A DNA stretch of 64,000 nt from a virus. A program made the position numbers and the translations under genes. The DNA is taken from positions 6,696-70,695 of IMG/VR virus record IMGVR_UViG_3300027779_001743. One strand, written 5' to 3'. The first letter of the stretch is position 1; the number at the start of each line of letters is the position of its first letter. Of the stretch, positions 1-64,000 are shown piece after piece. The notes under the pieces were generated by a model that saw only the letters and a list, made by a program, of their open reading frames with translations, did not search any database and was not told the DNA's origin.

Positions 1-816
1 GTCAATATCCAAACGGGTAAATGGCATTGTTGGGTAAGTAATCAAGGTGGCCACAATCTATATCAATTATTTAAGAAAGTTAGCGCGGGATATAATGAGT
101 TCAAAGAGTTAAATACATTACTCGGAGATACATCTTTTTATCAGAAAGACGATGATACAAAATTAGAAGTAATACAATTACCAAAAGAAATGAAATCATT
201 GGCAGACCCATTCGATACATCAGTCATTAAAGAACACGCATTAAGATTTTTAAGAAAACGAGGATTCAATTCAGAAGACATTGAACGATACAATTTAGGA
301 TATTGCTCAGAAGGTATATATAATAATAGAGTCATTATACCGAGTTATGATTCAGATGGAACATTAAATTACTTTGTAGGACGAGATTTTTATAATTCAA
401 ACTTCAAATATAAAAACCCACCTTTCCCAAAAGATGTTATCGGATTCGACCTATATGTTAATTGGTCATTACCGATTATTTTGGTAGAGGGAGTATTTGA
501 CGCTATGAGCATTAAATCCAATTCAATCCCTTTGTTCGGGAAAAGTATTTTACCTAAACTTTCAAAAAAGATTATCGAAAAACGAGTTAACTCTATATTT
601 ATTGTTTTAGATGGAGATGCTTTTAACGATGCTATCCAAATGGTTGAGAAGTTTACCGACAACGGAATCTCGGTTAACTTTGTTAAATTGGACGGAAACG
701 ACCCCAACGATTTAGGTTATCGTAAAATGATTGATAAAATCCACGAAGCAGTTCCAATGAACTTTAAAACACTAATGGAAATGAAATTATATGGAAAACA
801 ATACTTGGCAAATTGA
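1..816 (+). CDS. DNA primase (DnaG/T4 gp61-like), 5'-truncated by the window edge
   Basis: Frame +1 is open from base 1 (VNIQTGKWHCWVS, end of the Zn-binding domain). It has RVIIP..YFVGR, KYKNP, TOPRIM motifs ILVEGVFDAMS and VLDGDA, and DPND. Confidence 0.88.
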   Translation, partial: VNIQTGKWHCWVSNQGGHNLYQLFKKVSAGYNEFKELNTLLGDTSFYQKDDDTKLEVIQLPKEMKSLADPFDTSVIKEHALRFLRKRGFNSEDIERYNLGYCSEGIYNNRVIIPSYDSDGTLNYFVGRDFYNSNFKYKNPPFPKDVIGFDLYVNWSLPIILVEGVFDAMSIKSNSIPLFGKSILPKLSKKIIEKRVNSIFIVLDGDAFNDAIQMVEKFTDNGISVNFVKLDGNDPNDLGYRKMIDKIHEAVPMNFKTLMEMKLYGKQYLAN

Positions 817-994
817 TGACGACTTATACAAGGTGCATATTAGCGCTGAGGTATTTGAAGAATTGGTAAAAGAATTTAGTATGACGGATACTGCCAAATA
901 TATGAAAGATGGAGAGATATTCGCATACGACATAATGGTTACAAAAGAGAAATTAAAAAGAGTGAATAAAAAGCTCAAGGAGATTGATTGTTAG
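791..994 (+). CDS. small hypothetical protein
   Basis: 67-aa ORF overlapping the primase stop and the next start. Confidence 0.6.
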   Translation: MENNTWQIDDDLYKVHISAEVFEELVKEFSMTDTAKYMKDGEIFAYDIMVTKEKLKRVNKKLKEIDC

Positions 995-3900
995 AATCAA
1001 AAATGAAGGTTCCATTTAGGAAACTAAAACACATACATCACATTAGTGATATCCAAATCAGAAATTTACAACGACACAAAGAATACGAACAAGTATTTGA
1101 AGGACTATATAAAGAAGTAAGAAAGAATCCAAAGAATGCCATATCGTATATCGGTGGAGATATTGCACACTCTAAGACAGAAATGTCACCTGAGTTAGTA
1201 GACCAATTATCAAGGTTGTTTAAAAACTTAGCAGACATATGTCCATTAGTAATTATAGCAGGTAATCACGACGCTAATCTAAATAATTTAAATCGTATGG
1301 ATGTTCTAACACCAATCGTAGAAAACTTAAATCATCCAAATCTACATTATCTAAAAAAGACAGGTGTTTACACTTGTGCAGATACTGACTTAATTGTATG
1401 GGATGTTTGGGATAACGAAAAAGATTACATCAAAGCAAAAGATGTTCCAGGTGATAGAAAGAAAGTTGTATTGTTTCACGGAACCGTAGATAGAAGTGAA
1501 ACCGATTTAGGATTCAAGCTACCATCTAAAGTCAAAATGAAAATGTTTGATGGGTATGATTTAGGATTACTTGGAGATATTCACAAAAGACAACATTTAA
1601 ATAAAGAAGAAACCGTATCTTATTGTGGTTCATTAGTTCAACAGAATCACGGAGAAGATGTCGGTAAAGGTTATTTACTTTGGGATATGGAAACCCTTAA
1701 ATCACAATACATTGAAATACCAAATGAATATGGTTATTATACAATCGATATCGATAATGGTAAATTGCCAAAACTACCCAAGTTTCCTGATAAACCAAGA
1801 ATAAGAATACGGGTATCAAATACCAAACCAGCAGAACTAAAACGATTGATGACCAAGATTCAAAAAATGGCAAACATTCAAGAATCAGTCATTACAAGAG
1901 TAGATGGATTATCAACAGAAAAGATTCGTGATAAGAAAATTAATATCGGTGATGTCAATAGTGTTGATTACCAATTCAAATTGATACAAGAATACTTAAA
2001 TAACAATTATATGGTTGATGAAGACACTATGATTAAGGTTAAGAAAGTTCTTGAAGAAGTAAATCAAGTCATACCAGAATCACAAATACAAAGAAATATA
2101 AATTGGAAACTAAAGAAGTTTGAATTTAGTAATTTGTTTAGTTACGGGGAAGACAATGTAGTTGACTTTACTAAACTAAATGGTATCATTGGATTATTTG
2201 CACCAAACGCAAGTGGTAAGTCTGCATTATTAGATGCGTTATCATTTTGTTTATTTGATGTATCAGCAAGAGCAACAAGAGCATCAGATATTATCAACAC
2301 CGCAAAGAACAATCTACATTGTAAATTGAACTTTGAAATAGACGGAACAGATTATTGGATAGAAAAGACAGGTAAAAAGAATTTAAGAACAGGACACGTT
2401 AAAATTGATATTAATTTTTGGATGGTAGATGAAAACGGAGATACCACAAGTCTTAATGGTGACCAAAGAAGAACTACACAATTAAACATCAGAAAAGTAA
2501 TTGGAGATTTTGAAGACTTTATATTAACATCAATGTCAAGTCAAAACGATTCTACGGTGTTTATTAATAAAACACAGAAAGAAAGAAAAGAATTGTTATC
2601 TCAATTTATGGGATTAAAGATATTTGATAAATTGTGGATTCAAGCAAACGAAGATATCAGAGAAGTAAATGCTTTGTTGACTGACTTTAAGAAAGCAGAC
2701 TATGATTCAGAGTTGGCACAAATTACCAACGAACTTATCATATTAGAATCTAAGGAAAAAGAATTAAAAAGTCAAGAGAAAAAGTTAAAAAGTAGCATAA
2801 ATTCTTTACAAGATGATATAGAGGAAGAAGTCAAAAAATTAAAACCAGTTGACGATACCATTAGAGATATCAAAACATTAGAATCTGAAAAGAATAAAAC
2901 TAATGAAATGCAACAAAGTATTAGAGCAGATATGGACGGAGCTACTACGGAACAATATGATTGTGAAAGACTTATAACGGACATTAAAAACAAGATAGCA
3001 ACATATGAAAAAGATAATGTTCAAGAGAAATATGCACAATTAGAAAAACTTGAAGAAGAAAGAGATTTATTCCAATTAGAAATAGACAAGTTAAAAGCAG
3101 ATGTAAGAGTTAAATTAGACAAGATTGAAAAACTTGGTAATCTAACTTATGATGAAAATTGCAACCATTGTATGAGTAATCCATTTACATTAGATGCTAT
3201 GGAAAATAAGAAAACATTGGAAAAAGATAAAGAGTTAGCAGGAAAGTATTTAACGAAGAAATCTCGTATGGACGACAAGATACAAAAGATGTTTAAGATA
3301 CGAGCATTTAAAAAAGATTTAGATGATTTAGGACAATCATATGTTGAGGGTAATTCAAGACATACTCACTTAGTGTCCAATCTAAAATATCTACAAGAAA
3401 GAGATAATAATTTAGAAAATCAATTGACACTAATCACTACTGAAATACAAAAGTCAATCGACCAACAACACGATGTAGTTTATAATCAAAGTATTGGAAA
3501 ACAAATAGAAGACTTAAAAGGAAAGAAATATTTGTTAGATGATGACGCATCAGACTTATCAATACATATGACCACATTACACGGAAATATCCAAGTGTTG
3601 AAAACAAAAGAAACACAAATCAATGATAACATCAATAAAGTAGAAGAACTTGAAGGCGATTATCAAGCATATCAATATCTATTAGAAGCAATCAAACGTG
3701 ACGGAGTTCCTTATGATTTAATCAGTAAGTCATTACCTACCGTAGAGGGTGCAGTAAATGATATTCTTGCACAGATAGTTGATTTTAGTATTGTGTTTAA
3801 TATGGATGGAAAACAAATAGATACTCACATTGTTTATGGTGATGATAGAGTATGGCCTTTAGAATTATCAAGTGGTATGGAACGATTCATTAGTTCATTA

Positions 3901-4146
3901 GCAATTCGTATTGGATTGATGAATGTAAGTAATTTACCACAAAGTAACTTTTTGGCAATAGACGAGGGTTGGGGAACAATGGATAGTGAAAACTTAAATT
4001 CAGTTTCACAATTGTTCCAATATCTAAAAACACAATTTCAATTTACATTTGTAGTATCCCATATAGAAACTATGAGAGACTTTGTTGATACACTATTAGA
4101 AATCAAAAAGACAAACGGAAGTTCATCAGTTAGATTTAGTAGATAA
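988..4146 (+). CDS. fused SbcD/Mre11 nuclease - SbcC/Rad50 ATPase (gp47-gp46-like recombination nuclease)
   Basis: Metallophosphoesterase motifs: SDIQ, GGDIAH, IAGNHD, LFHG, LGDIHK. ATPase motifs: Walker A APNASGKS, coiled coil with CNHC zinc hook, signature LSSGMERF, Walker B IDEGWGTMD, VVSH. Confidence 0.92.
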   Translation: MLESKMKVPFRKLKHIHHISDIQIRNLQRHKEYEQVFEGLYKEVRKNPKNAISYIGGDIAHSKTEMSPELVDQLSRLFKNLADICPLVIIAGNHDANLNNLNRMDVLTPIVENLNHPNLHYLKKTGVYTCADTDLIVWDVWDNEKDYIKAKDVPGDRKKVVLFHGTVDRSETDLGFKLPSKVKMKMFDGYDLGLLGDIHKRQHLNKEETVSYCGSLVQQNHGEDVGKGYLLWDMETLKSQYIEIPNEYGYYTIDIDNGKLPKLPKFPDKPRIRIRVSNTKPAELKRLMTKIQKMANIQESVITRVDGLSTEKIRDKKINIGDVNSVDYQFKLIQEYLNNNYMVDEDTMIKVKKVLEEVNQVIPESQIQRNINWKLKKFEFSNLFSYGEDNVVDFTKLNGIIGLFAPNASGKSALLDALSFCLFDVSARATRASDIINTAKNNLHCKLNFEIDGTDYWIEKTGKKNLRTGHVKIDINFWMVDENGDTTSLNGDQRRTTQLNIRKVIGDFEDFILTSMSSQNDSTVFINKTQKERKELLSQFMGLKIFDKLWIQANEDIREVNALLTDFKKADYDSELAQITNELIILESKEKELKSQEKKLKSSINSLQDDIEEEVKKLKPVDDTIRDIKTLESEKNKTNEMQQSIRADMDGATTEQYDCERLITDIKNKIATYEKDNVQEKYAQLEKLEEERDLFQLEIDKLKADVRVKLDKIEKLGNLTYDENCNHCMSNPFTLDAMENKKTLEKDKELAGKYLTKKSRMDDKIQKMFKIRAFKKDLDDLGQSYVEGNSRHTHLVSNLKYLQERDNNLENQLTLITTEIQKSIDQQHDVVYNQSIGKQIEDLKGKKYLLDDDASDLSIHMTTLHGNIQVLKTKETQINDNINKVEELEGDYQAYQYLLEAIKRDGVPYDLISKSLPTVEGAVNDILAQIVDFSIVFNMDGKQIDTHIVYGDDRVWPLELSSGMERFISSLAIRIGLMNVSNLPQSNFLAIDEGWGTMDSENLNSVSQLFQYLKTQFQFTFVVSHIETMRDFVDTLLEIKKTNGSSSVRFSR

Positions 4147-4305
4147 AGTATTTCTTGGTTCAGAAACACTATGTTCTCTATATAGCTTAAAAATTTGATT
4201 ATTCAATGCTGCGGATGCAGTCAACCTATTTTCCCTACAATATAGTTTAAACCAAGACATTAAGTCTTCATCTAGCGTAAAATTATATCTTTTCTTTTTA
4301 CTCAT
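4126..4305 (-). CDS. ribbon-helix-helix (CopG/Arc-like) DNA-binding protein
   Basis: KKRYNFTLDEDLMSWFKLYCRENRLTASAALNNQI fits the RHH strand-helix-helix pattern. Likely ATG at 4305 with AAGGTG upstream. It is the only credible minus-strand gene. Confidence 0.7.
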   Translation of the reverse strand: MSKKKRYNFTLDEDLMSWFKLYCRENRLTASAALNNQIFKLYREHSVSEPRNTLSTKSN

Positions 4306-4327
4306 CTTATACACACCTTATACATAT

Positions 4328-4364
4328 TAATAAGTATATAAATTTAAAATTTTCATATTTATAT
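4328..4364. promoter_or_regulatory. divergent pair of promoter-like motifs (ATACTTATTA on -, ATATTTATAT on +)
   Basis: Two copies of the motif recurring in this window, at 4328-4337 (-) and 4355-4364 (+), between the RHH gene and the tail fibre gene. Confidence 0.6.
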
Positions 4365-4378
4365 ACGAGAGAAAAAAT

Positions 4379-7300
4379 ATGCCAATAAGAAAAAATATAT
4401 TAAGAAAAGGGACAGCACCCAAACAAAACCTATTAGGGTTTGATGTATTGCAAGAAGAAACAGGTGTTTTAGGTGATTTATCAACATCAAAGTTTTTTAA
4501 GATTAGTGAATTCCCATCAGTTTTACCAACAGGTAATAGTTCATTTTTAATTGAAGGTTCTGATTTACTTAAACCTAATGTAGAATTAAAAACAGAAATC
4601 CTTGATTCACAAGGTAATCCAATATTCCATTATGGTATTCCAAATTATGATAAGGAATTGCCAGCCAGAAGAATGACCATCGAAGTTTATGAAGATGATG
4701 TTGTAAATGGCATTGGTTCATTTACCATATTGGCAGAATTAGACCCAAGAAAAGTTTCTATTCCAACGGCATTTCAAGATACATATAATGTTCGTTTTTC
4801 AGCACCAATCAACATAAATAAATCAATAAAGAATACAAGACCTATTCGTTTCTATGGAGACCCAACATTATCAGTTTCAGAATTGGTAAAGGGTGTTATT
4901 GAAGGGGTATACACGAGTAATCAGAAAACAGCAACCATAACAGGTAGTGTATCATTAAATATACCAACACCAACAACTGCTCAATATGGTGCTACTGATT
5001 CAACAACAGCAGACTCAACAGGAATAAATGAAGTTGGTAATAACCAAACTGCTTATATTTCTCAAAATGTAGGAGAAGCACAAAGTTCTATTTTGGGTAA
5101 TTTAGTAAAATCACCAAAACCATATGCAACTTATATTGTAAATGCTATGGAAGCCGGTATTGATAACGCTGATGACAAGATAACAAGCACTATGAAGGGT
5201 GCAACATTTTCTATCACTTCACCTGACGGATTAGTTGACTCAACGGTTTATCCAGATGCGGATTGGACTAAACCAACAACATTCTCTACAAAGATTTTAG
5301 ACATAGTTAATTCAACTACATTTACCACTACCACTCAATATAAAATAAAAAGTAAAAAGAATAATCAAGAATTAATTGTTCCACTACAAGCATCGGCAAG
5401 TAATGTGAGTATAACTCATAATGTTGGTAGTGTAACAAACACAGCAAGTCAAATATTCCAACGCTCTTATGCAAATATGACCGTAGGTAATTTAAGAACA
5501 TTTAGTGGTGATACCTATAAAGCAAAAGTTTATATGAAAGAGGATGGAAGTTCTGGTGAATTTGAAAAGATTTATGAAACATTAGTTGAGTCACCAAATG
5601 AATTGATTGACCAAAATAGTGATACGGGATTTAAAAGTGTAGGTATATTTCCAACACAATCAATCATAGATAACTTTTGGGTAACATCATCAGCCACATT
5701 TGCCGCAACACAAGACGACGATACAATTATAGATGGAGTAATTCTAAGTGGTTCTACGGAACCGCACGCAAATAGTTTTACATTTGAAACAAGTCAATCA
5801 TATAGTTTAGAGAAAAACGAACCTTATCTTGTTGACTTTGATTTAGCATTTAAACCAACAAATAAAGTTCAATCTGACGGAACAGAAAAGAAAGACGCAA
5901 AATTAGAAGTATTTTTAACAGGAACATTTTTATCAGAAACATCACAAGAAGTTCCATTAGGTGAAGTTGAATTAAATGAATACGATTTTAATAAAATAAA
6001 TTCGTTCACAAAAGTTAAAAAGAAACAAATTACTGATTTCTTAACCCACAACATAACAGGTGGAGTTGCAACAGGTAGTTTAGGATTCAGAGTTAGTTCA
6101 GGTGAATTTATATTATCTGATGTAAGGTTAAGACCTTTTAGTGAAACTAATTTCAGTCCTGGATTCTTCAAAGCAAATGTTCCAATGCAAAGAGCAATAA
6201 AAAGAGGACAAGCATATGACTTTGTTGTTGAATTTTATGACGCTAATAATAATTTAGCAGAAGCAGTCGCACTCGCAGATGATGTTACATTTGCAGGACC
6301 AAGACAAGTTCTCGGAGACGGAAACGACGGAGTATTGACGGGTTCAGTATTTTTAAGTAATACTGAAGATACTGGTATTGAGTTTCACGGTGGTTCAGCT
6401 TATATTCGTTCAGTAGGATATAATGGATTCAATAGAGCATTAGATTCTGGTGGTAGTGGATTTATGATGTATAGTGGTTCAGTATCAAAATCATTAAACA
6501 CAAGTGAAAGTTATCAAGGAGTTGGTTTAGAACTTATGGATAATAGTGGAGCTAATCCATCATCAAGTAGATTTTTAAAATTTAGAACAAATGCAGAAGG
6601 AGAACAATCTGAGTTTGAAGTCAGAACAGACAATTTCTTATTCGGTGTAAAGGGAATAACAAACAATTATATAAGTGGTAGTAATGGTAATTTAGAAATA
6701 TCATCATCTAATTTTGCACTACAAGAAGACGGAGATGTTATTATTGAGGGAACCATTACGGCAGCAGTCGGTGGAACAATTGGTGGTTTTGATATCACAA
6801 CGGGTTCATTGGCAGGTGCAGACGGACACTTCTTCATTAGTGGTAGTGCTAGTGGTAGTGTTGGTAATTTTGATAAAACAAATTTATTCATATCATCAAG
6901 TGGTTTCGTAGTAAATTCACAAGGTGATTTAATAGCACGAAGTATCAATTCAATTATATTACCAGCAGGAGCAGATTTTAGTAATACAAAGTTTTATACT
7001 GACCATAATGCACAATCAGCTTCAGTAATGGCAATAACAGGTTCATTAATCGTATCATCATCACAAGCAAGTAGTTCGTTAGAATTTGTGAAGCTTACAA
7101 CAGGTTCATTAGTTATTTCAAGAGACGCAGTAAATGCAGAAACTGCTTCTTTACAAGGAAATGTTACAGCTCTTGGAGTTGCAACCGCATCATTAAGTGG
7201 TTCAGTTCAATCAATAAATTCAGAAACTGCTTCCTTACAAGGAAATGTTACGGCACTTGGAATTGCAACGGCATCTTTAAGTGGTTCAGTCGAATCAATA

Positions 7301-10300
7301 AATTCAGAAACTGCTTCTTTACAAGGAAATGTTACGGCACTTGGAATTGCAACAGCTTCACTAAGTGGTTCAGTTGAAGACATAAACACTACAACAGGTT
7401 CATTATTGGCAGCATCCGAATCAATGCAAACACAACTCGTATTAACATCAACGGGTATGGATTTAAAAAATGAAACGGGTGGAGTATTATCAAGTTTTGG
7501 ATTAAGCACTAAATTATTTGGAAGTGCAAGTAACGCTACAGACTATGCAGAAATAAATCCAGACGGATTAATTATGGTAGCAAATAGTGAAACTGCAAGT
7601 ATATTCAATGCAGGTGGAACAACAATTCAAGGTGGAACAGCCACTGCTTCACTTAATGCAGGTGGTTTAGCACTAATTTCCGCTGGAGTTACAGGTAGTT
7701 TATTTAGTGCAACTGGCGCAGAAATTTATGGGGCAGCTGATAAAAACGAAAGAATAACTATAAGTCCAGTTGGAGTATCATTAATAGCAAACAATGTAAC
7801 AGGTAGTTTCATTGATGCTAATGGTATGGAAATTTATGGAGCAAGTGACAAAAAGGAAAGAGTATTAGTTAATTCCACTGGTGTAAGTATTTTAGCAAAT
7901 GATATTACTGGTAGTTCATTTACAAGCGCTACTTCAAGTATATTTGGTTCAAACGATAAACACGAACGAATAGAACTTGTTGGTGAGGGTATGAAAGTTT
8001 ATCAAAACAATACACAAGTTGGAAGTTTTGGTTCAGACATAACACTTACGGGTGGAACACTAACTATACAAGGAACAGCGGGAACAATCGGAGATGATAA
8101 AATAACCGTTGGTAGTGCAGCTATCGCAGCGTACGCAGCCAATGCAAAAGTTTTAGATATAGTTGACGCAAAAATTAATATCGGCCCAGCAGCAGTTGCT
8201 GGAACAGCCGTAACGGGTAATGTAAGGGTTGAAGCAGGTAATGTTTACATTTATGGAGATGCTACTAATACATTTTCTCAAATGTCAAGTGCTGGATTAG
8301 AAGTTACAGATGACGGAACTAAAATAGCTGTTTTTGCAGGAACAACCACTATCGGAAATACATCAGGACAACACATAAGTATTGATGCTAATTCCATAGA
8401 TATAAAAACAGCAGCTAATGTTACGGTATTATCAGCATCTGCTGCCGGAATTTCTATGTCTGGTAGTATAAATGCCGGAGATGGAACAATAGGTGGATTC
8501 ACAATCAATAGCACCGAAATAAGTGCAAGTGGATTAGTATTAAAATCAGGTGGACAGATTACAGGTTCAAGTGTGCAATTAACTGGTGAGATAAATGCAT
8601 CTACTGGAACAACAGCGACATCAATCACAGCAATAGGAGTAATAACAGGTTCATTAATCTTATCATCTTCCAATATTCAGTCGCAAACTACTGCACTTGG
8701 AGTTGCAACGGGTTCATTATTTACTTCAGCTACCGCACTTGGAGTTGCAACGGCATCTTTAAGTGGTGCAGTTGAAGCAACAAATACGGTTACAGGAGCA
8801 TTATTAGAATCATCGGAATCGATGGCAACACAACTTGTATTAACTTCAACGGGTATGGATTTAAAAAACACTTCGGGTGGATTCCATACAAGTTTTGGTA
8901 AAAGTGTTAAAATGTTTGGAAGTGCTTCAAATGCATTACAAACAGCAAGTGCTAATGTAAATTATTCAGAAATATCACCAGACGGAATGATAATTGTTAA
9001 TTCAAGCACAACTTCATCATTCTTCGGAGACGATGTAAGAATATATGGTGGAGCTATTTCATTCTTTAGTGGTAGTGTAACTGCAAGTTCATTTTCATCT
9101 TCTGCAGCAGGGTTTACCGCAAGTATATTCGGTTCGGCAGATAAAGAAGAAAGAGTAGAAGTAACAGACGAAGGTATGAAAGTATTTGCAGGTGACGCTC
9201 AAGTATCGAGTTACGGAACAAATACAGTTCTTACTGGTGGAACAATAACATTAAGAAACTCTACTAATAATAATGATAAATTGGTTTTATCTGAAAATAG
9301 TATGGTGATATTCGACAACAATAATGAGGTCGCATCATTCGGAGCAAACACCGTATTAGAGGGTGGTACCGTAACAATTCAAAACACGACAAACAACAAC
9401 GATAAAGTTGTATTGAGTGAAAATAAATTAGAAATATTTGACAACAATAATGTTGTGGCAGAATTTGCAGCAAACACCGTAATTGAAGGTGGAACAATTA
9501 CATTAAGAAACACCACAAATAATAATGATAAATTGGTTTTATCTGAAAATAGTATGGTGATATTTGATAACAATAATGAGGTCGCATCATTCGGAGCAAA
9601 TACCGTATTAGAAGGTGGAACCGTAACAATTAGAAATACCACAAATAACAACGATAAAGTAATATTAAGTCAAAATAAATTACAAGTATTTGATAACAAT
9701 ACTGATGTAGCATCATTTGGAGCAATAACAAGAATTGGAGCTATAGCAAATAATCATATATCAATGAGTAGTGATGGACTTTCAATAAAAACCGCAGCCA
9801 ATGTTACGGTATTATCAGCATCAGCTGATGGAATTACAATGTCAGGTAGTATAACCGCTGGAGCAGGTAGTATTGGTGGTTGGGCTATATCTGACTCGGT
9901 CTTAACATCAACAGTAGGTACAAAAATAATAACACTTGATACTGGTAATTCATTAATTAAAGTTCTTAGTGGTTCTGCAGCAGATGCGGATAGACACGCC
10001 GTAATATTAAATGGAGCAAAAGGAATTATTGAAGTTTCACAATCTGGAATTGGTATATTTGATACGGGTAGAAGTGAAACATTTACCAAAAATACAATTG
10101 TTGAACCAGCAATATTTAAACCAAATCTTTCAGCTAGGGGGGATATTGTTTCATCATCAGTTGATGTTACCAGACCAGTTCCAACGATGGATAATCTAAG
10201 TGTAATAAGTTCTTCTAAAATGAATAGATTGGAAACTCAACAATTCTTCCAAGATACGACAGCTGCAGGTGCAACACTACAAGATTCATTAACACCTTTC

Positions 10301-11083
10301 TTCTATATGGATAGAGGGACAAGAATGAATCCAACATCACCAAACGGAGCAGCCCCACATCAAAATCCAACAGCAAGTTTTGTAGTTGCAACCACACACG
10401 ATATGACAGGATTAGAGTTTACTGGAAGTTTATTCCCACCTAATTTTATATTTAGTTCAGAATATGTAACAAAGCCAGTTGAAACTCCAGGTACTTTTGG
10501 ATTCGTATCGGCATCAGCTTCGGGTTCAAATATATTTACGATTATGGGAAAGGTTTCGGGTTCTACTCACGACGATGAGGACGGAGATAGTGATGACTTT
10601 TTTGACGCAAAGTTCAACCTATTGGGATTAGAAGCAAACACAAGAGGATTACCAACAGCAAGACAAAATGAATATACATTCTTCCAAGCAAAACATAGTG
10701 GTTCAATTAGAGCACAATTACAACACGATGGAGATTTTATATCAGCTGGAAACATTACGGCATTCGGAACATCATTCTTAGCAGTTTCCGATAAAAGATT
10801 AAAAGATGATATACAGACAATTAGTGAATCATTAGATAGAATATTAGAATTACGACCAACAGGATTCAAATGGAAAGACTCAAATAAGAGAGATGTAGGG
10901 TTTATTGCACAAGAAGTTGAATCTATCATACCAGAAATTGTTGAAACATCAAGAGGATTTATCAATACAGATAATGACCAAGAAACCAAGACAATCGCAT
11001 ACTCAAAACTTACAACTTATTTGGTAGGTGCGATACAAGAATTAACAAAACGAGTAGAAGAATTAGAGGAAAAAGATAAGTAA
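4379..11083 (+). CDS. very long tail fibre / virion structural protein with C-terminal intramolecular chaperone (peptidase S74)
   Basis: 2234 aa, rich in S/T/G/A, with beta-repeat and coiled-coil repeats. The C-terminal SDKRLKDDI..LRPTGFKWK..VGFIAQEVE..LVGAIQEL is the S74 autocleaving chaperone signature. Confidence 0.85.
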   Translation: MPIRKNILRKGTAPKQNLLGFDVLQEETGVLGDLSTSKFFKISEFPSVLPTGNSSFLIEGSDLLKPNVELKTEILDSQGNPIFHYGIPNYDKELPARRMTIEVYEDDVVNGIGSFTILAELDPRKVSIPTAFQDTYNVRFSAPININKSIKNTRPIRFYGDPTLSVSELVKGVIEGVYTSNQKTATITGSVSLNIPTPTTAQYGATDSTTADSTGINEVGNNQTAYISQNVGEAQSSILGNLVKSPKPYATYIVNAMEAGIDNADDKITSTMKGATFSITSPDGLVDSTVYPDADWTKPTTFSTKILDIVNSTTFTTTTQYKIKSKKNNQELIVPLQASASNVSITHNVGSVTNTASQIFQRSYANMTVGNLRTFSGDTYKAKVYMKEDGSSGEFEKIYETLVESPNELIDQNSDTGFKSVGIFPTQSIIDNFWVTSSATFAATQDDDTIIDGVILSGSTEPHANSFTFETSQSYSLEKNEPYLVDFDLAFKPTNKVQSDGTEKKDAKLEVFLTGTFLSETSQEVPLGEVELNEYDFNKINSFTKVKKKQITDFLTHNITGGVATGSLGFRVSSGEFILSDVRLRPFSETNFSPGFFKANVPMQRAIKRGQAYDFVVEFYDANNNLAEAVALADDVTFAGPRQVLGDGNDGVLTGSVFLSNTEDTGIEFHGGSAYIRSVGYNGFNRALDSGGSGFMMYSGSVSKSLNTSESYQGVGLELMDNSGANPSSSRFLKFRTNAEGEQSEFEVRTDNFLFGVKGITNNYISGSNGNLEISSSNFALQEDGDVIIEGTITAAVGGTIGGFDITTGSLAGADGHFFISGSASGSVGNFDKTNLFISSSGFVVNSQGDLIARSINSIILPAGADFSNTKFYTDHNAQSASVMAITGSLIVSSSQASSSLEFVKLTTGSLVISRDAVNAETASLQGNVTALGVATASLSGSVQSINSETASLQGNVTALGIATASLSGSVESINSETASLQGNVTALGIATASLSGSVEDINTTTGSLLAASESMQTQLVLTSTGMDLKNETGGVLSSFGLSTKLFGSASNATDYAEINPDGLIMVANSETASIFNAGGTTIQGGTATASLNAGGLALISAGVTGSLFSATGAEIYGAADKNERITISPVGVSLIANNVTGSFIDANGMEIYGASDKKERVLVNSTGVSILANDITGSSFTSATSSIFGSNDKHERIELVGEGMKVYQNNTQVGSFGSDITLTGGTLTIQGTAGTIGDDKITVGSAAIAAYAANAKVLDIVDAKINIGPAAVAGTAVTGNVRVEAGNVYIYGDATNTFSQMSSAGLEVTDDGTKIAVFAGTTTIGNTSGQHISIDANSIDIKTAANVTVLSASAAGISMSGSINAGDGTIGGFTINSTEISASGLVLKSGGQITGSSVQLTGEINASTGTTATSITAIGVITGSLILSSSNIQSQTTALGVATGSLFTSATALGVATASLSGAVEATNTVTGALLESSESMATQLVLTSTGMDLKNTSGGFHTSFGKSVKMFGSASNALQTASANVNYSEISPDGMIIVNSSTTSSFFGDDVRIYGGAISFFSGSVTASSFSSSAAGFTASIFGSADKEERVEVTDEGMKVFAGDAQVSSYGTNTVLTGGTITLRNSTNNNDKLVLSENSMVIFDNNNEVASFGANTVLEGGTVTIQNTTNNNDKVVLSENKLEIFDNNNVVAEFAANTVIEGGTITLRNTTNNNDKLVLSENSMVIFDNNNEVASFGANTVLEGGTVTIRNTTNNNDKVILSQNKLQVFDNNTDVASFGAITRIGAIANNHISMSSDGLSIKTAANVTVLSASADGITMSGSITAGAGSIGGWAISDSVLTSTVGTKIITLDTGNSLIKVLSGSAADADRHAVILNGAKGIIEVSQSGIGIFDTGRSETFTKNTIVEPAIFKPNLSARGDIVSSSVDVTRPVPTMDNLSVISSSKMNRLETQQFFQDTTAAGATLQDSLTPFFYMDRGTRMNPTSPNGAAPHQNPTASFVVATTHDMTGLEFTGSLFPPNFIFSSEYVTKPVETPGTFGFVSASASGSNIFTIMGKVSGSTHDDEDGDSDDFFDAKFNLLGLEANTRGLPTARQNEYTFFQAKHSGSIRAQLQHDGDFISAGNITAFGTSFLAVSDKRLKDDIQTISESLDRILELRPTGFKWKDSNKRDVGFIAQEVESIIPEIVETSRGFINTDNDQETKTIAYSKLTTYLVGAIQELTKRVEELEEKDK
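7130..7385 (+). repeat. 3 x 84-bp (28-aa) tandem repeat in the tail fibre
   Basis: ETASLQGNVTALG(V/I)ATASLSGSV units start at 7139, 7223 and 7307. The 4-heptad period suits a coiled coil. Confidence 0.95.
9221..9724 (+). repeat. 4 x 126-bp (42-aa) tandem repeat in the tail fibre
   Basis: NTVxxGGTxTxxNxTNNNDKxxLSxN...FDNNN units start at 9221, 9347, 9473 and 9599, in an ABAB pattern. Confidence 0.95.
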
Positions 11084-12324
11084 TGTCATTACCGTCAGCA
11101 GGAAGTCCAATGTCAATGTCTATGATTAATACCGAACTCGGTGATGGAACATTTGATACTATAGATTTAAAAGCAGCTTCAACTACATTAGGTGAGGGAG
11201 ACGCACCATACGGAATGGATGAACTTGCAGGATTATCAGGAACTACTGCACCTGGTTTTAGTGCTTTTGCTGCAACAGCAGGAGATGGAGAAATAGTTAT
11301 TACTTGGACAATAACAAATTCACCAGACTCAATATCTTTAAAAGTTTCAAACGCTTCAAATATGAGTAGTCCATCAGAATTGTCAACGGTTAATGACGGA
11401 ACTCATACTCAAGGAAGTTTGAATCCATCAACTCAAAAATTTTATCAATTATCAGCAACAAACGATGGTGGAACAACTAATAGTAGTATCATAACCGCAA
11501 CATCAAACGGCACTACTTGGGGTACAATTGCTGACTTTGATTTACATTTATCAAGTGGTGGAAGTGCACAATCTGAAGAATCAGGAGAAAAATCATTAAC
11601 ATTAGCAAACTTTAATGGAAACACAGATGTTACCGTTGAACAACCTTCCAATTCAAGTCCACCACACGAACTATTAGTTAAAATTGGTAATGCAAGTGGA
11701 ACTTATAATTTAGTAGGAACATACACGGCATCACCAGGTACGATAAATCCCGCATCAACATACTTTATGAGATTTAAACTACTACAAGTTGGAAGTAAAA
11801 CTAATACAGAAGAAGATTGTACCGTATCTTTTACCAATAATAGTGTTGCAAGAACCTTTGAAATTAATGCATTAATTACATCAGGTATAGGTGGTAGATG
11901 TATTCACGAGTTGATGTTAGTAGATACACCTATGGGACAAAAGTCAATATATGATTTAAACATAGGTGATTTAGTCAATTCATATAATTATGAATTAGAT
12001 ATGATGGAAAATGTTCCAATTAAAGAAATTATACAACCAACACACGAAAATTTATATAAAGTAAATAGATTAATCCTAACAGAAGACCACCCGATATTTG
12101 ATGAAAATGGAAAACTATTATCATTAAATCCAGAACTATCAAAAGAACGATATGGTCTTAAAGCAGATAAACTTGAAGTAGGACATAAGTTAAAGACACT
12201 AAATAATGAAGAACTCATTGTAAACCAAATAAGAAAATACAACGGAGTCCATAAAACTTATACCATAATAACACAGAACGATAACTTCTATGTTGATGGG
12301 ATATTAGTTCACTCGGAAACATAA
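11083..12324 (+). CDS. virion-associated protein with FN3-like domain and C-terminal Hint domain
   Basis: Phage fibre-type N-terminus MSLPSAGSPMSMSMINTELG, then an FN3-like segment (IVITWT..LNPSTQKFYQLSATN). The Hint domain runs from GGR|CIHE (11899) through LTEDHP to FYVDGILVHSET. Confidence 0.75.
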   Translation: MSLPSAGSPMSMSMINTELGDGTFDTIDLKAASTTLGEGDAPYGMDELAGLSGTTAPGFSAFAATAGDGEIVITWTITNSPDSISLKVSNASNMSSPSELSTVNDGTHTQGSLNPSTQKFYQLSATNDGGTTNSSIITATSNGTTWGTIADFDLHLSSGGSAQSEESGEKSLTLANFNGNTDVTVEQPSNSSPPHELLVKIGNASGTYNLVGTYTASPGTINPASTYFMRFKLLQVGSKTNTEEDCTVSFTNNSVARTFEINALITSGIGGRCIHELMLVDTPMGQKSIYDLNIGDLVNSYNYELDMMENVPIKEIIQPTHENLYKVNRLILTEDHPIFDENGKLLSLNPELSKERYGLKADKLEVGHKLKTLNNEELIVNQIRKYNGVHKTYTIITQNDNFYVDGILVHSET

Positions 12325-13331
12325 TGGAAAAATACGACATATATTATAGTACAGGCGGTGGTTCAGTAATTGGTGGTGGAGCAGATGTTTGGGTCAATGA
12401 TTGGATTGAAAACATAGCACCACATTTAGATACAAAGCCAATCTTAGCAATTCATAGAACAAGACCACCTGAATTTAAAGATGATTTAGGTATTGAAGTG
12501 GTATGGCAAGGAGATGATGTAAAGGGATTTGGAGAACTATTAAACAATGCCAGAAGAATTAATATTCTACACGGATATTACTCACCACATAGATACATTA
12601 CGGATAACTTTGATAAAATACACACAGCAGGTATTCATTGTAATGTAGAGCAAGCAATAAAAGCAACACTCGTATTAGATTTAGAAAAGTCTTTTCATTT
12701 CCATATGGAACAAGCGTGGGAAGATACAATTGTAGAAAAAGCTAAGTATCCTTTTTGGATAGGTATTGATAAACCAAAATTGAAAAATAACTATGACCAC
12801 TTATTACATATACCAAATTTTTACGAATTCAAACACAACAAAGATGTCGTGGACAATAATATCGTAGGTTTCGCCGCCAGAATGGAAACACGAAAATGTC
12901 CACACTTCTTACAAGGTATTAAATCAGAACTCACCACAGACCCAAAAGATGTATTGTGGTGGAAACGAAATCTTAATATCGATACAACGGATTGGAAAAT
13001 CTATAAATTTAATTATGAGTTTTTAGGTAAGTTCTACAATAGAGATTGGGGAATATCACATTCGGCACATATCTTTGAACCATTTGGATATGGTATATTT
13101 CAAGCAATTGATTATGGAAAACTACCTATATTGGCACAAGATTGGTTAACCGAATATGATTATCCATTTAGAGCACAATCACCGAAAGAATTTAAAGAGC
13201 AATATGAAACAATATGTAAGTTATCCACAAAAGAACGACAAGAGTATTTAGTTCCTTTAAGAGATTACTTACGAAAATTTGACAACAAAAAACAATGGAG
13301 AGATAAATTACTCAAATTATACAATGAGTGA
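12324..13331 (+). CDS. GT-B (GT4-like) glycosyltransferase
   Basis: N-terminal IGGGADVW, VGFAARMETRK and an EPFGYGIFQA variant of the EX7E motif. Confidence 0.7.
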   Translation: MEKYDIYYSTGGGSVIGGGADVWVNDWIENIAPHLDTKPILAIHRTRPPEFKDDLGIEVVWQGDDVKGFGELLNNARRINILHGYYSPHRYITDNFDKIHTAGIHCNVEQAIKATLVLDLEKSFHFHMEQAWEDTIVEKAKYPFWIGIDKPKLKNNYDHLLHIPNFYEFKHNKDVVDNNIVGFAARMETRKCPHFLQGIKSELTTDPKDVLWWKRNLNIDTTDWKIYKFNYEFLGKFYNRDWGISHSAHIFEPFGYGIFQAIDYGKLPILAQDWLTEYDYPFRAQSPKEFKEQYETICKLSTKERQEYLVPLRDYLRKFDNKKQWRDKLLKLYNE

Positions 13332-13342
13332 TATTTATTAGT

Positions 13343-14380
13343 ATGAGCACAGCAGTAAAACAAAACTTATCATTAGGAAAACTTCGTAGAGCAGTAGACG
13401 GAAACAATTCGTATACCGCAGCTATGAGTATGTCGCAAGCAACAGGTTCTTTTGCAACAATTCCAGTAAAGATGAGTGACTTTTCAATATCAGCAATGGG
13501 TTCATTGACTGGCTTTGTATACTTGTGGGAGTCAACGGCAGAAGATTATACCGTAGCATTCACAAATGCAGGAAAAGGATTTACAAACGTAATATCTACA
13601 AGAGCAGAAAACTTTACTTGGAGTAAAACGGGAACATTAGATGTTGCATTTAGTTCAGCAGACGCAACCGCAACCGTAACTGCCGCAGCAATTTCAAACG
13701 CAAATACAGGAACGGGTGCAGATGATGACTTTTATGCAGCAGGAACTCACAATCAATCTGGTAGTTTACAAGTTAAGTTTCACGAAGACGGACAATCAGA
13801 TGGATTCAATGACCACGCAACAAATTACAATACCAATATAACAAAAGCAATTGTTATTGTTGATGCTTATGGTGGTTCACCGAGTTGTTTATTAGAAGGA
13901 ACAGATATTCAATTATCGGACGGAACATACAAAAAAGTAGAAGATTTAGAAGTAGGAGATTGGTTACATACATTAGATTTACCAGGTGCTATTGACGAGG
14001 ATTATGATAATTGGAGACAATCAAGATTTGAAGCAGGATTCGACAAAGTAGTTCATTCAGCAAGTGTTCAAGATATTAACTTTGATTATGCACAAAATTA
14101 TTGGAACATCAATGATGGATTAGAAAAGATTACAGGTGAACACGAAATGTTATACAAACCAATCGGAGAAAACTTTTGGATGTGGCAATTAGTTCCCGGT
14201 ATGAAAGTTGGTGGACAATTAATGGGTAAAGATGGAAGTTCTATTGAAATTACTTCATTAGAGCAAGTTCATAGTGAAGACGGATTTGAAGTAGTTCAGA
14301 TTGATGTAGAACCATTAGACTTTTACTTCGGTAATACATTCTTAGTTCACAATAAGGGAAGCAATTCCGACCCATTTTAA
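13343..14380 (+). CDS. virion-associated protein with C-terminal Hint domain
   Basis: S/T/A-rich N-terminal region. The Hint domain runs from GGSPS|CLLEGTDIQLSDGTYKKVEDLEVGD (13886) through ITGEH to YFGNTFLVHN. ATG 13343 is preferred over GTG 13328. Confidence 0.78.
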   Translation: MSTAVKQNLSLGKLRRAVDGNNSYTAAMSMSQATGSFATIPVKMSDFSISAMGSLTGFVYLWESTAEDYTVAFTNAGKGFTNVISTRAENFTWSKTGTLDVAFSSADATATVTAAAISNANTGTGADDDFYAAGTHNQSGSLQVKFHEDGQSDGFNDHATNYNTNITKAIVIVDAYGGSPSCLLEGTDIQLSDGTYKKVEDLEVGDWLHTLDLPGAIDEDYDNWRQSRFEAGFDKVVHSASVQDINFDYAQNYWNINDGLEKITGEHEMLYKPIGENFWMWQLVPGMKVGGQLMGKDGSSIEITSLEQVHSEDGFEVVQIDVEPLDFYFGNTFLVHNKGSNSDPF

Positions 14381-14427
14381 TAAATAATCCATTTTGGTTA
14401 TTTTGAATTATATTTATATACAAGGTT

Positions 14428-15147
14428 ATGACAATATTAAATCACGATTACATTAAAAACAGCATTACAACAAATGACGGAAACGAAGATGTCAAATATC
14501 GTTGGTCTCACGGCGCAACCGATAAACATCTCGGTGATGGTATGCTTATATATTCTCTAATCTATTTTCATAAATTTAAAACTTGTGTTTGTTTAGGTAG
14601 TGGTGGTGGACTAATCCCAAGAATAATGACACAAGCAAAAATGGATTTATATCAAGAGGGATTCGGTAAAGATGATAAGATTGATTGGGAAGGTTTTGGT
14701 AATACGATATTGGTTGATGCGGTAAACGGAGTCAATGGAGAACCAGATTGGACTAAGAAAGATAGTTTTCTAAGAAGTAATTTCCGTATAGAATTTTTAA
14801 AAAATACAACAGAAAAAGCATACTATGATTACTTTGTAAAACGAGATATTAAAATTGATTACCTACACATAGACGCAGACCATACATTTGAAGGAGTAAA
14901 ATTAGATTTTGATTTATATTCAAAAATAATGAATAAAGGTGGAATCATTACAATACACGATACTGATAGGAATTATGTGGACAACTTTATTGAAGTAGAG
15001 GGGCACGAAGATTACGATTTATCAGGTCCAAGTCAATTTATCAAAACAATAGACAAAAGAAAATTTGAAGTGATGAACTTTTTTAACTACGGAATAGAAA
15101 AAGATTTCCCAAGTTCATCAGGATTAACCATAGTGAGAAAAAAATGA
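14428..15147 (+). CDS. class I SAM-dependent methyltransferase (Methyltransf_24-like)
   Basis: VCLGSGGG, IDYLHIDADHTFEGVKLDF, GGIITIHD. Confidence 0.8.
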   Translation: MTILNHDYIKNSITTNDGNEDVKYRWSHGATDKHLGDGMLIYSLIYFHKFKTCVCLGSGGGLIPRIMTQAKMDLYQEGFGKDDKIDWEGFGNTILVDAVNGVNGEPDWTKKDSFLRSNFRIEFLKNTTEKAYYDYFVKRDIKIDYLHIDADHTFEGVKLDFDLYSKIMNKGGIITIHDTDRNYVDNFIEVEGHEDYDLSGPSQFIKTIDKRKFEVMNFFNYGIEKDFPSSSGLTIVRKK

Positions 15148-15896
15148 AAAGAAATAATGACCACATAACAATGTTATCAAATGGTAAACCACTTGAACCA
15201 AAATACTTAAAATCATATTACGATATGTCAGACGCTGGAACTCATTATGATTTTAGAGATTATAGAGATGTTCCTGGTTGGGTAAATGACGCTGAATATG
15301 TATATGAAAAAGCCGTAAGTCAAGCAGAAGATGGAGCACACTTTGTAGAAATAGGAGTTCTATACGGACAATCAGCAACACGAATGGCAGAGTTAATAAA
15401 AAAATCTGAAAAGGATATAAAGTTTGATGCTATTGATATTTTTTGGGGTATTGAACACGGAACTAAAAATTATTTAACTCAAAATCAACCATATCAATTT
15501 CTACAATATTTGGAACAACCAAGGTTTGAAAATTGGACAATAATGCAAATAGTTCAGTTCCCGGTAAAACATTTTGGATTATCAGATTATGTAAACTTTA
15601 TAACTTGTGATGAACGATATGCACATAGATTGTATGATGACGATTCATTAGATTTTGTATGGATTGATGGAGACCATAATGAAAGTGTTGTTTATAATGA
15701 TTTAGTAAACTTCTGGCCAAAACTTAAAAGTGGAGCTATGATAGCAGGAGATGATATGAAATCTTCTGGAGTTTATAGAGATGTCCAAACATTTATAGAT
15801 GATTATGATTTGAGAGACTATTATAATCAAACACCACTCAATATAGGAAAAGACGGAATCAATCAAAGTAATGGGTTCAGGATAACAAAAAAATGA
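15144..15896 (+). CDS. class I SAM-dependent methyltransferase (Methyltransf_24-like)
   Basis: FVEIGVLYGQS, DFVWIDGDH, KLKSGAMIAGDD. Confidence 0.82.
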   Translation: MKRNNDHITMLSNGKPLEPKYLKSYYDMSDAGTHYDFRDYRDVPGWVNDAEYVYEKAVSQAEDGAHFVEIGVLYGQSATRMAELIKKSEKDIKFDAIDIFWGIEHGTKNYLTQNQPYQFLQYLEQPRFENWTIMQIVQFPVKHFGLSDYVNFITCDERYAHRLYDDDSLDFVWIDGDHNESVVYNDLVNFWPKLKSGAMIAGDDMKSSGVYRDVQTFIDDYDLRDYYNQTPLNIGKDGINQSNGFRITKK

Positions 15897-16744
15897 AACC
15901 AAGAGAAAACTTAGTAACGGTTTGCGGTCATAACACGACAATGTTATACCATATGTTACGACATTATCAATACAATGTCAAGGAAATTTTTGTAATTTTA
16001 TACGCGCATCACGAAAAAGACCCCGTAATAGAACAAGGACTACACGTGTTGGAACAATTTAATTTAAAACCACACAAGATAGTTTATGAAAGACCTTTTG
16101 ATTGGGCAAGAGTTACACAACACTACAATGAAACAAAGTTATTAAAACCAGATGAGTGGTGGATAGTAGCAGATGACGATGAATTGCAATTATATTCTAA
16201 ACCAACATATCAGATTATAGATGAGTGTGAAGAATTTGGATATGAATTCGTTACAGGTGGTTTCGTAGATAGAATAGGAGAAGATGGAACATTTCCAATC
16301 ATAACAAATGAATCAAATATATGGGAAGAAATGCCAGAAGCAGGATTTTTCAGATATCCATTGAGTTATGCTTGTCCTAATAAAGTTACATTGATGAAAG
16401 GTAATGTCAAAGTGTCAAATGGACAACACTATGTTCAATTGGATGATACTAAAACAACTTGTCAAATGGAACACCCAAAAAAATACCCGATAGAAAAGAA
16501 CTTTACGCAAGTTCATCACTTTAAATGGGATTCATCAGTATTGGATAGATTACAGCAAGTCGGTAAATCATCAATAGGTGAATCTTGGGGTGAAGAATAT
16601 CAATTAATGTATAACGAAATAGAAAAAAATGATTTCAAAATAGACTTGACAAAAGAAGAATTTATGTTTCAACGATTAAATTATCCTAATTATCATCATT
16701 TGAAAACTTGGGATAGTTTAAGAAAAAAAATCGTAACAATTTAA
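15893..16744 (+). CDS. GT-A fold (GT2-like) glycosyltransferase
   Basis: WWIVADDDEL DxD motif, NGQH and HHFKW. Confidence 0.65.
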   Translation: MKPRENLVTVCGHNTTMLYHMLRHYQYNVKEIFVILYAHHEKDPVIEQGLHVLEQFNLKPHKIVYERPFDWARVTQHYNETKLLKPDEWWIVADDDELQLYSKPTYQIIDECEEFGYEFVTGGFVDRIGEDGTFPIITNESNIWEEMPEAGFFRYPLSYACPNKVTLMKGNVKVSNGQHYVQLDDTKTTCQMEHPKKYPIEKNFTQVHHFKWDSSVLDRLQQVGKSSIGESWGEEYQLMYNEIEKNDFKIDLTKEEFMFQRLNYPNYHHLKTWDSLRKKIVTI

Positions 16745-16791
16745 CACAACACTATATTTATATATAGTTATAACAAAAGAGGGTTATTAAT

Positions 16792-16989
16792 ATGGCAAAA
16801 ACAGCAACAGACGAACATATGGTAATGTTAGAAGAACGCAAAGTAAAATCATTAGAGAAGATAGCTAATGTATTGGATGCTTTAACACTTTGGTTTGAAG
16901 ACATTGACAAAACAGAATGGTCTGAAAGAATGCAGTGGTATCTAGCTGAATTTCACAAAAAATACTTAGAAGAAACAGATAATAAATAA
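16792..16989 (+). CDS. small hypothetical protein
   Basis: 65-aa ORF preceded by the promoter-like motif (16754) and GAGGG. Confidence 0.65.
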   Translation: MAKTATDEHMVMLEERKVKSLEKIANVLDALTLWFEDIDKTEWSERMQWYLAEFHKKYLEETDNK

Positions 16990-18419
16990 TGAAACTTGGA
17001 ATAATTGTCCCGTATCGTAAAAGACCAGGACATCTTCGTAAGTTTCGTGAATCTATTGAATCGTATTTAAAAGACCAAGATTATGAACTAATCATAGTTG
17101 AACAAAATGATGATTTACCATTTAATCGTGGTAAGTTATTAAATATTGGATTCCAACAAGCAACAAGAAAACTATGTGATTATGTCGTGTTTCACGATAT
17201 TGATATGTTACCAATTGATGTAGATTATTCTTATTCAGATGTTCCAATTCATCTTGCTACAAATTTCACAAATTCCAAACGAGAAATATTTAAAACTTAC
17301 TTCGGTGGAGTAACAATGTTTCCAAGTGGATTATTCAAAAAAGTCAATGGCTTTTCAAATGAATATTGGGGTTGGGGATTTGAAGATGATGATTTGTTAA
17401 TGCGATTAACAGAACAAAATGTATTTACAGACTTTGAAATCTATAAAGTTCCAAAAGAATCTACATCAGGATTAAATCTGCACGGAAACAATAGTTATGT
17501 AGAGTGTTTGAATACGATTGATATCACAAAAGACTTTACGCTTCACATTACATTTAAACCAGACGATATAATTCCAAGTTACGACAAAGACTTTGATGAG
17601 TATTGTATATTTAGTATTCCTGGTTGGGATACAACGATAGGATACAATTCTTTCAATAGATATAAGTTTGAATGTTGGGATATTGGAAACGAGTGTCATC
17701 AAATTACTTCTGAATATAGTTATCCACACTTAACAAGAATTACAGTAACTTACGATAAGTCAAATAGATTGCTAACAATGTATCAAGACGGACAAGAAGT
17801 CGGTAAAAAAACAATAGCAAGAAAATTATTAGATACAAAAGAAAAGAATTTTTATATTGGAATCGCAACACCAAACAGAAAAGAAGACCAAAAAAGTTTT
17901 ATTGGATTCGTGAGTGATTTCGCATATTGGAATAAAGCATTACAAAAAAATGAAGTTCAAGAATTAACAGACACATTTGGACTAAGTTATTTAACCGATA
18001 CTGGACAATATAGTAGTTCAGAAAACTTAAAGATTTACTATGATTTCAAACACATACAATTAAATCAACCTTATCAATATGAAGAGGGTGAGATTGTAGA
18101 TATGGTAAATCCAAGACTATCAAAGTGTTATGGTAAAGTATATAATGCAATACCAAAACCATTCAATGAATTAGAACAAAAGAGAATATCTATTCCCGCC
18201 AGAAGAAGTTCTAAATTTGAAATGATTAAGCACGAAGCAGAGGGTTATTTTCAAGGTGGTTGGAAATCCAAATCTACGAGAATAAATCAGATAAGGTTTT
18301 ATAACGAAATCATTAACAATGAATCCAATCTTGAACAAGATGGACTTTCTACACTTAAATATACGAAAGTTTCTTCAACAAGTCAAGACAATTTTACATT
18401 TATTTCGGTGAAGTTATGA
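16989..18419 (+). CDS. GT7 (beta-1,4-galactosyltransferase-like) glycosyltransferase with inserted LamG/ConA-like domain
   Basis: GT7 motifs: IIVPYR, FNRGKLLNIG, FHDIDMLP, YFGGV, NGFSNEYWGWGFEDDD. A LamG-like insert spans about 17470-18150 (ITVTYD..MYQDG..FYIG..YWNKAL..YYDF). Confidence 0.85.
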   Translation: MKLGIIVPYRKRPGHLRKFRESIESYLKDQDYELIIVEQNDDLPFNRGKLLNIGFQQATRKLCDYVVFHDIDMLPIDVDYSYSDVPIHLATNFTNSKREIFKTYFGGVTMFPSGLFKKVNGFSNEYWGWGFEDDDLLMRLTEQNVFTDFEIYKVPKESTSGLNLHGNNSYVECLNTIDITKDFTLHITFKPDDIIPSYDKDFDEYCIFSIPGWDTTIGYNSFNRYKFECWDIGNECHQITSEYSYPHLTRITVTYDKSNRLLTMYQDGQEVGKKTIARKLLDTKEKNFYIGIATPNRKEDQKSFIGFVSDFAYWNKALQKNEVQELTDTFGLSYLTDTGQYSSSENLKIYYDFKHIQLNQPYQYEEGEIVDMVNPRLSKCYGKVYNAIPKPFNELEQKRISIPARRSSKFEMIKHEAEGYFQGGWKSKSTRINQIRFYNEIINNESNLEQDGLSTLKYTKVSSTSQDNFTFISVKL

Positions 18420-19870
18420 AGCTAGGAGTTTGCATACCATATAGAGATATCGGTGATGGAGTTCGTAAAGAACACTTAGATACATTAGTTCCACACTTAG
18501 AAAAGTTCTTAGGAGAACGAAACATTGACTTTACTTGTTATGTAGGACATCAAGTAGATGATATGACATTCAGTAGAAGTGGAACTAAAAATGTTGCATA
18601 TCTTGAAGCAAAGAAAGACGGATGTGATTACTTTGCATTTCACGATGTTGATATGTTGCCAGAAGACGGATGTGATTATAGTCATCCAGGTGATACACCA
18701 AAACATATAGCAACTTTCTTATCACAATGGAATTATACTTTACGAGATATAGAATATTTCGGTGGAGTAGTGGTGTTTACGGGCGAACAATTTGAAAACA
18801 TCAATGGATACCATATGGATTATTGGGGTTGGGGTATGGAAGATGACGACTTATTTTGGAGATGTGTTAGAAAAGGATATTATAAAGAAGAAGTTATTCA
18901 AAAAATTAAACAGAAAATGGTTTTAGTATTGGACGGAAAAACCACATACATTGAAATTCCATCAACAAGAACATTACAATCAGTTCCACAAGATTCATTC
19001 GAAATAGAGATTATTTGTAAAGGAGAAATACCAGAACACGAAGACGAATACTTAATCGGTGATGAAGATATACAATATGTAAAGTATCCGATTATTTCTA
19101 AACGAGGATATGACTTTGAAATAGATTTTAATAATTCAAATGCTTATGCAAGTTCTATGTGGGACTTTAAAAATAAACATTATTACCAATGGGTAAAACA
19201 ATATCAAGATAAATGGACAAAGGTAAATTTAAAATCAGATACAGATAAGAATCAAATTTTATTTACAATTAATGACAAAGTATTAGACGGACAATTCGGT
19301 ATACAAAAATCTAAAATAAGATATCGTGATAGATTGAAACGATATGGAAGAGTTCCATTTTATATTGGTTGTAATTCACCACAATCTTGGGGTGGACAAC
19401 GATTCTTTAAAGGTGAGATTGCAGAAATTAAAATAAAGAATCAGTATGGTGAATTACTTTTACATTACGATATGACTAAATCAATATGTTGCGACCAAGA
19501 TTGTAAGAAATGTAAAGAAAATATGGTAAAAGATTTAAGTGGAAATGACAATCACGGAATAATCCACGGCAGAAGCACAAAATTTTATAATGCTCCAGGT
19601 CGTGAGTCAATATCAGTCAAATCCGCAGTAGTTCCTGACAGGCGCTACGGAAGAATGCTTTGTATGGAACACGAAGACGAGGGGATAGTCAACAATAAGT
19701 TTCAAGGAGACCCTGAGCAGACTGCAAAAAACGAAATTATATATCGTAGAAAAATGCAAAAAGATTTAATCGATATCGATAAAGATAGTGGATTAAAACA
19801 AATGGAATACAAGATAGATAGTATTGATACTATTTATAATAGACACAAGTTAATTAATGTGAGATTTTAA
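18416..19870 (+). CDS. second GT7 glycosyltransferase with LamG-like insert (paralogue)
   Basis: VCIPYR, FHDVDMLP, YFGGV, YWGWGMEDDD. The LamG-like insert ends FFKGEIAEI..HYDM..DLSGNDNHG. Confidence 0.85.
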   Translation: MKLGVCIPYRDIGDGVRKEHLDTLVPHLEKFLGERNIDFTCYVGHQVDDMTFSRSGTKNVAYLEAKKDGCDYFAFHDVDMLPEDGCDYSHPGDTPKHIATFLSQWNYTLRDIEYFGGVVVFTGEQFENINGYHMDYWGWGMEDDDLFWRCVRKGYYKEEVIQKIKQKMVLVLDGKTTYIEIPSTRTLQSVPQDSFEIEIICKGEIPEHEDEYLIGDEDIQYVKYPIISKRGYDFEIDFNNSNAYASSMWDFKNKHYYQWVKQYQDKWTKVNLKSDTDKNQILFTINDKVLDGQFGIQKSKIRYRDRLKRYGRVPFYIGCNSPQSWGGQRFFKGEIAEIKIKNQYGELLLHYDMTKSICCDQDCKKCKENMVKDLSGNDNHGIIHGRSTKFYNAPGRESISVKSAVVPDRRYGRMLCMEHEDEGIVNNKFQGDPEQTAKNEIIYRRKMQKDLIDIDKDSGLKQMEYKIDSIDTIYNRHKLINVRF

Positions 19871-21297
19871 TGGCAGATGATAAAAAACAGATAACATATG
19901 GTTCCGACAATCCATATTATGTAGAAACAAAAGAACAATTGGATTCAGTCGGTAAAGGTTTTTGTTTAGCAAAATGGACACAAGTAACTTTACAATTACA
20001 AACAGGACATAATCATAGTTGTCACCATCCGAGAACACACAAAATCAATTTAAAAGAAATTGAAAGAAATCCGAGTGCTTTGCACAACACCCAATACAAA
20101 AAGATTCGTAGAAAAGAAATGTTAGATGGTAAACGACCAGAAGAATGTGATTATTGTTGGAAGATAGAGGATAATTCAGATAGATTTAGTGATAGAGTTT
20201 TTAAATCAGCAGAAAGTTGGTCTAAACCACACTTCGATGAAATAAAAAATTCAGATTGGAGAGCAAACATCAATCCCAAATATGTAGAGGTTGCTTTCTC
20301 AAATGCTTGTAATTTCAAATGTAGTTATTGTGGCCCACCATATTCATCTACTTGGATGAACGAAATCAAAGAACACGGTGGATATCCAACAGATGATAAT
20401 TTTAATGGTATGGAAGGTATGGTTCGAGAGAACAAAGTTCCTATTCCACATAGAGAACCAAATCCATATGTAAAAGCATTTTGGAAATGGTGGCCAGAAC
20501 TATATCGTGATTTACATACATTTAGAATCACGGGTGGAGAACCTTTGTTATCAAAAGATACTTGGGGTGTATTGGATTATATCATTGAAGAAAAAAATCC
20601 AAATAAGAATTTACAATTAGCAATCAATAGTAATTTGGGAGCACCAGATGAATTGATTGATAAATTTATTGAAAAAATACAACGAATAGAAGACGAAGAA
20701 CGAGTTCGTGAATTTATTGTTTTTACATCAGTTGATGGGTGGGGAAAACAAGCAGAATATCAAAGACACGGATTAGAGTTTAATAAGTTTTGGGACAATC
20801 TAAATAAAATATTAGAAAAATGTCCACGAGTAAACACTACAATTATGTCAACATATAATGCACTATCAGTTCCGAGTTATAAAAAACTACTTGACGGAGT
20901 ATATGGATTAAAGAAAACATATGGTTCAGATGATAGATATTGGAATTCTGCAGTATTTTTAGATGCGAGTTATTTAAGATATCCAACACACCAAACCGTA
21001 CAAGTATTACCACAAAAGTGGTCTAATGAAATATTACAACAAGCACAATATGCAGATTATTTAGGAGTTCCATTGTTTGACAACAAACATATAGGTTATT
21101 CCGATATAGAAATACAAAAATTAAAAAGAATATTTGATTGGATGATATCAGCAGACGATAAAGTTGCAATAAATAGACAACGATATAACTTTGGTAAATT
21201 TTTCAAAGAACACGATATAAGACGAGGAACAAATTTTAAAGAAACATTTCCAGAATTCGCAGACTTTTATAATGATTGTCAAAGGATAAAACTATGA
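19870..21297 (+). CDS. radical SAM enzyme with N-terminal Cys-rich (twitch-like) domain
   Basis: CNFKCSYC and ITGGEPLL, plus N-terminal CLAKW, HSCHHP and ECDYCW. Confidence 0.88.
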   Translation: MADDKKQITYGSDNPYYVETKEQLDSVGKGFCLAKWTQVTLQLQTGHNHSCHHPRTHKINLKEIERNPSALHNTQYKKIRRKEMLDGKRPEECDYCWKIEDNSDRFSDRVFKSAESWSKPHFDEIKNSDWRANINPKYVEVAFSNACNFKCSYCGPPYSSTWMNEIKEHGGYPTDDNFNGMEGMVRENKVPIPHREPNPYVKAFWKWWPELYRDLHTFRITGGEPLLSKDTWGVLDYIIEEKNPNKNLQLAINSNLGAPDELIDKFIEKIQRIEDEERVREFIVFTSVDGWGKQAEYQRHGLEFNKFWDNLNKILEKCPRVNTTIMSTYNALSVPSYKKLLDGVYGLKKTYGSDDRYWNSAVFLDASYLRYPTHQTVQVLPQKWSNEILQQAQYADYLGVPLFDNKHIGYSDIEIQKLKRIFDWMISADDKVAINRQRYNFGKFFKEHDIRRGTNFKETFPEFADFYNDCQRIKL

Positions 21298-21962
21298 GTT
21301 TAAAAACACATAAAGAAAACTTTTATTTTATTCCAACAAGAAATAAAAATAGTTTAAATTTATATAGTGTAGAAGATTTATTCCAAAATGATTTTGAAAT
21401 AATGGTTAAGGTCAAAGTTGATTGGGAAAAATTCCCAACGGGTGAAGAAGTTGGTGGCATTGTTTCAAAGAACGGAGAACATATGGGATTGTTTGCATTT
21501 AAAAGTTGGATTGAACAAACTTGTGAATATATTCTAATGGCAAAGATTTGGACAGAAGAAAATGACGAAATTATTATGAAAGATTTATGTTTTAAAGTAG
21601 GTGAAGCACCAAAACCACACGAAGTTGGAAAGAAAGCAGATTACATTTATAATGTTAAATTAACACATAATTTAAATGATAAAATGATTACATTTACTTG
21701 TGATGATAAAATTGAAGAGTATAATTATACTGGAAAGATTCGTGATTATACCGATAGTATATTGTGGTTTGGTTGTGGTATGGGTATGGGAGATGAGTGG
21801 AACCAACATTTTTATGGAGAATTCCTTGAGTCATACATATCGGTCAAAGATGGGTATAAAATTTTTGAATCCGATTTCACACAAGTAACAGAATTTAAAG
21901 TGTTTGACCAGAGTTGGAACGGAAACCATTTAGTTAAATTTGATGAGGCAAACATAATATGA
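21276..21962 (+). CDS. hypothetical protein, LamG/ConA-like fold likely
   Basis: GGIVSKNG, LWFGCG..FYGE and a C-terminal FDQSWNGNH resembling the LamG tails of the GT7 inserts. The true start may be ATG 21294. Confidence 0.5.
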   Translation: MSKDKTMSLKTHKENFYFIPTRNKNSLNLYSVEDLFQNDFEIMVKVKVDWEKFPTGEEVGGIVSKNGEHMGLFAFKSWIEQTCEYILMAKIWTEENDEIIMKDLCFKVGEAPKPHEVGKKADYIYNVKLTHNLNDKMITFTCDDKIEEYNYTGKIRDYTDSILWFGCGMGMGDEWNQHFYGEFLESYISVKDGYKIFESDFTQVTEFKVFDQSWNGNHLVKFDEANII

Positions 21963-22675
21963 TTTTATGGGAAACAAATAATAAAAAAAGTGAATTACTA
22001 TCTTTATTGTATGGTGTTGATGTAACTCAATACAAAACCGAAGAAGAATTAAACGAAAGACTATCAGAATTAAAAGAAGAAAAAACTTCTATAATTGAAA
22101 ATATGATAGTTTCTAACATATTAGAAAATTATGATGTTCCATTAGATAAATGTAATGCAATTGAAATCGGACCCGGCGCAGGTATTATGTTGGATTGGTT
22201 AGCACCACAAATAAATCATTTAGATTGTGTGGATATTAGTGAAACAATATTGAACGGATGTAAAGAACAAAGCAAACAACATAAAAATGTATCATATCAT
22301 TTAATTGAAAAACTTGAATTTCCAAACTTAAAAGATATTGATTTTGTTTATTCACAAAGTGTATTTATTCATTTGAGTATTTTAGATTTTTACTTATATT
22401 TTAAAGAATTATATAAAGTATTGAAACCAAATGGTTTGATATATATTGATATAATTGATTGTGATGTTGAGGAATTTACTTTAGAAGAAGATGAGTTTCA
22501 AAAACAACTATATTACTTACAACAAGATTACACAATGGGAATTAAAACATTATACCACGTTAATTCAGGTAAGGCATTGAATAGAGTAGCAAAAGAATTG
22601 GGATATGAATTAGTATGGCGTTTAAGTTCTATATTTAATCCAGCAAATGTAAGTTTAATTTATAAAAAAATATAA
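21959..22675 (+). CDS. class I SAM-dependent methyltransferase
   Basis: IEIGPGAG, VDIS, DFVYSQSVFIH, VLKPNG. Confidence 0.85.
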   Translation: MILWETNNKKSELLSLLYGVDVTQYKTEEELNERLSELKEEKTSIIENMIVSNILENYDVPLDKCNAIEIGPGAGIMLDWLAPQINHLDCVDISETILNGCKEQSKQHKNVSYHLIEKLEFPNLKDIDFVYSQSVFIHLSILDFYLYFKELYKVLKPNGLIYIDIIDCDVEEFTLEEDEFQKQLYYLQQDYTMGIKTLYHVNSGKALNRVAKELGYELVWRLSSIFNPANVSLIYKKI

Positions 22676-22676
22676 T

Positions 22677-23729
22677 ATGAAAAAACAATGGAAAGAAAAT
22701 TGGGATTTACCACCTATCGTAGAAAACGATACACCATTTGAGGATAGATATCCACACGAGATAGGTATGCAAATAATGGACATTTGTAATTTAAGATGTG
22801 CACATTGTTATTTAGAAATCTTAGATGAAGATGGAGTGCCTTGGCAAGTCGGTAAAAACGCAAAAGGACATATGCCAATAGAGTTATTTCACAAGATAGT
22901 AAATAACCTAAAAGGTATATTACCACACGTCAAAACAGTAAACTTCACGGCAGTTGAAGGATTATTTCACCCACACATTTGGGAAATCATAGATACTTTA
23001 CGAGGTATAAATCCAGAGATTGGAATCAGAATTGATTCAAATGGTATGTTATTGAATGAAAAAAATATCTTGAAGTTAAAAGAACGAGGTAATATTGACT
23101 TAGGTGTATCATTGGACGGTTGCACAAAAGTAGGTGTAGAAAGTTTTAAAACAGGTGTTAAGTTTGATAGGGTAATTCGTAATATGAAATTACTACAAAA
23201 ACACGATATGTCAGTCAGAACAATCTTTGTTTCACATAAAGATAATATTGAAAGTATGTTAGATTATGTTGATTTTTGTGCAGACTTAGGGGTTGAATCA
23301 ATTAAAGTCAATACACTAATACCTTATGAAATTAAGTTCTCACCATTTACATTAGCAGGAGAAAAACCAATTGAGTATGTTGATAATATTTACAAAGAAG
23401 CAAAACTAAGAGCATATAACAAAGGTATGGATTTCTTTTATCGTAGAACATTTGTAAAACCATTAGGTTGTGGTGGAGCATCATATACTTTACAGATTGA
23501 TGTCGATGGAAGTGTATCACCTTGTAGTTGGTATTCAAAACCAACACCATTTAGTTTGTTTGGAAAAACAACAACTACGAAACAAGTGGTGTGGGGAAAT
23601 GCCGCAACAGACGACATTATGGAATTATGGACAAAAAAGAATTGTGTAGGGTTTAGAAAAATACTACATAATAGAATACTACCAAAAGGGTGTAAAGGTT
23701 GTCCACAAGGGGAATTGGGTGTTACTTAA
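22677..23729 (+). CDS. radical SAM / SPASM-domain enzyme
   Basis: CNLRCAHC, DSNGMLL, VSLDG. The C-terminus has C..IDVDGSVSPC..WGN..CKGC. Confidence 0.85.
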   Translation: MKKQWKENWDLPPIVENDTPFEDRYPHEIGMQIMDICNLRCAHCYLEILDEDGVPWQVGKNAKGHMPIELFHKIVNNLKGILPHVKTVNFTAVEGLFHPHIWEIIDTLRGINPEIGIRIDSNGMLLNEKNILKLKERGNIDLGVSLDGCTKVGVESFKTGVKFDRVIRNMKLLQKHDMSVRTIFVSHKDNIESMLDYVDFCADLGVESIKVNTLIPYEIKFSPFTLAGEKPIEYVDNIYKEAKLRAYNKGMDFFYRRTFVKPLGCGGASYTLQIDVDGSVSPCSWYSKPTPFSLFGKTTTTKQVVWGNAATDDIMELWTKKNCVGFRKILHNRILPKGCKGCPQGELGVT

Positions 23730-24604
23730 TGAAGGGAGCAAGGCCAATACCAGATAAAACTTCTTATAATTTTATCACTAAAAATATCAACGGAAAATCA
23801 CTATATGAAAAAAATCTTGTAAAAGACTTTTGTAATTCATATTCAGAGTGGATTCAATCATCCAAATTAAACAATTTAGAAAATCTAAACAAATTCAAAT
23901 CATTACAATTTGTTCACGGAACAGCACAATCATTTGATTTCTTTTATTTACAAAACCACAATAAACAATTCAGAATACTAAGGGGTGACTTTATGTATCA
24001 TCAAATAATGTTCAGAAATAATCTGAAGTGGGAATACATTTTAGATAACAAATTGAAAAAAGGTGATGCGGTAATCTTATCATTACCATTTAGTGATTAT
24101 GGAGATATCCATCCACTTACAGATATGATTTTAAATCAATGTGATAAATTAGATATACCAGTATTTGTTGATTGTGCTTATATGATTATGTCAAGAAACA
24201 TTGACTTTGATTTCAATAGAAAATGTATTCAAGGCATTTCATTTAGTATGAGTAAAGGATTTTATGGAGCAGAACATTTAAGAATAGGAATAAGATTTAC
24301 AAAAGAATACATTGATGATGGAGTAGAAGTATTTAATTCATTTGAAATGGTAAATTGGACAGGTCCAGATATCGGATTAAAGTTAATTAATAGGTTTGAT
24401 ACTGATTATCTACAAAACAAATATCATAAGAAACAATTAAAGGTTTGTAAAGAGTTAAATATACAACCAAGCAAATGTGTAATATTCGGTATAACTGATA
24501 AAAACCACAAAGAGTTTGGAGAGTTTGATAGAGGAACAGATTGGAGAAGAGTTTGCATTGCTAATCAGATTGGAGATATGAAGGATTTACATAATGCAAA
24601 ATAA
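23729..24604 (+). CDS. PLP-dependent aminotransferase/decarboxylase-like protein
   Basis: VHGTAQSFD, VFVDCAY and the fold-type I PLP-lysine motif FSMSKGFYGAEHLRIG. ATG 23729 overlaps the upstream stop (TAATG). Confidence 0.65.
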   Translation: MKGARPIPDKTSYNFITKNINGKSLYEKNLVKDFCNSYSEWIQSSKLNNLENLNKFKSLQFVHGTAQSFDFFYLQNHNKQFRILRGDFMYHQIMFRNNLKWEYILDNKLKKGDAVILSLPFSDYGDIHPLTDMILNQCDKLDIPVFVDCAYMIMSRNIDFDFNRKCIQGISFSMSKGFYGAEHLRIGIRFTKEYIDDGVEVFNSFEMVNWTGPDIGLKLINRFDTDYLQNKYHKKQLKVCKELNIQPSKCVIFGITDKNHKEFGEFDRGTDWRRVCIANQIGDMKDLHNAK

Positions 24605-25502
24605 ATTGACAAAAGATGAGGTATTGAATCACTTTAATATTTTGTATGATGATTTACCACAATCTATACAACTTCAATTAGATAAGTTTTTTCCAATTCA
24701 ATACGATGAACTTAATTCCGAACAATATAAAGAATATTACGAATTATGTTTAGAGATGTTAAATAAGAAACTTGAAATTGATTGGCAAGACGATTGGTTT
24801 AGCGTCTTACAGAATTTACGAACAAATAATGAAAATGTCAAGTCAATTATTCGCCCGAAATGGTTTAGAGAAAGTGCATTTGTAAATATACATAATTGCT
24901 TATCATTAACCAAAACACCTTATGTGGATTGGGAATATCAATTGATTACGAGACAAATGTTATTCTATACACACTTAAAGGATATAGAAAATATATGTGA
25001 ATTTGGTTCTGGTAGTGGAGCAAACTTTTATCTAATTAACGAAATCCTACAAGACAAAAGTTTTATTTTATCTGATATCTCGGTTACATCATTAAAAATT
25101 ATTGAAGAATTAAAACAAAAACTAAATAGAAATAATTTAACATATAGCAATATAGATATAGAACAAGATATAAATTTAGAATTGCCAGATAATACAGCAG
25201 TGATTACAACTTCAGTATTGGAACAAATAGGAGATAATTACAAGAATTTTATAAATTTTATACTAAAAGAAAAACCACAGATAGTTATTAATGTTGAACC
25301 GATAGTAGAATTGTTAGATTCTAAAAATGGATTTGACAATGTTATGAATTTGTATTGTGAGAAAAGAAAATATTTAGCAGGTTATTTAACCGAACTTGAA
25401 AAGTTAGAAAAACAAAAAAAGATTAAAATAATTATGAAGAAAAGAACAATGGTTTCTGGAACATTTATAGAAAATTCAGTTCTGATATGGAAAGTATTAT
25501 GA
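24594..25502 (+). CDS. SAM-dependent methyltransferase-like protein
   Basis: ICEFGSGSGAN, LSDIS, TSVLEQI, NVEPI. Confidence 0.7.
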   Translation: MQNKLTKDEVLNHFNILYDDLPQSIQLQLDKFFPIQYDELNSEQYKEYYELCLEMLNKKLEIDWQDDWFSVLQNLRTNNENVKSIIRPKWFRESAFVNIHNCLSLTKTPYVDWEYQLITRQMLFYTHLKDIENICEFGSGSGANFYLINEILQDKSFILSDISVTSLKIIEELKQKLNRNNLTYSNIDIEQDINLELPDNTAVITTSVLEQIGDNYKNFINFILKEKPQIVINVEPIVELLDSKNGFDNVMNLYCEKRKYLAGYLTELEKLEKQKKIKIIMKKRTMVSGTFIENSVLIWKVL

Positions 25503-26665
25503 AAATTTATGCACTTGACTTAGAAGCTGAATTTTATAAACCTGAAAATGCTTTAAAGTGGTTAAACATACCATACACAACCATTACCGATATGGATAAT
25601 ATTCCTACTTGTCCAGATGATATCATTATAGCATCACCAAAGCAATTCAAGGCCCAAAAAGATAATTGGGACGAGGAACAATTAGAAAGAGCTATGAAAA
25701 TCTTATCACCTAAATTTAAAAAAGTTATAATGTTTAATGACGATTATACGGGAAATTCAGGTATTGCACAAGGATTTCCATTTAAATTAAATAATGTTTA
25801 TATGTTGGGTTTGGAAAAACGAGTCAATAAGAATTACAACGGAAAACGATATAGAAGGTTACTAAAAACAAATTGGAATTTTAACTATGTTCATTGTAGA
25901 ACTCACTATGATTATCCAAACACAGACAAACCCAATAAGGACAAAAAAAGAAGTAAGATGTATATAAATTTAAACAGAGTTCCTAAAGCACATAGAATCA
26001 GATTAATGATGAGATTAATGGAAAATAATTTATTAGACAATGGATACAATTCTCTTATGAGTTTTCCACTTGGTGTTGGAAAAATAAACAAACTTTTATT
26101 AGATGATAAAGAGGAAAGAAATTCCGTAGAGGAATATAATATTAAGTTTCCAAAAGAAAATAAGGAAAGTATTCGTAAAATTAACAAACTATTACCTATG
26201 ACTGTTGATTTTACTAAACCAGGTGGTTCAGGTTTTGCTTTTGGAAGTGCTCTATCCGGCCCATCAAAATTTACGAACGATTCATATTTTAGTATAGTTA
26301 CTGAAAGTCATTATCGTGAATGGGGTGGCTTTTTATCAAGTGAAAAGATTATGAAACCTTTGATTAGTATGCAACCATTTTTTGTATTGGGGCAACCATA
26401 CACATTAAAGTATTTAAGAGATTGTGGATTTAAAACTTTTGGTGATATTATTGATGAATCATATGATAATGAAGTTGATGATGTTAAAAGATTTAATATG
26501 GTAACAAATGAAATCATAAAACTTTTTACAGAAAATACATTAGATGAAATTCACGATATATATTACAGTGTATTTGATAAATTAGAACATAATCTTAATC
26601 ACTTGGAAATATATTGTCAAAAAGAATTACAGATAATACAGGATATAATTGATGACAAACTATAA
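25487..26665 (+). CDS. putative glycosyltransferase-like protein (SIVTE-TEK family, copy 1)
   Basis: LNRVPKAHR, YFSIVTES..SEKIMKP..QPFFVLG..GFKTF..IDESYD..HN. Paralogous to 28335 and 33025. Confidence 0.55.
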   Translation: MESIMKIYALDLEAEFYKPENALKWLNIPYTTITDMDNIPTCPDDIIIASPKQFKAQKDNWDEEQLERAMKILSPKFKKVIMFNDDYTGNSGIAQGFPFKLNNVYMLGLEKRVNKNYNGKRYRRLLKTNWNFNYVHCRTHYDYPNTDKPNKDKKRSKMYINLNRVPKAHRIRLMMRLMENNLLDNGYNSLMSFPLGVGKINKLLLDDKEERNSVEEYNIKFPKENKESIRKINKLLPMTVDFTKPGGSGFAFGSALSGPSKFTNDSYFSIVTESHYREWGGFLSSEKIMKPLISMQPFFVLGQPYTLKYLRDCGFKTFGDIIDESYDNEVDDVKRFNMVTNEIIKLFTENTLDEIHDIYYSVFDKLEHNLNHLEIYCQKELQIIQDIIDDKL

Positions 26666-27425
26666 ATTAAAAACGATATCAACAACAGAAAAGAATTTAC
26701 TTAATAAGAAATCAAGTTGGTATACTTACGAGAAATCTATTTCTGAAGAATATAAAGAATTCTTTTATGATGAATTACTATTTGATTTAGCAAGACCTTG
26801 GCCATTAGAAATAAAAGATTGTAAGTTCTTCGTTGGTTCAGGAAAAGATGAAGAAGAAAAAGATGATGATAGGTGGGCATTTCGTGGCCACGGGGGAACA
26901 ATATCAGTTAACGATTATCCGAGTTCACTTAAAAATATAGAAAATTGGGAATATATCTTTAATAAATACAAACCGAAATCAATATTAGAAACAGGAACAA
27001 ATAGTGCAATTTTTGGATTCTTATGTTACAAGTTTTTAGGTAATGATTTTGAATTAACAACGATTGATTGTGAACCAAATAGTAAAATTTGCGTAGATAA
27101 AGTAAATGAATACTTTAATAATGATTTAATTGAATTTCACGAAATGAATATACCCCACGATTTAAAAGATTTTTATATAGAGACACAATTTGATTTTGTA
27201 TTTATAGATTCTGGACACGACGAGGAAACATTAACAGCTGAACTTGAATTTTGTATTAATGAAGATATCCCAATTATAGCTTTTGATGACTATTCTTTAC
27301 CACAAGTTGATAAAATGATTAATAAATTTTTAACGGAAAATACAAATTACCAACTTGTTGATGTGTTTAATGGAATATCTGGTAGTGGTATGGGTGATAT
27401 AAAGATTGTGAAACGAGATGAATAA
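26649..27425 (+). CDS. class I SAM-dependent methyltransferase (Methyltransf_24-like)
   Basis: ILETGTNSA, FDFVFIDSGH, IAFDDY. Confidence 0.78.
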   Translation: MMTNYKLKTISTTEKNLLNKKSSWYTYEKSISEEYKEFFYDELLFDLARPWPLEIKDCKFFVGSGKDEEEKDDDRWAFRGHGGTISVNDYPSSLKNIENWEYIFNKYKPKSILETGTNSAIFGFLCYKFLGNDFELTTIDCEPNSKICVDKVNEYFNNDLIEFHEMNIPHDLKDFYIETQFDFVFIDSGHDEETLTAELEFCINEDIPIIAFDDYSLPQVDKMINKFLTENTNYQLVDVFNGISGSGMGDIKIVKRDE

Positions 27426-28350
27426 AAACAAGATATTAATAACAGGCGGATGTAGTTTTTCAGATGGTTATCGGTCATCCGATAGTGAAAATTTATATAG
27501 ACAAACTTGGTCACCTTATATTCAAAAAAAGTATGATTTCAAACGATATGTTCATATGGGAAATCCAGCAGCAGGTAATGAGTTAATTGCAGAACGAGTT
27601 ATTTATGCATTACAAACATTGTTGGATAAAGGACACTCATCAAATGATTTATATCTTGGTGTAATGTGGAGTGGTATTGAAAGAAAAGAGTTATTTGTTT
27701 CAGCACAAGAAACAGACAAGTATACTGAATTAGATGATTCAGTTAGACGAGAGGGTGAGAATACACTTATAATGTCAAATCGTAGTAATATATTTTCAAA
27801 TACAACATCCATCAGGCCAGGAATAGAAAACAATCCTAATGGATATTTAAAATCTGGTGGATTACCTTATAAAGATGATTGGTGGAAAATTAAATCACAA
27901 CGAGATTACTTTAATTTATGGTATGATAATTTTTATACATTAGAAAAGCAATTCATAGATACTTTAAAATCAATTTTATTAGTTCAAACATTTTGTGAAA
28001 GGCATAATATCAAATACTTTATGTCGGTATGGCAAAATATATTTAATGCCAGAAATCCACAAGGAGATTTACCACCAAAATCATATGGTGATGATTGTGT
28101 AGAATCACGATTAAAGCCAAAATTTGTAGACATTTTTAATAAAAATTCTCAATTCCTTTGGAATGCGATAGACTTTGATAGGTTTATTTTTTATGAAAGT
28201 GATAAAGTGATTTATGGTGGATTAACTGAATATGCAAATGTAAACAAATTAGAATTTTGGGAAGATAATGGACACGTTTGTTATAGTGGACATAAGAAAT
28301 TTATAGATGAATATTCAGAACAGATAGAGGAACAATGGAAGATAAAATAA
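27418..28350 (+). CDS. SGNH/GDSL-like hydrolase or acyltransferase family protein
   Basis: ITGGCSFS block I, GNPAAGN, VMWSG and a C-terminal DNGH..GH. Confidence 0.55.
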   Translation: MNKNKILITGGCSFSDGYRSSDSENLYRQTWSPYIQKKYDFKRYVHMGNPAAGNELIAERVIYALQTLLDKGHSSNDLYLGVMWSGIERKELFVSAQETDKYTELDDSVRREGENTLIMSNRSNIFSNTTSIRPGIENNPNGYLKSGGLPYKDDWWKIKSQRDYFNLWYDNFYTLEKQFIDTLKSILLVQTFCERHNIKYFMSVWQNIFNARNPQGDLPPKSYGDDCVESRLKPKFVDIFNKNSQFLWNAIDFDRFIFYESDKVIYGGLTEYANVNKLEFWEDNGHVCYSGHKKFIDEYSEQIEEQWKIK

Positions 28351-29681
28351 TATTCGGATTTGATAGGAAGGTTGGTGATGATTGGATTCCAAATGGATAT
28401 CCACTATTATTAGATAAACTCATTACAGATTTTTCAGAATATGTCATCCATACAGGATTAAATCCAGCAGTTTATCCATTAGGTGTTGTTCCATACGAAA
28501 CTATGAATAAACAATTAATTAGTGATATCGGTGATAAACCATTTTTATATTATGTAGAACAATTTGGTGCGATAGGAAAAGTTGTCGGACAAGATGAGGG
28601 TTATGAAAATAGTAGTCTTTTAAATAATATGTTGGAAACTACAAAGGAAAAGATACGAAACAAACAAGGTGTCGTATTGATTGTAGCTCACACAGAAAGC
28701 ACTATTGAACCGAGTTCATTTATACATTTACATAAAACTCTTGTAGAGCAAAATATAAGTCCCGAAAGAGTTGCATATGTAATGGGTAATAATTGGAGTG
28801 TTGGTATTGAATATAATGAGTGGTGTGATGAAAATAATTTCCACCAAAGACTAACATTGATAAATTGTTATGAACAAGTTCACAATAAAGGTATGCAATT
28901 ATTAAAAAGTGAAGACAATGGAAATACATTTGTATCAGATGAGGAGTTTCAAGATAAATCTAAAAAAAGAAAACATCAATTGGTATGTTTGAATAGAAGA
29001 ATACGACCACATAGATACGCTATGATAGCAATGTTACACCATAATAATTTATTAGAAAATAACTTGGTTAGTTTTTCATTGGAAACGGGTAAAGATTTAA
29101 ATTGTATGGGTAGAAAAGGAAGACCCGATATAGATACAATGAGAAGAATACTCGGAAAGACAAAACTAATGCAAAAGTATATGTCTTACTATGACGACTT
29201 AGATAAGATGTCACCACGAACAATAGATTTTGACAATTTACAAGAAATAATGGGAATAGGATTTGAAAGTAAAGAACCTTATTTAGATTCTTACTTTTCA
29301 ATAGTAACCGAAACAGGTTTTCCAGAACCAACTAAGTTTGCTACGGAAAAAGTATTTAGACCAATGTTACATTTTCATCCATTTATAGTTTATGGTTCAC
29401 ACGGAACACTAAAAATGTTAAAACAATTAGGATTTAAAACTTTCAGTCCATTTATAGATGAAAGTTATGATGAAGAAGAATCGTCATTTAAAAGAATGCA
29501 AAAAATAACATCAGAAGTAAAACGAATATGTAGTATGAGTCAAGATGAAATGCACGAATGGTATTATGAAATGCAAGATATATTGATTCACAATAGAGAA
29601 TTGATAAAGAAATATGGTGAACGATATCACGAATCACAAAGAGAAGTAATTGATACTGCATACGAGGAGTTAATGAAATGA
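28335..29681 (+). CDS. putative glycosyltransferase-like protein (SIVTE-TEK family, copy 2)
   Basis: CLNRRIRPHR, YFSIVTET..TEKVFRP..HPFIVYG..GFKTF..IDESYD..HN. Confidence 0.55.
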   Translation: MEDKIIFGFDRKVGDDWIPNGYPLLLDKLITDFSEYVIHTGLNPAVYPLGVVPYETMNKQLISDIGDKPFLYYVEQFGAIGKVVGQDEGYENSSLLNNMLETTKEKIRNKQGVVLIVAHTESTIEPSSFIHLHKTLVEQNISPERVAYVMGNNWSVGIEYNEWCDENNFHQRLTLINCYEQVHNKGMQLLKSEDNGNTFVSDEEFQDKSKKRKHQLVCLNRRIRPHRYAMIAMLHHNNLLENNLVSFSLETGKDLNCMGRKGRPDIDTMRRILGKTKLMQKYMSYYDDLDKMSPRTIDFDNLQEIMGIGFESKEPYLDSYFSIVTETGFPEPTKFATEKVFRPMLHFHPFIVYGSHGTLKMLKQLGFKTFSPFIDESYDEEESSFKRMQKITSEVKRICSMSQDEMHEWYYEMQDILIHNRELIKKYGERYHESQREVIDTAYEELMK

Positions 29682-30421
29682 TATTATTTGTAGGATGTAG
29701 TTTTACTTGGGGAGCAGGATTACAATTTGAATATTTGTCAAAGAAAAGAGGTTGGACATCAGATGAAATCAATGCAATCAATCCACCAAAATCACATTTG
29801 GAACATTTGGATTATAAATGTGATGAATACAGAAAGAAACACCATTATCCTAATTTAGTTGCAAAAGAAATGAATATGGGGTATGGAATGGGAAAACTTG
29901 GAAATGGTGGAAACAATTACGAGATTGGAAAAATACTTCACCACACTTCAACAGAATTAGCAGGAGAAGACGCAATTGAATTAGTAGTGATACAATTTAC
30001 AGATTGGACAAGAAGTTGTCCTGAAATAACACATAGAGCAGATTATGGTGGAACAGACAATATAGATTTTTTATCAAATAACCATATTAGAAAAATTATT
30101 ACAACGCAAATAGATAATATTAACGTTGGTTGTGAAAGATTGAAATCCAAGTGGATAGGTTGGTCTTGGAGAAATGATTTTGCACAAATATTGAAAACTA
30201 AAAATCCACAGAACTTTATACCACTTTACCATAAAGGAAAAGAATACGATTCAATGGAAGAATTAATAGTAGTTGATGGGAATTGGAGATTTGATGATTT
30301 TTCATTTCAACATAAAGATAAATTAAGAATATGTGATGTTATACAAGGTGTAGATGATACACATCTAAGTTCAACAGGACATAAAGTAATAGCAAACTCA
30401 ATAATAAGGAGATTAAAGTGA
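29678..30421 (+). CDS. SGNH/GDSL-like protein
   Basis: FVGCSFTWGAG, GGNN, QFT and DDTHLSSTGH (DxH catalytic block). Confidence 0.6.
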   Translation: MILFVGCSFTWGAGLQFEYLSKKRGWTSDEINAINPPKSHLEHLDYKCDEYRKKHHYPNLVAKEMNMGYGMGKLGNGGNNYEIGKILHHTSTELAGEDAIELVVIQFTDWTRSCPEITHRADYGGTDNIDFLSNNHIRKIITTQIDNINVGCERLKSKWIGWSWRNDFAQILKTKNPQNFIPLYHKGKEYDSMEELIVVDGNWRFDDFSFQHKDKLRICDVIQGVDDTHLSSTGHKVIANSIIRRLK

Positions 30422-31161
30422 ATCAATATTGGATAACAAGTTTCGTTCAAACTAAATTAAATGGTGGTGGAGATTGGCAAGCGTATGGTAAAGAAATGCC
30501 ATTAGAGTCAGAAAGAACATTAGATAAATTCTATGAACCATTGGTGGTTCAAATCGGTGTAGGAGAAGGACACGATACGTGTGAATTGACACGAGCAATA
30601 AATTATCATAATGGAAAGTTAATAGCCATTGACTGGTTTGAGGGAAACATTTCTACACCCGAAGGTGAATTGATAGACGCTCACAATCATACAGAAGATA
30701 CAACTAAAATTGATAAACGATATAAAGGTGTTTTAAACAAGTTAAGAACTGAAACTGATTGTTCAGAAATCACAACATTAATTAAAGGTAATTCACACGA
30801 CGAATTAGAAAAACTTGAAGATGAATCAATTGATATATTGTTTATTGATGGTGGACACGAATATAGTATTGTCAAGAAAGACATTGAAATCGGTTGGAGA
30901 AAACTAAAACCAGGTGGTTATATTTGTGGAGATGATTATTCAGGTGACTATCATTATCATAAGATAGATGAAGTGAGTGAAGAACGATTAGAACAAGATA
31001 CCATTAAGGGTGACGGATATATTAAAATTGCAGACGGAAATGGTATATTGGTAAGTGTGAATAATGTTCACGCAGGAGTCATTAAAGCAGTTCACGAATT
31101 CTTTGACGGACAAGCAAATGTAAATAATTGGGGTAGATATTGGCATTACAAAAAAAATTGA
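30418..31161 (+). CDS. class I SAM-dependent methyltransferase (Methyltransf_24-like)
   Basis: VQIGVGEG, IDWFEG, DILFIDGGHEY, LKPGGYICGDDY. Confidence 0.82.
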   Translation: MNQYWITSFVQTKLNGGGDWQAYGKEMPLESERTLDKFYEPLVVQIGVGEGHDTCELTRAINYHNGKLIAIDWFEGNISTPEGELIDAHNHTEDTTKIDKRYKGVLNKLRTETDCSEITTLIKGNSHDELEKLEDESIDILFIDGGHEYSIVKKDIEIGWRKLKPGGYICGDDYSGDYHYHKIDEVSEERLEQDTIKGDGYIKIADGNGILVSVNNVHAGVIKAVHEFFDGQANVNNWGRYWHYKKN

Positions 31162-31180
31162 TAGTTTTTCAAAGTTCTAA

Positions 31181-31305
31181 CTATTTATATATATAGAAGT
31201 CAAGTGGTGCTAACAGGTAACAAACCAAAGACCCAACCGACCACACAAGACTATAAAATTAACGGGGGCACTTTATAGTGTCCTTCATTTATGAAGGATT
31301 TTTTT
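31181..31305 (+). promoter_or_regulatory. promoter-like motif plus structured leader with overlapping antiterminator and terminator/SD-sequestering hairpins
   Basis: CTATTTATAT at 31181. Stems: AGTC/GACT and GTGGT/ACCAC. GGGGGCAC/GTGTCCTT competes with TCCTTCA/TGAAGGA, which is followed by T7. Confidence 0.55.
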
Positions 31306-31806
31306 ATGTTTAAATATTCAAGAGAAGAAAGTAAATTACCAGGAGTTGATGTTTTCACTCCCGACCCATACACAGATTATCGTGGAACAATGTGGACTCA
31401 TTGGGAGAACTCAATGGATACACCACAATCTAAAATATCCAAATTCACTCGTTCAAGAAAAAATGTCCTAAGAGGATTGCATGGAGATACTGAAACTTGG
31501 AAACACATTACGTGTGTGTATGGTGCTTTTTATTTAGTTGTAGTAGATTACAGAGAAGATAGTATAAATTATTTAAATTCAGTTAGTTTTACTTTAGATG
31601 ATAGAAATATGAAAAGTGTATTGGTTCCACCAGGTTATTTAAACGGACATTTATGTTTATCCAATGAATGTGTATTTCATTACACACAATCCTATCCAAA
31701 TGATTATGTTGATTCGCAAGACCAAATATCAGTCAAATGGAACGACAAAGATTTAAACCTTAGTTGGCCAATAGATAATCCAATATTATACGGGAGAGAC
31801 AAATGA
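31306..31806 (+). CDS. rmlC: dTDP-4-dehydrorhamnose 3,5-epimerase (RmlC-like cupin)
   Basis: DYRG, SRKNVLRGLH, VVVDYR, VPPGYLNGH, WND..WP. ATG 31306 has an AAGGA SD; 31291 is the alternative start. Confidence 0.9.
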   Translation: MFKYSREESKLPGVDVFTPDPYTDYRGTMWTHWENSMDTPQSKISKFTRSRKNVLRGLHGDTETWKHITCVYGAFYLVVVDYREDSINYLNSVSFTLDDRNMKSVLVPPGYLNGHLCLSNECVFHYTQSYPNDYVDSQDQISVKWNDKDLNLSWPIDNPILYGRDK

Positions 31807-32222
31807 GTAAAGAAAGAAAATATTTACCAACGATAGAAGATTTGATTGATAGATTGTCAATCTTTCAATTAAAAGAAGTTAAAATGCCAGAACATAAAGA
31901 AAAATATGCACAAGACATACACGATATATTAAATGATATTGATATCATTTTAGAAGAAAGTCCTGGTAAAGTTGATGCTAAATTGATTAGAGCAATCGTA
32001 GTATTGTCACAAATGAACGCACATATTTGGTATAATGAATCAGATGTAAGAAGTGGTGTAAAAGGTAGTGACAATTTACTACTAACACACGGACTAAATG
32101 GAATCAGAAATACAGCAAAGAATTTCATTACTGATATCTTGGGTGGTAGAAAAGACCACAAGATAGATTGTTTAGCAGCAGATTTTAAAGAATGGGAAGT
32201 AAGTTGGGAAAATGAAGTTTAA
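31803..32222 (+). CDS. hypothetical helical protein
   Basis: 139-aa ORF (LIDRLSIFQLK..N..IW..E), translationally coupled on both sides. Confidence 0.65.
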   Translation: MSKERKYLPTIEDLIDRLSIFQLKEVKMPEHKEKYAQDIHDILNDIDIILEESPGKVDAKLIRAIVVLSQMNAHIWYNESDVRSGVKGSDNLLLTHGLNGIRNTAKNFITDILGGRKDHKIDCLAADFKEWEVSWENEV

Positions 32223-32430
32223 AGAAACTAAAACACGTTCAACACAAAAGTCAATCAGTTGGAGAGTTATTGCTTTCCTAAACTCTTGGTTTATATTAGC
32301 AGTAAGTTTAACTGAAGTACCACTTTGGAACGCAATCATAATGAACTTGACAGGTATATTATTTTTCTATATACACGAAAGAGTTTGGAACAATGTAGAT
32401 TTTGGGAGATATAGTGAAAAATCTAAATAA
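32212..32430 (+). CDS. small membrane protein (DUF2061-like)
   Basis: ETKTRS..KSISWR..FYIHERVWN..FGR pattern. Confidence 0.7.
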   Translation: MKFKETKTRSTQKSISWRVIAFLNSWFILAVSLTEVPLWNAIIMNLTGILFFYIHERVWNNVDFGRYSEKSK

Positions 32431-33040
32431 CTACAACAAGGTAAGAGATGTAACTCTCACGAAACAAGATTTGATTCAGTTTGAAGAACACATTGTTTCA
32501 TTGTGGGAGAGTGGTAAAATAAAAGCACCAGTTCATTTATCTCACGGAAACGAAGATGAATTGATAGAAGTGTTTTCACACATTGATACAGATGATTATG
32601 TATTTTCTACTTGGAGAAGTCATTATCACGCATTACTTCACGGAATAACATCAGAGTGGATTGAGGATAAAATTTTACAAGGTAAATCAATATCATTATG
32701 TAATCTTGACCACAACTTTTATTCATCAGCAATCGTTACAGGTGTGATACCAATTGCACTTGGAACTGCTATTGGATTAAAGAAACAAAAGTCAAAACAA
32801 AAGGTATGGTGTTTCGTTGGTGATATGACCTTTGAAACAGGTATATTTTATGAAGTCCATAAATATGCCAGAAACTTTGACTTACCATTATATTTTGTCG
32901 TAGAGGACAATAAGGTTTCTACACAAACACCAACAAAAGCAACTTGGAATAAAACAAGAGATATTCCTGATGATGTAATTCATTATAATTACAAATCAAA
33001 ATATCCACATTACGGGACAGGCAAATGGGTAATATTTTAA
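32402..33040 (+). CDS. TPP-dependent dehydrogenase E1 alpha-like subunit (short)
   Basis: PVHLSHGNE, STWRSHYHAL and the TPP motif VGD..ETG..FVVEDN. Confidence 0.85.
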   Translation: MGDIVKNLNNYNKVRDVTLTKQDLIQFEEHIVSLWESGKIKAPVHLSHGNEDELIEVFSHIDTDDYVFSTWRSHYHALLHGITSEWIEDKILQGKSISLCNLDHNFYSSAIVTGVIPIALGTAIGLKKQKSKQKVWCFVGDMTFETGIFYEVHKYARNFDLPLYFVVEDNKVSTQTPTKATWNKTRDIPDDVIHYNYKSKYPHYGTGKWVIF

Positions 33041-34248
33041 ACATAATAGATAGTAGAACTCATCACAAAAAAACTGATGGTATTATTCCTTTACAACACG
33101 GACCATTTTTTTCTCAAGAGTTTGATAATAGTTTTGAATACAAATTTTATAATTTAAAATATATTTCAAAAACAAATAACTATTTTTACATAGTTGAAAT
33201 TGCTCACAATTTTGGGATAACCGATGCTATAAATGATATTTTAAAAATGGATAAACTTATTAAGTTAATTAATAATGATAAATGTAAAGTTATATTAGCA
33301 TACGAATCCGAGGGTGATATAGATATGTCTGAATTTAATAATTGGTATTTGGAAGTTTGTAAACCAGTTGAGAACCAAGTTAAGTTTTCTAATTTTTATA
33401 TTTTTCATAGTGATTTAAATTGTAAAAAAAACAATAAGACAAAAATTAATTTTTATCCATCAATTTATTTTTTAGAAAGCACATCACATACATTAAATGA
33501 CATAATATCAAAAGAGGGTGGAGTACAAGTTACTGAAATGGATTATGATTTTCAACACAAGACAATTCAAGATATAGATATTGATAAAAAAACAAAACAT
33601 TTCTTATCATTTATGAGAGGAATGCACCACCACAGAATAGCATTAGCTTCATATTTTGAACATAATGATGTGTGGTATGACAATATTATAAGTTTTTTAA
33701 AGATAGAGTGGAATTATACTGGCGTTATACCAGAAATGTTACCTGAAAAATATTGGGAAAGTGCTAATAAATTGGGTGATAGAGAGGCCGTAGAAATAGA
33801 CACACAAAATTTAAAAAATAAAGGTGGATTTTCAACAATGTTTACAAGTAAGTGGGAATTCTACGAAGAAACTTTTTTGAGTGTAGTTTCTGAAACAATT
33901 TATAATAGTGATACACTATACTTTACTGAAAAAATATGTAAACCTTTGATGTGTTTACATCCATTTATATTAGTGACTTCACCACACTCTTTAAAAAGAT
34001 TACAAAAGTTTGGATTTAAAACATTTCACCCGTTTATTGATGAGAGTTATGATAATGAAGAAGATGGTTTGAAAAGAATGCAAATGATATTTAATGAGTT
34101 GGATAAATTTAAAGCAAGACCAATTCAAGAATTAAAAGATTGGTGGAAAGAAATATTACCTATATTGGAACATAACCAAAAAGTATTTTTAAAACTCGGA
34201 AAGAATAAATCAAAAAGAATAAAATATATGGAGAAATTAAATGACTAA
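33025..34248 (+). CDS. putative glycosyltransferase-like protein (SIVTE-TEK family, copy 3)
   Basis: FMRGMHHHR, FLSVVSET..FTEKICKP..HPFIL..GFKTF..IDESYD..HN. Confidence 0.55.
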   Translation: MGNILNIIDSRTHHKKTDGIIPLQHGPFFSQEFDNSFEYKFYNLKYISKTNNYFYIVEIAHNFGITDAINDILKMDKLIKLINNDKCKVILAYESEGDIDMSEFNNWYLEVCKPVENQVKFSNFYIFHSDLNCKKNNKTKINFYPSIYFLESTSHTLNDIISKEGGVQVTEMDYDFQHKTIQDIDIDKKTKHFLSFMRGMHHHRIALASYFEHNDVWYDNIISFLKIEWNYTGVIPEMLPEKYWESANKLGDREAVEIDTQNLKNKGGFSTMFTSKWEFYEETFLSVVSETIYNSDTLYFTEKICKPLMCLHPFILVTSPHSLKRLQKFGFKTFHPFIDESYDNEEDGLKRMQMIFNELDKFKARPIQELKDWWKEILPILEHNQKVFLKLGKNKSKRIKYMEKLND

Positions 34249-35167
34249 AATATTAATAACAGGCGCATCAGGTATGGTAGGAAAACATTTAGTGGATATG
34301 TGTTTACAAAAAGGATACTTTGTAAAAGGAACGGATATTCGTTATGATGATAGATACAGAACATATTCAGAAAACTTTCATTTTGAACTTGGTAATTTAA
34401 ACAATTATCAAAGATGTCTTGAATTGGTAAGTGATGTTGATGTGGTGTTTCACGTAGCAGGAGTTAAAGGTTCACCAAAGAGAGCGGCAGAACAACCAAA
34501 CGATTACTTTACACCAATGTTACAAATGAATACCAATATGGCAGAAGCTGCAAGAATTGGTAAAGTTGAATGGTATGTTTATACTTCAACAATTGGAGTA
34601 TATCAACCAGCAGATTATTTCAGAGAAGATGATGTATGGAAAACATTTCCAAGTGAAAACGATAAATACGCAGGTTGGGTAAAACGAATGGGTGAATTAC
34701 AATTAGATTGTTTTGAAACTCATTACGGATTAAAGAATTATTCAATTGTCAGACCAGCAAACATTTACGGAGAATACGATAACTTCGGTGAAGAATCCAC
34801 GGTAATCGCATCATTAGTAAAAAAGGGTTGTAATGATAAACTATTATCAGTATGGGGAGACGGAACACCAATAAGAGATTTTATACACGCAGAAGATGTA
34901 GCAAGAGGTATATTGATGTCGTATGAAAATGAAATTACAGAACCTATCAATTTAGGTAGTGGTGATGGAGTTCGCATTAGAGATATCGCAAGTATCGTAG
35001 CAACACATTATGGAAAAGAAATAGAATACGATTTAACAAAACCAAACGGAGATAAAAAAAGACTTATGGATATGACACGAGCAAATAGCTATGGGTTTCA
35101 TCCAAAGGTAGATTTAGAAACAGGAATAAAAAGGGTAATAAAATATTATGAACATTTACAAAGATAA
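34241..35167 (+). CDS. NAD-dependent nucleotide-sugar epimerase/dehydratase (extended SDR)
   Basis: ITGASGMVG, YxxxK (YAGWVK variant), RPANIYG, VWGDGTPIRDFIH. Confidence 0.9.
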   Translation: MTKILITGASGMVGKHLVDMCLQKGYFVKGTDIRYDDRYRTYSENFHFELGNLNNYQRCLELVSDVDVVFHVAGVKGSPKRAAEQPNDYFTPMLQMNTNMAEAARIGKVEWYVYTSTIGVYQPADYFREDDVWKTFPSENDKYAGWVKRMGELQLDCFETHYGLKNYSIVRPANIYGEYDNFGEESTVIASLVKKGCNDKLLSVWGDGTPIRDFIHAEDVARGILMSYENEITEPINLGSGDGVRIRDIASIVATHYGKEIEYDLTKPNGDKKRLMDMTRANSYGFHPKVDLETGIKRVIKYYEHLQR

Positions 35168-36098
35168 AAAAGTAGTCGTAACGGGTGGAAGTGGTTTCAT
35201 TGGAACACACTTCATACAAGAGTTATTGGAAAGAGGTGCTATCGTTAAAACATCAATACACAACTCACCACTAAAAATACAAGATGATAGAATTGAAGTA
35301 TTGGAAAATATTGACTTAACAAAACAAGAAGACGCTTTTAAACTAATTGACGGAGCAGATATTGTTATTCATTGCGCAGGATATATTGGACACCCATCAT
35401 CAATAGCAGATGACTTCCAAATTGCATTAAATCAAATTAATGTGATTACCAATGTATTGGAAGCTTGTTATAAATTTAATGTAAAAAGATTTTTAGATTT
35501 GAATAGTTCAACGGGTTATCCAGACAAAGAACACGCAATTACAGAATATGAGTATTTTGATGGAGAACCATTTATTTCTTATTATGGTTATGGGTGGATG
35601 CGAAGATATAGAGAAAAACTTATGGAACACACTTCACATCTTACAGATATACACATTGGTATCGCTCGTGGAACTGCAATATTTGGTCCTTATGATAATT
35701 TTGATTTAAAAACTTGCCACGTTGTTCCAGCATTAATTAAAAGACATTTGAGTGGAGAAGACCCATTTGTAGTTTGGGGAAGTTCAGATGTTGTTAGGGA
35801 TTTTCTATATGTAAAAGATGTGGTTGATGGAGCATTGTTAATTTTACAAGACGGAGTATCAATGCGACCATATAATCTTGGATATGGTTCAACAATAACA
35901 ATCGGTGATATCGTTAATACGATATTAAAAATTACAGATAAATCACCAGAAATTCAATGGGATAATTCAAAACCAACAACAATTCCATTTCGCGCTTGTT
36001 CAACTGAAAGAATTAAAACTGAATTGGGATTTGAACCAGACTATACTTTTGAACAAGGTATGAGAGAAACAATAGAGTGGTATGAAAACAACTTATAA
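35148..36098 (+). CDS. NAD-dependent epimerase/reductase (GDP-fucose synthase-like SDR)
   Basis: VTGGSGFIG, FGPYDNFDLKTCHVVPALI, VWG..RDFLYV. The catalytic motif is atypical (YGWMR). Confidence 0.85.
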   Translation: MNIYKDKKVVVTGGSGFIGTHFIQELLERGAIVKTSIHNSPLKIQDDRIEVLENIDLTKQEDAFKLIDGADIVIHCAGYIGHPSSIADDFQIALNQINVITNVLEACYKFNVKRFLDLNSSTGYPDKEHAITEYEYFDGEPFISYYGYGWMRRYREKLMEHTSHLTDIHIGIARGTAIFGPYDNFDLKTCHVVPALIKRHLSGEDPFVVWGSSDVVRDFLYVKDVVDGALLILQDGVSMRPYNLGYGSTITIGDIVNTILKITDKSPEIQWDNSKPTTIPFRACSTERIKTELGFEPDYTFEQGMRETIEWYENNL

Positions 36099-36609
36099 AG
36101 ATGAATTAATTAAATCAATGAATTATTTGGCAGAAAAACCAAATACTATATTTGTAGGACAACAAACAGCTTACGCTGGAAATCCAATGTCCACAACAAT
36201 ATTAGATGTGCCAATGGAGAAGATGATTGAAACACCAGTATTTGAAGAAGTTCAAATGGGAATGTCAACAGGATTAGGTATGACTAATATGTGCGTAGTT
36301 AGTTTTTATCCACGATGGGATTTCTTGATATGTGCAGCAAATCAATTAATAAATCACTTGGATAAATTTAAACATATGACAGGTTATGATTCACACGTTA
36401 TCATTAGAGTTAGTAAAGGTAGCGATGACCCATTAGACCCTGGCGTTCAACACAAAGCAGATTACTCGGAAGAATTTAAAAGTATATTAAGTGATATTGA
36501 AGTAATAAATCTTTACGATAAGTCTAATATCTACGAAACTTACAAGAATGCATACCAAAATAAAAAACCAATTATATTGGTGGAATATACGGAGAAATAT
36601 AATGATTAG
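36082..36609 (+). CDS. TPP-dependent enzyme beta-subunit (pyrimidine-binding domain only)
   Basis: IFVGQ, ETPVFEEVQMGMSTG, FLICAANQLIN, PGVQH, PIILVE. Confidence 0.8.
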   Translation: MKTTYKDELIKSMNYLAEKPNTIFVGQQTAYAGNPMSTTILDVPMEKMIETPVFEEVQMGMSTGLGMTNMCVVSFYPRWDFLICAANQLINHLDKFKHMTGYDSHVIIRVSKGSDDPLDPGVQHKADYSEEFKSILSDIEVINLYDKSNIYETYKNAYQNKKPIILVEYTEKYND

Positions 36610-37429
36610 AGATTTATTAAAAATTGAAAAAATTGACGCATTTTGTGGTAAAAATGTTTCCATTGGTTCTTGTGCAAAAATGGGAAGTTCTACTTTAGGT
36701 ACTGAATGTGCTAAAGATAGTAATTCTTTATCGTTAAAAAAAGTTAGTTTAATAAATAATAATACTCACAATATAGTCTTGATTAGAGATGTTTTTGATA
36801 AATGGTTAACAGGAATGTATCAGGAAATGTTTGAACCAAAATATCTAAATTCTGATTTACTAGATTTATTAAAAACTGGCTATTGGGAAAATCAATCAAT
36901 AGTAGAATCACTTGATTCAGATGATTCTCAACGAGTAAAACATACTAAAAAATTTATTAATTCTATGGTAAAACTATATGAGTGGAACGGAGCAACAGAT
37001 TTAAATTGGATGATAGAGGGACACGCTAAATTTTGGGCGTGGAACGATGAAGGGCTAGCCAATGATTCTACTCAATCTCATATGGGACTCTTATCATATA
37101 CAGAGTTAGAAAATTATTATTTTTTAGAATTAAAAGATTTGAGTAATCCAAAATTTATAAAATGGTTGGGTGAACAAGATAGTTCTTGGGAAAATGCTAA
37201 GTTTGAAATTGAAAATCAACGACCACCACACATTAAATTACAATTTAAAAAGTTTTGGGATGAATATAACGAACAAAAGATTTGTAAAGGTTCTTTTTTA
37301 GTTTCACCATATGCCAACATTTTAGAACTGAAAACAGTTACAATGTCACTGGTACAAGAGAAATTCTATTTTAATCGTGACGTAGTTGAACACATTAGAA
37401 ACTCACACCCAAGATATTTAAAATTTTAA
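36602..37429 (+). CDS. sulfotransferase-like protein
   Basis: AKMGSSTL resembles the 5'-PSB loop and VLIRDVFDKWLTG resembles the 3'-PB motif. Both are degenerate. Confidence 0.45.
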   Translation: MIRDLLKIEKIDAFCGKNVSIGSCAKMGSSTLGTECAKDSNSLSLKKVSLINNNTHNIVLIRDVFDKWLTGMYQEMFEPKYLNSDLLDLLKTGYWENQSIVESLDSDDSQRVKHTKKFINSMVKLYEWNGATDLNWMIEGHAKFWAWNDEGLANDSTQSHMGLLSYTELENYYFLELKDLSNPKFIKWLGEQDSSWENAKFEIENQRPPHIKLQFKKFWDEYNEQKICKGSFLVSPYANILELKTVTMSLVQEKFYFNRDVVEHIRNSHPRYLKF

Positions 37430-37437
37430 GGAGATAT

Positions 37438-38088
37438 ATGATTAAAGAATACAAACAAAATGGATATGTAATTTTAGATAATTTATTACCAACAGAACAA
37501 TACAATAAGATTGTTGATATTTGTAGAAATGCAACATATGAAGAAGTAGACCAAGTCAGACCAGATAGGTATGAAATGTGGGAAACACCAGATGACAATT
37601 TCTTTCCATCAACAGATGAAGTATATCAAAATCATATGTGGGGAAGTTCAGATGTTCCTAATTCAAAAGAAGTTCAAGATATGTTTAATCAATATATTAA
37701 ACCATTAATTATTGAGATGTCAGAAGGACAAGCAGGTAAGTTTATGCACCAAACCAATATGTATGAAAATAATGGTAAAGACTTTTTAAGAATCCATTAT
37801 GATGATTATATGGGATTATGTGGTTATATATTTTATGTCGGAGAACACCAATGGAAATATGATTGGGGTGGATTACTACAAGTCAGTATTGATAAAAGAA
37901 TTGAAACAATTCTACCTAATCCAAATAGATTAGTTATAATTAATCATTCACTTCGTATGGGACATTGGGTTACACCAACGAATCATTGGGCAAAGGAAAA
38001 TAGATACACATTAACAGGTTTTTGTATTGACAAAGATAGAGAATTGCCAGAAACTTGGGGAAAAAGAGAGGACGCAACAATTGAGTAA
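37438..38088 (+). CDS. 2OG-Fe(II) dioxygenase (prolyl-hydroxylase-like)
   Basis: LRIHYD (HxD), DWGGLL, PNRLVI, HWVTP, RYTL. Confidence 0.85.
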   Translation: MIKEYKQNGYVILDNLLPTEQYNKIVDICRNATYEEVDQVRPDRYEMWETPDDNFFPSTDEVYQNHMWGSSDVPNSKEVQDMFNQYIKPLIIEMSEGQAGKFMHQTNMYENNGKDFLRIHYDDYMGLCGYIFYVGEHQWKYDWGGLLQVSIDKRIETILPNPNRLVIINHSLRMGHWVTPTNHWAKENRYTLTGFCIDKDRELPETWGKREDATIE

Positions 38089-39037
38089 AATACTAATAAC
38101 AGGCGGAGCAGGATATTTAGGTTCAGTATTGACAAGAAATTTATTAAAAAAACACGAAGTAATCGTATATGATAATTTGATGTATAATCAAACTTCATTA
38201 GTTGATTTATCAAGTAATCCAAACTTTACATTTCATTATGGAGATGTTCGTGAATGGAGTAAATTAAAAAAATTAGTAGAGCAAGTTGATATAGTAATTC
38301 CATTAGCAGCATTAGTAGGATTTCCGTTGTGTGAAAAGGATAAGGAATTAGCAACAAGTATCAACACTACACAAATTAAAAATATAGTCGATACATTAAC
38401 ATCAGACCAAAAGATATTATATCCAAATACCAATAGTGGCTATGGTTCAAGAGGTGAGGGAATGGTCACCGAAGAGGACAAGCTATCGCCAATCAGTCAT
38501 TATGGAGTAACAAAGTGCCAATCAGAAGACTATATTAAAAATAATAGTAATGGGATATCATTACGATTAGCAACCGTATTCGGTGTATCAAGTCGTATGA
38601 GAACAGACTTACTGGCAAATGACTTTGTATATAAATTATTAACGGATAAATACATCACATTATTCGAACACGAATTCGTTAGAAATTTTATTCATATACA
38701 AGATGTTAGTAGTGCATTTGAATTTATGATTGAAAATTATGATAAACATCAAAATCAAATATTTAATTTGGGGTTAAGTGATACAAACATTACAAAAAAG
38801 GAATTAGTAGAAAGAATACAAAAGTATATTCCAAAAACATCAGTAAATTATTCAGATTACTATGTTGACCCAGATAAACGAGATTATATCGTTAGTAATA
38901 AAAAAATTGAATTAACAGGTTGGAAATCACTATTTACTTTAGATGATGGAATTAAAGAATTAATTCAGTCATATAAAATGATAGTTCCAACACAATCACA
39001 ATATAGAAATACAACACCACTATCATATGTGGTTTAA
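38081..39037 (+). CDS. NAD-dependent nucleotide-sugar epimerase/dehydratase
   Basis: ITGGAGYLGS, YGVTK, LRLATVFG..RMRTDL, RNFIHIQD. TTG start at 38081 with GAGGA upstream. Confidence 0.9.
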   Translation: MSKILITGGAGYLGSVLTRNLLKKHEVIVYDNLMYNQTSLVDLSSNPNFTFHYGDVREWSKLKKLVEQVDIVIPLAALVGFPLCEKDKELATSINTTQIKNIVDTLTSDQKILYPNTNSGYGSRGEGMVTEEDKLSPISHYGVTKCQSEDYIKNNSNGISLRLATVFGVSSRMRTDLLANDFVYKLLTDKYITLFEHEFVRNFIHIQDVSSAFEFMIENYDKHQNQIFNLGLSDTNITKKELVERIQKYIPKTSVNYSDYYVDPDKRDYIVSNKKIELTGWKSLFTLDDGIKELIQSYKMIVPTQSQYRNTTPLSYVV

Positions 39038-39048
39038 TAGTAAAATAA

Positions 39049-40692
<1,644 letters not shown>

Positions 40693-40737
40693 TCTTATGG
40701 AAATTAAAAAATATCAACAACAAAATAGGAGATTATT

Positions 40738-40842
40738 ATGTTTAACAAAGTAAAACAATGGTTTGAAAACTGGAAAAAGAAGAGAAAACTAAAAAAGAAA
40801 CTTGAAGCTCTGAAAAAAAGAGACCCGTTTATTTACAAATGA
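40738..40842 (+). CDS. small basic protein (34 aa) missed by the ORF track
   Basis: MFNKVKQWFENWKKKRKLKKKLEALKKRDPFIYK, with an AGGAG SD. Its stop overlaps the next ATG (ATGA). Confidence 0.65.
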   Translation: MFNKVKQWFENWKKKRKLKKKLEALKKRDPFIYK

Positions 40843-41246
40843 ACGAGAAAGAGTTCTTTTTAGAATTATTTCCACAACAATATGAACTTCTTGATATAAA
40901 AAACTTCAAAGATTTTGACGGAGAGCAATTTTACTTCGCTAAAAACATAGAAGAGTTGGATATATTGAGAAGTTCAAATGAAGGTGGAGTTTGCAATTGT
41001 GTAAAAGAAAACACAAACAAGGCATTAGTTGAGTATTTTCACTCAATTATCAATCAAGGTATTGAATTACCTATCTTTATCAATTTCAAAAATCAAGTAA
41101 TGGACGGACATCACAGAATGCAAGCATATAATTTACTTGGTAGAACCGAAATACCAATATATCGTAACAAATTACATAGAAAACACGGATTTTGTTGGAA
41201 AAAGGGTGTAGAAGGTAAGCGCCGTTTACGACATAAAATTTGGTAA
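40839..41246 (+). CDS. ParB/sulfiredoxin-like domain protein
   Basis: LPIFI..VMDGHHRMQAY..LG..EIP. Confidence 0.7.
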   Translation: MNEKEFFLELFPQQYELLDIKNFKDFDGEQFYFAKNIEELDILRSSNEGGVCNCVKENTNKALVEYFHSIINQGIELPIFINFKNQVMDGHHRMQAYNLLGRTEIPIYRNKLHRKHGFCWKKGVEGKRRLRHKIW

Positions 41247-41289
41247 TTTTATATTTATAGTTGTATAGATATATTTAAATTAGGACGAA

Positions 41290-42162
41290 ATGATAAAACT
41301 TAAAAACATATTATTTGAAGCAAGCATAACAGGCCAAACCCAAAGTTCAGAAGAACTTGGTGGATATAAAGGTTTCTTTAAATTATCTGAAATGGAAAAG
41401 TATAAGAAGTGGATAAAGAAAACACTTCGTGTAGAATTAGTAGAGGGTGTTGATGACCCAGGAATATTGAAGGCAGTATTCTTAGCAGGTGGACCAGGTT
41501 CAGGTAAAACTTATATTGCAAAAGGATTATTCGGAATACCTGATAGAATTAATGTATCTCAAACAGGTATGAAAATGGTCAATTCAGATAAAGAATTAAA
41601 ATACTTATTGAATAAGTTTGGATTCGGTACTGATTTAGATTCCTTACCAGATGAAGTATTTGCCAATTTAACAAACCCATCAGACCCAAAGTATAGTGGT
41701 TTGAGAAGTTTCGCAAAAGACTTAACGGGTCAAAGAAGAAAATTATATCAAAACGGAAGACTCGGTATGATTATTGACGGAACCGGCGATGAGTTTAATA
41801 AAATCTCAATGGAAAAGAGAGAATTGGAAGCAGTCGGATATGATTGCTATATGGTATTTGTTAATACATCATTAGATGTAGCACTTGAAAGAAATGAAAA
41901 ACGAGATAGAATATTACCAGAAAAGATTGTAAAAGATTCACACAAAGCAGTAACTCAGAATATGGGTGGATATCAAGGATTATTCGGTGGTAGTAACTTT
42001 ATGATAGTGGATAATAATAAAACACTAGATGAGGACGCAGCAACAAAAAGATTTAATATGTTGGTTAAACAAGGTATTGGAAAATTTATTAAAACACCGC
42101 TCAAGAATAAACGAGGTTTATCTTGGATTAGAAAAAATAAAATACTAAAAGGGAAAAAATAA
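41290..42162 (+). CDS. P-loop kinase (zeta-toxin/AAA_33-like) with putative capsid-targeting leader
   Basis: KAVFLAGGPGSGKT, VNSD, IIDGTG, VFVNTSLDVALERN..R. N-terminus MIKLKNILFE. Confidence 0.75.
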   Translation: MIKLKNILFEASITGQTQSSEELGGYKGFFKLSEMEKYKKWIKKTLRVELVEGVDDPGILKAVFLAGGPGSGKTYIAKGLFGIPDRINVSQTGMKMVNSDKELKYLLNKFGFGTDLDSLPDEVFANLTNPSDPKYSGLRSFAKDLTGQRRKLYQNGRLGMIIDGTGDEFNKISMEKRELEAVGYDCYMVFVNTSLDVALERNEKRDRILPEKIVKDSHKAVTQNMGGYQGLFGGSNFMIVDNNKTLDEDAATKRFNMLVKQGIGKFIKTPLKNKRGLSWIRKNKILKGKK

Positions 42163-42644
42163 TGTTAACATCATTTGACGAAATTATAGAAATAACTTTA
42201 GAACACGAAGGTGGATATGTCCACGACCCAAAAGATTTAGGCGGAGAAACAAACTTCGGTGTAGCAAAAAGATTTTATCCAGATGTAGATATCAAAAATC
42301 TTACAAAGGAAGAAGCAACAGATATTTACAGAGCAGATTATTGGGACAAGAATAGAGTAGAAGAACTACCAGAACATCTTAGACATATATTTTTTGATAT
42401 GTGTGTAAATCAAGGTAGAGGAACTGCAGTAAAGATTTTACAACGAGCGTGTGTAGCAAAAGGAGCCAACATAGCAATTGATGGGGGTATGGGTGCAGGA
42501 ACAATGAATGCAATCACCACATACAAACCTTCAGACGAAAGAGTTCGTTGTTATAGATTAAAATTTTATTACGATTTAGTAAATAAAAAACCCGAACAAG
42601 AACGATTTTTGTTTGGATGGTTTAAACGAGCATTATCAGTATAG
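42162..42644 (+). CDS. glycoside hydrolase family 108 lysozyme (endolysin)
   Basis: EHEGGYVHDPKDLGGETNFG, DMCVNQG, IDG.MG..T, FLFGW..R. Confidence 0.9.
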   Translation: MLTSFDEIIEITLEHEGGYVHDPKDLGGETNFGVAKRFYPDVDIKNLTKEEATDIYRADYWDKNRVEELPEHLRHIFFDMCVNQGRGTAVKILQRACVAKGANIAIDGGMGAGTMNAITTYKPSDERVRCYRLKFYYDLVNKKPEQERFLFGWFKRALSV

Positions 42645-42654
42645 GAGATAAAAA

Positions 42655-42996
42655 ATGGCAGTAAAAGATGTAGAAGGAACACAAGCAAGTTCCTTCGTTG
42701 GTAGAACAAAGTCAATAGATAGATTGGTAGGAAGTGAAACTATCACTAAATTACTTAAACACGTTGGTGGAACAGCAAACGCAATCTATGAAGCAACAAG
42801 TTCACAAGGTGAAGCATTGTCAACACACTTTATGGTAGCATCACAAAGTAATGTTGAATCATTGAATAGTTTTAGTGGTTCATTAGCAGACGGTGGAGCT
42901 TATAACGCAAAAGGATTGGTAACAGGAACATTGTATCCAATATCATTGAGTTATGTAAGCGCAAGTACACACACACAAGTAGATTTATTTAGATAA
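42655..42996 (+). CDS. hypothetical protein, probably virion-associated
   Basis: 113 aa, AGGAG SD, and S-x-S motifs like those in the fibre. Confidence 0.6.
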   Translation: MAVKDVEGTQASSFVGRTKSIDRLVGSETITKLLKHVGGTANAIYEATSSQGEALSTHFMVASQSNVESLNSFSGSLADGGAYNAKGLVTGTLYPISLSYVSASTHTQVDLFR

Positions 42997-42998
42997 CA

Positions 42999-43376
42999 AT
43001 GAATCAAGAATTACGACAAATCGTTAGAGAGGTCATCACAGAACTCGTAGACGATAATATTTGCATACATTGTGGAAATATCGTAGATGAGGACTTGAGA
43101 AAATGGTTCGGTAAAGGTGGAGCAGGTGGAACAACCAAAGGTGGTTGGGATAGATATGGTTCAGACGGACAGAAACTCGGTAAATGTGGTGGTGGAAAAG
43201 AAGGTGGTGCATATGCCGCTTGTTTGAGTGCCGAAAAAGCTCGTAAACTCGGTGCAGACGGAAGAGCAACATTTGTTAATCGTAAAAGACGTGACCAAAA
43301 GAAAGCTGGCGATAGTAAAAAAGGAAAACAGCGAAGTAAAGGTAAAAAACCAGTAATGAGTAAAACAGGAGTATAA
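42999..43376 (+). CDS. hypothetical basic protein
   Basis: ELRQIVREVITE leader, then EDLRKWFGKGG..GGW..KCG..CL. Confidence 0.65.
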   Translation: MNQELRQIVREVITELVDDNICIHCGNIVDEDLRKWFGKGGAGGTTKGGWDRYGSDGQKLGKCGGGKEGGAYAACLSAEKARKLGADGRATFVNRKRRDQKKAGDSKKGKQRSKGKKPVMSKTGV

Positions 43377-43377
43377 A

Positions 43378-43584
43378 ATGAGTTTAAAGTCATTAGTTAA
43401 AGAAGTAATCGCAGAAGAAAAGATAAATTTATTTGTTGAGAAGAACATTCCAACAAATCCAAGCAAGTGGTCTTATTACAAATCACAAGCTAAAAGTAAA
43501 TTTGATGTATATCCAAGTGCATATGCAAATGGTTGGGCAGCAAAAAAATATAAAGCCGCAGGTGGTGGTTGGAAGAAAGGATAG
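43378..43584 (+). CDS. small hypothetical protein
   Basis: MSLKSLVKEVIAEE leader, then KFDVYPSAYANGWAAKKYKAAGGGW. Confidence 0.7.
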   Translation: MSLKSLVKEVIAEEKINLFVEKNIPTNPSKWSYYKSQAKSKFDVYPSAYANGWAAKKYKAAGGGWKKG

Positions 43585-43588
43585 AACT

Positions 43589-44014
43589 ATGAATGAAGCA
43601 TGTTGGGTAGGATTTAAACAAGTAGGAATGAAAGACAAGGGTGGTAGAAAAGTCCCTAATTGTGTAAAAGAAGAAATGGAAATCTTTTATGAAGTGGATG
43701 GAAAAGGACACGGATATACTTTTGAATATCTTAGATTGCCAGAAGATATCAATGAAGCAGAGTATCAAGGAAGAAAAGTAAAACTCGGTAAGCCAATGCA
43801 GGGCGATATCAAAAAATTTAAAGTCTATGTTAAGAATCCAGCCGGTAATGTCGTAAAGGTAAACTTTGGACACGGTGGAACATCAGTAAAGGGTAAAGCA
43901 ATGAGAATTAGAAAATCTAATCCTGACGCTCGTAAGAATTTTAGAGCAAGACACAATTGTGATACACCAGGTCCAAGACATAAAGCAAGATACTGGAGTT
44001 GTCGTAAATGGTAA
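43589..44014 (+). CDS. two-module hypothetical protein
   Basis: NE|ACWVGFKQVGMK..VPNCVKE and INE|AEYQGRKVKLGKP..NFRARHNC..ARYWSCRKW. ATG 43589 is preferred. Confidence 0.7.
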   Translation: MNEACWVGFKQVGMKDKGGRKVPNCVKEEMEIFYEVDGKGHGYTFEYLRLPEDINEAEYQGRKVKLGKPMQGDIKKFKVYVKNPAGNVVKVNFGHGGTSVKGKAMRIRKSNPDARKNFRARHNCDTPGPRHKARYWSCRKW

Positions 44015-44376
44015 AGCTTAAAGACTTATTAAAAGAAGATGTAAAAATTCAAGTATCAAAGAAAGATGATGGGTATATTTACCAATGGAAAGAAGAAATG
44101 AAAGCAGGTAAATTTGACCCGAAAAATCCTACACTTGTAGTATCTGGTATGGGTTCATATGATTTGAAAACATTAAAAAGTAGTATTGCAGGACAATTAT
44201 TAGATTTATCAAAGAGATTAAAAAAAGGAGATGATATGGATGTTGATAATGTATATCATTTATTGATAAAGAACGATTCACTATTATATAAAGTAAAAGC
44301 TTTGAAAGATGTTCAAGATGAACTAAGAACATCAGTATGGAAAAGAAGAATTACAATCTATAAAAATAAGAGATAA
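44008..44376 (+). CDS. hypothetical protein with KLKDLLxE leader
   Basis: N-terminus MVKLKDLLKE. Confidence 0.65.
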   Translation: MVKLKDLLKEDVKIQVSKKDDGYIYQWKEEMKAGKFDPKNPTLVVSGMGSYDLKTLKSSIAGQLLDLSKRLKKGDDMDVDNVYHLLIKNDSLLYKVKALKDVQDELRTSVWKRRITIYKNKR

Positions 44377-47300
44377 ATGTTGAAAAGTAAATTAACAGAA
44401 TGGTTAGTTAGACCACTCATAAATGAGGTAGAATTACCAATCAAAGTTGGTGATACGGTCTTGATGGGTAGGTTTAAAAATAAAAAAGTTAAAGTCAAGT
44501 CAATCACTTGGAACGAAAAGGGTGATTTACAAATCAACGGCAGACCTGCACTCAAATTCAGAATACCAACATCAGATAAAAAGTTATTACCACAAAAGAA
44601 AAGTGGAAAAGATTCAGCAGAACCAGATTCAGATAGAAAAGGTGTTGAAGATGAATATCCACATTACAAATTAAAAGAATCACCAGCAAAATTTCAATCA
44701 GTTCATCTTACATCAACATTTGATTCATTGTTCGGTAGGTGGTATTCAAATCACGTTCCACTAACTACTAAATTTATGCAAAGTATATTGGGTAGAGAAC
44801 GAGTAAGTGTATTTCACGTTGGTAATGCAGAACTATCCAGCGATGTAGAAAATGTTGGAAGAATTGTTGGTAAGAAAAGTGCACTATCCACATTCTCATC
44901 AGTAGATAAAGGTGAGAAACTTGCAAAAGGACAAGGAATACAAACCAAAGGTGGTATCATATATGAATTAGAAGGAAGTTTGTTAGTAGCAAGTATACGA
45001 GATATGCAAACACATCCAGACAAAACAGGTCGTAGATGGGTTTCACCAGAATATTTAGCAGGTAAAGGTGCTGGTATGAAAATGCATAATGAATTAAAAA
45101 AATTCGTCCAATCAAATAAAAGAACCCGCCGAGATTTTGACTCCATAATGGGTGAATTTGATATCGAAATTAGTAATCAAAATGATGACTTAGATTATTC
45201 AGACCCTAAACGCATCGGACACGAAGAACGAAGAGCAATAGTTAAAAAGGAAGGGAATAGAATAAAACGAGAGTGGATTGTTAAGTATATTAATTTTTGT
45301 ATGAAAATGATGAAAAAATATGCACCACAAATCAAACGACATATATTGAGTCAAAAAGATAAACCATCAGAACACGGGTGGAACGAAATCATTGTAAATC
45401 AAATTAAAGTAAAAGATATTTTTATATTGAAGAGAGCGGTCAATTCCGCAGTCGAAAAGGCAGCTGAAAAAGTTGCAACAGGTCAAGTTACCGTAGGTTC
45501 ACCAGCACAATTTAGAAAATGGTATAATGAACGAGGTGGTGTGATTAATGAAGAGTTTGGTGCACCAGCAGGAGTTATTCCTTCACCAAGTCGTAAAGCA
45601 GTGAAGAAAAACAAAACTGACAAATTATCTGGATATAAAAAGGTTGATGAAATCGCAGTAGATACAAGAGTTAAAAAGGTTGTAGCAATTTATCCAGGTA
45701 GATTCCAACCATTTGGCCCACATCACAAAAAAGTATTTGAGGCATTAAAGGGAAAATTTGATGAAGTATATATAGCAACATCAAACATACAAGGAATGCC
45801 AAGACACCCACTCAATTTTAATGAAAAGAAAAAACATATGATAAAAATGGGTATTCCTGGAAAAAATATAATTCAAGAGAAAAATCCATACAAAGCTGAT
45901 ATATTGAGAAAATTCGGAGATGATACAGCAGTAGTTTATGTAGTGGGTAAAAAAGACGCAGGTAGATTATCATCGGGAAAATATTTTAAAGATTTCAAAT
46001 TTGCAGTAAAGAGAAAAGATTTAGTTGGATATCAAGATAATGGTTATGTTTACTCGGCACCACACCAAAAAGTTAGTGGTATATCAAGCGGAACAGAAAT
46101 CAGAAATCTATTAGGTAGTCCCAAGGTTGATGAAAAGAAAAGACAACAAATATTCAAACAAACATTTGGATACTTTGATAAGAAAACTTACGAAATGATG
46201 ACTTCACGATTCGGTAAGTTATTTGAATTTATTCAACAACCACAGATAAAAAAAATTATAAAAGAAGTTAGTGGATTTGGAACAAGTGTAAACGCAAGTG
46301 ATATGTCAGATGAAGGTATGTATGATTTCTTTGGTTCATTGGATGATTACTTTAGAATATCACCAGAACACGCAAAAATATTAGGTTGGGAAGTTATTGA
46401 TTTTCCAGTTAAAGATTCAGAAGATATGATGTTTACCATTATGGCAGACGATTATGAAAAGGATAGAGCAAAAACCGTAACATACGGAAAGACAATAAAT
46501 CAAAATAGAAAAAATACTGATTCGGTAGATAATCCATTTCCCAAATATAAAGAACTAATGATAAAGAATTTAAGTAATTTGAATTGGGAAATAGTTAAGT
46601 TCTTCGGAGAAAAATCAGTTAAAATTAAAGACTCACCAACAATTGATAAAAAAGATGTTGCAAAGGGTATTACACACATCAAGAAGATTCAAGAAGAATT
46701 TGCACAAGAAGTTAACTTATTAATAGAAGGTGGAGCATACGGACATATGAATCATCCATTTGATGATAATAATTTGATGTTTTCAGACTTGAAGAACATA
46801 GTTATTATAGGGTTAAATGGAAAGCTAAATCGAGAAGATAATGTTTCTGAAAAACTCGATGGACAAAACCTAATGATAAGTTGGGTTGATGGAAAGTTAA
46901 AGGCAGCACGAAACAATGGACACATTAAAAATCGTGGTGCAAGTGCATTAGACGCCAAAGGAATGGCAAGTAAATTCGCTGGACGAGGACAAATCAAGAA
47001 AGCATTTTACGGAGCTATGGTAGATTTAGAAAAAGCAATAGGTTCTTTATCCGACGCACAAAAAGAAAAGGTATTTGGTAATGGAACCAAATGGATGAAT
47101 TTAGAGGTTATATATCCACAAACAAGTAATATAATAGACTATGATGTTGCAGAGATTGTATTCCACGGAGCATTAGAATATGATGAAAGTGGGAAATCAA
47201 TAGGACAAGCAAAAGATAGTGCAAGAATTTTACAAGGTATGATTAAACAAGTAAATCAAAATATACAGAAAACATTTAAAATTTCAAGACCTAACTTTTT

Positions 47301-47952
47301 AAGCGTTCCAAAGTCACAAAACTTCGGTAAATTAAAGAGTCAGTTTATAGGTAAATTAAATAAATTACAATCTCGATATGGATTAAAAGATAGTGATAGA
47401 TTAGGTATGTATCACGAATCATTTTGGAAAGAATATGTATTCAAAGCAGGTAAACAATTTAAAGTGAATATTAAACCAGACCAATTCGTTAAGTTGGTTA
47501 ATCGTTGGGCATACTTTGATAAGTCTTATAAGATACCACAAATTAAGAAAGATTTTTCACAAAGTCAAGACTTTTTAAATTGGGTATTAGATACGGACAA
47601 AAAAAATCATATGAGTATCTGGAAAGAAAATGTAAAACCATTTGAAATATTATTTTTTCAAGTTGGAGCAGAAATATTAAAAAATATACAAGGGTTTTTA
47701 GCAGTATCACCCGACAAAGCAACACAAAAAATTAGACAAGATGTTATCAGTGCGATGAACGATTTAAGAAAACCTGGTAATGTAGAAAAGTTAAATAAGT
47801 TAAAAATACAAATAGAAAAATTAGAAGCTATCGGTGGATTAAATTCAGTTGTCCCGAGTGAAGGTATCGTTTTCAAGTATAAAGGAAAGATATATAAGTT
47901 CACAGGAGCATTTGCACCAATTAATCAAATACTCGGTAGTTTAAGATTTTAA
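44377..47952 (+). CDS. multidomain protein with a HIGH-class nucleotidyl(cytidyl)transferase domain and a C-terminal ligase-like (KxDG) nucleotidyltransferase domain
   Basis: VAIYPGRFQPFGPHH..VVGKKD..ISSGTEIR at about 45680-46230. EGGAYGHMNHPFD..SEKLDGQN..NLEVIY..EGIVF..KFTG at about 46730-47950. Confidence 0.7.
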   Translation: MLKSKLTEWLVRPLINEVELPIKVGDTVLMGRFKNKKVKVKSITWNEKGDLQINGRPALKFRIPTSDKKLLPQKKSGKDSAEPDSDRKGVEDEYPHYKLKESPAKFQSVHLTSTFDSLFGRWYSNHVPLTTKFMQSILGRERVSVFHVGNAELSSDVENVGRIVGKKSALSTFSSVDKGEKLAKGQGIQTKGGIIYELEGSLLVASIRDMQTHPDKTGRRWVSPEYLAGKGAGMKMHNELKKFVQSNKRTRRDFDSIMGEFDIEISNQNDDLDYSDPKRIGHEERRAIVKKEGNRIKREWIVKYINFCMKMMKKYAPQIKRHILSQKDKPSEHGWNEIIVNQIKVKDIFILKRAVNSAVEKAAEKVATGQVTVGSPAQFRKWYNERGGVINEEFGAPAGVIPSPSRKAVKKNKTDKLSGYKKVDEIAVDTRVKKVVAIYPGRFQPFGPHHKKVFEALKGKFDEVYIATSNIQGMPRHPLNFNEKKKHMIKMGIPGKNIIQEKNPYKADILRKFGDDTAVVYVVGKKDAGRLSSGKYFKDFKFAVKRKDLVGYQDNGYVYSAPHQKVSGISSGTEIRNLLGSPKVDEKKRQQIFKQTFGYFDKKTYEMMTSRFGKLFEFIQQPQIKKIIKEVSGFGTSVNASDMSDEGMYDFFGSLDDYFRISPEHAKILGWEVIDFPVKDSEDMMFTIMADDYEKDRAKTVTYGKTINQNRKNTDSVDNPFPKYKELMIKNLSNLNWEIVKFFGEKSVKIKDSPTIDKKDVAKGITHIKKIQEEFAQEVNLLIEGGAYGHMNHPFDDNNLMFSDLKNIVIIGLNGKLNREDNVSEKLDGQNLMISWVDGKLKAARNNGHIKNRGASALDAKGMASKFAGRGQIKKAFYGAMVDLEKAIGSLSDAQKEKVFGNGTKWMNLEVIYPQTSNIIDYDVAEIVFHGALEYDESGKSIGQAKDSARILQGMIKQVNQNIQKTFKISRPNFLSVPKSQNFGKLKSQFIGKLNKLQSRYGLKDSDRLGMYHESFWKEYVFKAGKQFKVNIKPDQFVKLVNRWAYFDKSYKIPQIKKDFSQSQDFLNWVLDTDKKNHMSIWKENVKPFEILFFQVGAEILKNIQGFLAVSPDKATQKIRQDVISAMNDLRKPGNVEKLNKLKIQIEKLEAIGGLNSVVPSEGIVFKYKGKIYKFTGAFAPINQILGSLRF

Positions 47953-47961
47953 GGAGTTATA

Positions 47962-48528
47962 ATGGCAGGTAAGTCAAAAGACGCAGAAAGAGAGAATAAA
48001 GCACTAAGTGCTATTCTAAAAGGTCAAGATGTAGAACAAAGGTCAATGGTTGGATATACACCTGAAGCAGAAAAAAACTTGGGTGGTAAAACAAGACAAT
48101 CAGATTTGACTGATATTATGGCAGAAGTTAGAATGCCTTGGTTTTGTCCGAATTGTAAAAAAGCAATGAAGAAAAAACTTGATGATAAATTTTGGAGAAT
48201 TGAAGGACATTGTTTTGATTGTCAAGTAGACTTTGAAAACAAACTAAGAATTGATGGTAAATATGAAACATATGCAAGAGCAAAAGTTCTTGAAAACCAA
48301 AAAGCACAACTAAAAGACTTGGAACAAAGTATTGATGACTTTGAAAAAACAGGTGGTAAGAAAAGTTGGTATAATAATGTAGGTGTGAATACACCAATGT
48401 TAGAAGAAGACAAGTGGGAAATGGGTGAAAAGGAATTTGATAAGACTATCCAAGAAGCAAGAGATTTTATTAGAAGTAATAAAGACAAAGTAGAAGAAGC
48501 AGAAAAACAACTAACGGGAGTAAAATGA
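47962..48528 (+). CDS. hypothetical protein with CxxC..CxxC zinc site
   Basis: CPNC and CFDC; AAGGAG SD. Confidence 0.7.
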   Translation: MAGKSKDAERENKALSAILKGQDVEQRSMVGYTPEAEKNLGGKTRQSDLTDIMAEVRMPWFCPNCKKAMKKKLDDKFWRIEGHCFDCQVDFENKLRIDGKYETYARAKVLENQKAQLKDLEQSIDDFEKTGGKKSWYNNVGVNTPMLEEDKWEMGEKEFDKTIQEARDFIRSNKDKVEEAEKQLTGVK

Positions 48529-48809
48529 TGAAGTTCATACAAATGATACTTAACATTTTCTTTGGTGGCAACAAGAAGAAAGAAGTTAAAGAACTTGACA
48601 AAGCAATCAAAGTAAAAGATACTGAGGTTAAGGAACTTGAAAAAGAAGTAAAAGTTCTTGAATCAAAGAAACGAGTTAACAAAAAAGAAGTAGCTAAATT
48701 AAAAAGAAAAGTAACTACTACTAAAAAACAACTAGAAAAAGCATCAGAAGCAGTAAAAGAAGATAATGCTGATGACGCAGTAAAATATTTGAAGAAGTTT
48801 TCTAAATAG
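48525..48809 (+). CDS. small coiled-coil protein with hydrophobic N-terminus (possible lysis/spanin component)
   Basis: MMKFIQMILNIFFGG followed by K/E-rich heptads. Confidence 0.5.
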   Translation: MMKFIQMILNIFFGGNKKKEVKELDKAIKVKDTEVKELEKEVKVLESKKRVNKKEVAKLKRKVTTTKKQLEKASEAVKEDNADDAVKYLKKFSK

Positions 48810-48824
48810 TATATATTTATATAT

Positions 48825-49211
48825 ATGAGACATATTATATACATACTATTTGTAGGACTTTTGTTCGCACAAGATGTCCAAGAACCTAAGACTTATTCTT
48901 TCACGGAAGAACAGGTATTGGGATTTACTAATGCAATTCAAGAATTGGAACTAAAAGATAGCTTAAATGTATCGTTAGTTTTTGATTATGAAGCAATGGT
49001 AAAGAGATTGGAAGCAACAGCAGCAATAGATTCTATGTTAATAGCAAATAAAACATTTCAAATTAGTTTACTTAAAGACACCAACAAACTTCTTGAACAA
49101 AAAGTAAAACTTGTTAGACCTAAATGGTATGAAAACAAGTGGATATACTTTACATTCGGAGTAGTAGCAACAGCAGGTTCAGTTAAACTCGCAGGTCAAA
49201 TAGTAAAGTAA
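48825..49211 (+). CDS. secreted/membrane protein (possible spanin-like)
   Basis: Signal-peptide-like MRHIIYILFVGLLFA, a coiled coil, and a C-terminal hydrophobic WIYFTFGVVATAG. Confidence 0.55.
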   Translation: MRHIIYILFVGLLFAQDVQEPKTYSFTEEQVLGFTNAIQELELKDSLNVSLVFDYEAMVKRLEATAAIDSMLIANKTFQISLLKDTNKLLEQKVKLVRPKWYENKWIYFTFGVVATAGSVKLAGQIVK

Positions 49212-50788
49212 TGGCAGAACCAATAAAAGATGTAATCAAACAAGAATACATAAAATGTGCAAAAAATCCTGCATATTTTATGAGAAAATATTGTATGATA
49301 CAACACCCGATACGGGGTAAGATACCATTTGATTTGTATGAATTCCAAGATAAAATTGTTACTGAGTTTTCAAAAGAACGATTTAATATCATTCTGAAAG
49401 CTCGTCAGTTAGGAATATCAACATTAACAGCTGGATATAGTTTGTGGATGATGACTTTCCAACAAGACAAAAATATCTTGGTAATTGCAACAAAACAAGA
49501 AGTAGCAAAGAATTTAGTAACAAAGGTTCGTGTGATGCATTCAAATCTACCGAGTTGGTTAAAGCAAAGGTGTGTGGAAGATAACAAATTGAATTTGAGA
49601 TATCGTAATGGTTCTCAAATCAAGGCAGTATCATCAGGACCTGAAGCCGCTCGTTCCGAAGCTCTATCATTATTGATATTGGACGAGGCAGCATTTATCG
49701 ATAAGATAGATGACATTTGGACAGCAGCACAATCTACCTTAACTACTGGTGGACAATGTATAGCACTTTCAACACCAAATGGTGTTGGTAATTGGTTTCA
49801 TAAACATTGGGTAGAGGCAGAAGAAGGTCGTGGTATGTTTAATCCAATCAAATTGCATTGGACCGTTCATCCAGATAGAGAACAAGAGTGGAGAGATGAA
49901 CAAGATGTTTTACTTGGACCAGGTAGTGCGGCACAAGAATGTGATTGTGACTTCTTAACATCAGGTACTGGTGTGATTGACGCAGTCTTATTAGAACGAT
50001 TGCGAGAACGAAGTGTTAAAGACCCAATAGAAAGGAGAGGAATTGATAGTAATTGTTGGGTTTGGGAACCTGCAAATTACTCAAAGAATTATATTGTATG
50101 TGCAGATGTCGGTCGTGGAGATAGTGCAGACTATTCTGCTTTCCACGTAATTGATATTGAAACCTTAGAACAGGTCGCAGAATACAAAGGTAGGTTAAGT
50201 ACCAAAGATTTTGGAAATATGTTGGTAAGTATAGCAACGGAATATAATGATGCGATACTTATAGTAGAGAACAATAATATTGGTTGGGCAACAATCCAAC
50301 AAATTATAGATAGGGATTATCCTAATTTATTTTATACAAGTAAAGACTTACAATATGTTGATGTTCAACACCAAATGAACAATAAAATCAACAGCCAAGA
50401 AAGAAAAATGGTTCCTGGATTTTCAACGACTTCCAAGAGTAGACCACTAATTATTAGTAAGTTAGAAGAATTTTTTAGAGAAGAAAGTGTAGTGGTTCAT
50501 AGTAATCGTTTGATTGATGAATTACAGACTTTCGTCTATATAAATAATAGAGCAGAAGCAATGCGAGGATACAATGATGACCTCGTTATGTCTTTTGCTA
50601 TTGGACTTTGGGTTCGTGATACAGCGTTACGACTAAAAACCGAAGGTATTGAGTTAACAAAAAAGACATTGACCAGAATGATGGACAATGATGGTTTATA
50701 CAATTCCAACGAGCCAAACAGAAATGATAGTTGGGAATGGGAAACAGGACAAAATAAAGAGAAAGAGTCATTAGAATGGCTCTTATAA
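49211..50788 (+). CDS. terL: terminase large subunit (T4 gp17-like)
   Basis: LYEFQ, Walker A ILKARQLGIST, Walker B LILDEAAF, LSTPNG, nuclease ADVGRG..DYS, ENNNIG, DDLVMS. Confidence 0.96.
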   Translation: MAEPIKDVIKQEYIKCAKNPAYFMRKYCMIQHPIRGKIPFDLYEFQDKIVTEFSKERFNIILKARQLGISTLTAGYSLWMMTFQQDKNILVIATKQEVAKNLVTKVRVMHSNLPSWLKQRCVEDNKLNLRYRNGSQIKAVSSGPEAARSEALSLLILDEAAFIDKIDDIWTAAQSTLTTGGQCIALSTPNGVGNWFHKHWVEAEEGRGMFNPIKLHWTVHPDREQEWRDEQDVLLGPGSAAQECDCDFLTSGTGVIDAVLLERLRERSVKDPIERRGIDSNCWVWEPANYSKNYIVCADVGRGDSADYSAFHVIDIETLEQVAEYKGRLSTKDFGNMLVSIATEYNDAILIVENNNIGWATIQQIIDRDYPNLFYTSKDLQYVDVQHQMNNKINSQERKMVPGFSTTSKSRPLIISKLEEFFREESVVVHSNRLIDELQTFVYINNRAEAMRGYNDDLVMSFAIGLWVRDTALRLKTEGIELTKKTLTRMMDNDGLYNSNEPNRNDSWEWETGQNKEKESLEWLL

Positions 50789-50800
50789 AGTGAGGAAAAA

Positions 50801-52660
50801 ATGGCAGACAAAACATTATTTGGAAGATTACAGCGATTATTTAGTACGAATGTAATTGTAAGAAACGTAGGTGGTAAGAAATTAAAAATTGCCGATACGG
50901 ACCAAGTTCAAAAGCAAGTTAAATCACATCTTGTAGATAGATATTCTAAATTACATACTAATTTAAATTTAGTTGGAACGGGATATTCAACCGTCCATCA
51001 AGTGATGGCAGCAAGATTAGCATTATTTAAAGATTATGAAGCAATGGATTCTGACCCAATCATATCAAGTGCATTGGATATATATTCCGATGAATCAACA
51101 ATGAAATCTGAATATGGAAAAGTTATTGATATTAAAACCGATAATGACAACATTAAAGATATTTTAAACAATTTATTTTATGACATTATGAATATTGAGT
51201 TCAATCTATGGCCTTGGGTTCGTAATATGGTAAAATATGGAGATTTCTTTTTATACTTAGACATTAGTGATAAATACGGAGTTACAAATGTTGTTCCGTT
51301 ATCACCATATGAATTAGTTCGTGCAGAGGGAGAAGACCCAGAGAATCCTTATTATACAAAGTTCTATATGGAATCAATTGAGGGAGCACACCCGTATTTT
51401 GGTCAAAAGTCAAATAAAGGGAAGATTGAATTTGAAAACTTCCAAATAGCACACTTCAGATTAGCAAACGATAGTAATTTCTTACCTTATGGTAAATCTA
51501 TGGTTGAATCTACGAGAAAGATTTGGAAACAATTAACTTTAATGGAAGACGCTATGTTAATTCACAGAATTATGAGAGCACCTTCAAAACGAGTATTCAA
51601 GATTGATATCGGAAACATCCCACCAGCAGAAGTTGACAATTATATGCAAAGAATCATCAACAAGATGAAAAAAACACCTATTATTGATGAAGCAACAGGT
51701 GATTATAATTTAAAATACAATATGCAGAATCTAACAGAAGACTTCTTTATGCCAGTTCGTGGTGGAGATAGTGGAACAAGTATAGAGGAATTGGGTGGTA
51801 TTGATTATGACTCAACAGAAGATATTGAATATTTGAAAAACAAATTATTAGCATCACTAAGAGTGCCAAAGGCATTTTTAGGTTTTGATGAAAATGTCGG
51901 TGGTAAAGCAACCTTAGCAGCAGAAGATGTTAGATTTGCAAGAACCATTGAAAGAATACAAAGAATTCTCGTATCAGAACTAACAAAAATCGCAGTTGTT
52001 CATTTATATTCACAAGGATATACAGATGAAGACTTGGTAAACTTTGAATTAACCTTAGCAAGCCCGTCAACAATGTATGAACAAGAAAAGATTGAACTAT
52101 GGGGACAGAAAGTTTCCTTAGCTCGTGATATGATACAAGATAAAATTTTACCTACTGATTGGGTTTACGATAATGTATTTAATTTTTCCGCAGATGAAAA
52201 AGTGGAAATTGAAGGTAAAATTATTGAAGACCAGAAACAGAAGTTCAGACACTCACAAATCGAAATGGAAGGTAATGACCCACAAGCATCAGGAGAATCA
52301 ATTGGAACACCAAGTGATATGGCAGCAGTTGGAATATCAGCAGATGATACTCAAACACCACCTGATACCTTAGCAGGCTCAATTTTTGACCCATTTGATG
52401 ACGGAGAAGATGAACGACCAGAGGACGAACAAGGTGGACGACCACAGGAAATGAATAAACCATTCAAAGATAGTGGAGCAAGAGGACGTGACCCATTAGG
52501 GAAACAAACCAAGAACAGAAGACCACTTGCATTGGCACATTACGACGCATTGAAAAAAACGATGGGTAATAAGTCAAAGGACATAATTAACGAAACGAAA
52601 AAAGTAGATGAAATGGAACAAGAATATGATAAATATAAAAAGGAAAATAGTGTAGATTAA
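50801..52660 (+). CDS. portal protein (T4 gp20-like)
   Basis: LMEDAMLIHRIMRAPSKRVFKIDIGN, EDFFMPVRGG, LRVPK, EDVRFARTIERIQ. Confidence 0.95.
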   Translation: MADKTLFGRLQRLFSTNVIVRNVGGKKLKIADTDQVQKQVKSHLVDRYSKLHTNLNLVGTGYSTVHQVMAARLALFKDYEAMDSDPIISSALDIYSDESTMKSEYGKVIDIKTDNDNIKDILNNLFYDIMNIEFNLWPWVRNMVKYGDFFLYLDISDKYGVTNVVPLSPYELVRAEGEDPENPYYTKFYMESIEGAHPYFGQKSNKGKIEFENFQIAHFRLANDSNFLPYGKSMVESTRKIWKQLTLMEDAMLIHRIMRAPSKRVFKIDIGNIPPAEVDNYMQRIINKMKKTPIIDEATGDYNLKYNMQNLTEDFFMPVRGGDSGTSIEELGGIDYDSTEDIEYLKNKLLASLRVPKAFLGFDENVGGKATLAAEDVRFARTIERIQRILVSELTKIAVVHLYSQGYTDEDLVNFELTLASPSTMYEQEKIELWGQKVSLARDMIQDKILPTDWVYDNVFNFSADEKVEIEGKIIEDQKQKFRHSQIEMEGNDPQASGESIGTPSDMAAVGISADDTQTPPDTLAGSIFDPFDDGEDERPEDEQGGRPQEMNKPFKDSGARGRDPLGKQTKNRRPLALAHYDALKKTMGNKSKDIINETKKVDEMEQEYDKYKKENSVD

Positions 52661-52723
52661 ATACACATTTCTTAAAAGTTTTATATTTATTATTGATAAA
52701 ACACAAAAATAGTTGGAGCTCAA

Positions 52724-53602
52724 ATGTCTTTAAATGTTAAACATAACAAGATAAAGAATACTGCTATTCTTTATGAATTACTATCTCGTCAAATAACAGC
52801 TGACGTGATAAATGATTCAAAAAGTCCTAAATCGGTGAAGATTTTCAAGGAATTCTTCAATAAAAATACCGAATTGGGTAAAGAATACGCACTTTATCAA
52901 GTTTTACTTGAAAAAAAATACAAAAACGATTCTCATGCCGCAACATTAGTTGAAGCAGTGATTAAAAGTCGTAGAAAATTGTCTAATCGTCGATTAAACA
53001 GTGAAAAATTTAATCTAATTAAAACCATAAAAGAAAGTTATGATATAAAGGAGTTCTTTAATACTCGTTTACCTAATTTTAAAATTATGGCTTCAATTTA
53101 TAAAGTTTTCGGAACAGAAACAGGTAAAGAAGACTTTGGTCCAGTTCAAAGAACAGATTCAGTCATTACTATAACTGAACATATCAGTCAGAATACTAAT
53201 AAAAAAACTAAATCAAATAAACTTGTTGAGGATTACGCTCAACAAGATAAAGATTTGAGATTATTGAGTTATCAGTTATTAGTTGACAAATTTAATACAA
53301 AATACAAATCTTTAAATGAAAGTCAAAGAAACTTATTGAAAGAATATATCAATAATGTATCTAATACTAATTCATTGAAAGAATTCATAGACAATGAAGT
53401 AATTAAAATTAAAAGAGCTTTAAAGAAATTATTACCAAATGTCAATGACAAGATTACAAAAATAAAATTAGCAGAAGCTATTGATTATACAGATAGCGCT
53501 ACTAAGGGAAAAGTCGTGAAAGATAAACACGTGGTTGCTTTAATGAGATATTATGAACTAATTAAGGAAATTAAAAGTGTCCAAAGCACAAAAAATAGCT
53601 AG
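52724..53602 (+). CDS. conserved head-module hypothetical protein
   Basis: 292-aa helical ORF between the portal and the protease; promoter-like motif at 52683. Confidence 0.7.
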   Translation: MSLNVKHNKIKNTAILYELLSRQITADVINDSKSPKSVKIFKEFFNKNTELGKEYALYQVLLEKKYKNDSHAATLVEAVIKSRRKLSNRRLNSEKFNLIKTIKESYDIKEFFNTRLPNFKIMASIYKVFGTETGKEDFGPVQRTDSVITITEHISQNTNKKTKSNKLVEDYAQQDKDLRLLSYQLLVDKFNTKYKSLNESQRNLLKEYINNVSNTNSLKEFIDNEVIKIKRALKKLLPNVNDKITKIKLAEAIDYTDSATKGKVVKDKHVVALMRYYELIKEIKSVQSTKNS

Positions 53603-54674
53603 ACTCAAAGAAATTATACGAGAGTTAATTAAAAAGAACCTTGCAGAAGTTTCCACAACAGCAACAGCTGGTATTGATGGAACAGGAACAGGACATTACG
53701 ATACACCAAAAGCATTTGCAAGTTCTGCAAGTGGTTCACAAGGTGGTCATCCTAATCCAGATGTTCTTGGATATACAAAAGTAAATGAAGATGTAATTAA
53801 CGAATTCGTTAGTGTGGATAACTTCAACAAAGACTTTAATACAGCTATGAACTTAGTTATGAAACAGGCCAAAAATTTAAAAGGCCCATTAGCAAAGCAC
53901 CCAATCAAAAGAAATATCAACAAGTTAACTGCAGTTCAAAAACTATTCAATAAATTTATAGCACCAGCTCTTGTAAAAAAAGATAGAAGTTTAGGAAAAG
54001 GTTTTGATTTAACCAGAATAAAAAAAGAATTATCGGATGGTAAGTTTAAATCAGTCGTTCAATATTTAATAATGCCTCAAATTGGTGGTCAAAGTTACGA
54101 TAGTAATTCATTTTTTATGTTAGATGATAAAGAGAAAAAATTATTAGATAGAATATGGAGTGAATTAAAAAAACTAACAAACATTATGGACGACGCACAA
54201 TTAGAATCAGTAAATGAAGTTACTGATAAAGAAGTCAACGCATTAAAAAAATTCATAAGAGATTTTGATAAAATGCAAAAACAATATTGGAATATTGCTA
54301 AAATGGGTGACCAAGAAATGAAAAACCCAAAATACAATAAACATTACGAAACTATTTTAGCAGCTCAAAAATCAATCGTTGACCTTACAAGAACAATGCA
54401 AGGTTTAAAATCTATGGGTGAGGGTTTAAACGAAGGTCGTTATCACAATTGGAGAAATGACGAATCAATGACACCGAAACAAAAAATTGGTATATCGGTT
54501 AGAGAAGTTCGTGACGCATTGACCGAATTAGACAAAAGAATTAAAATGAATTTACAATTAAAGACAGAATTAAATATGGACGGAAGTGCATATTGGAAAA
54601 ACACACACAAAGCATTAACTAAAATTTCAGAAAGATTAGTTAAATTAGCAGGTAAAGTAGGAAATTTAAAGTAA
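53577..54674 (+). CDS. modular putative internal head protein
   Basis: LKEIIRELIKKNLAE leader; internal VNE/INE/ESVNE/LNE sites separate the segments. Confidence 0.65.
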   Translation: MSKAQKIARLKEIIRELIKKNLAEVSTTATAGIDGTGTGHYDTPKAFASSASGSQGGHPNPDVLGYTKVNEDVINEFVSVDNFNKDFNTAMNLVMKQAKNLKGPLAKHPIKRNINKLTAVQKLFNKFIAPALVKKDRSLGKGFDLTRIKKELSDGKFKSVVQYLIMPQIGGQSYDSNSFFMLDDKEKKLLDRIWSELKKLTNIMDDAQLESVNEVTDKEVNALKKFIRDFDKMQKQYWNIAKMGDQEMKNPKYNKHYETILAAQKSIVDLTRTMQGLKSMGEGLNEGRYHNWRNDESMTPKQKIGISVREVRDALTELDKRIKMNLQLKTELNMDGSAYWKNTHKALTKISERLVKLAGKVGNLK

Positions 54675-56418
54675 TGAAACAAGTAATAGTAGATTATATA
54701 CCATTTAATATAACACCGCAACAGATTACTGAAGCGCTGAAAGAAAACAACGGAAAGTTAGTTGTTAAAGGTGTATTACAAAGAGCAGAAGCAAAAAATC
54801 AAAACGGAAGAGTATATCCAAGAGAAATCTTGATGAGAGAGTCAAAAAGATATGATGAAAATTTTGTAAAACAAAATAGAGCACTCGGAGAACTTGACCA
54901 TCCAGATTCATCAGTAGTGAATTTAACAAATGTATCTCACAACATTACTGAAATGCACTTTGAGGGTGATAATTTATTAGGTACGGTAGAAATACTTACA
55001 ACACCAAGTGGAAACATCTTAAAAGAATTATTTAAAAATGGTATTAAATTAGGTATCAGTTCAAGAGGATTGGGTAGTGTTGAACAAGTTAGAGAAGCAA
55101 ATGGTGATGATGTAACTAAAGTCGGAGATGACTTTGAGTTAATTGCATTTGATTTCGTATCAAATCCATCTACACACGGAGCATTTTTATATCCGATGAA
55201 TGAATCAGTAGATAAACAAGGTAGAACTTGTGGTCAGTATTGTAAAGCAGAAGATATCATCAATCATATTATTAGAGGTGAGTAATGCCAGCAGTTTCTA
55301 AGAAACAGCAAAAATTTATGGGTATTGTTAGAGCAATACAAACAGGTGACGCAGACTCAAAGAATTTTACACCGAGAGTACAAGCAGTAGCCAAAGATAT
55401 GAAAAAGAAAGATGTGAAAAAGTTCGCATCAACTAAACACAAGGGATTACCAATGAAAAAAGAGATGTTAGATAAGCTTAAAGAAATGGTTCGAGTAGAA
55501 TTAGAATCTTGTGGTTATACACATTCAGTTTCGGGTAAAAAACTTAAGTCATCTGGTGGAACTGGTCCAGAAGATAGGTATTTAAAAGAAATGTCAGACA
55601 AATCTAAAAAAATTATCAGTAAATTAGGTAAGAAAGAAAAAGAAATGTTTTCAACTATGGTTGATATGATGGGGTTTGACCAGGTAATGGCAGACTACAA
55701 AAAAGATAAGAAAGCATTTAAACAAGCATTAGCAGATATGAGTGAAAACATCAATGAAAAAAAGAAAATGTTTCCACCATTGAAAATGACACCAAAACAA
55801 GCAAAAGAATATAAAAAGTTTATAGGATATGCAAAAATGGGAGTAGAATATCAAATAGATATGTCTTTGTTTGAATCAGTAAATGAAAGTATTTTAACAA
55901 AGCAACTATCTAAAATGATTAATGAACCAGATAGTTCCATTGTCAAATTTATGAAAAAATCAGGATTGGATGAAGCATCTCTATTAGATTTTGTTGAAAA
56001 ACTTACAAGAAATAGTTCAAGTTTAAGAAAAAAACATATCCAAATTATGAAATCAGCAATTAAAGGTGATAAAAAATCAGAAAAATTTATAAATAAAACT
56101 CTATTTGGAGAATCAGTAAATGAAGCCCTTACAGGTGGAGATAGAAAAGTATTAATGGTAATCGGTAAAGAAATAAAAGATAATATCTTAAAGAAACATA
56201 CAGGTGTTAAAGGACAACAATTAATGAAAGTAATTTCAAGTGTATTTATGTCTATGAGATTTACACCAGATAATATAAATTATAAAAACTTTAAAAAATA
56301 CTTTCCAAAAAAATACAACGACAAGTTACTCAAAAGATTAGGTGATAAATTACAAGGTGAAAATGATTCAGTTAGACAAACATTTTTTAAGCAACTTGTT
56401 GGTGAATCAGTAAATGAA
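54204..56418 (+). repeat. dispersed identical 15-bp repeat GAATCAGTAAATGAA (ESVNE), 4 copies
   Basis: Exact in-frame copies at 54204, 55873, 56110 and 56404. Confidence 0.92.
54674..55285 (+). CDS. prohead maturation protease (T4 gp21-like)
   Basis: KNQNGRVYP, ALGELDHP, VSH, GISSRGLGS, DFVSNPSTHGA. Confidence 0.95.
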   Translation: MKQVIVDYIPFNITPQQITEALKENNGKLVVKGVLQRAEAKNQNGRVYPREILMRESKRYDENFVKQNRALGELDHPDSSVVNLTNVSHNITEMHFEGDNLLGTVEILTTPSGNILKELFKNGIKLGISSRGLGSVEQVREANGDDVTKVGDDFELIAFDFVSNPSTHGAFLYPMNESVDKQGRTCGQYCKAEDIINHIIRGE

Positions 56419-56718
56419 GCCAGATTAGACCCAAAACAATTACTACAACAATTAGGTGGTAATAAATTTGTCGCAATGACAGGAGCAAAAAATCTCGCAG
56501 TCGATAAGTCAAAAAATGAATTACATATGAAAATAGGTAGAAATTCAAAAAGTATATCACACGTTATCATTAGATTGACATCAGGAGATTTATACGATAT
56601 GGAATTTTTAAGTATTCGTGGGAGTTCAAGAAAAATTAAATCAAAAGAAAAAGGAGTTTATGCCGACCAATTAGGTAAAATGTTCAAAAAGAACACCGGT
56701 TTAGACGTAAGATTATAA
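55285..56718 (+). CDS. modular polyprotein-like putative internal head protein (DUF3008-like N-terminus)
   Basis: N-terminus MPAVSKKQQKFMGIV..FASTKHKGLP. Three ESVNE linkers and one ENINE separate short modules. Confidence 0.7.
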   Translation: MPAVSKKQQKFMGIVRAIQTGDADSKNFTPRVQAVAKDMKKKDVKKFASTKHKGLPMKKEMLDKLKEMVRVELESCGYTHSVSGKKLKSSGGTGPEDRYLKEMSDKSKKIISKLGKKEKEMFSTMVDMMGFDQVMADYKKDKKAFKQALADMSENINEKKKMFPPLKMTPKQAKEYKKFIGYAKMGVEYQIDMSLFESVNESILTKQLSKMINEPDSSIVKFMKKSGLDEASLLDFVEKLTRNSSSLRKKHIQIMKSAIKGDKKSEKFINKTLFGESVNEALTGGDRKVLMVIGKEIKDNILKKHTGVKGQQLMKVISSVFMSMRFTPDNINYKNFKKYFPKKYNDKLLKRLGDKLQGENDSVRQTFFKQLVGESVNEARLDPKQLLQQLGGNKFVAMTGAKNLAVDKSKNELHMKIGRNSKSISHVIIRLTSGDLYDMEFLSIRGSSRKIKSKEKGVYADQLGKMFKKNTGLDVRL

Positions 56719-56726
56719 GGAATACA

Positions 56727-57152
56727 ATGGATAAAAAACAAATAATGAAAATGAGTGATACTTGGAAAGACTTCCGTTTAACAGAAGCAAAACTATTTCA
56801 AGATGGAGCACAACACGGATTTGATTTGACAGACTTTAAACCAGGTGGATTTAAAAAGTTTTTAAAAGCATTAAACATTCCAATGATAGCAAAAGGTTCA
56901 TCATCAGGTGCAAGTTGGTCCGGTGGAAAGAATTTCTTTTGGAGAAACAAAGATGTCATTATTATAACTGCAAACAATCCAATTACAGGTCAATATAATG
57001 CACCCGATAGAAGAAGTCCAGAAAAGAATTACGCATCATACGTGGGAATTGAAACAAAAGACCCAAAAGATATGGACAAAGTAGTTAAATTATTTAAACA
57101 AAATACATCTTATCGTAAAGGTGAATCAAAAGGTAGAAGGGACTTTGTATAA
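56727..57152 (+). CDS. hypothetical protein
   Basis: 141 aa, AAGGA SD, LTE|A site near the N-terminus. Confidence 0.65.
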   Translation: MDKKQIMKMSDTWKDFRLTEAKLFQDGAQHGFDLTDFKPGGFKKFLKALNIPMIAKGSSSGASWSGGKNFFWRNKDVIIITANNPITGQYNAPDRRSPEKNYASYVGIETKDPKDMDKVVKLFKQNTSYRKGESKGRRDFV

Positions 57153-58231
57153 TGAGCTTAAAAGAATTATCAAATATTAAAACACGATACGGAAATATCG
57201 GAGTAGACAGGAAATTAACCGTAGAGTCATTCAAAGCAGGTAAACTTCGTGCATTGACAAATGATTTTAGAGGAATAGACTCTAACTTTTGGTCATACGG
57301 AGCAAAACTTGGAATCGAATGGGATAAAATTACAGACGCTGAAATTGAAACAAATGCAAAACCAACCAAAAAAGGTATAGAGATTGCATACGTTGATAAA
57401 GATTCTAAATTCCCAGCAAAAGGAAAAACAGATTTCTATGGTGGATATGATGTCGGAATTGACAAATTTACAACCATTAGTGTATTGAAAGACGGAAAAC
57501 CACTTTGGTATACAAAAAGTTGGAAACAATTAACAAATGTAATGACCGCAACAGGTAAAACCGCAAAAAATAGATATAGTGGTACTAGAAGTACCGTTCC
57601 AGATATAGACGCAGGTTCAAGAAGTTATTCAAGAAATAAACAATTCGGTATGAATATGATTGGATATCAATCATTATCAGGTATGATGTCAATACCAGGT
57701 ATTAAATTTCATCAAATCAAACTAAGTGAAGATATGCCTTATATGGGCGCAGGTATCAAACGACAAATGAGACAAGCAGCTCAATTCGGAGCAGCAAGGT
57801 TCACAACTAATGATGAATTTGCAAGAATTAATAAACAATACTTTGATGACTTACTAAGACAAAGACTTAACGACCCTAAAAAATTAGGAGTTAAAGTAAA
57901 ACAGGCAGCTAAATTATGTCAAGACTTAATTGACGGAGCAATCGGTGGTAAAGCACCAACAGGTAAAATCAAGAAAATGATTGGAATGTCAGTTGGAAAA
58001 TCATCAAGTCCAGAAGGAGACGCATATCGTTTCATATCAGGTGTGGGTGGTAAATTAGCTCGTTTATATGATTATTATGGATATTATTTAAAAGCACTTG
58101 AAAAGAAAAAAGAAGACGAAAAGAAATACGGAAAAGATGGTGGTGGTTTCAGTCAAGGTGACGCTGAAGGATACGCAAAAGACGTTCAACAATATTATAA
58201 TTATATAATGCAAGGAAAGTTTGGATACTAA
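57152..58231 (+). CDS. hypothetical protein
   Basis: 359 aa; the MSLKELSNIKTRY leader is shared with the next gene. Confidence 0.7.
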   Translation: MSLKELSNIKTRYGNIGVDRKLTVESFKAGKLRALTNDFRGIDSNFWSYGAKLGIEWDKITDAEIETNAKPTKKGIEIAYVDKDSKFPAKGKTDFYGGYDVGIDKFTTISVLKDGKPLWYTKSWKQLTNVMTATGKTAKNRYSGTRSTVPDIDAGSRSYSRNKQFGMNMIGYQSLSGMMSIPGIKFHQIKLSEDMPYMGAGIKRQMRQAAQFGAARFTTNDEFARINKQYFDDLLRQRLNDPKKLGVKVKQAAKLCQDLIDGAIGGKAPTGKIKKMIGMSVGKSSSPEGDAYRFISGVGGKLARLYDYYGYYLKALEKKKEDEKKYGKDGGGFSQGDAEGYAKDVQQYYNYIMQGKFGY

Positions 58232-58545
58232 TGGATAATTTAAAAGACCTATCAAAAATAACTACACGATATACTAATCGTGTTGAAGACTTAAATGAGA
58301 AAATTGTCTCATCGTCAGACAAAGATGTTAAAAAAGTAGCATCACTACTTGGTAAATCAGCAAACGATGTTCAAAAGTTTGTCAACAAGTATAAAGACCT
58401 TGACGCAGATGATTTATTAGATTTATTAGATACAGCAAGAGCTGAACCACACCATATAAGAAGATATTCACTTATGGTTATGGCTGCTATAAATGGTAAT
58501 CGTAGAGCATTAAAAGAATTAGATAAGCTATTTGGATTTTTATAA
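58231..58545 (+). CDS. hypothetical protein, homologous to an internal module of 55285-56718
   Basis: MDNLKDLSKITTRY..LNE leader, then VQKF..LD..LLD..AINGN..KLFG. Confidence 0.7.
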   Translation: MDNLKDLSKITTRYTNRVEDLNEKIVSSSDKDVKKVASLLGKSANDVQKFVNKYKDLDADDLLDLLDTARAEPHHIRRYSLMVMAAINGNRRALKELDKLFGFL

Positions 58546-58546
58546 A

Positions 58547-58702
58547 GTGATTAAACTAAAAACACTAGTAAAAAAAGATAGGGGATTAGGAGATACGGTT
58601 TCTCGTGTAATCAAGACAGCTACATTCGGTAAAGTTACTGAGTGTAATGGTTGTACATTGAGAAAAAACTATTTAAATAAAGTAGTTCCTTATAAGAAAT
58701 AA
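58547..58702 (+). CDS. small protein (51 aa) missed by the ORF track
   Basis: GTG start; MIKLKTLVKKDRGLGDTVSRVIKTATFGKVTECNGCTLRKNYLNKVVPYKK exactly fills the gap. Confidence 0.65.
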   Translation: MIKLKTLVKKDRGLGDTVSRVIKTATFGKVTECNGCTLRKNYLNKVVPYKK

Positions 58703-58703
58703 A

Positions 58704-59030
58704 ATGATTAAACTGAAAGACATATTGAACGAAAAAAACGAAGCAGTAAACATTAGGGGTAATGTTAAATGGTCTAATCCAGAAGCACAACAATTTTCAC
58801 AAGATGCGGTAAACAAAGCAGCTAAAGAAATAGGAAAAGCTCAACAACGAGCAGTAAGTATTTTTACATCAGACTTAAAAAATAACAAATATGACAATCT
58901 GGATTTATCAAAAGCAATCAGTACAGGTAGTATAAAAGATGCGAGCTACTCAAAACGAGAAGTTCTTTCAAGACTATTCTACGATATACGAGATAGATTT
59001 AAAGCATATTCAAGACGAAAAAAGAATTAA
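58704..59030 (+). CDS. hypothetical protein with KLKDILxE leader
   Basis: N-terminus MIKLKDILNEKNEA. Confidence 0.7.
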   Translation: MIKLKDILNEKNEAVNIRGNVKWSNPEAQQFSQDAVNKAAKEIGKAQQRAVSIFTSDLKNNKYDNLDLSKAISTGSIKDASYSKREVLSRLFYDIRDRFKAYSRRKKN

Positions 59031-59059
59031 CTTATATTTATATACAAGGAGAACATAAA

Positions 59060-59704
59060 ATGGCAAAGTTAAAAGATTTAGTAAAAGAGAATTTCTCAGC
59101 AGTTGGGGGACTAGTTAGTGTTCCTGCAATTAATGCAGGATATGGTTCTTTATCACAAATCGTTAAAGAAAAATATGGAGAATCATCTGAAACTCAGAAA
59201 GTTTCTTCAAAACAGGTTAAAGAAGCTTTACAAAACTATAATAAGTTAGGTGAAACTCTTTATCAACAACAATCACTAAAAGAAACTGCAAAGTCTCTAT
59301 CACAAGTAGCAGAAATGGCAGCATCACACACACTTCAAGAAACAGAAGATTGGTTCGACAAAGTTACGGTAAGTCGTAATATGAAAGAATTAACAAATCA
59401 CTCAAAAGCATTTTCAAAAATATCTGAAGAAGCATCATCAGTTCAGCAAAGATTAGCAGGATTGTATGAAGATATGGGTATGATTTTAAATCGTTACTAT
59501 GATATTCCAGAAGGCGCTGAACAAGTAAACAAAGATGAAGAAGGTAAAGATAGTCTTGAAGAAGGCGATTACGAAGTATTCTTTCAAGCATCAATGAAAA
59601 AATTCGGCATTTCTTCACCAGATGAATTAGATGACGAGAAGAAAAAAGAGTTTTTCAACTATGTTGATAAAAACTATAAAGCAAAATCAGAAGGTAAAAA
59701 ATAA
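59060..59704 (+). CDS. hypothetical head-module protein with KLKDLVxE leader
   Basis: MAKLKDLVKE; promoter-like motif at 59034 and AAGGAG SD; C-terminal module KKFGISSPDELDDEKKKEFF. Confidence 0.7.
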   Translation: MAKLKDLVKENFSAVGGLVSVPAINAGYGSLSQIVKEKYGESSETQKVSSKQVKEALQNYNKLGETLYQQQSLKETAKSLSQVAEMAASHTLQETEDWFDKVTVSRNMKELTNHSKAFSKISEEASSVQQRLAGLYEDMGMILNRYYDIPEGAEQVNKDEEGKDSLEEGDYEVFFQASMKKFGISSPDELDDEKKKEFFNYVDKNYKAKSEGKK

Positions 59705-60012
59705 TGAAACTAAAAGACCTATTATCAGAATCAAGTTTAAAAGTATTGGATAGAAAGTTTGGTGAGCCATTACCAACAATTGAAGATACTGCAAGAGCTT
59801 ATCGTTTAAGAAAAGAACAAGAAGTAAAAGAGGGTGGAGCAGGAAGTGGTAGACCAACTAAAGATGGTTCAGCAAAAGATATCGAAAAGAAGATGAGTAA
59901 GGCAGCAGATGACGCTAATGCGAAAATGGATGCAGCTGAAAAGAAAATGACAAAAGAAGAACTTTTGACAAAAATAGCAGAACTTACAGAAGAATTAAAA
60001 CAATACAACTAA
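59704..60012 (+). CDS. hypothetical protein with KLKDLLxE leader
   Basis: MKLKDLLSE..RKFGEPLPT..VKE|GGAGSGR. Confidence 0.65.
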   Translation: MKLKDLLSESSLKVLDRKFGEPLPTIEDTARAYRLRKEQEVKEGGAGSGRPTKDGSAKDIEKKMSKAADDANAKMDAAEKKMTKEELLTKIAELTEELKQYN

Positions 60013-60022
60013 AGAGGTTACT

Positions 60023-60223
60023 TTGATAAAAGTAAATATCCGTAAAGGACAATCAGTAGAACAAGCACTTAAAATATTCAAACGTAAAGTTAAAGACAGC
60101 AATATGATGTTTGAATTAAAAGAACGTTCATTTTATAAAAAGCCATCGGCAATTAAAAGAGAACTAAAAAATAAAACAAAATTAAGAGCTAAATACGAAA
60201 AATTAAAAAATCAAGAAGATTAA
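60023..60223 (+). CDS. rpsU: phage-encoded 30S ribosomal protein bS21
   Basis: VNIRKGQSVEQALKIFKRKV..ELKERSFYKKPSAIKRE matches the bS21 pattern (E.ALK.FKR..R.FY.KPS..R). TTG start with GAGGT SD. Confidence 0.88.
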   Translation: MIKVNIRKGQSVEQALKIFKRKVKDSNMMFELKERSFYKKPSAIKRELKNKTKLRAKYEKLKNQED

Positions 60224-60251
60224 AAATATACACACTTTGTATGTTTTTTTT
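60222..60251 (+). terminator. probable intrinsic terminator after bS21
   Basis: AAAAATATACA-CACTT-TGTATGTTTTT hairpin with a T-run. Confidence 0.5.
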
Positions 60252-60382
60252 CTACTTACTTGATACTTATTACTAAATAAATACACTATCGTATTTTCAT
60301 ATACATCATATAGTGTAATCGATTAAAACTAATCTAATTATAGTTCCTAATAACTATATTGAATCCAAAAGAGGAAAACATA

Positions 60383-61579
60383 ATGGATGATTTACTAAAA
60401 GACGCTATTGCGGATGCAAAGGCAGTTAGAGAAACTGCATTAGCAAATGCTAAAATAGCACTTGAAGAAGCATTTACACCACGTTTGCAATCTATGCTAT
60501 CTCGTAAAATCGAAGCAGAAATGGACGCCGAAGAACTTGAAGACAAGGAAGAGGAAGATATGGACGCTGAAGAAGGTATGCACGATACAGAAGAAGAAAT
60601 GGAAGATTCAGAAGAAGGTATGCACGATAAAGAAGAAGGCATGCACGATACTGAAGAAGAAATGGAAGATTCTGAAGAAGGTATGCACGATAAAGAAGAA
60701 GAAATGGACGCTGAAGAAGAAATGGAAGATTCCGAGGAAGGTATGCACGATAAAGAAGAAGGCATGCACGACAAAGAAGAAGAAATGGACGCTGAAGAAG
60801 AAGAAGATTCTGAAGAAATGAGAGAACAAGAAGACGCTGAAGAGGAAGACGAACTTGATTTAGAATCAGTTCTTGCTGAATTAGAAGCAGATTTAAAAGA
60901 TGCCGAGGAAGAAGAAGAACCAGTAGAAGAAGTCGAAGACAAAGACGAAGAAGAAAAAGTCGATGAAAATGACGTATCATCAGAAATTGGTAAAGCTGAC
61001 AACAAGGTTGCTGATAAAGCAAATGATTCATCATCAGTAGGACAAGGTCCTGAATCAGAAGGTTCTGATAAACCAGAAGGTTCTGAAGACGAAAATTCAT
61101 CAGTAGTGAAAGAAGTAGAAGACAAAGATGAGGACGATGATATCGACCTTGACGAAGTCTTAAAAGCACTATCTGAAGAAGAAGACGCTGAAGAAGAAGC
61201 AGACAAAGTGGAAGAGCTTAAAAAAGAAATAACAGAAACTCGTAAAGTCGTAAGATTTATGCGAGCAAAATTAAACGAAGTTAATTTATTGAACGCAAAA
61301 CTATTGTTCTCGAACAAATTGTTTAGAGCATTCGGATTGAACAACAACCAGAAACTAAAAGTTGTAGAAAACTTTGACAGAACTAAAAACTTGAGAGAAG
61401 TTAAATTGGTATATGCTACATTAGCAGAATCATTTAAAAGCCCAAAAAAGTTAAGTGAGTCAGTTTCTAAAGGTTCAAGTTCAAAACCAACTCGTTCTAC
61501 AAAACCAGCGAAAGCACAGGTATTGTCAGAAGGAGCTGAAATGAAAGCAAGGTTCAAGAAATTAGCAAACATACTTTAG
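60383..61579 (+). CDS. prohead core/scaffold protein (functional analogue of T4 gp22)
   Basis: Very acidic and directly upstream of the MCP. DAIADAKAVRETALANAK..EEAFTP N-terminus; LNEVNLLNAKLL..RFKKLANI C-terminus. ATG 60383 has a GAGGA SD. Confidence 0.8.
   Translation: MDDLLKDAIADAKAVRETALANAKIALEEAFTPRLQSMLSRKIEAEMDAEELEDKEEEDMDAEEGMHDTEEEMEDSEEGMHDKEEGMHDTEEEMEDSEEGMHDKEEEMDAEEEMEDSEEGMHDKEEGMHDKEEEMDAEEEEDSEEMREQEDAEEEDELDLESVLAELEADLKDAEEEEEPVEEVEDKDEEEKVDENDVSSEIGKADNKVADKANDSSSVGQGPESEGSDKPEGSEDENSSVVKEVEDKDEDDDIDLDEVLKALSEEEDAEEEADKVEELKKEITETRKVVRFMRAKLNEVNLLNAKLLFSNKLFRAFGLNNNQKLKVVENFDRTKNLREVKLVYATLAESFKSPKKLSESVSKGSSSKPTRSTKPAKAQVLSEGAEMKARFKKLANIL
60520..60850 (+). repeat. imperfect tandem repeats in the scaffold (EEGMHDK / EEEMEDS / EEEMDA units)
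   Basis: Six GMHD units plus MEDS and MDAE units, in shuffled 18-21-bp blocks. Confidence 0.9.
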
Positions 61580-61589
61580 GGGACTAAAA

Positions 61590-63239
61590 ATGAGTAAAAT
61601 GACAGCAATAGAATCTTTGATGGACGGATATAATCCACAAAGACAACTATTAGAACAAACTCGTCAGTTAGTAAAAAAATGGGAGCCAACAGGCCTATTA
61701 GAAGGTATGGAAGAAGAAACAAAAAGACACGGAATGGCAGTATTGCTTGAAAATCAAGCAGGACAGTTAATCCAAGAAGCATCAGTTACTGGTGGACAAA
61801 ACGCAGAAGAGTGGAGCGGTGTAGCTTTACCATTAGTTCGAAGAATTTTTGGTGAACTAGCAGCTCAAGATTTTGTGTCAGTACAACCAATGAACTTACC
61901 TTCAGGTCTTATCTTCTATCTAGACTTCAAATATGGAACTGCACAAACAGGTAACCATACAAACAACGCTGATGTATACGGAAATACATCAGGGTCTAAC
62001 GTAGACGCAAGCGGTGGTTTATACGGCGCAGGTAAATTTGGATATTCAATTAACGATAACGACACAGCTTTACAGACTATTGGAACAGCAGCATCAGCTA
62101 GCACGTTTTCAACAGCTTCAGTAAACTTTGACGATGTTGATTTTGAACCATCTTTATCAGCTTCACAAGCAACCGCAGATAGTGCAGATAATGCACTTCT
62201 AAAAGTGGTAACAGCAGGCGCATCATACACTAACGAAGACCAAGACGGCGTAAGAGCTTTCTCAATCTCAGGTAGTGGTTTTGATGAGTTTTTCCCAGCA
62301 TACACAAAATTCGATTCATCAGCTGATACAATAACATTTATTGTTAGAAAATCTGGTGTCGGTTCATTGATAAATGCACAGGTAGCTTATCACAAACAAC
62401 CAGCAACAAATTACAGTAGAACTGATTTTGAAGCTACAGCAGCGAATGTAGACGCAAATCCTGAAACAGATATTGATATACCTGAATTAGACATTGCGTT
62501 AAAGAGCATTCCTATCATCGCTAAAACTCGTAAGTTAAAAGCAGTCTGGACTCCAGAACTTGCTCAAGACTTAAATGCATACCATTCAGTTGACGCAGAA
62601 GCAGAGTTAACATCACTATTAAGTGAATATATTTCAATGGAAATTGATTTAGAAATTCTTGATATGTTGATGGCTAACGCTTCAGCTAAGACAGAAAACT
62701 GGTCAGCAAGAGTTGGTTATGAATACAATTCATTAACTGAATTGTTTGAAGAATCAAGTGGTGCTTCAAATGCTTACACTAAAGGTGACTGGTTCCAAAC
62801 ACTTGGAAACAAAATCCAAAGCGTAAGTAACGCAATTCATCAGAAAACACTAAGAGGTGGAGCTAACTTTATAGTAGTATCACCAGAAACTGCAACAATC
62901 TTGGAATCAATTCCAGGATATGCAACAGGTGCTGATGGCGACGCTAACACAAATCAATTCGCTATGGGTGTTCAAAAAATGGGGGCAATCAATAACAGAT
63001 ACACTGTTTATAAAAACCCTTATATGTTAGAAAACACAATCCTAATCGGATTTAGAGGTTCTAACTTCTTAGAAACAGGCGCGGTATACGCTCCATATGT
63101 TCCTATGATAATGACACCACTAGTATATGACCCTAAAAACTTCACACCAAGAAAAGGCGTTATGACACGCTATGCGAAGAAAATGGTCAGACCAGAGTTT
63201 TACGGAAAAGTAATTGTTGCCGATGTTAACTATGTCTAA
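61590..63239 (+). CDS. major capsid protein (T4 gp23-like)
   Basis: LLENQ, LPLVRR, VQPMNLPSGLIFYL, AKTRKLKAVWTPELAQDLNAYH, EIDLEIL, YAPYVP, PRKGVMTRY. Confidence 0.97.
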   Translation: MSKMTAIESLMDGYNPQRQLLEQTRQLVKKWEPTGLLEGMEEETKRHGMAVLLENQAGQLIQEASVTGGQNAEEWSGVALPLVRRIFGELAAQDFVSVQPMNLPSGLIFYLDFKYGTAQTGNHTNNADVYGNTSGSNVDASGGLYGAGKFGYSINDNDTALQTIGTAASASTFSTASVNFDDVDFEPSLSASQATADSADNALLKVVTAGASYTNEDQDGVRAFSISGSGFDEFFPAYTKFDSSADTITFIVRKSGVGSLINAQVAYHKQPATNYSRTDFEATAANVDANPETDIDIPELDIALKSIPIIAKTRKLKAVWTPELAQDLNAYHSVDAEAELTSLLSEYISMEIDLEILDMLMANASAKTENWSARVGYEYNSLTELFEESSGASNAYTKGDWFQTLGNKIQSVSNAIHQKTLRGGANFIVVSPETATILESIPGYATGADGDANTNQFAMGVQKMGAINNRYTVYKNPYMLENTILIGFRGSNFLETGAVYAPYVPMIMTPLVYDPKNFTPRKGVMTRYAKKMVRPEFYGKVIVADVNYV

Positions 63240-63294
63240 ATGAATAGTTAGTATTAACAACGAATATTAGAAGTAAATTCTAGTGAACAAGCAT

Positions 63295-63328
63295 AAAAAA
63301 ACCCTCATTTATTTGGGGGTTTTTTTTT
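63295..63328 (+). terminator. intrinsic terminator downstream of the major capsid gene
   Basis: AAAAAAACCCTCA-TTTATT-TGGGGGTTTTTTTTT; it may act in both directions. Confidence 0.85.
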
Positions 63329-63348
63329 ATATTCTACTATTTATTAGT

Positions 63349-63918
63349 ATGGAGAATTCTATGGATATAATATACAAAATAACAAGTCCAAGTAAAAAAG
63401 TTTATATTGGTCGAACAAGTGATTTGGGTAGACGAATTAACGAACACCGAAGTGTAGCTAAAAAGCAAGAGGGTTGGTCGTTACATAAATCTATTCGTAA
63501 ATATGGTTGGGATAATATGGTGGTAGAGGAAATAGCAAAAGTAGTTCCAGAAGAATCACAAACCATTGAAGAAGCATTTATTATCTTATATGATTCAGTA
63601 AAAAATGGATATAATGATACATATATTGGTTCTGGTGGAGACCAATGGAAAGGTAGACGAAATACCAAAGAATATAAAGAATTTGTAAAAAAACAAAGTG
63701 AAGATAGAGTTGGATACAAAAACGGAATGTTCGGTAAAAAACATTCAGACGAAGCAATTCAAAAACAAAAACAAAAAGCAAAAGGTCGTTTTTCATTACC
63801 TTGGTATCAAGATAGACACGGAGTAGATGAGGGGACTGAATTGTATCAAGCAAGATGTCTGGCATTGAAAAACCGCAAATTAAAAAAAGACCAGTTCGGT
63901 CGATTTAAATCCAACTAA
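63349..63918 (+). CDS. free-standing GIY-YIG homing endonuclease with NUMOD3-type motif
   Basis: IIYKIT..KVYIGRT..RRINEH, E..FI, NGYN, NGMFGKKHSDE. Start is ATG 63349 or 63361. Confidence 0.88.
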   Translation: MENSMDIIYKITSPSKKVYIGRTSDLGRRINEHRSVAKKQEGWSLHKSIRKYGWDNMVVEEIAKVVPEESQTIEEAFIILYDSVKNGYNDTYIGSGGDQWKGRRNTKEYKEFVKKQSEDRVGYKNGMFGKKHSDEAIQKQKQKAKGRFSLPWYQDRHGVDEGTELYQARCLALKNRKLKKDQFGRFKSN

Positions 63919-64000
63919 TTAATACTTATATACAGAGATTATTTCCAGCCCTGACGACGGATGTCGTGGGTATTGTAATCTACAATTAAAGGTTGAGGGA

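What the first reader, a model, noticed from the sequence alone, without database searches (positions are those of the whole stretch)
31181..31308. Riboswitch/attenuator-like leader controlling the nucleotide-sugar operon
Seen: this is one of few long intergenic gaps. It begins with the promoter-like motif (31181). A 5' domain is closed by AGTC/GACT (31198-31201/31249-31252) and GTGGT/ACCAC (31204-31208/31240-31244) around an A/C-rich core with a GGT-AACAA-ACC mini-hairpin. A chain of mutually exclusive helices follows: ACTATAAA (31250-57) with TTTATAGT (31272-79); GGGGGCAC (31264-71) with GTGTCCTT (31278-85); and TCCTTCA (31281-87) with TGAAGGA (31292-98). The last is followed by T7 and buries the AAGGA SD of rmlC. 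Inference: folding of the 5' domain would favour the antiterminator, giving an ON switch. I do not recognise it as a known Rfam class.
Basis: partly seen in the sequence, partly recalled or inferred. Interest (0 to 1): 0.72.

Follow-up and report, generated by a model that had tools for sequence, protein, structure and literature searches.

The report
Phage sugar-operon leader RNA with pseudoknot
The gap holds a conserved folded RNA leader, found in many uncultured marine phages ahead of their sugar-making genes, that looks like an undescribed riboswitch-type switch acting through a pseudoknot, an antiterminator and a terminator.

Summary
Taken alone, the leader does not fold better than shuffles (z -0.99). 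The comparative evidence is strong.

I found 93 distinct copies in marine viral and metagenome contigs. There was one copy in each of five phage records and none in a sixth. Every copy sits behind a phage promoter-like box, at the head of one nucleotide-sugar pathway.

Stems P2 and P3 are supported by many compensatory changes. It is a 6-bp pseudoknot between CCNAACCN inside the domain and N'GGNGG downstream.

The pseudoknot's 3' strand is the 5' arm of the antiterminator in 75 of 88 leaders. In 10 of 88 it is the ribosome-binding site itself.

No Rfam 15 family matches, including wcaG and manA. The element is best read as a new orphan riboswitch-like leader with an unknown ligand. It may be listed anonymously in a 2023 catalogue of viral RNA candidates, whose supplements I could not open.

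The parts
31182..31191 (+). Promoter-like box TATTTATATA
   Evidence: There are 7 exact copies in the window against 1.0 expected. In relatives, 70 of 92 leaders have it with at most 1 mismatch, ending 0-6 nt before AGTC. At other genes in the window it lies 7-27 nt before the ATG. Promoter function is inferred, not shown.
31198..31201 (+). P1 5' strand AGUC (pairs with 31249-31252 GACU)
   Evidence: It is present in all copies, including the 16 distinct viral cores found with a pattern that did not require it. It is invariant, so there is no covariation and the helix is inferred.
31204..31208 (+). P2 5' strand GUGGU (pairs with 31240-31244 ACCAC)
   Evidence: 99.6% of cells are paired and 4 of 5 pairs show compensatory changes. 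On a rough tree, pair states change at least 3-17 times.
31209..31215 (+). Conserved junction G-C-UAAC-A between P2 and P3
   Evidence: UAAC is invariant in alignment A4/A5. UAAC was part of my search patterns. It was also present in all copies found through the RmlC protein.
31216..31226 (+). P3 hairpin GGU-AACAA-ACC
   Evidence: All 4 pairs show compensatory changes. Stem sequence, length and loop vary widely, with long inserts in some copies. The 35 G-U pairs fix the + strand as the RNA strand.
31227..31231 (+). Conserved junction AAAGA
   Evidence: AAAG is invariant but was partly imposed by the pattern. RNAalifold additionally pairs the G with the C of GGCA.
31232..31239 (+). Pseudoknot 5' strand CCC-AA-CCG
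   Evidence: It pairs with 31263-31268. 98% of cells are paired. Pair 57-97 reads UA 47, AU 25, CG 12, other 9. Pair 62-94 reads CG 42, GC 38, UA 10, AU 1, other 2. Pair 61-95 reads CG 92, UA 1. RNAalifold picks the helix on its own.
31240..31244 (+). P2 3' strand ACCAC
31249..31262 (+). P1 3' strand GACU plus A-rich tail AUAAAAUUAA leading to the pseudoknot 3' strand
   Evidence: GAC..UAAA is conserved (imposed by the pattern; also seen in protein-fetched copies). The linker to N'GG is 2-7 nt.
31263..31268 (+). Pseudoknot 3' strand CGGGGG (N'GG-N-GG), followed by the invariant CA of GGCA
   Evidence: GGCA lies within 25 nt in 93 of 93 leaders, although no pattern required it. Covariation is as for 31232-39.
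31264..31285 (+). P4 antiterminator / anti-sequestor hairpin GGGGGCAC-UUUAUA-GUGUCCUU
   Evidence: In 75 of 75 compact platforms GGCA is paired in P4, and at least 3 nt of the terminator 5' arm lie inside P4. Mean dG is -12.3 kcal/mol against -8.05 for the terminator hairpin. Its 5' arm overlaps the pseudoknot 3' strand.
31280..31305 (+). Terminator-like, SD-sequestering hairpin GUCCUUCA-UUUA-UGAAGGAU plus the U run; SD AAGGA at 31294-98
   Evidence: A perfect 6-9 bp hairpin with the SD in its 3' arm, followed by a T run and ATG, recurs with different stem sequences in relatives. Termination itself is not shown.
31306..31806 (+). First controlled gene, an RmlC-like cupin (dTDP_sugar_isom)
   Evidence: Pfam PF00908, E 4e-29. 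The N-terminus MFKY is shared with homologues.

Best explanation
The gap encodes the 5' leader of the phage's nucleotide-sugar operon.

Architecture. The first ~75 nt (31198-31271) fold into a conserved domain built as an H-type pseudoknot.
- Stem P2 stacks on a 6-bp pseudoknot helix, CCC-AA-CCG with CGG-GGG.
- A variable hairpin, P3, sits in the first loop.
- The A-rich second loop is partly tied to the 5' end by P1.
- Highly conserved unpaired bases (G, UAAC, AAAG, AA) surround the junctions.

Switch. The pseudoknot's 3' strand is also the 5' arm of hairpin P4. P4's 3' arm is in turn the 5' arm of a terminator-like hairpin that holds the ribosome-binding site and is followed by U7 and the AUG.
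- If the pseudoknot forms, P4 cannot form. The terminator/sequestor then forms and the operon is OFF.
- If the pseudoknot does not form, P4 forms, transcription reads through and the SD is free, so the operon is ON.
- In a minority of relatives there is no P4 or terminator, and the pseudoknot pairs directly with the SD, which gives the same polarity.

Shown: the conservation, the covariation of P2, P3 and the pseudoknot, the mutual exclusivity of the helices, the one-copy tally (five of six phage records), and the fixed association with one sugar pathway.

Inferred: that a small molecule stabilises the folded domain (a riboswitch), most plausibly a product or intermediate of the pathway; that the U run terminates transcription; and that the TATTTATATA box is the promoter.
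For: Family size and context:
- 93 distinct cores occur in 159 locus instances. Only 3 pattern matches lack P2 pairing.
- There is one copy in each of 5 phage records, including a 216-kb record rated 100% complete, and none in a sixth.
- The first gene downstream always belongs to one gene set. Of 88, 35 are NAD-dependent epimerase/dehydratase and 34 RmlC-like. The other 19 are 8 with an NGCSY start (one tested: weak DUF6071, below Pfam's cut-off) and 11 of other kinds. Pfam on seven of those 19 also gave 2OG oxygenase, B12-binding and PhyH above cut-off, and Transket_pyr below it.

Structure:
- 96.7% of cells are paired, against 36-45% when partners are slid.
- 275 cells changed on both sides, against 80 in shuffles (0 of 500 reach it).
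- 11 of 19 pairs have changes on both sides.

Pseudoknot:
- It was found without being searched for. GGCA is present in 93 of 93 leaders.
- Position 62 pairs with N' in 91 of 93, against a shuffle mean of 42 (0 of 5000).
- RNAalifold predicts the helix independently.
- On a rough tree, the two columns of pairs 62-94 and 57-97 change together: 8 pair-state changes against 8 and 7 for the single columns, and 6 against 5 and 5.

Platform:
- 75 of 88 leaders have P4 overlapping both the pseudoknot strand and the terminator arm.
- 10 of 88 have AGGAGGCA, where the pseudoknot strand is the SD.
- GGCA is kept even where there is no P4, so it belongs to the domain.

Other:
- In RNA-library contigs of related strains, none of the 40 best-supported differences shown (124 more were not shown) lies between 31108 and 31326. 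The flanking coding sequence differs about once per 20 nt.
- No Rfam family matches.
Against: - No ligand is known and none can be tested here.
- A 6-bp G+C-rich pseudoknot might form without any ligand. The element could then be a constitutive or protein-controlled attenuator.
- P1 is invariant, so it has no covariation support.
- AGTC, TAAC, AAAG.CC.AAY and GAC..TAAA were fixed by my search patterns, so their invariance in the 93 sequences is partly built in. The unbiased sample (copies reached through the RmlC protein) is small. One such copy, L016, has ATC for AAC.
- The 93 sequences come from related phages, so cell counts overstate the number of independent events.
- With only N'GG removed, P4 is still on average more stable than the terminator (-9.4 against -8.05 kcal/mol).
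- The single-sequence fold is unremarkable.
- An RNA-library contig runs from the upstream gene through the leader into rmlC (30414-31421). Read-through from upstream, or DNA in the library, cannot be excluded.
Confidence: 0.55

Rival explanations
1. Protein-controlled or ligand-independent attenuator. The same pseudoknot/antiterminator/terminator relay is set by a phage or host RNA-binding protein, by transcription speed, by temperature or by Mg2+, and not by a metabolite. It would serve, for example, to time glycan-gene expression during infection.
For: - The pseudoknot is 6 bp and G+C-rich, so it could be stable without a ligand.
- The element is confined to one clade of related phages that share a promoter box.
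- Phage leaders bound by their own proteins are well known (T4 gp32 is recalled in PMC10690425, passages seen).
Against: - About 20 unpaired bases around the junctions are conserved, which is typical of a ligand pocket.
- Two or three different expression platforms are attached to one invariant domain, the hallmark used to nominate riboswitches.
- The association is with a metabolic pathway, not with a candidate RNA-binding protein gene.
Confidence: 0.25
2. One reading: an ON switch. Folding of the 5' domain (P1) withdraws ACUAUAAA from UUUAUAGU. This lets GGGGGCAC/GUGUCCUU (the antiterminator) form and prevents the terminator.
For: - All helices exist in the window.
- When the terminator is enforced in the window's leader, the MFE breaks P1 and forms ACUAUAAA/UUUAUAGU. 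The coupling is about +1.3 kcal/mol.
- The same 8-nt complement is seen in 7 of 79 leaders, and at least 7 nt in 8 of 79.
Against: - The complement is no longer than in shuffled loops across the family (5.5 against 5.55 nt).
- Coupling between P1/P2 and the terminator is about 0 in most of the 78 leaders modelled.
- The model ignores the covarying pseudoknot, which competes with the antiterminator itself.
- It cannot explain the 10 leaders that have no P4 or terminator.
Confidence: 0.1
3. A free-standing small RNA gene. Promoter box, ~105-nt structured RNA and intrinsic terminator would make a trans-acting sRNA, and the downstream operon would be expressed by other means.
For: The promoter-like box, the structured body and the hairpin plus U7 together look like an sRNA gene. 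The terminated product must exist if the terminator works.
Against: - The terminator's 3' arm is the SD of the next gene, and the AUG follows the U run directly, in 75 of 88 leaders.
- 10 of 88 have no terminator at all and run straight into the SD and AUG.
- The position is always at the head of the same pathway.
- An RNA-library contig bridges the terminator into rmlC. This is weak, because DNA in the library is possible.
Confidence: 0.07
4. A divergent member of the wcaG or manA RNA motifs. These are the known candidate riboswitches of marine phages, found upstream of exopolysaccharide and sugar genes.
For: The niche is the same: marine metagenomes and phages, upstream of NAD-dependent epimerase/dehydratase (wcaG-type) and sugar genes (PMC2864571, passages seen).
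Against: - There is no wcaG or manA match at E up to 10 in the window, in L002 or in 12 further leader-bearing loci.
- As a positive control, the wcaG RNA of Synechococcus phage S-SCSM1 scores 37.2 bits. Its consensus is three tandem hairpins, not a nested P1-P2-P3 with a pseudoknot.
- My model R1 does not hit that phage.
Confidence: 0.02

Closest known systems
wcaG RNA motif (Rfam RF01761; Weinberg et al. 2010, PMC2864571)
   Same: It is an orphan riboswitch candidate found almost only in marine metagenomes and phages, in 5' UTRs of exopolysaccharide or NAD-dependent epimerase/dehydratase genes (passages).
   Different: - The architecture differs: three tandem hairpins with conserved linkers, against a nested P1-P2-P3 with an H-type pseudoknot.
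- There is no covariance-model match in either direction.
- The host phages differ: T4-like cyanophages, against relatives of Flavobacterium phage immuto and Microcystis phage Mel-JY01 (TerL 54-55% identical).
manA RNA motif (Rfam RF01745)
   Same: It occurs in marine metagenomes and cyanophages, upstream of sugar-metabolism genes, and is a candidate riboswitch.
   Different: There is no model match. From recall, not checked here, manA is a larger multi-junction RNA.
SD-sequestering H-type pseudoknot riboswitches (SAM-II, SAM-V, preQ1-II); comparison by mechanism, from recall
   Same: Two stems stack coaxially. The 3' strand of the second stem is the SD or abuts the expression platform, and an A-rich loop crosses the first stem. 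The folded state is OFF. The 10 AGGAGGCA-type leaders work on paper exactly like this.
   Different: - There is no sequence or model similarity (Rfam searches).
- This one has an extra closing helix P1 and an embedded hairpin P3.
- Most copies use a three-helix relay to a terminator rather than direct SD pairing.
- The ligand is unknown.
Classical 1:2 / 2:3 / 3:4 transcription attenuators (trp-type); comparison by logic, from recall
   Same: Four segments with alternative pairings: pseudoknot strand (1), decoy SD N'GGNGG (2), CCUYC (3) and the real SD (4). The 3:4 pairing is a hairpin followed by a U run.
   Different: Segment 1 is embedded in a conserved structured domain, not in a leader peptide ORF. 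No conserved leader peptide was seen.
Anonymous candidate structured RNAs of IMG/VR (Fremin et al. 2023, PMC10690425)
   Same: That study mined intergenic regions of the same collection (IMG/VR) and reports 8,495 new candidates of about 67 nt. This motif may well be one of them.
   Different: The main text has no occurrence of riboswitch, sugar, dehydratase or polysaccharide or of epimerase.

Membership tests
wcaG RNA (RF01761) | Match to the Rfam covariance model | tested here: not met
   There is no wcaG hit at E up to 10 in the window 31050-31450, in L002 2800-3150 or in 12 leader-bearing loci. The positive control in phage S-SCSM1 scores 37.2 bits.
wcaG RNA (RF01761) | Consensus architecture of three successive hairpins with conserved UGGUG.. 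and ..GUGGCGAGCCUG linkers | tested here: not met
   The consensus line printed differs from the structure supported here, a nested P1-P2-P3 plus pseudoknot.
wcaG RNA (RF01761) | Location in 5' UTRs of exopolysaccharide / epimerase genes of marine phages | tested here: met
   Context alone does not make it a member.
manA RNA (RF01745) and every other Rfam 15 family | Match to the covariance model | tested here: not met
   There are 0 matches at gathering score in the whole window. Only four chance-level matches to unrelated families appear in the 401-nt stretch (E 0.5-7). L002 gives none. The 12 loci give two unrelated weak hits elsewhere.
Riboswitch (functional class) | Conserved structured domain supported by covariation | tested here: met
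Riboswitch (functional class) | Highly conserved unpaired nucleotides at junctions | tested here: inconclusive
   They are invariant in 93 sequences, but most were fixed by my search patterns. They are also kept in the small protein-fetched sample, with one variant in L016. GGCA was not imposed and is present in 93 of 93.
Riboswitch (functional class) | Expression platform that overlaps the domain; different platforms on the same domain | tested here: met
   The platforms are terminator plus SD hairpin (75 of 88), direct SD pairing (10 of 88), and hairpins with a short or no U run, such as L100, L181, L216 and L243.
Riboswitch (functional class) | Direct, selective binding of a small molecule that changes the fold | not testable with these tools
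   This needs in-line probing, ITC or transcription assays.
Intrinsic (Rho-independent) terminator | Stable hairpin immediately followed by a U run | tested here: met
   In the window: an 8-bp stem 31280-87/31292-99, loop UUUA, and a U run through 31305. The hairpin dG is -8.6 kcal/mol. The stem is A+U-rich and modest.
Intrinsic (Rho-independent) terminator | RNA 3' ends at the U run | not testable with these tools
   Only assembled contigs of RNA libraries were available, and these cannot show ends.

The most novel reading that the evidence does not exclude
This is a phage-encoded riboswitch for a nucleotide-activated sugar, the product or a late intermediate of the TPP-dependent branched/deoxy-sugar pathway it precedes. 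It would be the first riboswitch class known to sense an NDP-sugar. Uncultured marine phages would use it to feedback-limit glycan synthesis during infection.
Probability: 0.2. Interest if true: 0.85.

Novelty: new member of a known kind. Interest (0 to 1): 0.64.

Why it matters
Phage-borne riboswitch candidates are few, and none is tied to a defined nucleotide-sugar pathway.

This one offers several things:
- It is compact (about 75 nt).
- It is abundant in ocean metagenomes.
- It has a well-supported secondary structure, including a pseudoknot.
- It has two or three natural expression platforms that agree on polarity.

That makes it directly testable by in-line probing and single-round transcription against a short list of ligands suggested by the operon.

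If a metabolite binds, it would add a ligand class to riboswitch biology. It would also show that phages meter the cost of glycan auxiliary genes. If a protein binds, it would define a new phage translational/transcriptional operator.

It also marks the start of a transcription unit and a promoter-like box in a phage group with no cultured member carrying the element.

Tried and rejected
- Single-sequence folding of the leader and of sub-stretches gave z-scores of -1.5 to +0.6. These are not informative.
- MAFFT alignment of only two leaders misplaced the stems. I replaced it with a 93-sequence alignment.
- The first strict pattern found 3 stretches, 1 true and 2 in coding sequence. An exact 23-mer from the window found nothing.
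- blastn of the region and of a relative's leader plus gene against GenBank phages gave no match.
- Model R1 gave no match in Mel-JY01, immuto 13-6C, LR756508, S-SCSM1 or P-SSM4.
- ARAGORN found no tRNA or tmRNA in the window.
- Thermodynamic coupling of P1/P2 with the terminator was about 0 in most leaders. I therefore rejected P1 as the switch element.
- A conserved ACUAUAAA/loop helix is rejected.
- RNA-library contigs cover and bridge the leader, but they cannot show starts, ends or strand, and they may contain DNA. I draw no conclusion about transcription start or termination from them, nor from parts without cover.
- Only 3 of 11 Gmd-like loci fetched with 600-nt flanks carry the motif directly upstream. 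The others are internal operon genes.
- Four literature searches found no description of this motif.
Full report
**The observation**

They are followed by seven T and the ATG at 31306.

The 144-nt gap lies between a Methyltransf_24 gene (30418-31161) and an RmlC-like gene (PF00908, 31306-31806).

The box TATTTATATA at 31182 occurs 7 times in the window against 1.0 expected, 6 of them on the + strand. At the five sites seen in the intergenic listing it lies just upstream of a start codon.

Taken alone, the leader does not fold better than shuffled sequence (z -0.99). Rfam 15 gives nothing for it. ARAGORN finds nothing.

**Where the window comes from**

It is an IMG/VR virus record of 70.7 kb, rated 41% complete. 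It has 32% G+C, and nearly all long ORFs are on one strand.

It encodes a tail fibre, an SbcC-like nuclease, GroEL, TerL, a portal and a major head protein. TerL is 54-55% identical to those of Microcystis phage Mel-JY01 and the Flavobacterium phage immuto group.

A roughly 28-kb glycan island lies between the tail-fibre gene and groEL.
- Upstream of the leader are methyltransferases, two GT7-type glycosyltransferases and radical-SAM enzymes.
- Downstream are the RmlC-like gene, an E1-like TPP enzyme, three NAD-dependent epimerase/dehydratases and a 2OG oxygenase.

**Relatives**

One close relative of the RmlC gene (L002) had a leader sharing AAGTCA..CTAAC..AAAGACCYAACC..GAC..TAAAAT, with both stems changed in a compensatory way.

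A protein-profile search fetched 80 RmlC loci. Fourteen of them carry the element, either directly before rmlC or about 1 kb upstream before an epimerase gene that heads the operon.

Pattern scans then gave the following.
- 40 viral stretches, of which 22 were true and 18 were chance hits in coding sequence.
- 4 stretches in species genomes. Two were chance hits. L246, a 16.8-kb contig of a Flavobacteriales MAG, carries a copy. I did not inspect L247 individually.

After filtering for P2 pairing there were 93 distinct cores in 159 locus instances. Only 3 pattern matches lacked pairing.

Whole-record searches with my covariance model R1 found one copy in each of five phage records, one of them a 216-kb record rated complete, and none in a sixth.

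The element is absent from Mel-JY01, immuto, LR756508, S-SCSM1 and P-SSM4. blastn against GenBank phages finds nothing.

**Structure**

These results are on the 93-sequence alignments A4 and A5.
- P2 (window 31204-08 with 31240-44) is paired in 99.6% of cells. Four of its 5 pairs show compensatory changes.
- P3 (31216-18 with 31224-26) is paired in 90.6% of cells. All 4 pairs are compensatory, and stem length and loop vary widely.
- P1 (AGUC/GACU) never varies, so it is only inferred.

The sixth P2 pair I first assumed pairs in only about half the sequences. That base instead pairs with a base downstream.

All 93 leaders have GGCA within 25 nt of the core, although no pattern required it. The four bases before GGCA read N'GGN. 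They form a helix with CCN-AA-CCN of the internal junction.
- Pair 62-94: CG 42, GC 38, UA 10, AU 1, other 2.
- Pair 57-97: UA 47, AU 25, CG 12, other 9.
- Pair 61-95: CG 92 and one UA.
- The other three pairs are invariant C-G.

For the whole structure:
- 96.7% of cells pair, against 36-45% when partners are slid by 1-3 columns.
- 275 cells changed on both sides, against 80 in shuffles (0 of 500 reach it).

RNAalifold cannot draw pseudoknots, but it chose P3 plus this long-range helix on its own and added G53-C100.

I built a rough FastTree tree from the remaining columns. On it the two columns of each covarying pair change together. For example, pair 62-94 shows 8 pair-state changes against 8 and 7 for the single columns.

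In the window the pseudoknot is CCC-AA-CCG (31232-39) with CGG-GGG (31263-68). Topologically it is an H-type pseudoknot with several features:
- P2 and the pseudoknot share one continuous strand.
- P3 sits in loop 1.
- The A-rich loop 3 contains the P1 3' strand.

**Expression platform**

A start codon could be assigned in 88 leaders.
- 75 have a compact platform. GGCA is fully paired in hairpin P4, and at least 3 nt of the 5' arm of a following perfect hairpin lie inside P4. That following hairpin carries the SD in its 3' arm and is followed by a T run and the ATG.
- Stem sequences differ between lineages: GTCCTTCA/TGAAGGAT, GCCTCTAA/TTGGAGGC, GTCTCC/GGAGAT and TCTCTCATA/TATGGGAGA.
- P4 averages -12.3 kcal/mol and the terminator -8.05. 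P4 is more stable in 71 of 75.
- Ten leaders (the L002 type) have neither hairpin. There N'GGNGG is the SD AGGAGG, followed by CA and the AUG.
- Three leaders have long inserts with an extra hairpin.

The pseudoknot strand covers 5 of the 8 bases of the P4 arm in the window. The pseudoknot and P4 therefore exclude each other, and P4 and the terminator also exclude each other.

Both platform types give the same logic: domain folded means OFF. That helix is real in the window and its closest relatives, but across the family it is no better than shuffled loops. P1/P2 are thermodynamically uncoupled from the terminator in most leaders.

**Gene association**

The first gene after the element was classed by N-terminal motif, with Pfam checks on the window gene, L098 and ten others. 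Of 88:
- 35 are NAD-dependent epimerase/dehydratases.
- 34 are RmlC-like.
- 8 start with an NGCSY motif. The one tested gave a weak DUF6071 match, below Pfam's cut-off.
- The other 11 are of various kinds. Pfam on six of them gave 2OG oxygenase, B12-binding and PhyH above cut-off, and Transket_pyr only below it.

These are permutations of one gene set: a 4,6-dehydratase-like enzyme, a 3,5-epimerase-like enzyme, a split E1-like TPP enzyme, DUF6071 and reductases. This points to a pathway-specific signal.

**Expression data**

RNA-library contigs from two studies cover the leader. One contig runs from 30414 to 31421. Contigs cannot show ends, and DNA may be present in the libraries, so I conclude nothing about start or termination.

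Among the 40 best-supported strain differences shown (124 more were not shown), none lies between 31108 and 31326. The flanking coding sequence differs about once per 20 nt.

**Comparison with what is known**

The nearest analogues by niche are the wcaG and manA motifs of marine cyanophages (PMC2864571, passages). I tested membership.
- No model match in 14 leader-bearing stretches.
- A genuine wcaG RNA in phage S-SCSM1 (paper PMC9602691, passages) scores 37.2 bits. Its consensus is three tandem hairpins.
- R1 does not hit that phage.

By mechanism, the element resembles SD-sequestering H-type pseudoknot riboswitches and classical four-segment attenuators. Both comparisons are from recall.

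Four literature searches found no description of it. A 2023 catalogue of 8,495 anonymous candidates from IMG/VR (PMC10690425, passages) may contain it.

**Verdict**

This is a real, conserved, cis-acting structured leader. It represents a new RNA family of the riboswitch/attenuator kind.
- The structure, including the pseudoknot, and the helix relay are shown.
- OFF polarity is a strong inference.
- Metabolite sensing is plausible but untested.

**Caveats**
- Several invariant positions were fixed by my search patterns.
- The sequences are related to one another.
- P1 lacks covariation.
- A 6-bp pseudoknot might not need a ligand.

Noticed in passing
window 4356, 14411, 16755, 31182, 48814, 59035 (+); 50537 (-): The box TATTTATATA recurs 7 times against 1.0 expected. 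At five + strand sites (4356, 14411, 16755, 31182, 59035) it lies just upstream of a start codon, 7-27 nt from the ATG at all but the leader. It is likely the promoter of this phage group. Its reverse complement contains TATAAATA.
   Followed up: partly
window 11083-39037: A roughly 28-kb glycan island lies between the tail-fibre gene and groEL. It holds several methyltransferases, two GT7-type glycosyltransferases (one with a lectin-like domain), radical-SAM/SPASM enzymes, a split E1-like TPP enzyme, three or four epimerase/dehydratases and a 2OG oxygenase. This suggests an unusual branched or methylated deoxy-sugar.
   Followed up: partly
window 39064-40692: A phage-encoded GroEL-like chaperonin (PHROG 5725, E 6e-175) lies directly after the sugar operon.
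   Followed up: no
window 4379-11083: A 2,234-aa ORF whose C-terminus matches tail-fibre families. Most of its length is unassigned.
   Followed up: no
L197 236-304 and 2371-2450 (- strand): Two copies of the leader lie on one 2.9-kb metagenome contig, each ahead of a different epimerase/dehydratase gene. In the phage records searched whole there was one copy or none.
   Followed up: no
L023, L136, L157, L184, L185, L206, L223, L232, L241 (downstream of the core): Some leaders carry an extra G+C-rich hairpin with a U run between P4 and the SD hairpin, which looks like tandem terminators. In three, the first long ORF starts about 170 nt after the core.
   Followed up: no
window 31291-31293: An ATG in the terminator loop is in frame with rmlC and would add MKDFF. 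The homologues that start MFKY point to 31306 as the start, but a few relatives share the upstream ATG.
   Followed up: partly
window 32223-32401: A 179-nt stretch without a called ORF lies between the 139-aa ORF and the E1-like gene (TTG start). The true start, or a small gene, may lie here.
   Followed up: no
window 16745-16988 and 40693-40838: These 'intergenic' gaps contain SD-ATG-led small ORFs (about 65 and 30 codons) that the 90-aa ORF list missed.
   Followed up: no
L246 (Flavobacteriales MAG contig, 16.8 kb) and L247 (Gammaproteobacteria MAG contig, 14.7 kb): The only species-genome matches to the pattern that are not obvious chance lie on short MAG contigs. These are probably phage contigs binned with bacteria, so they are weak host hints at best.
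   Followed up: no
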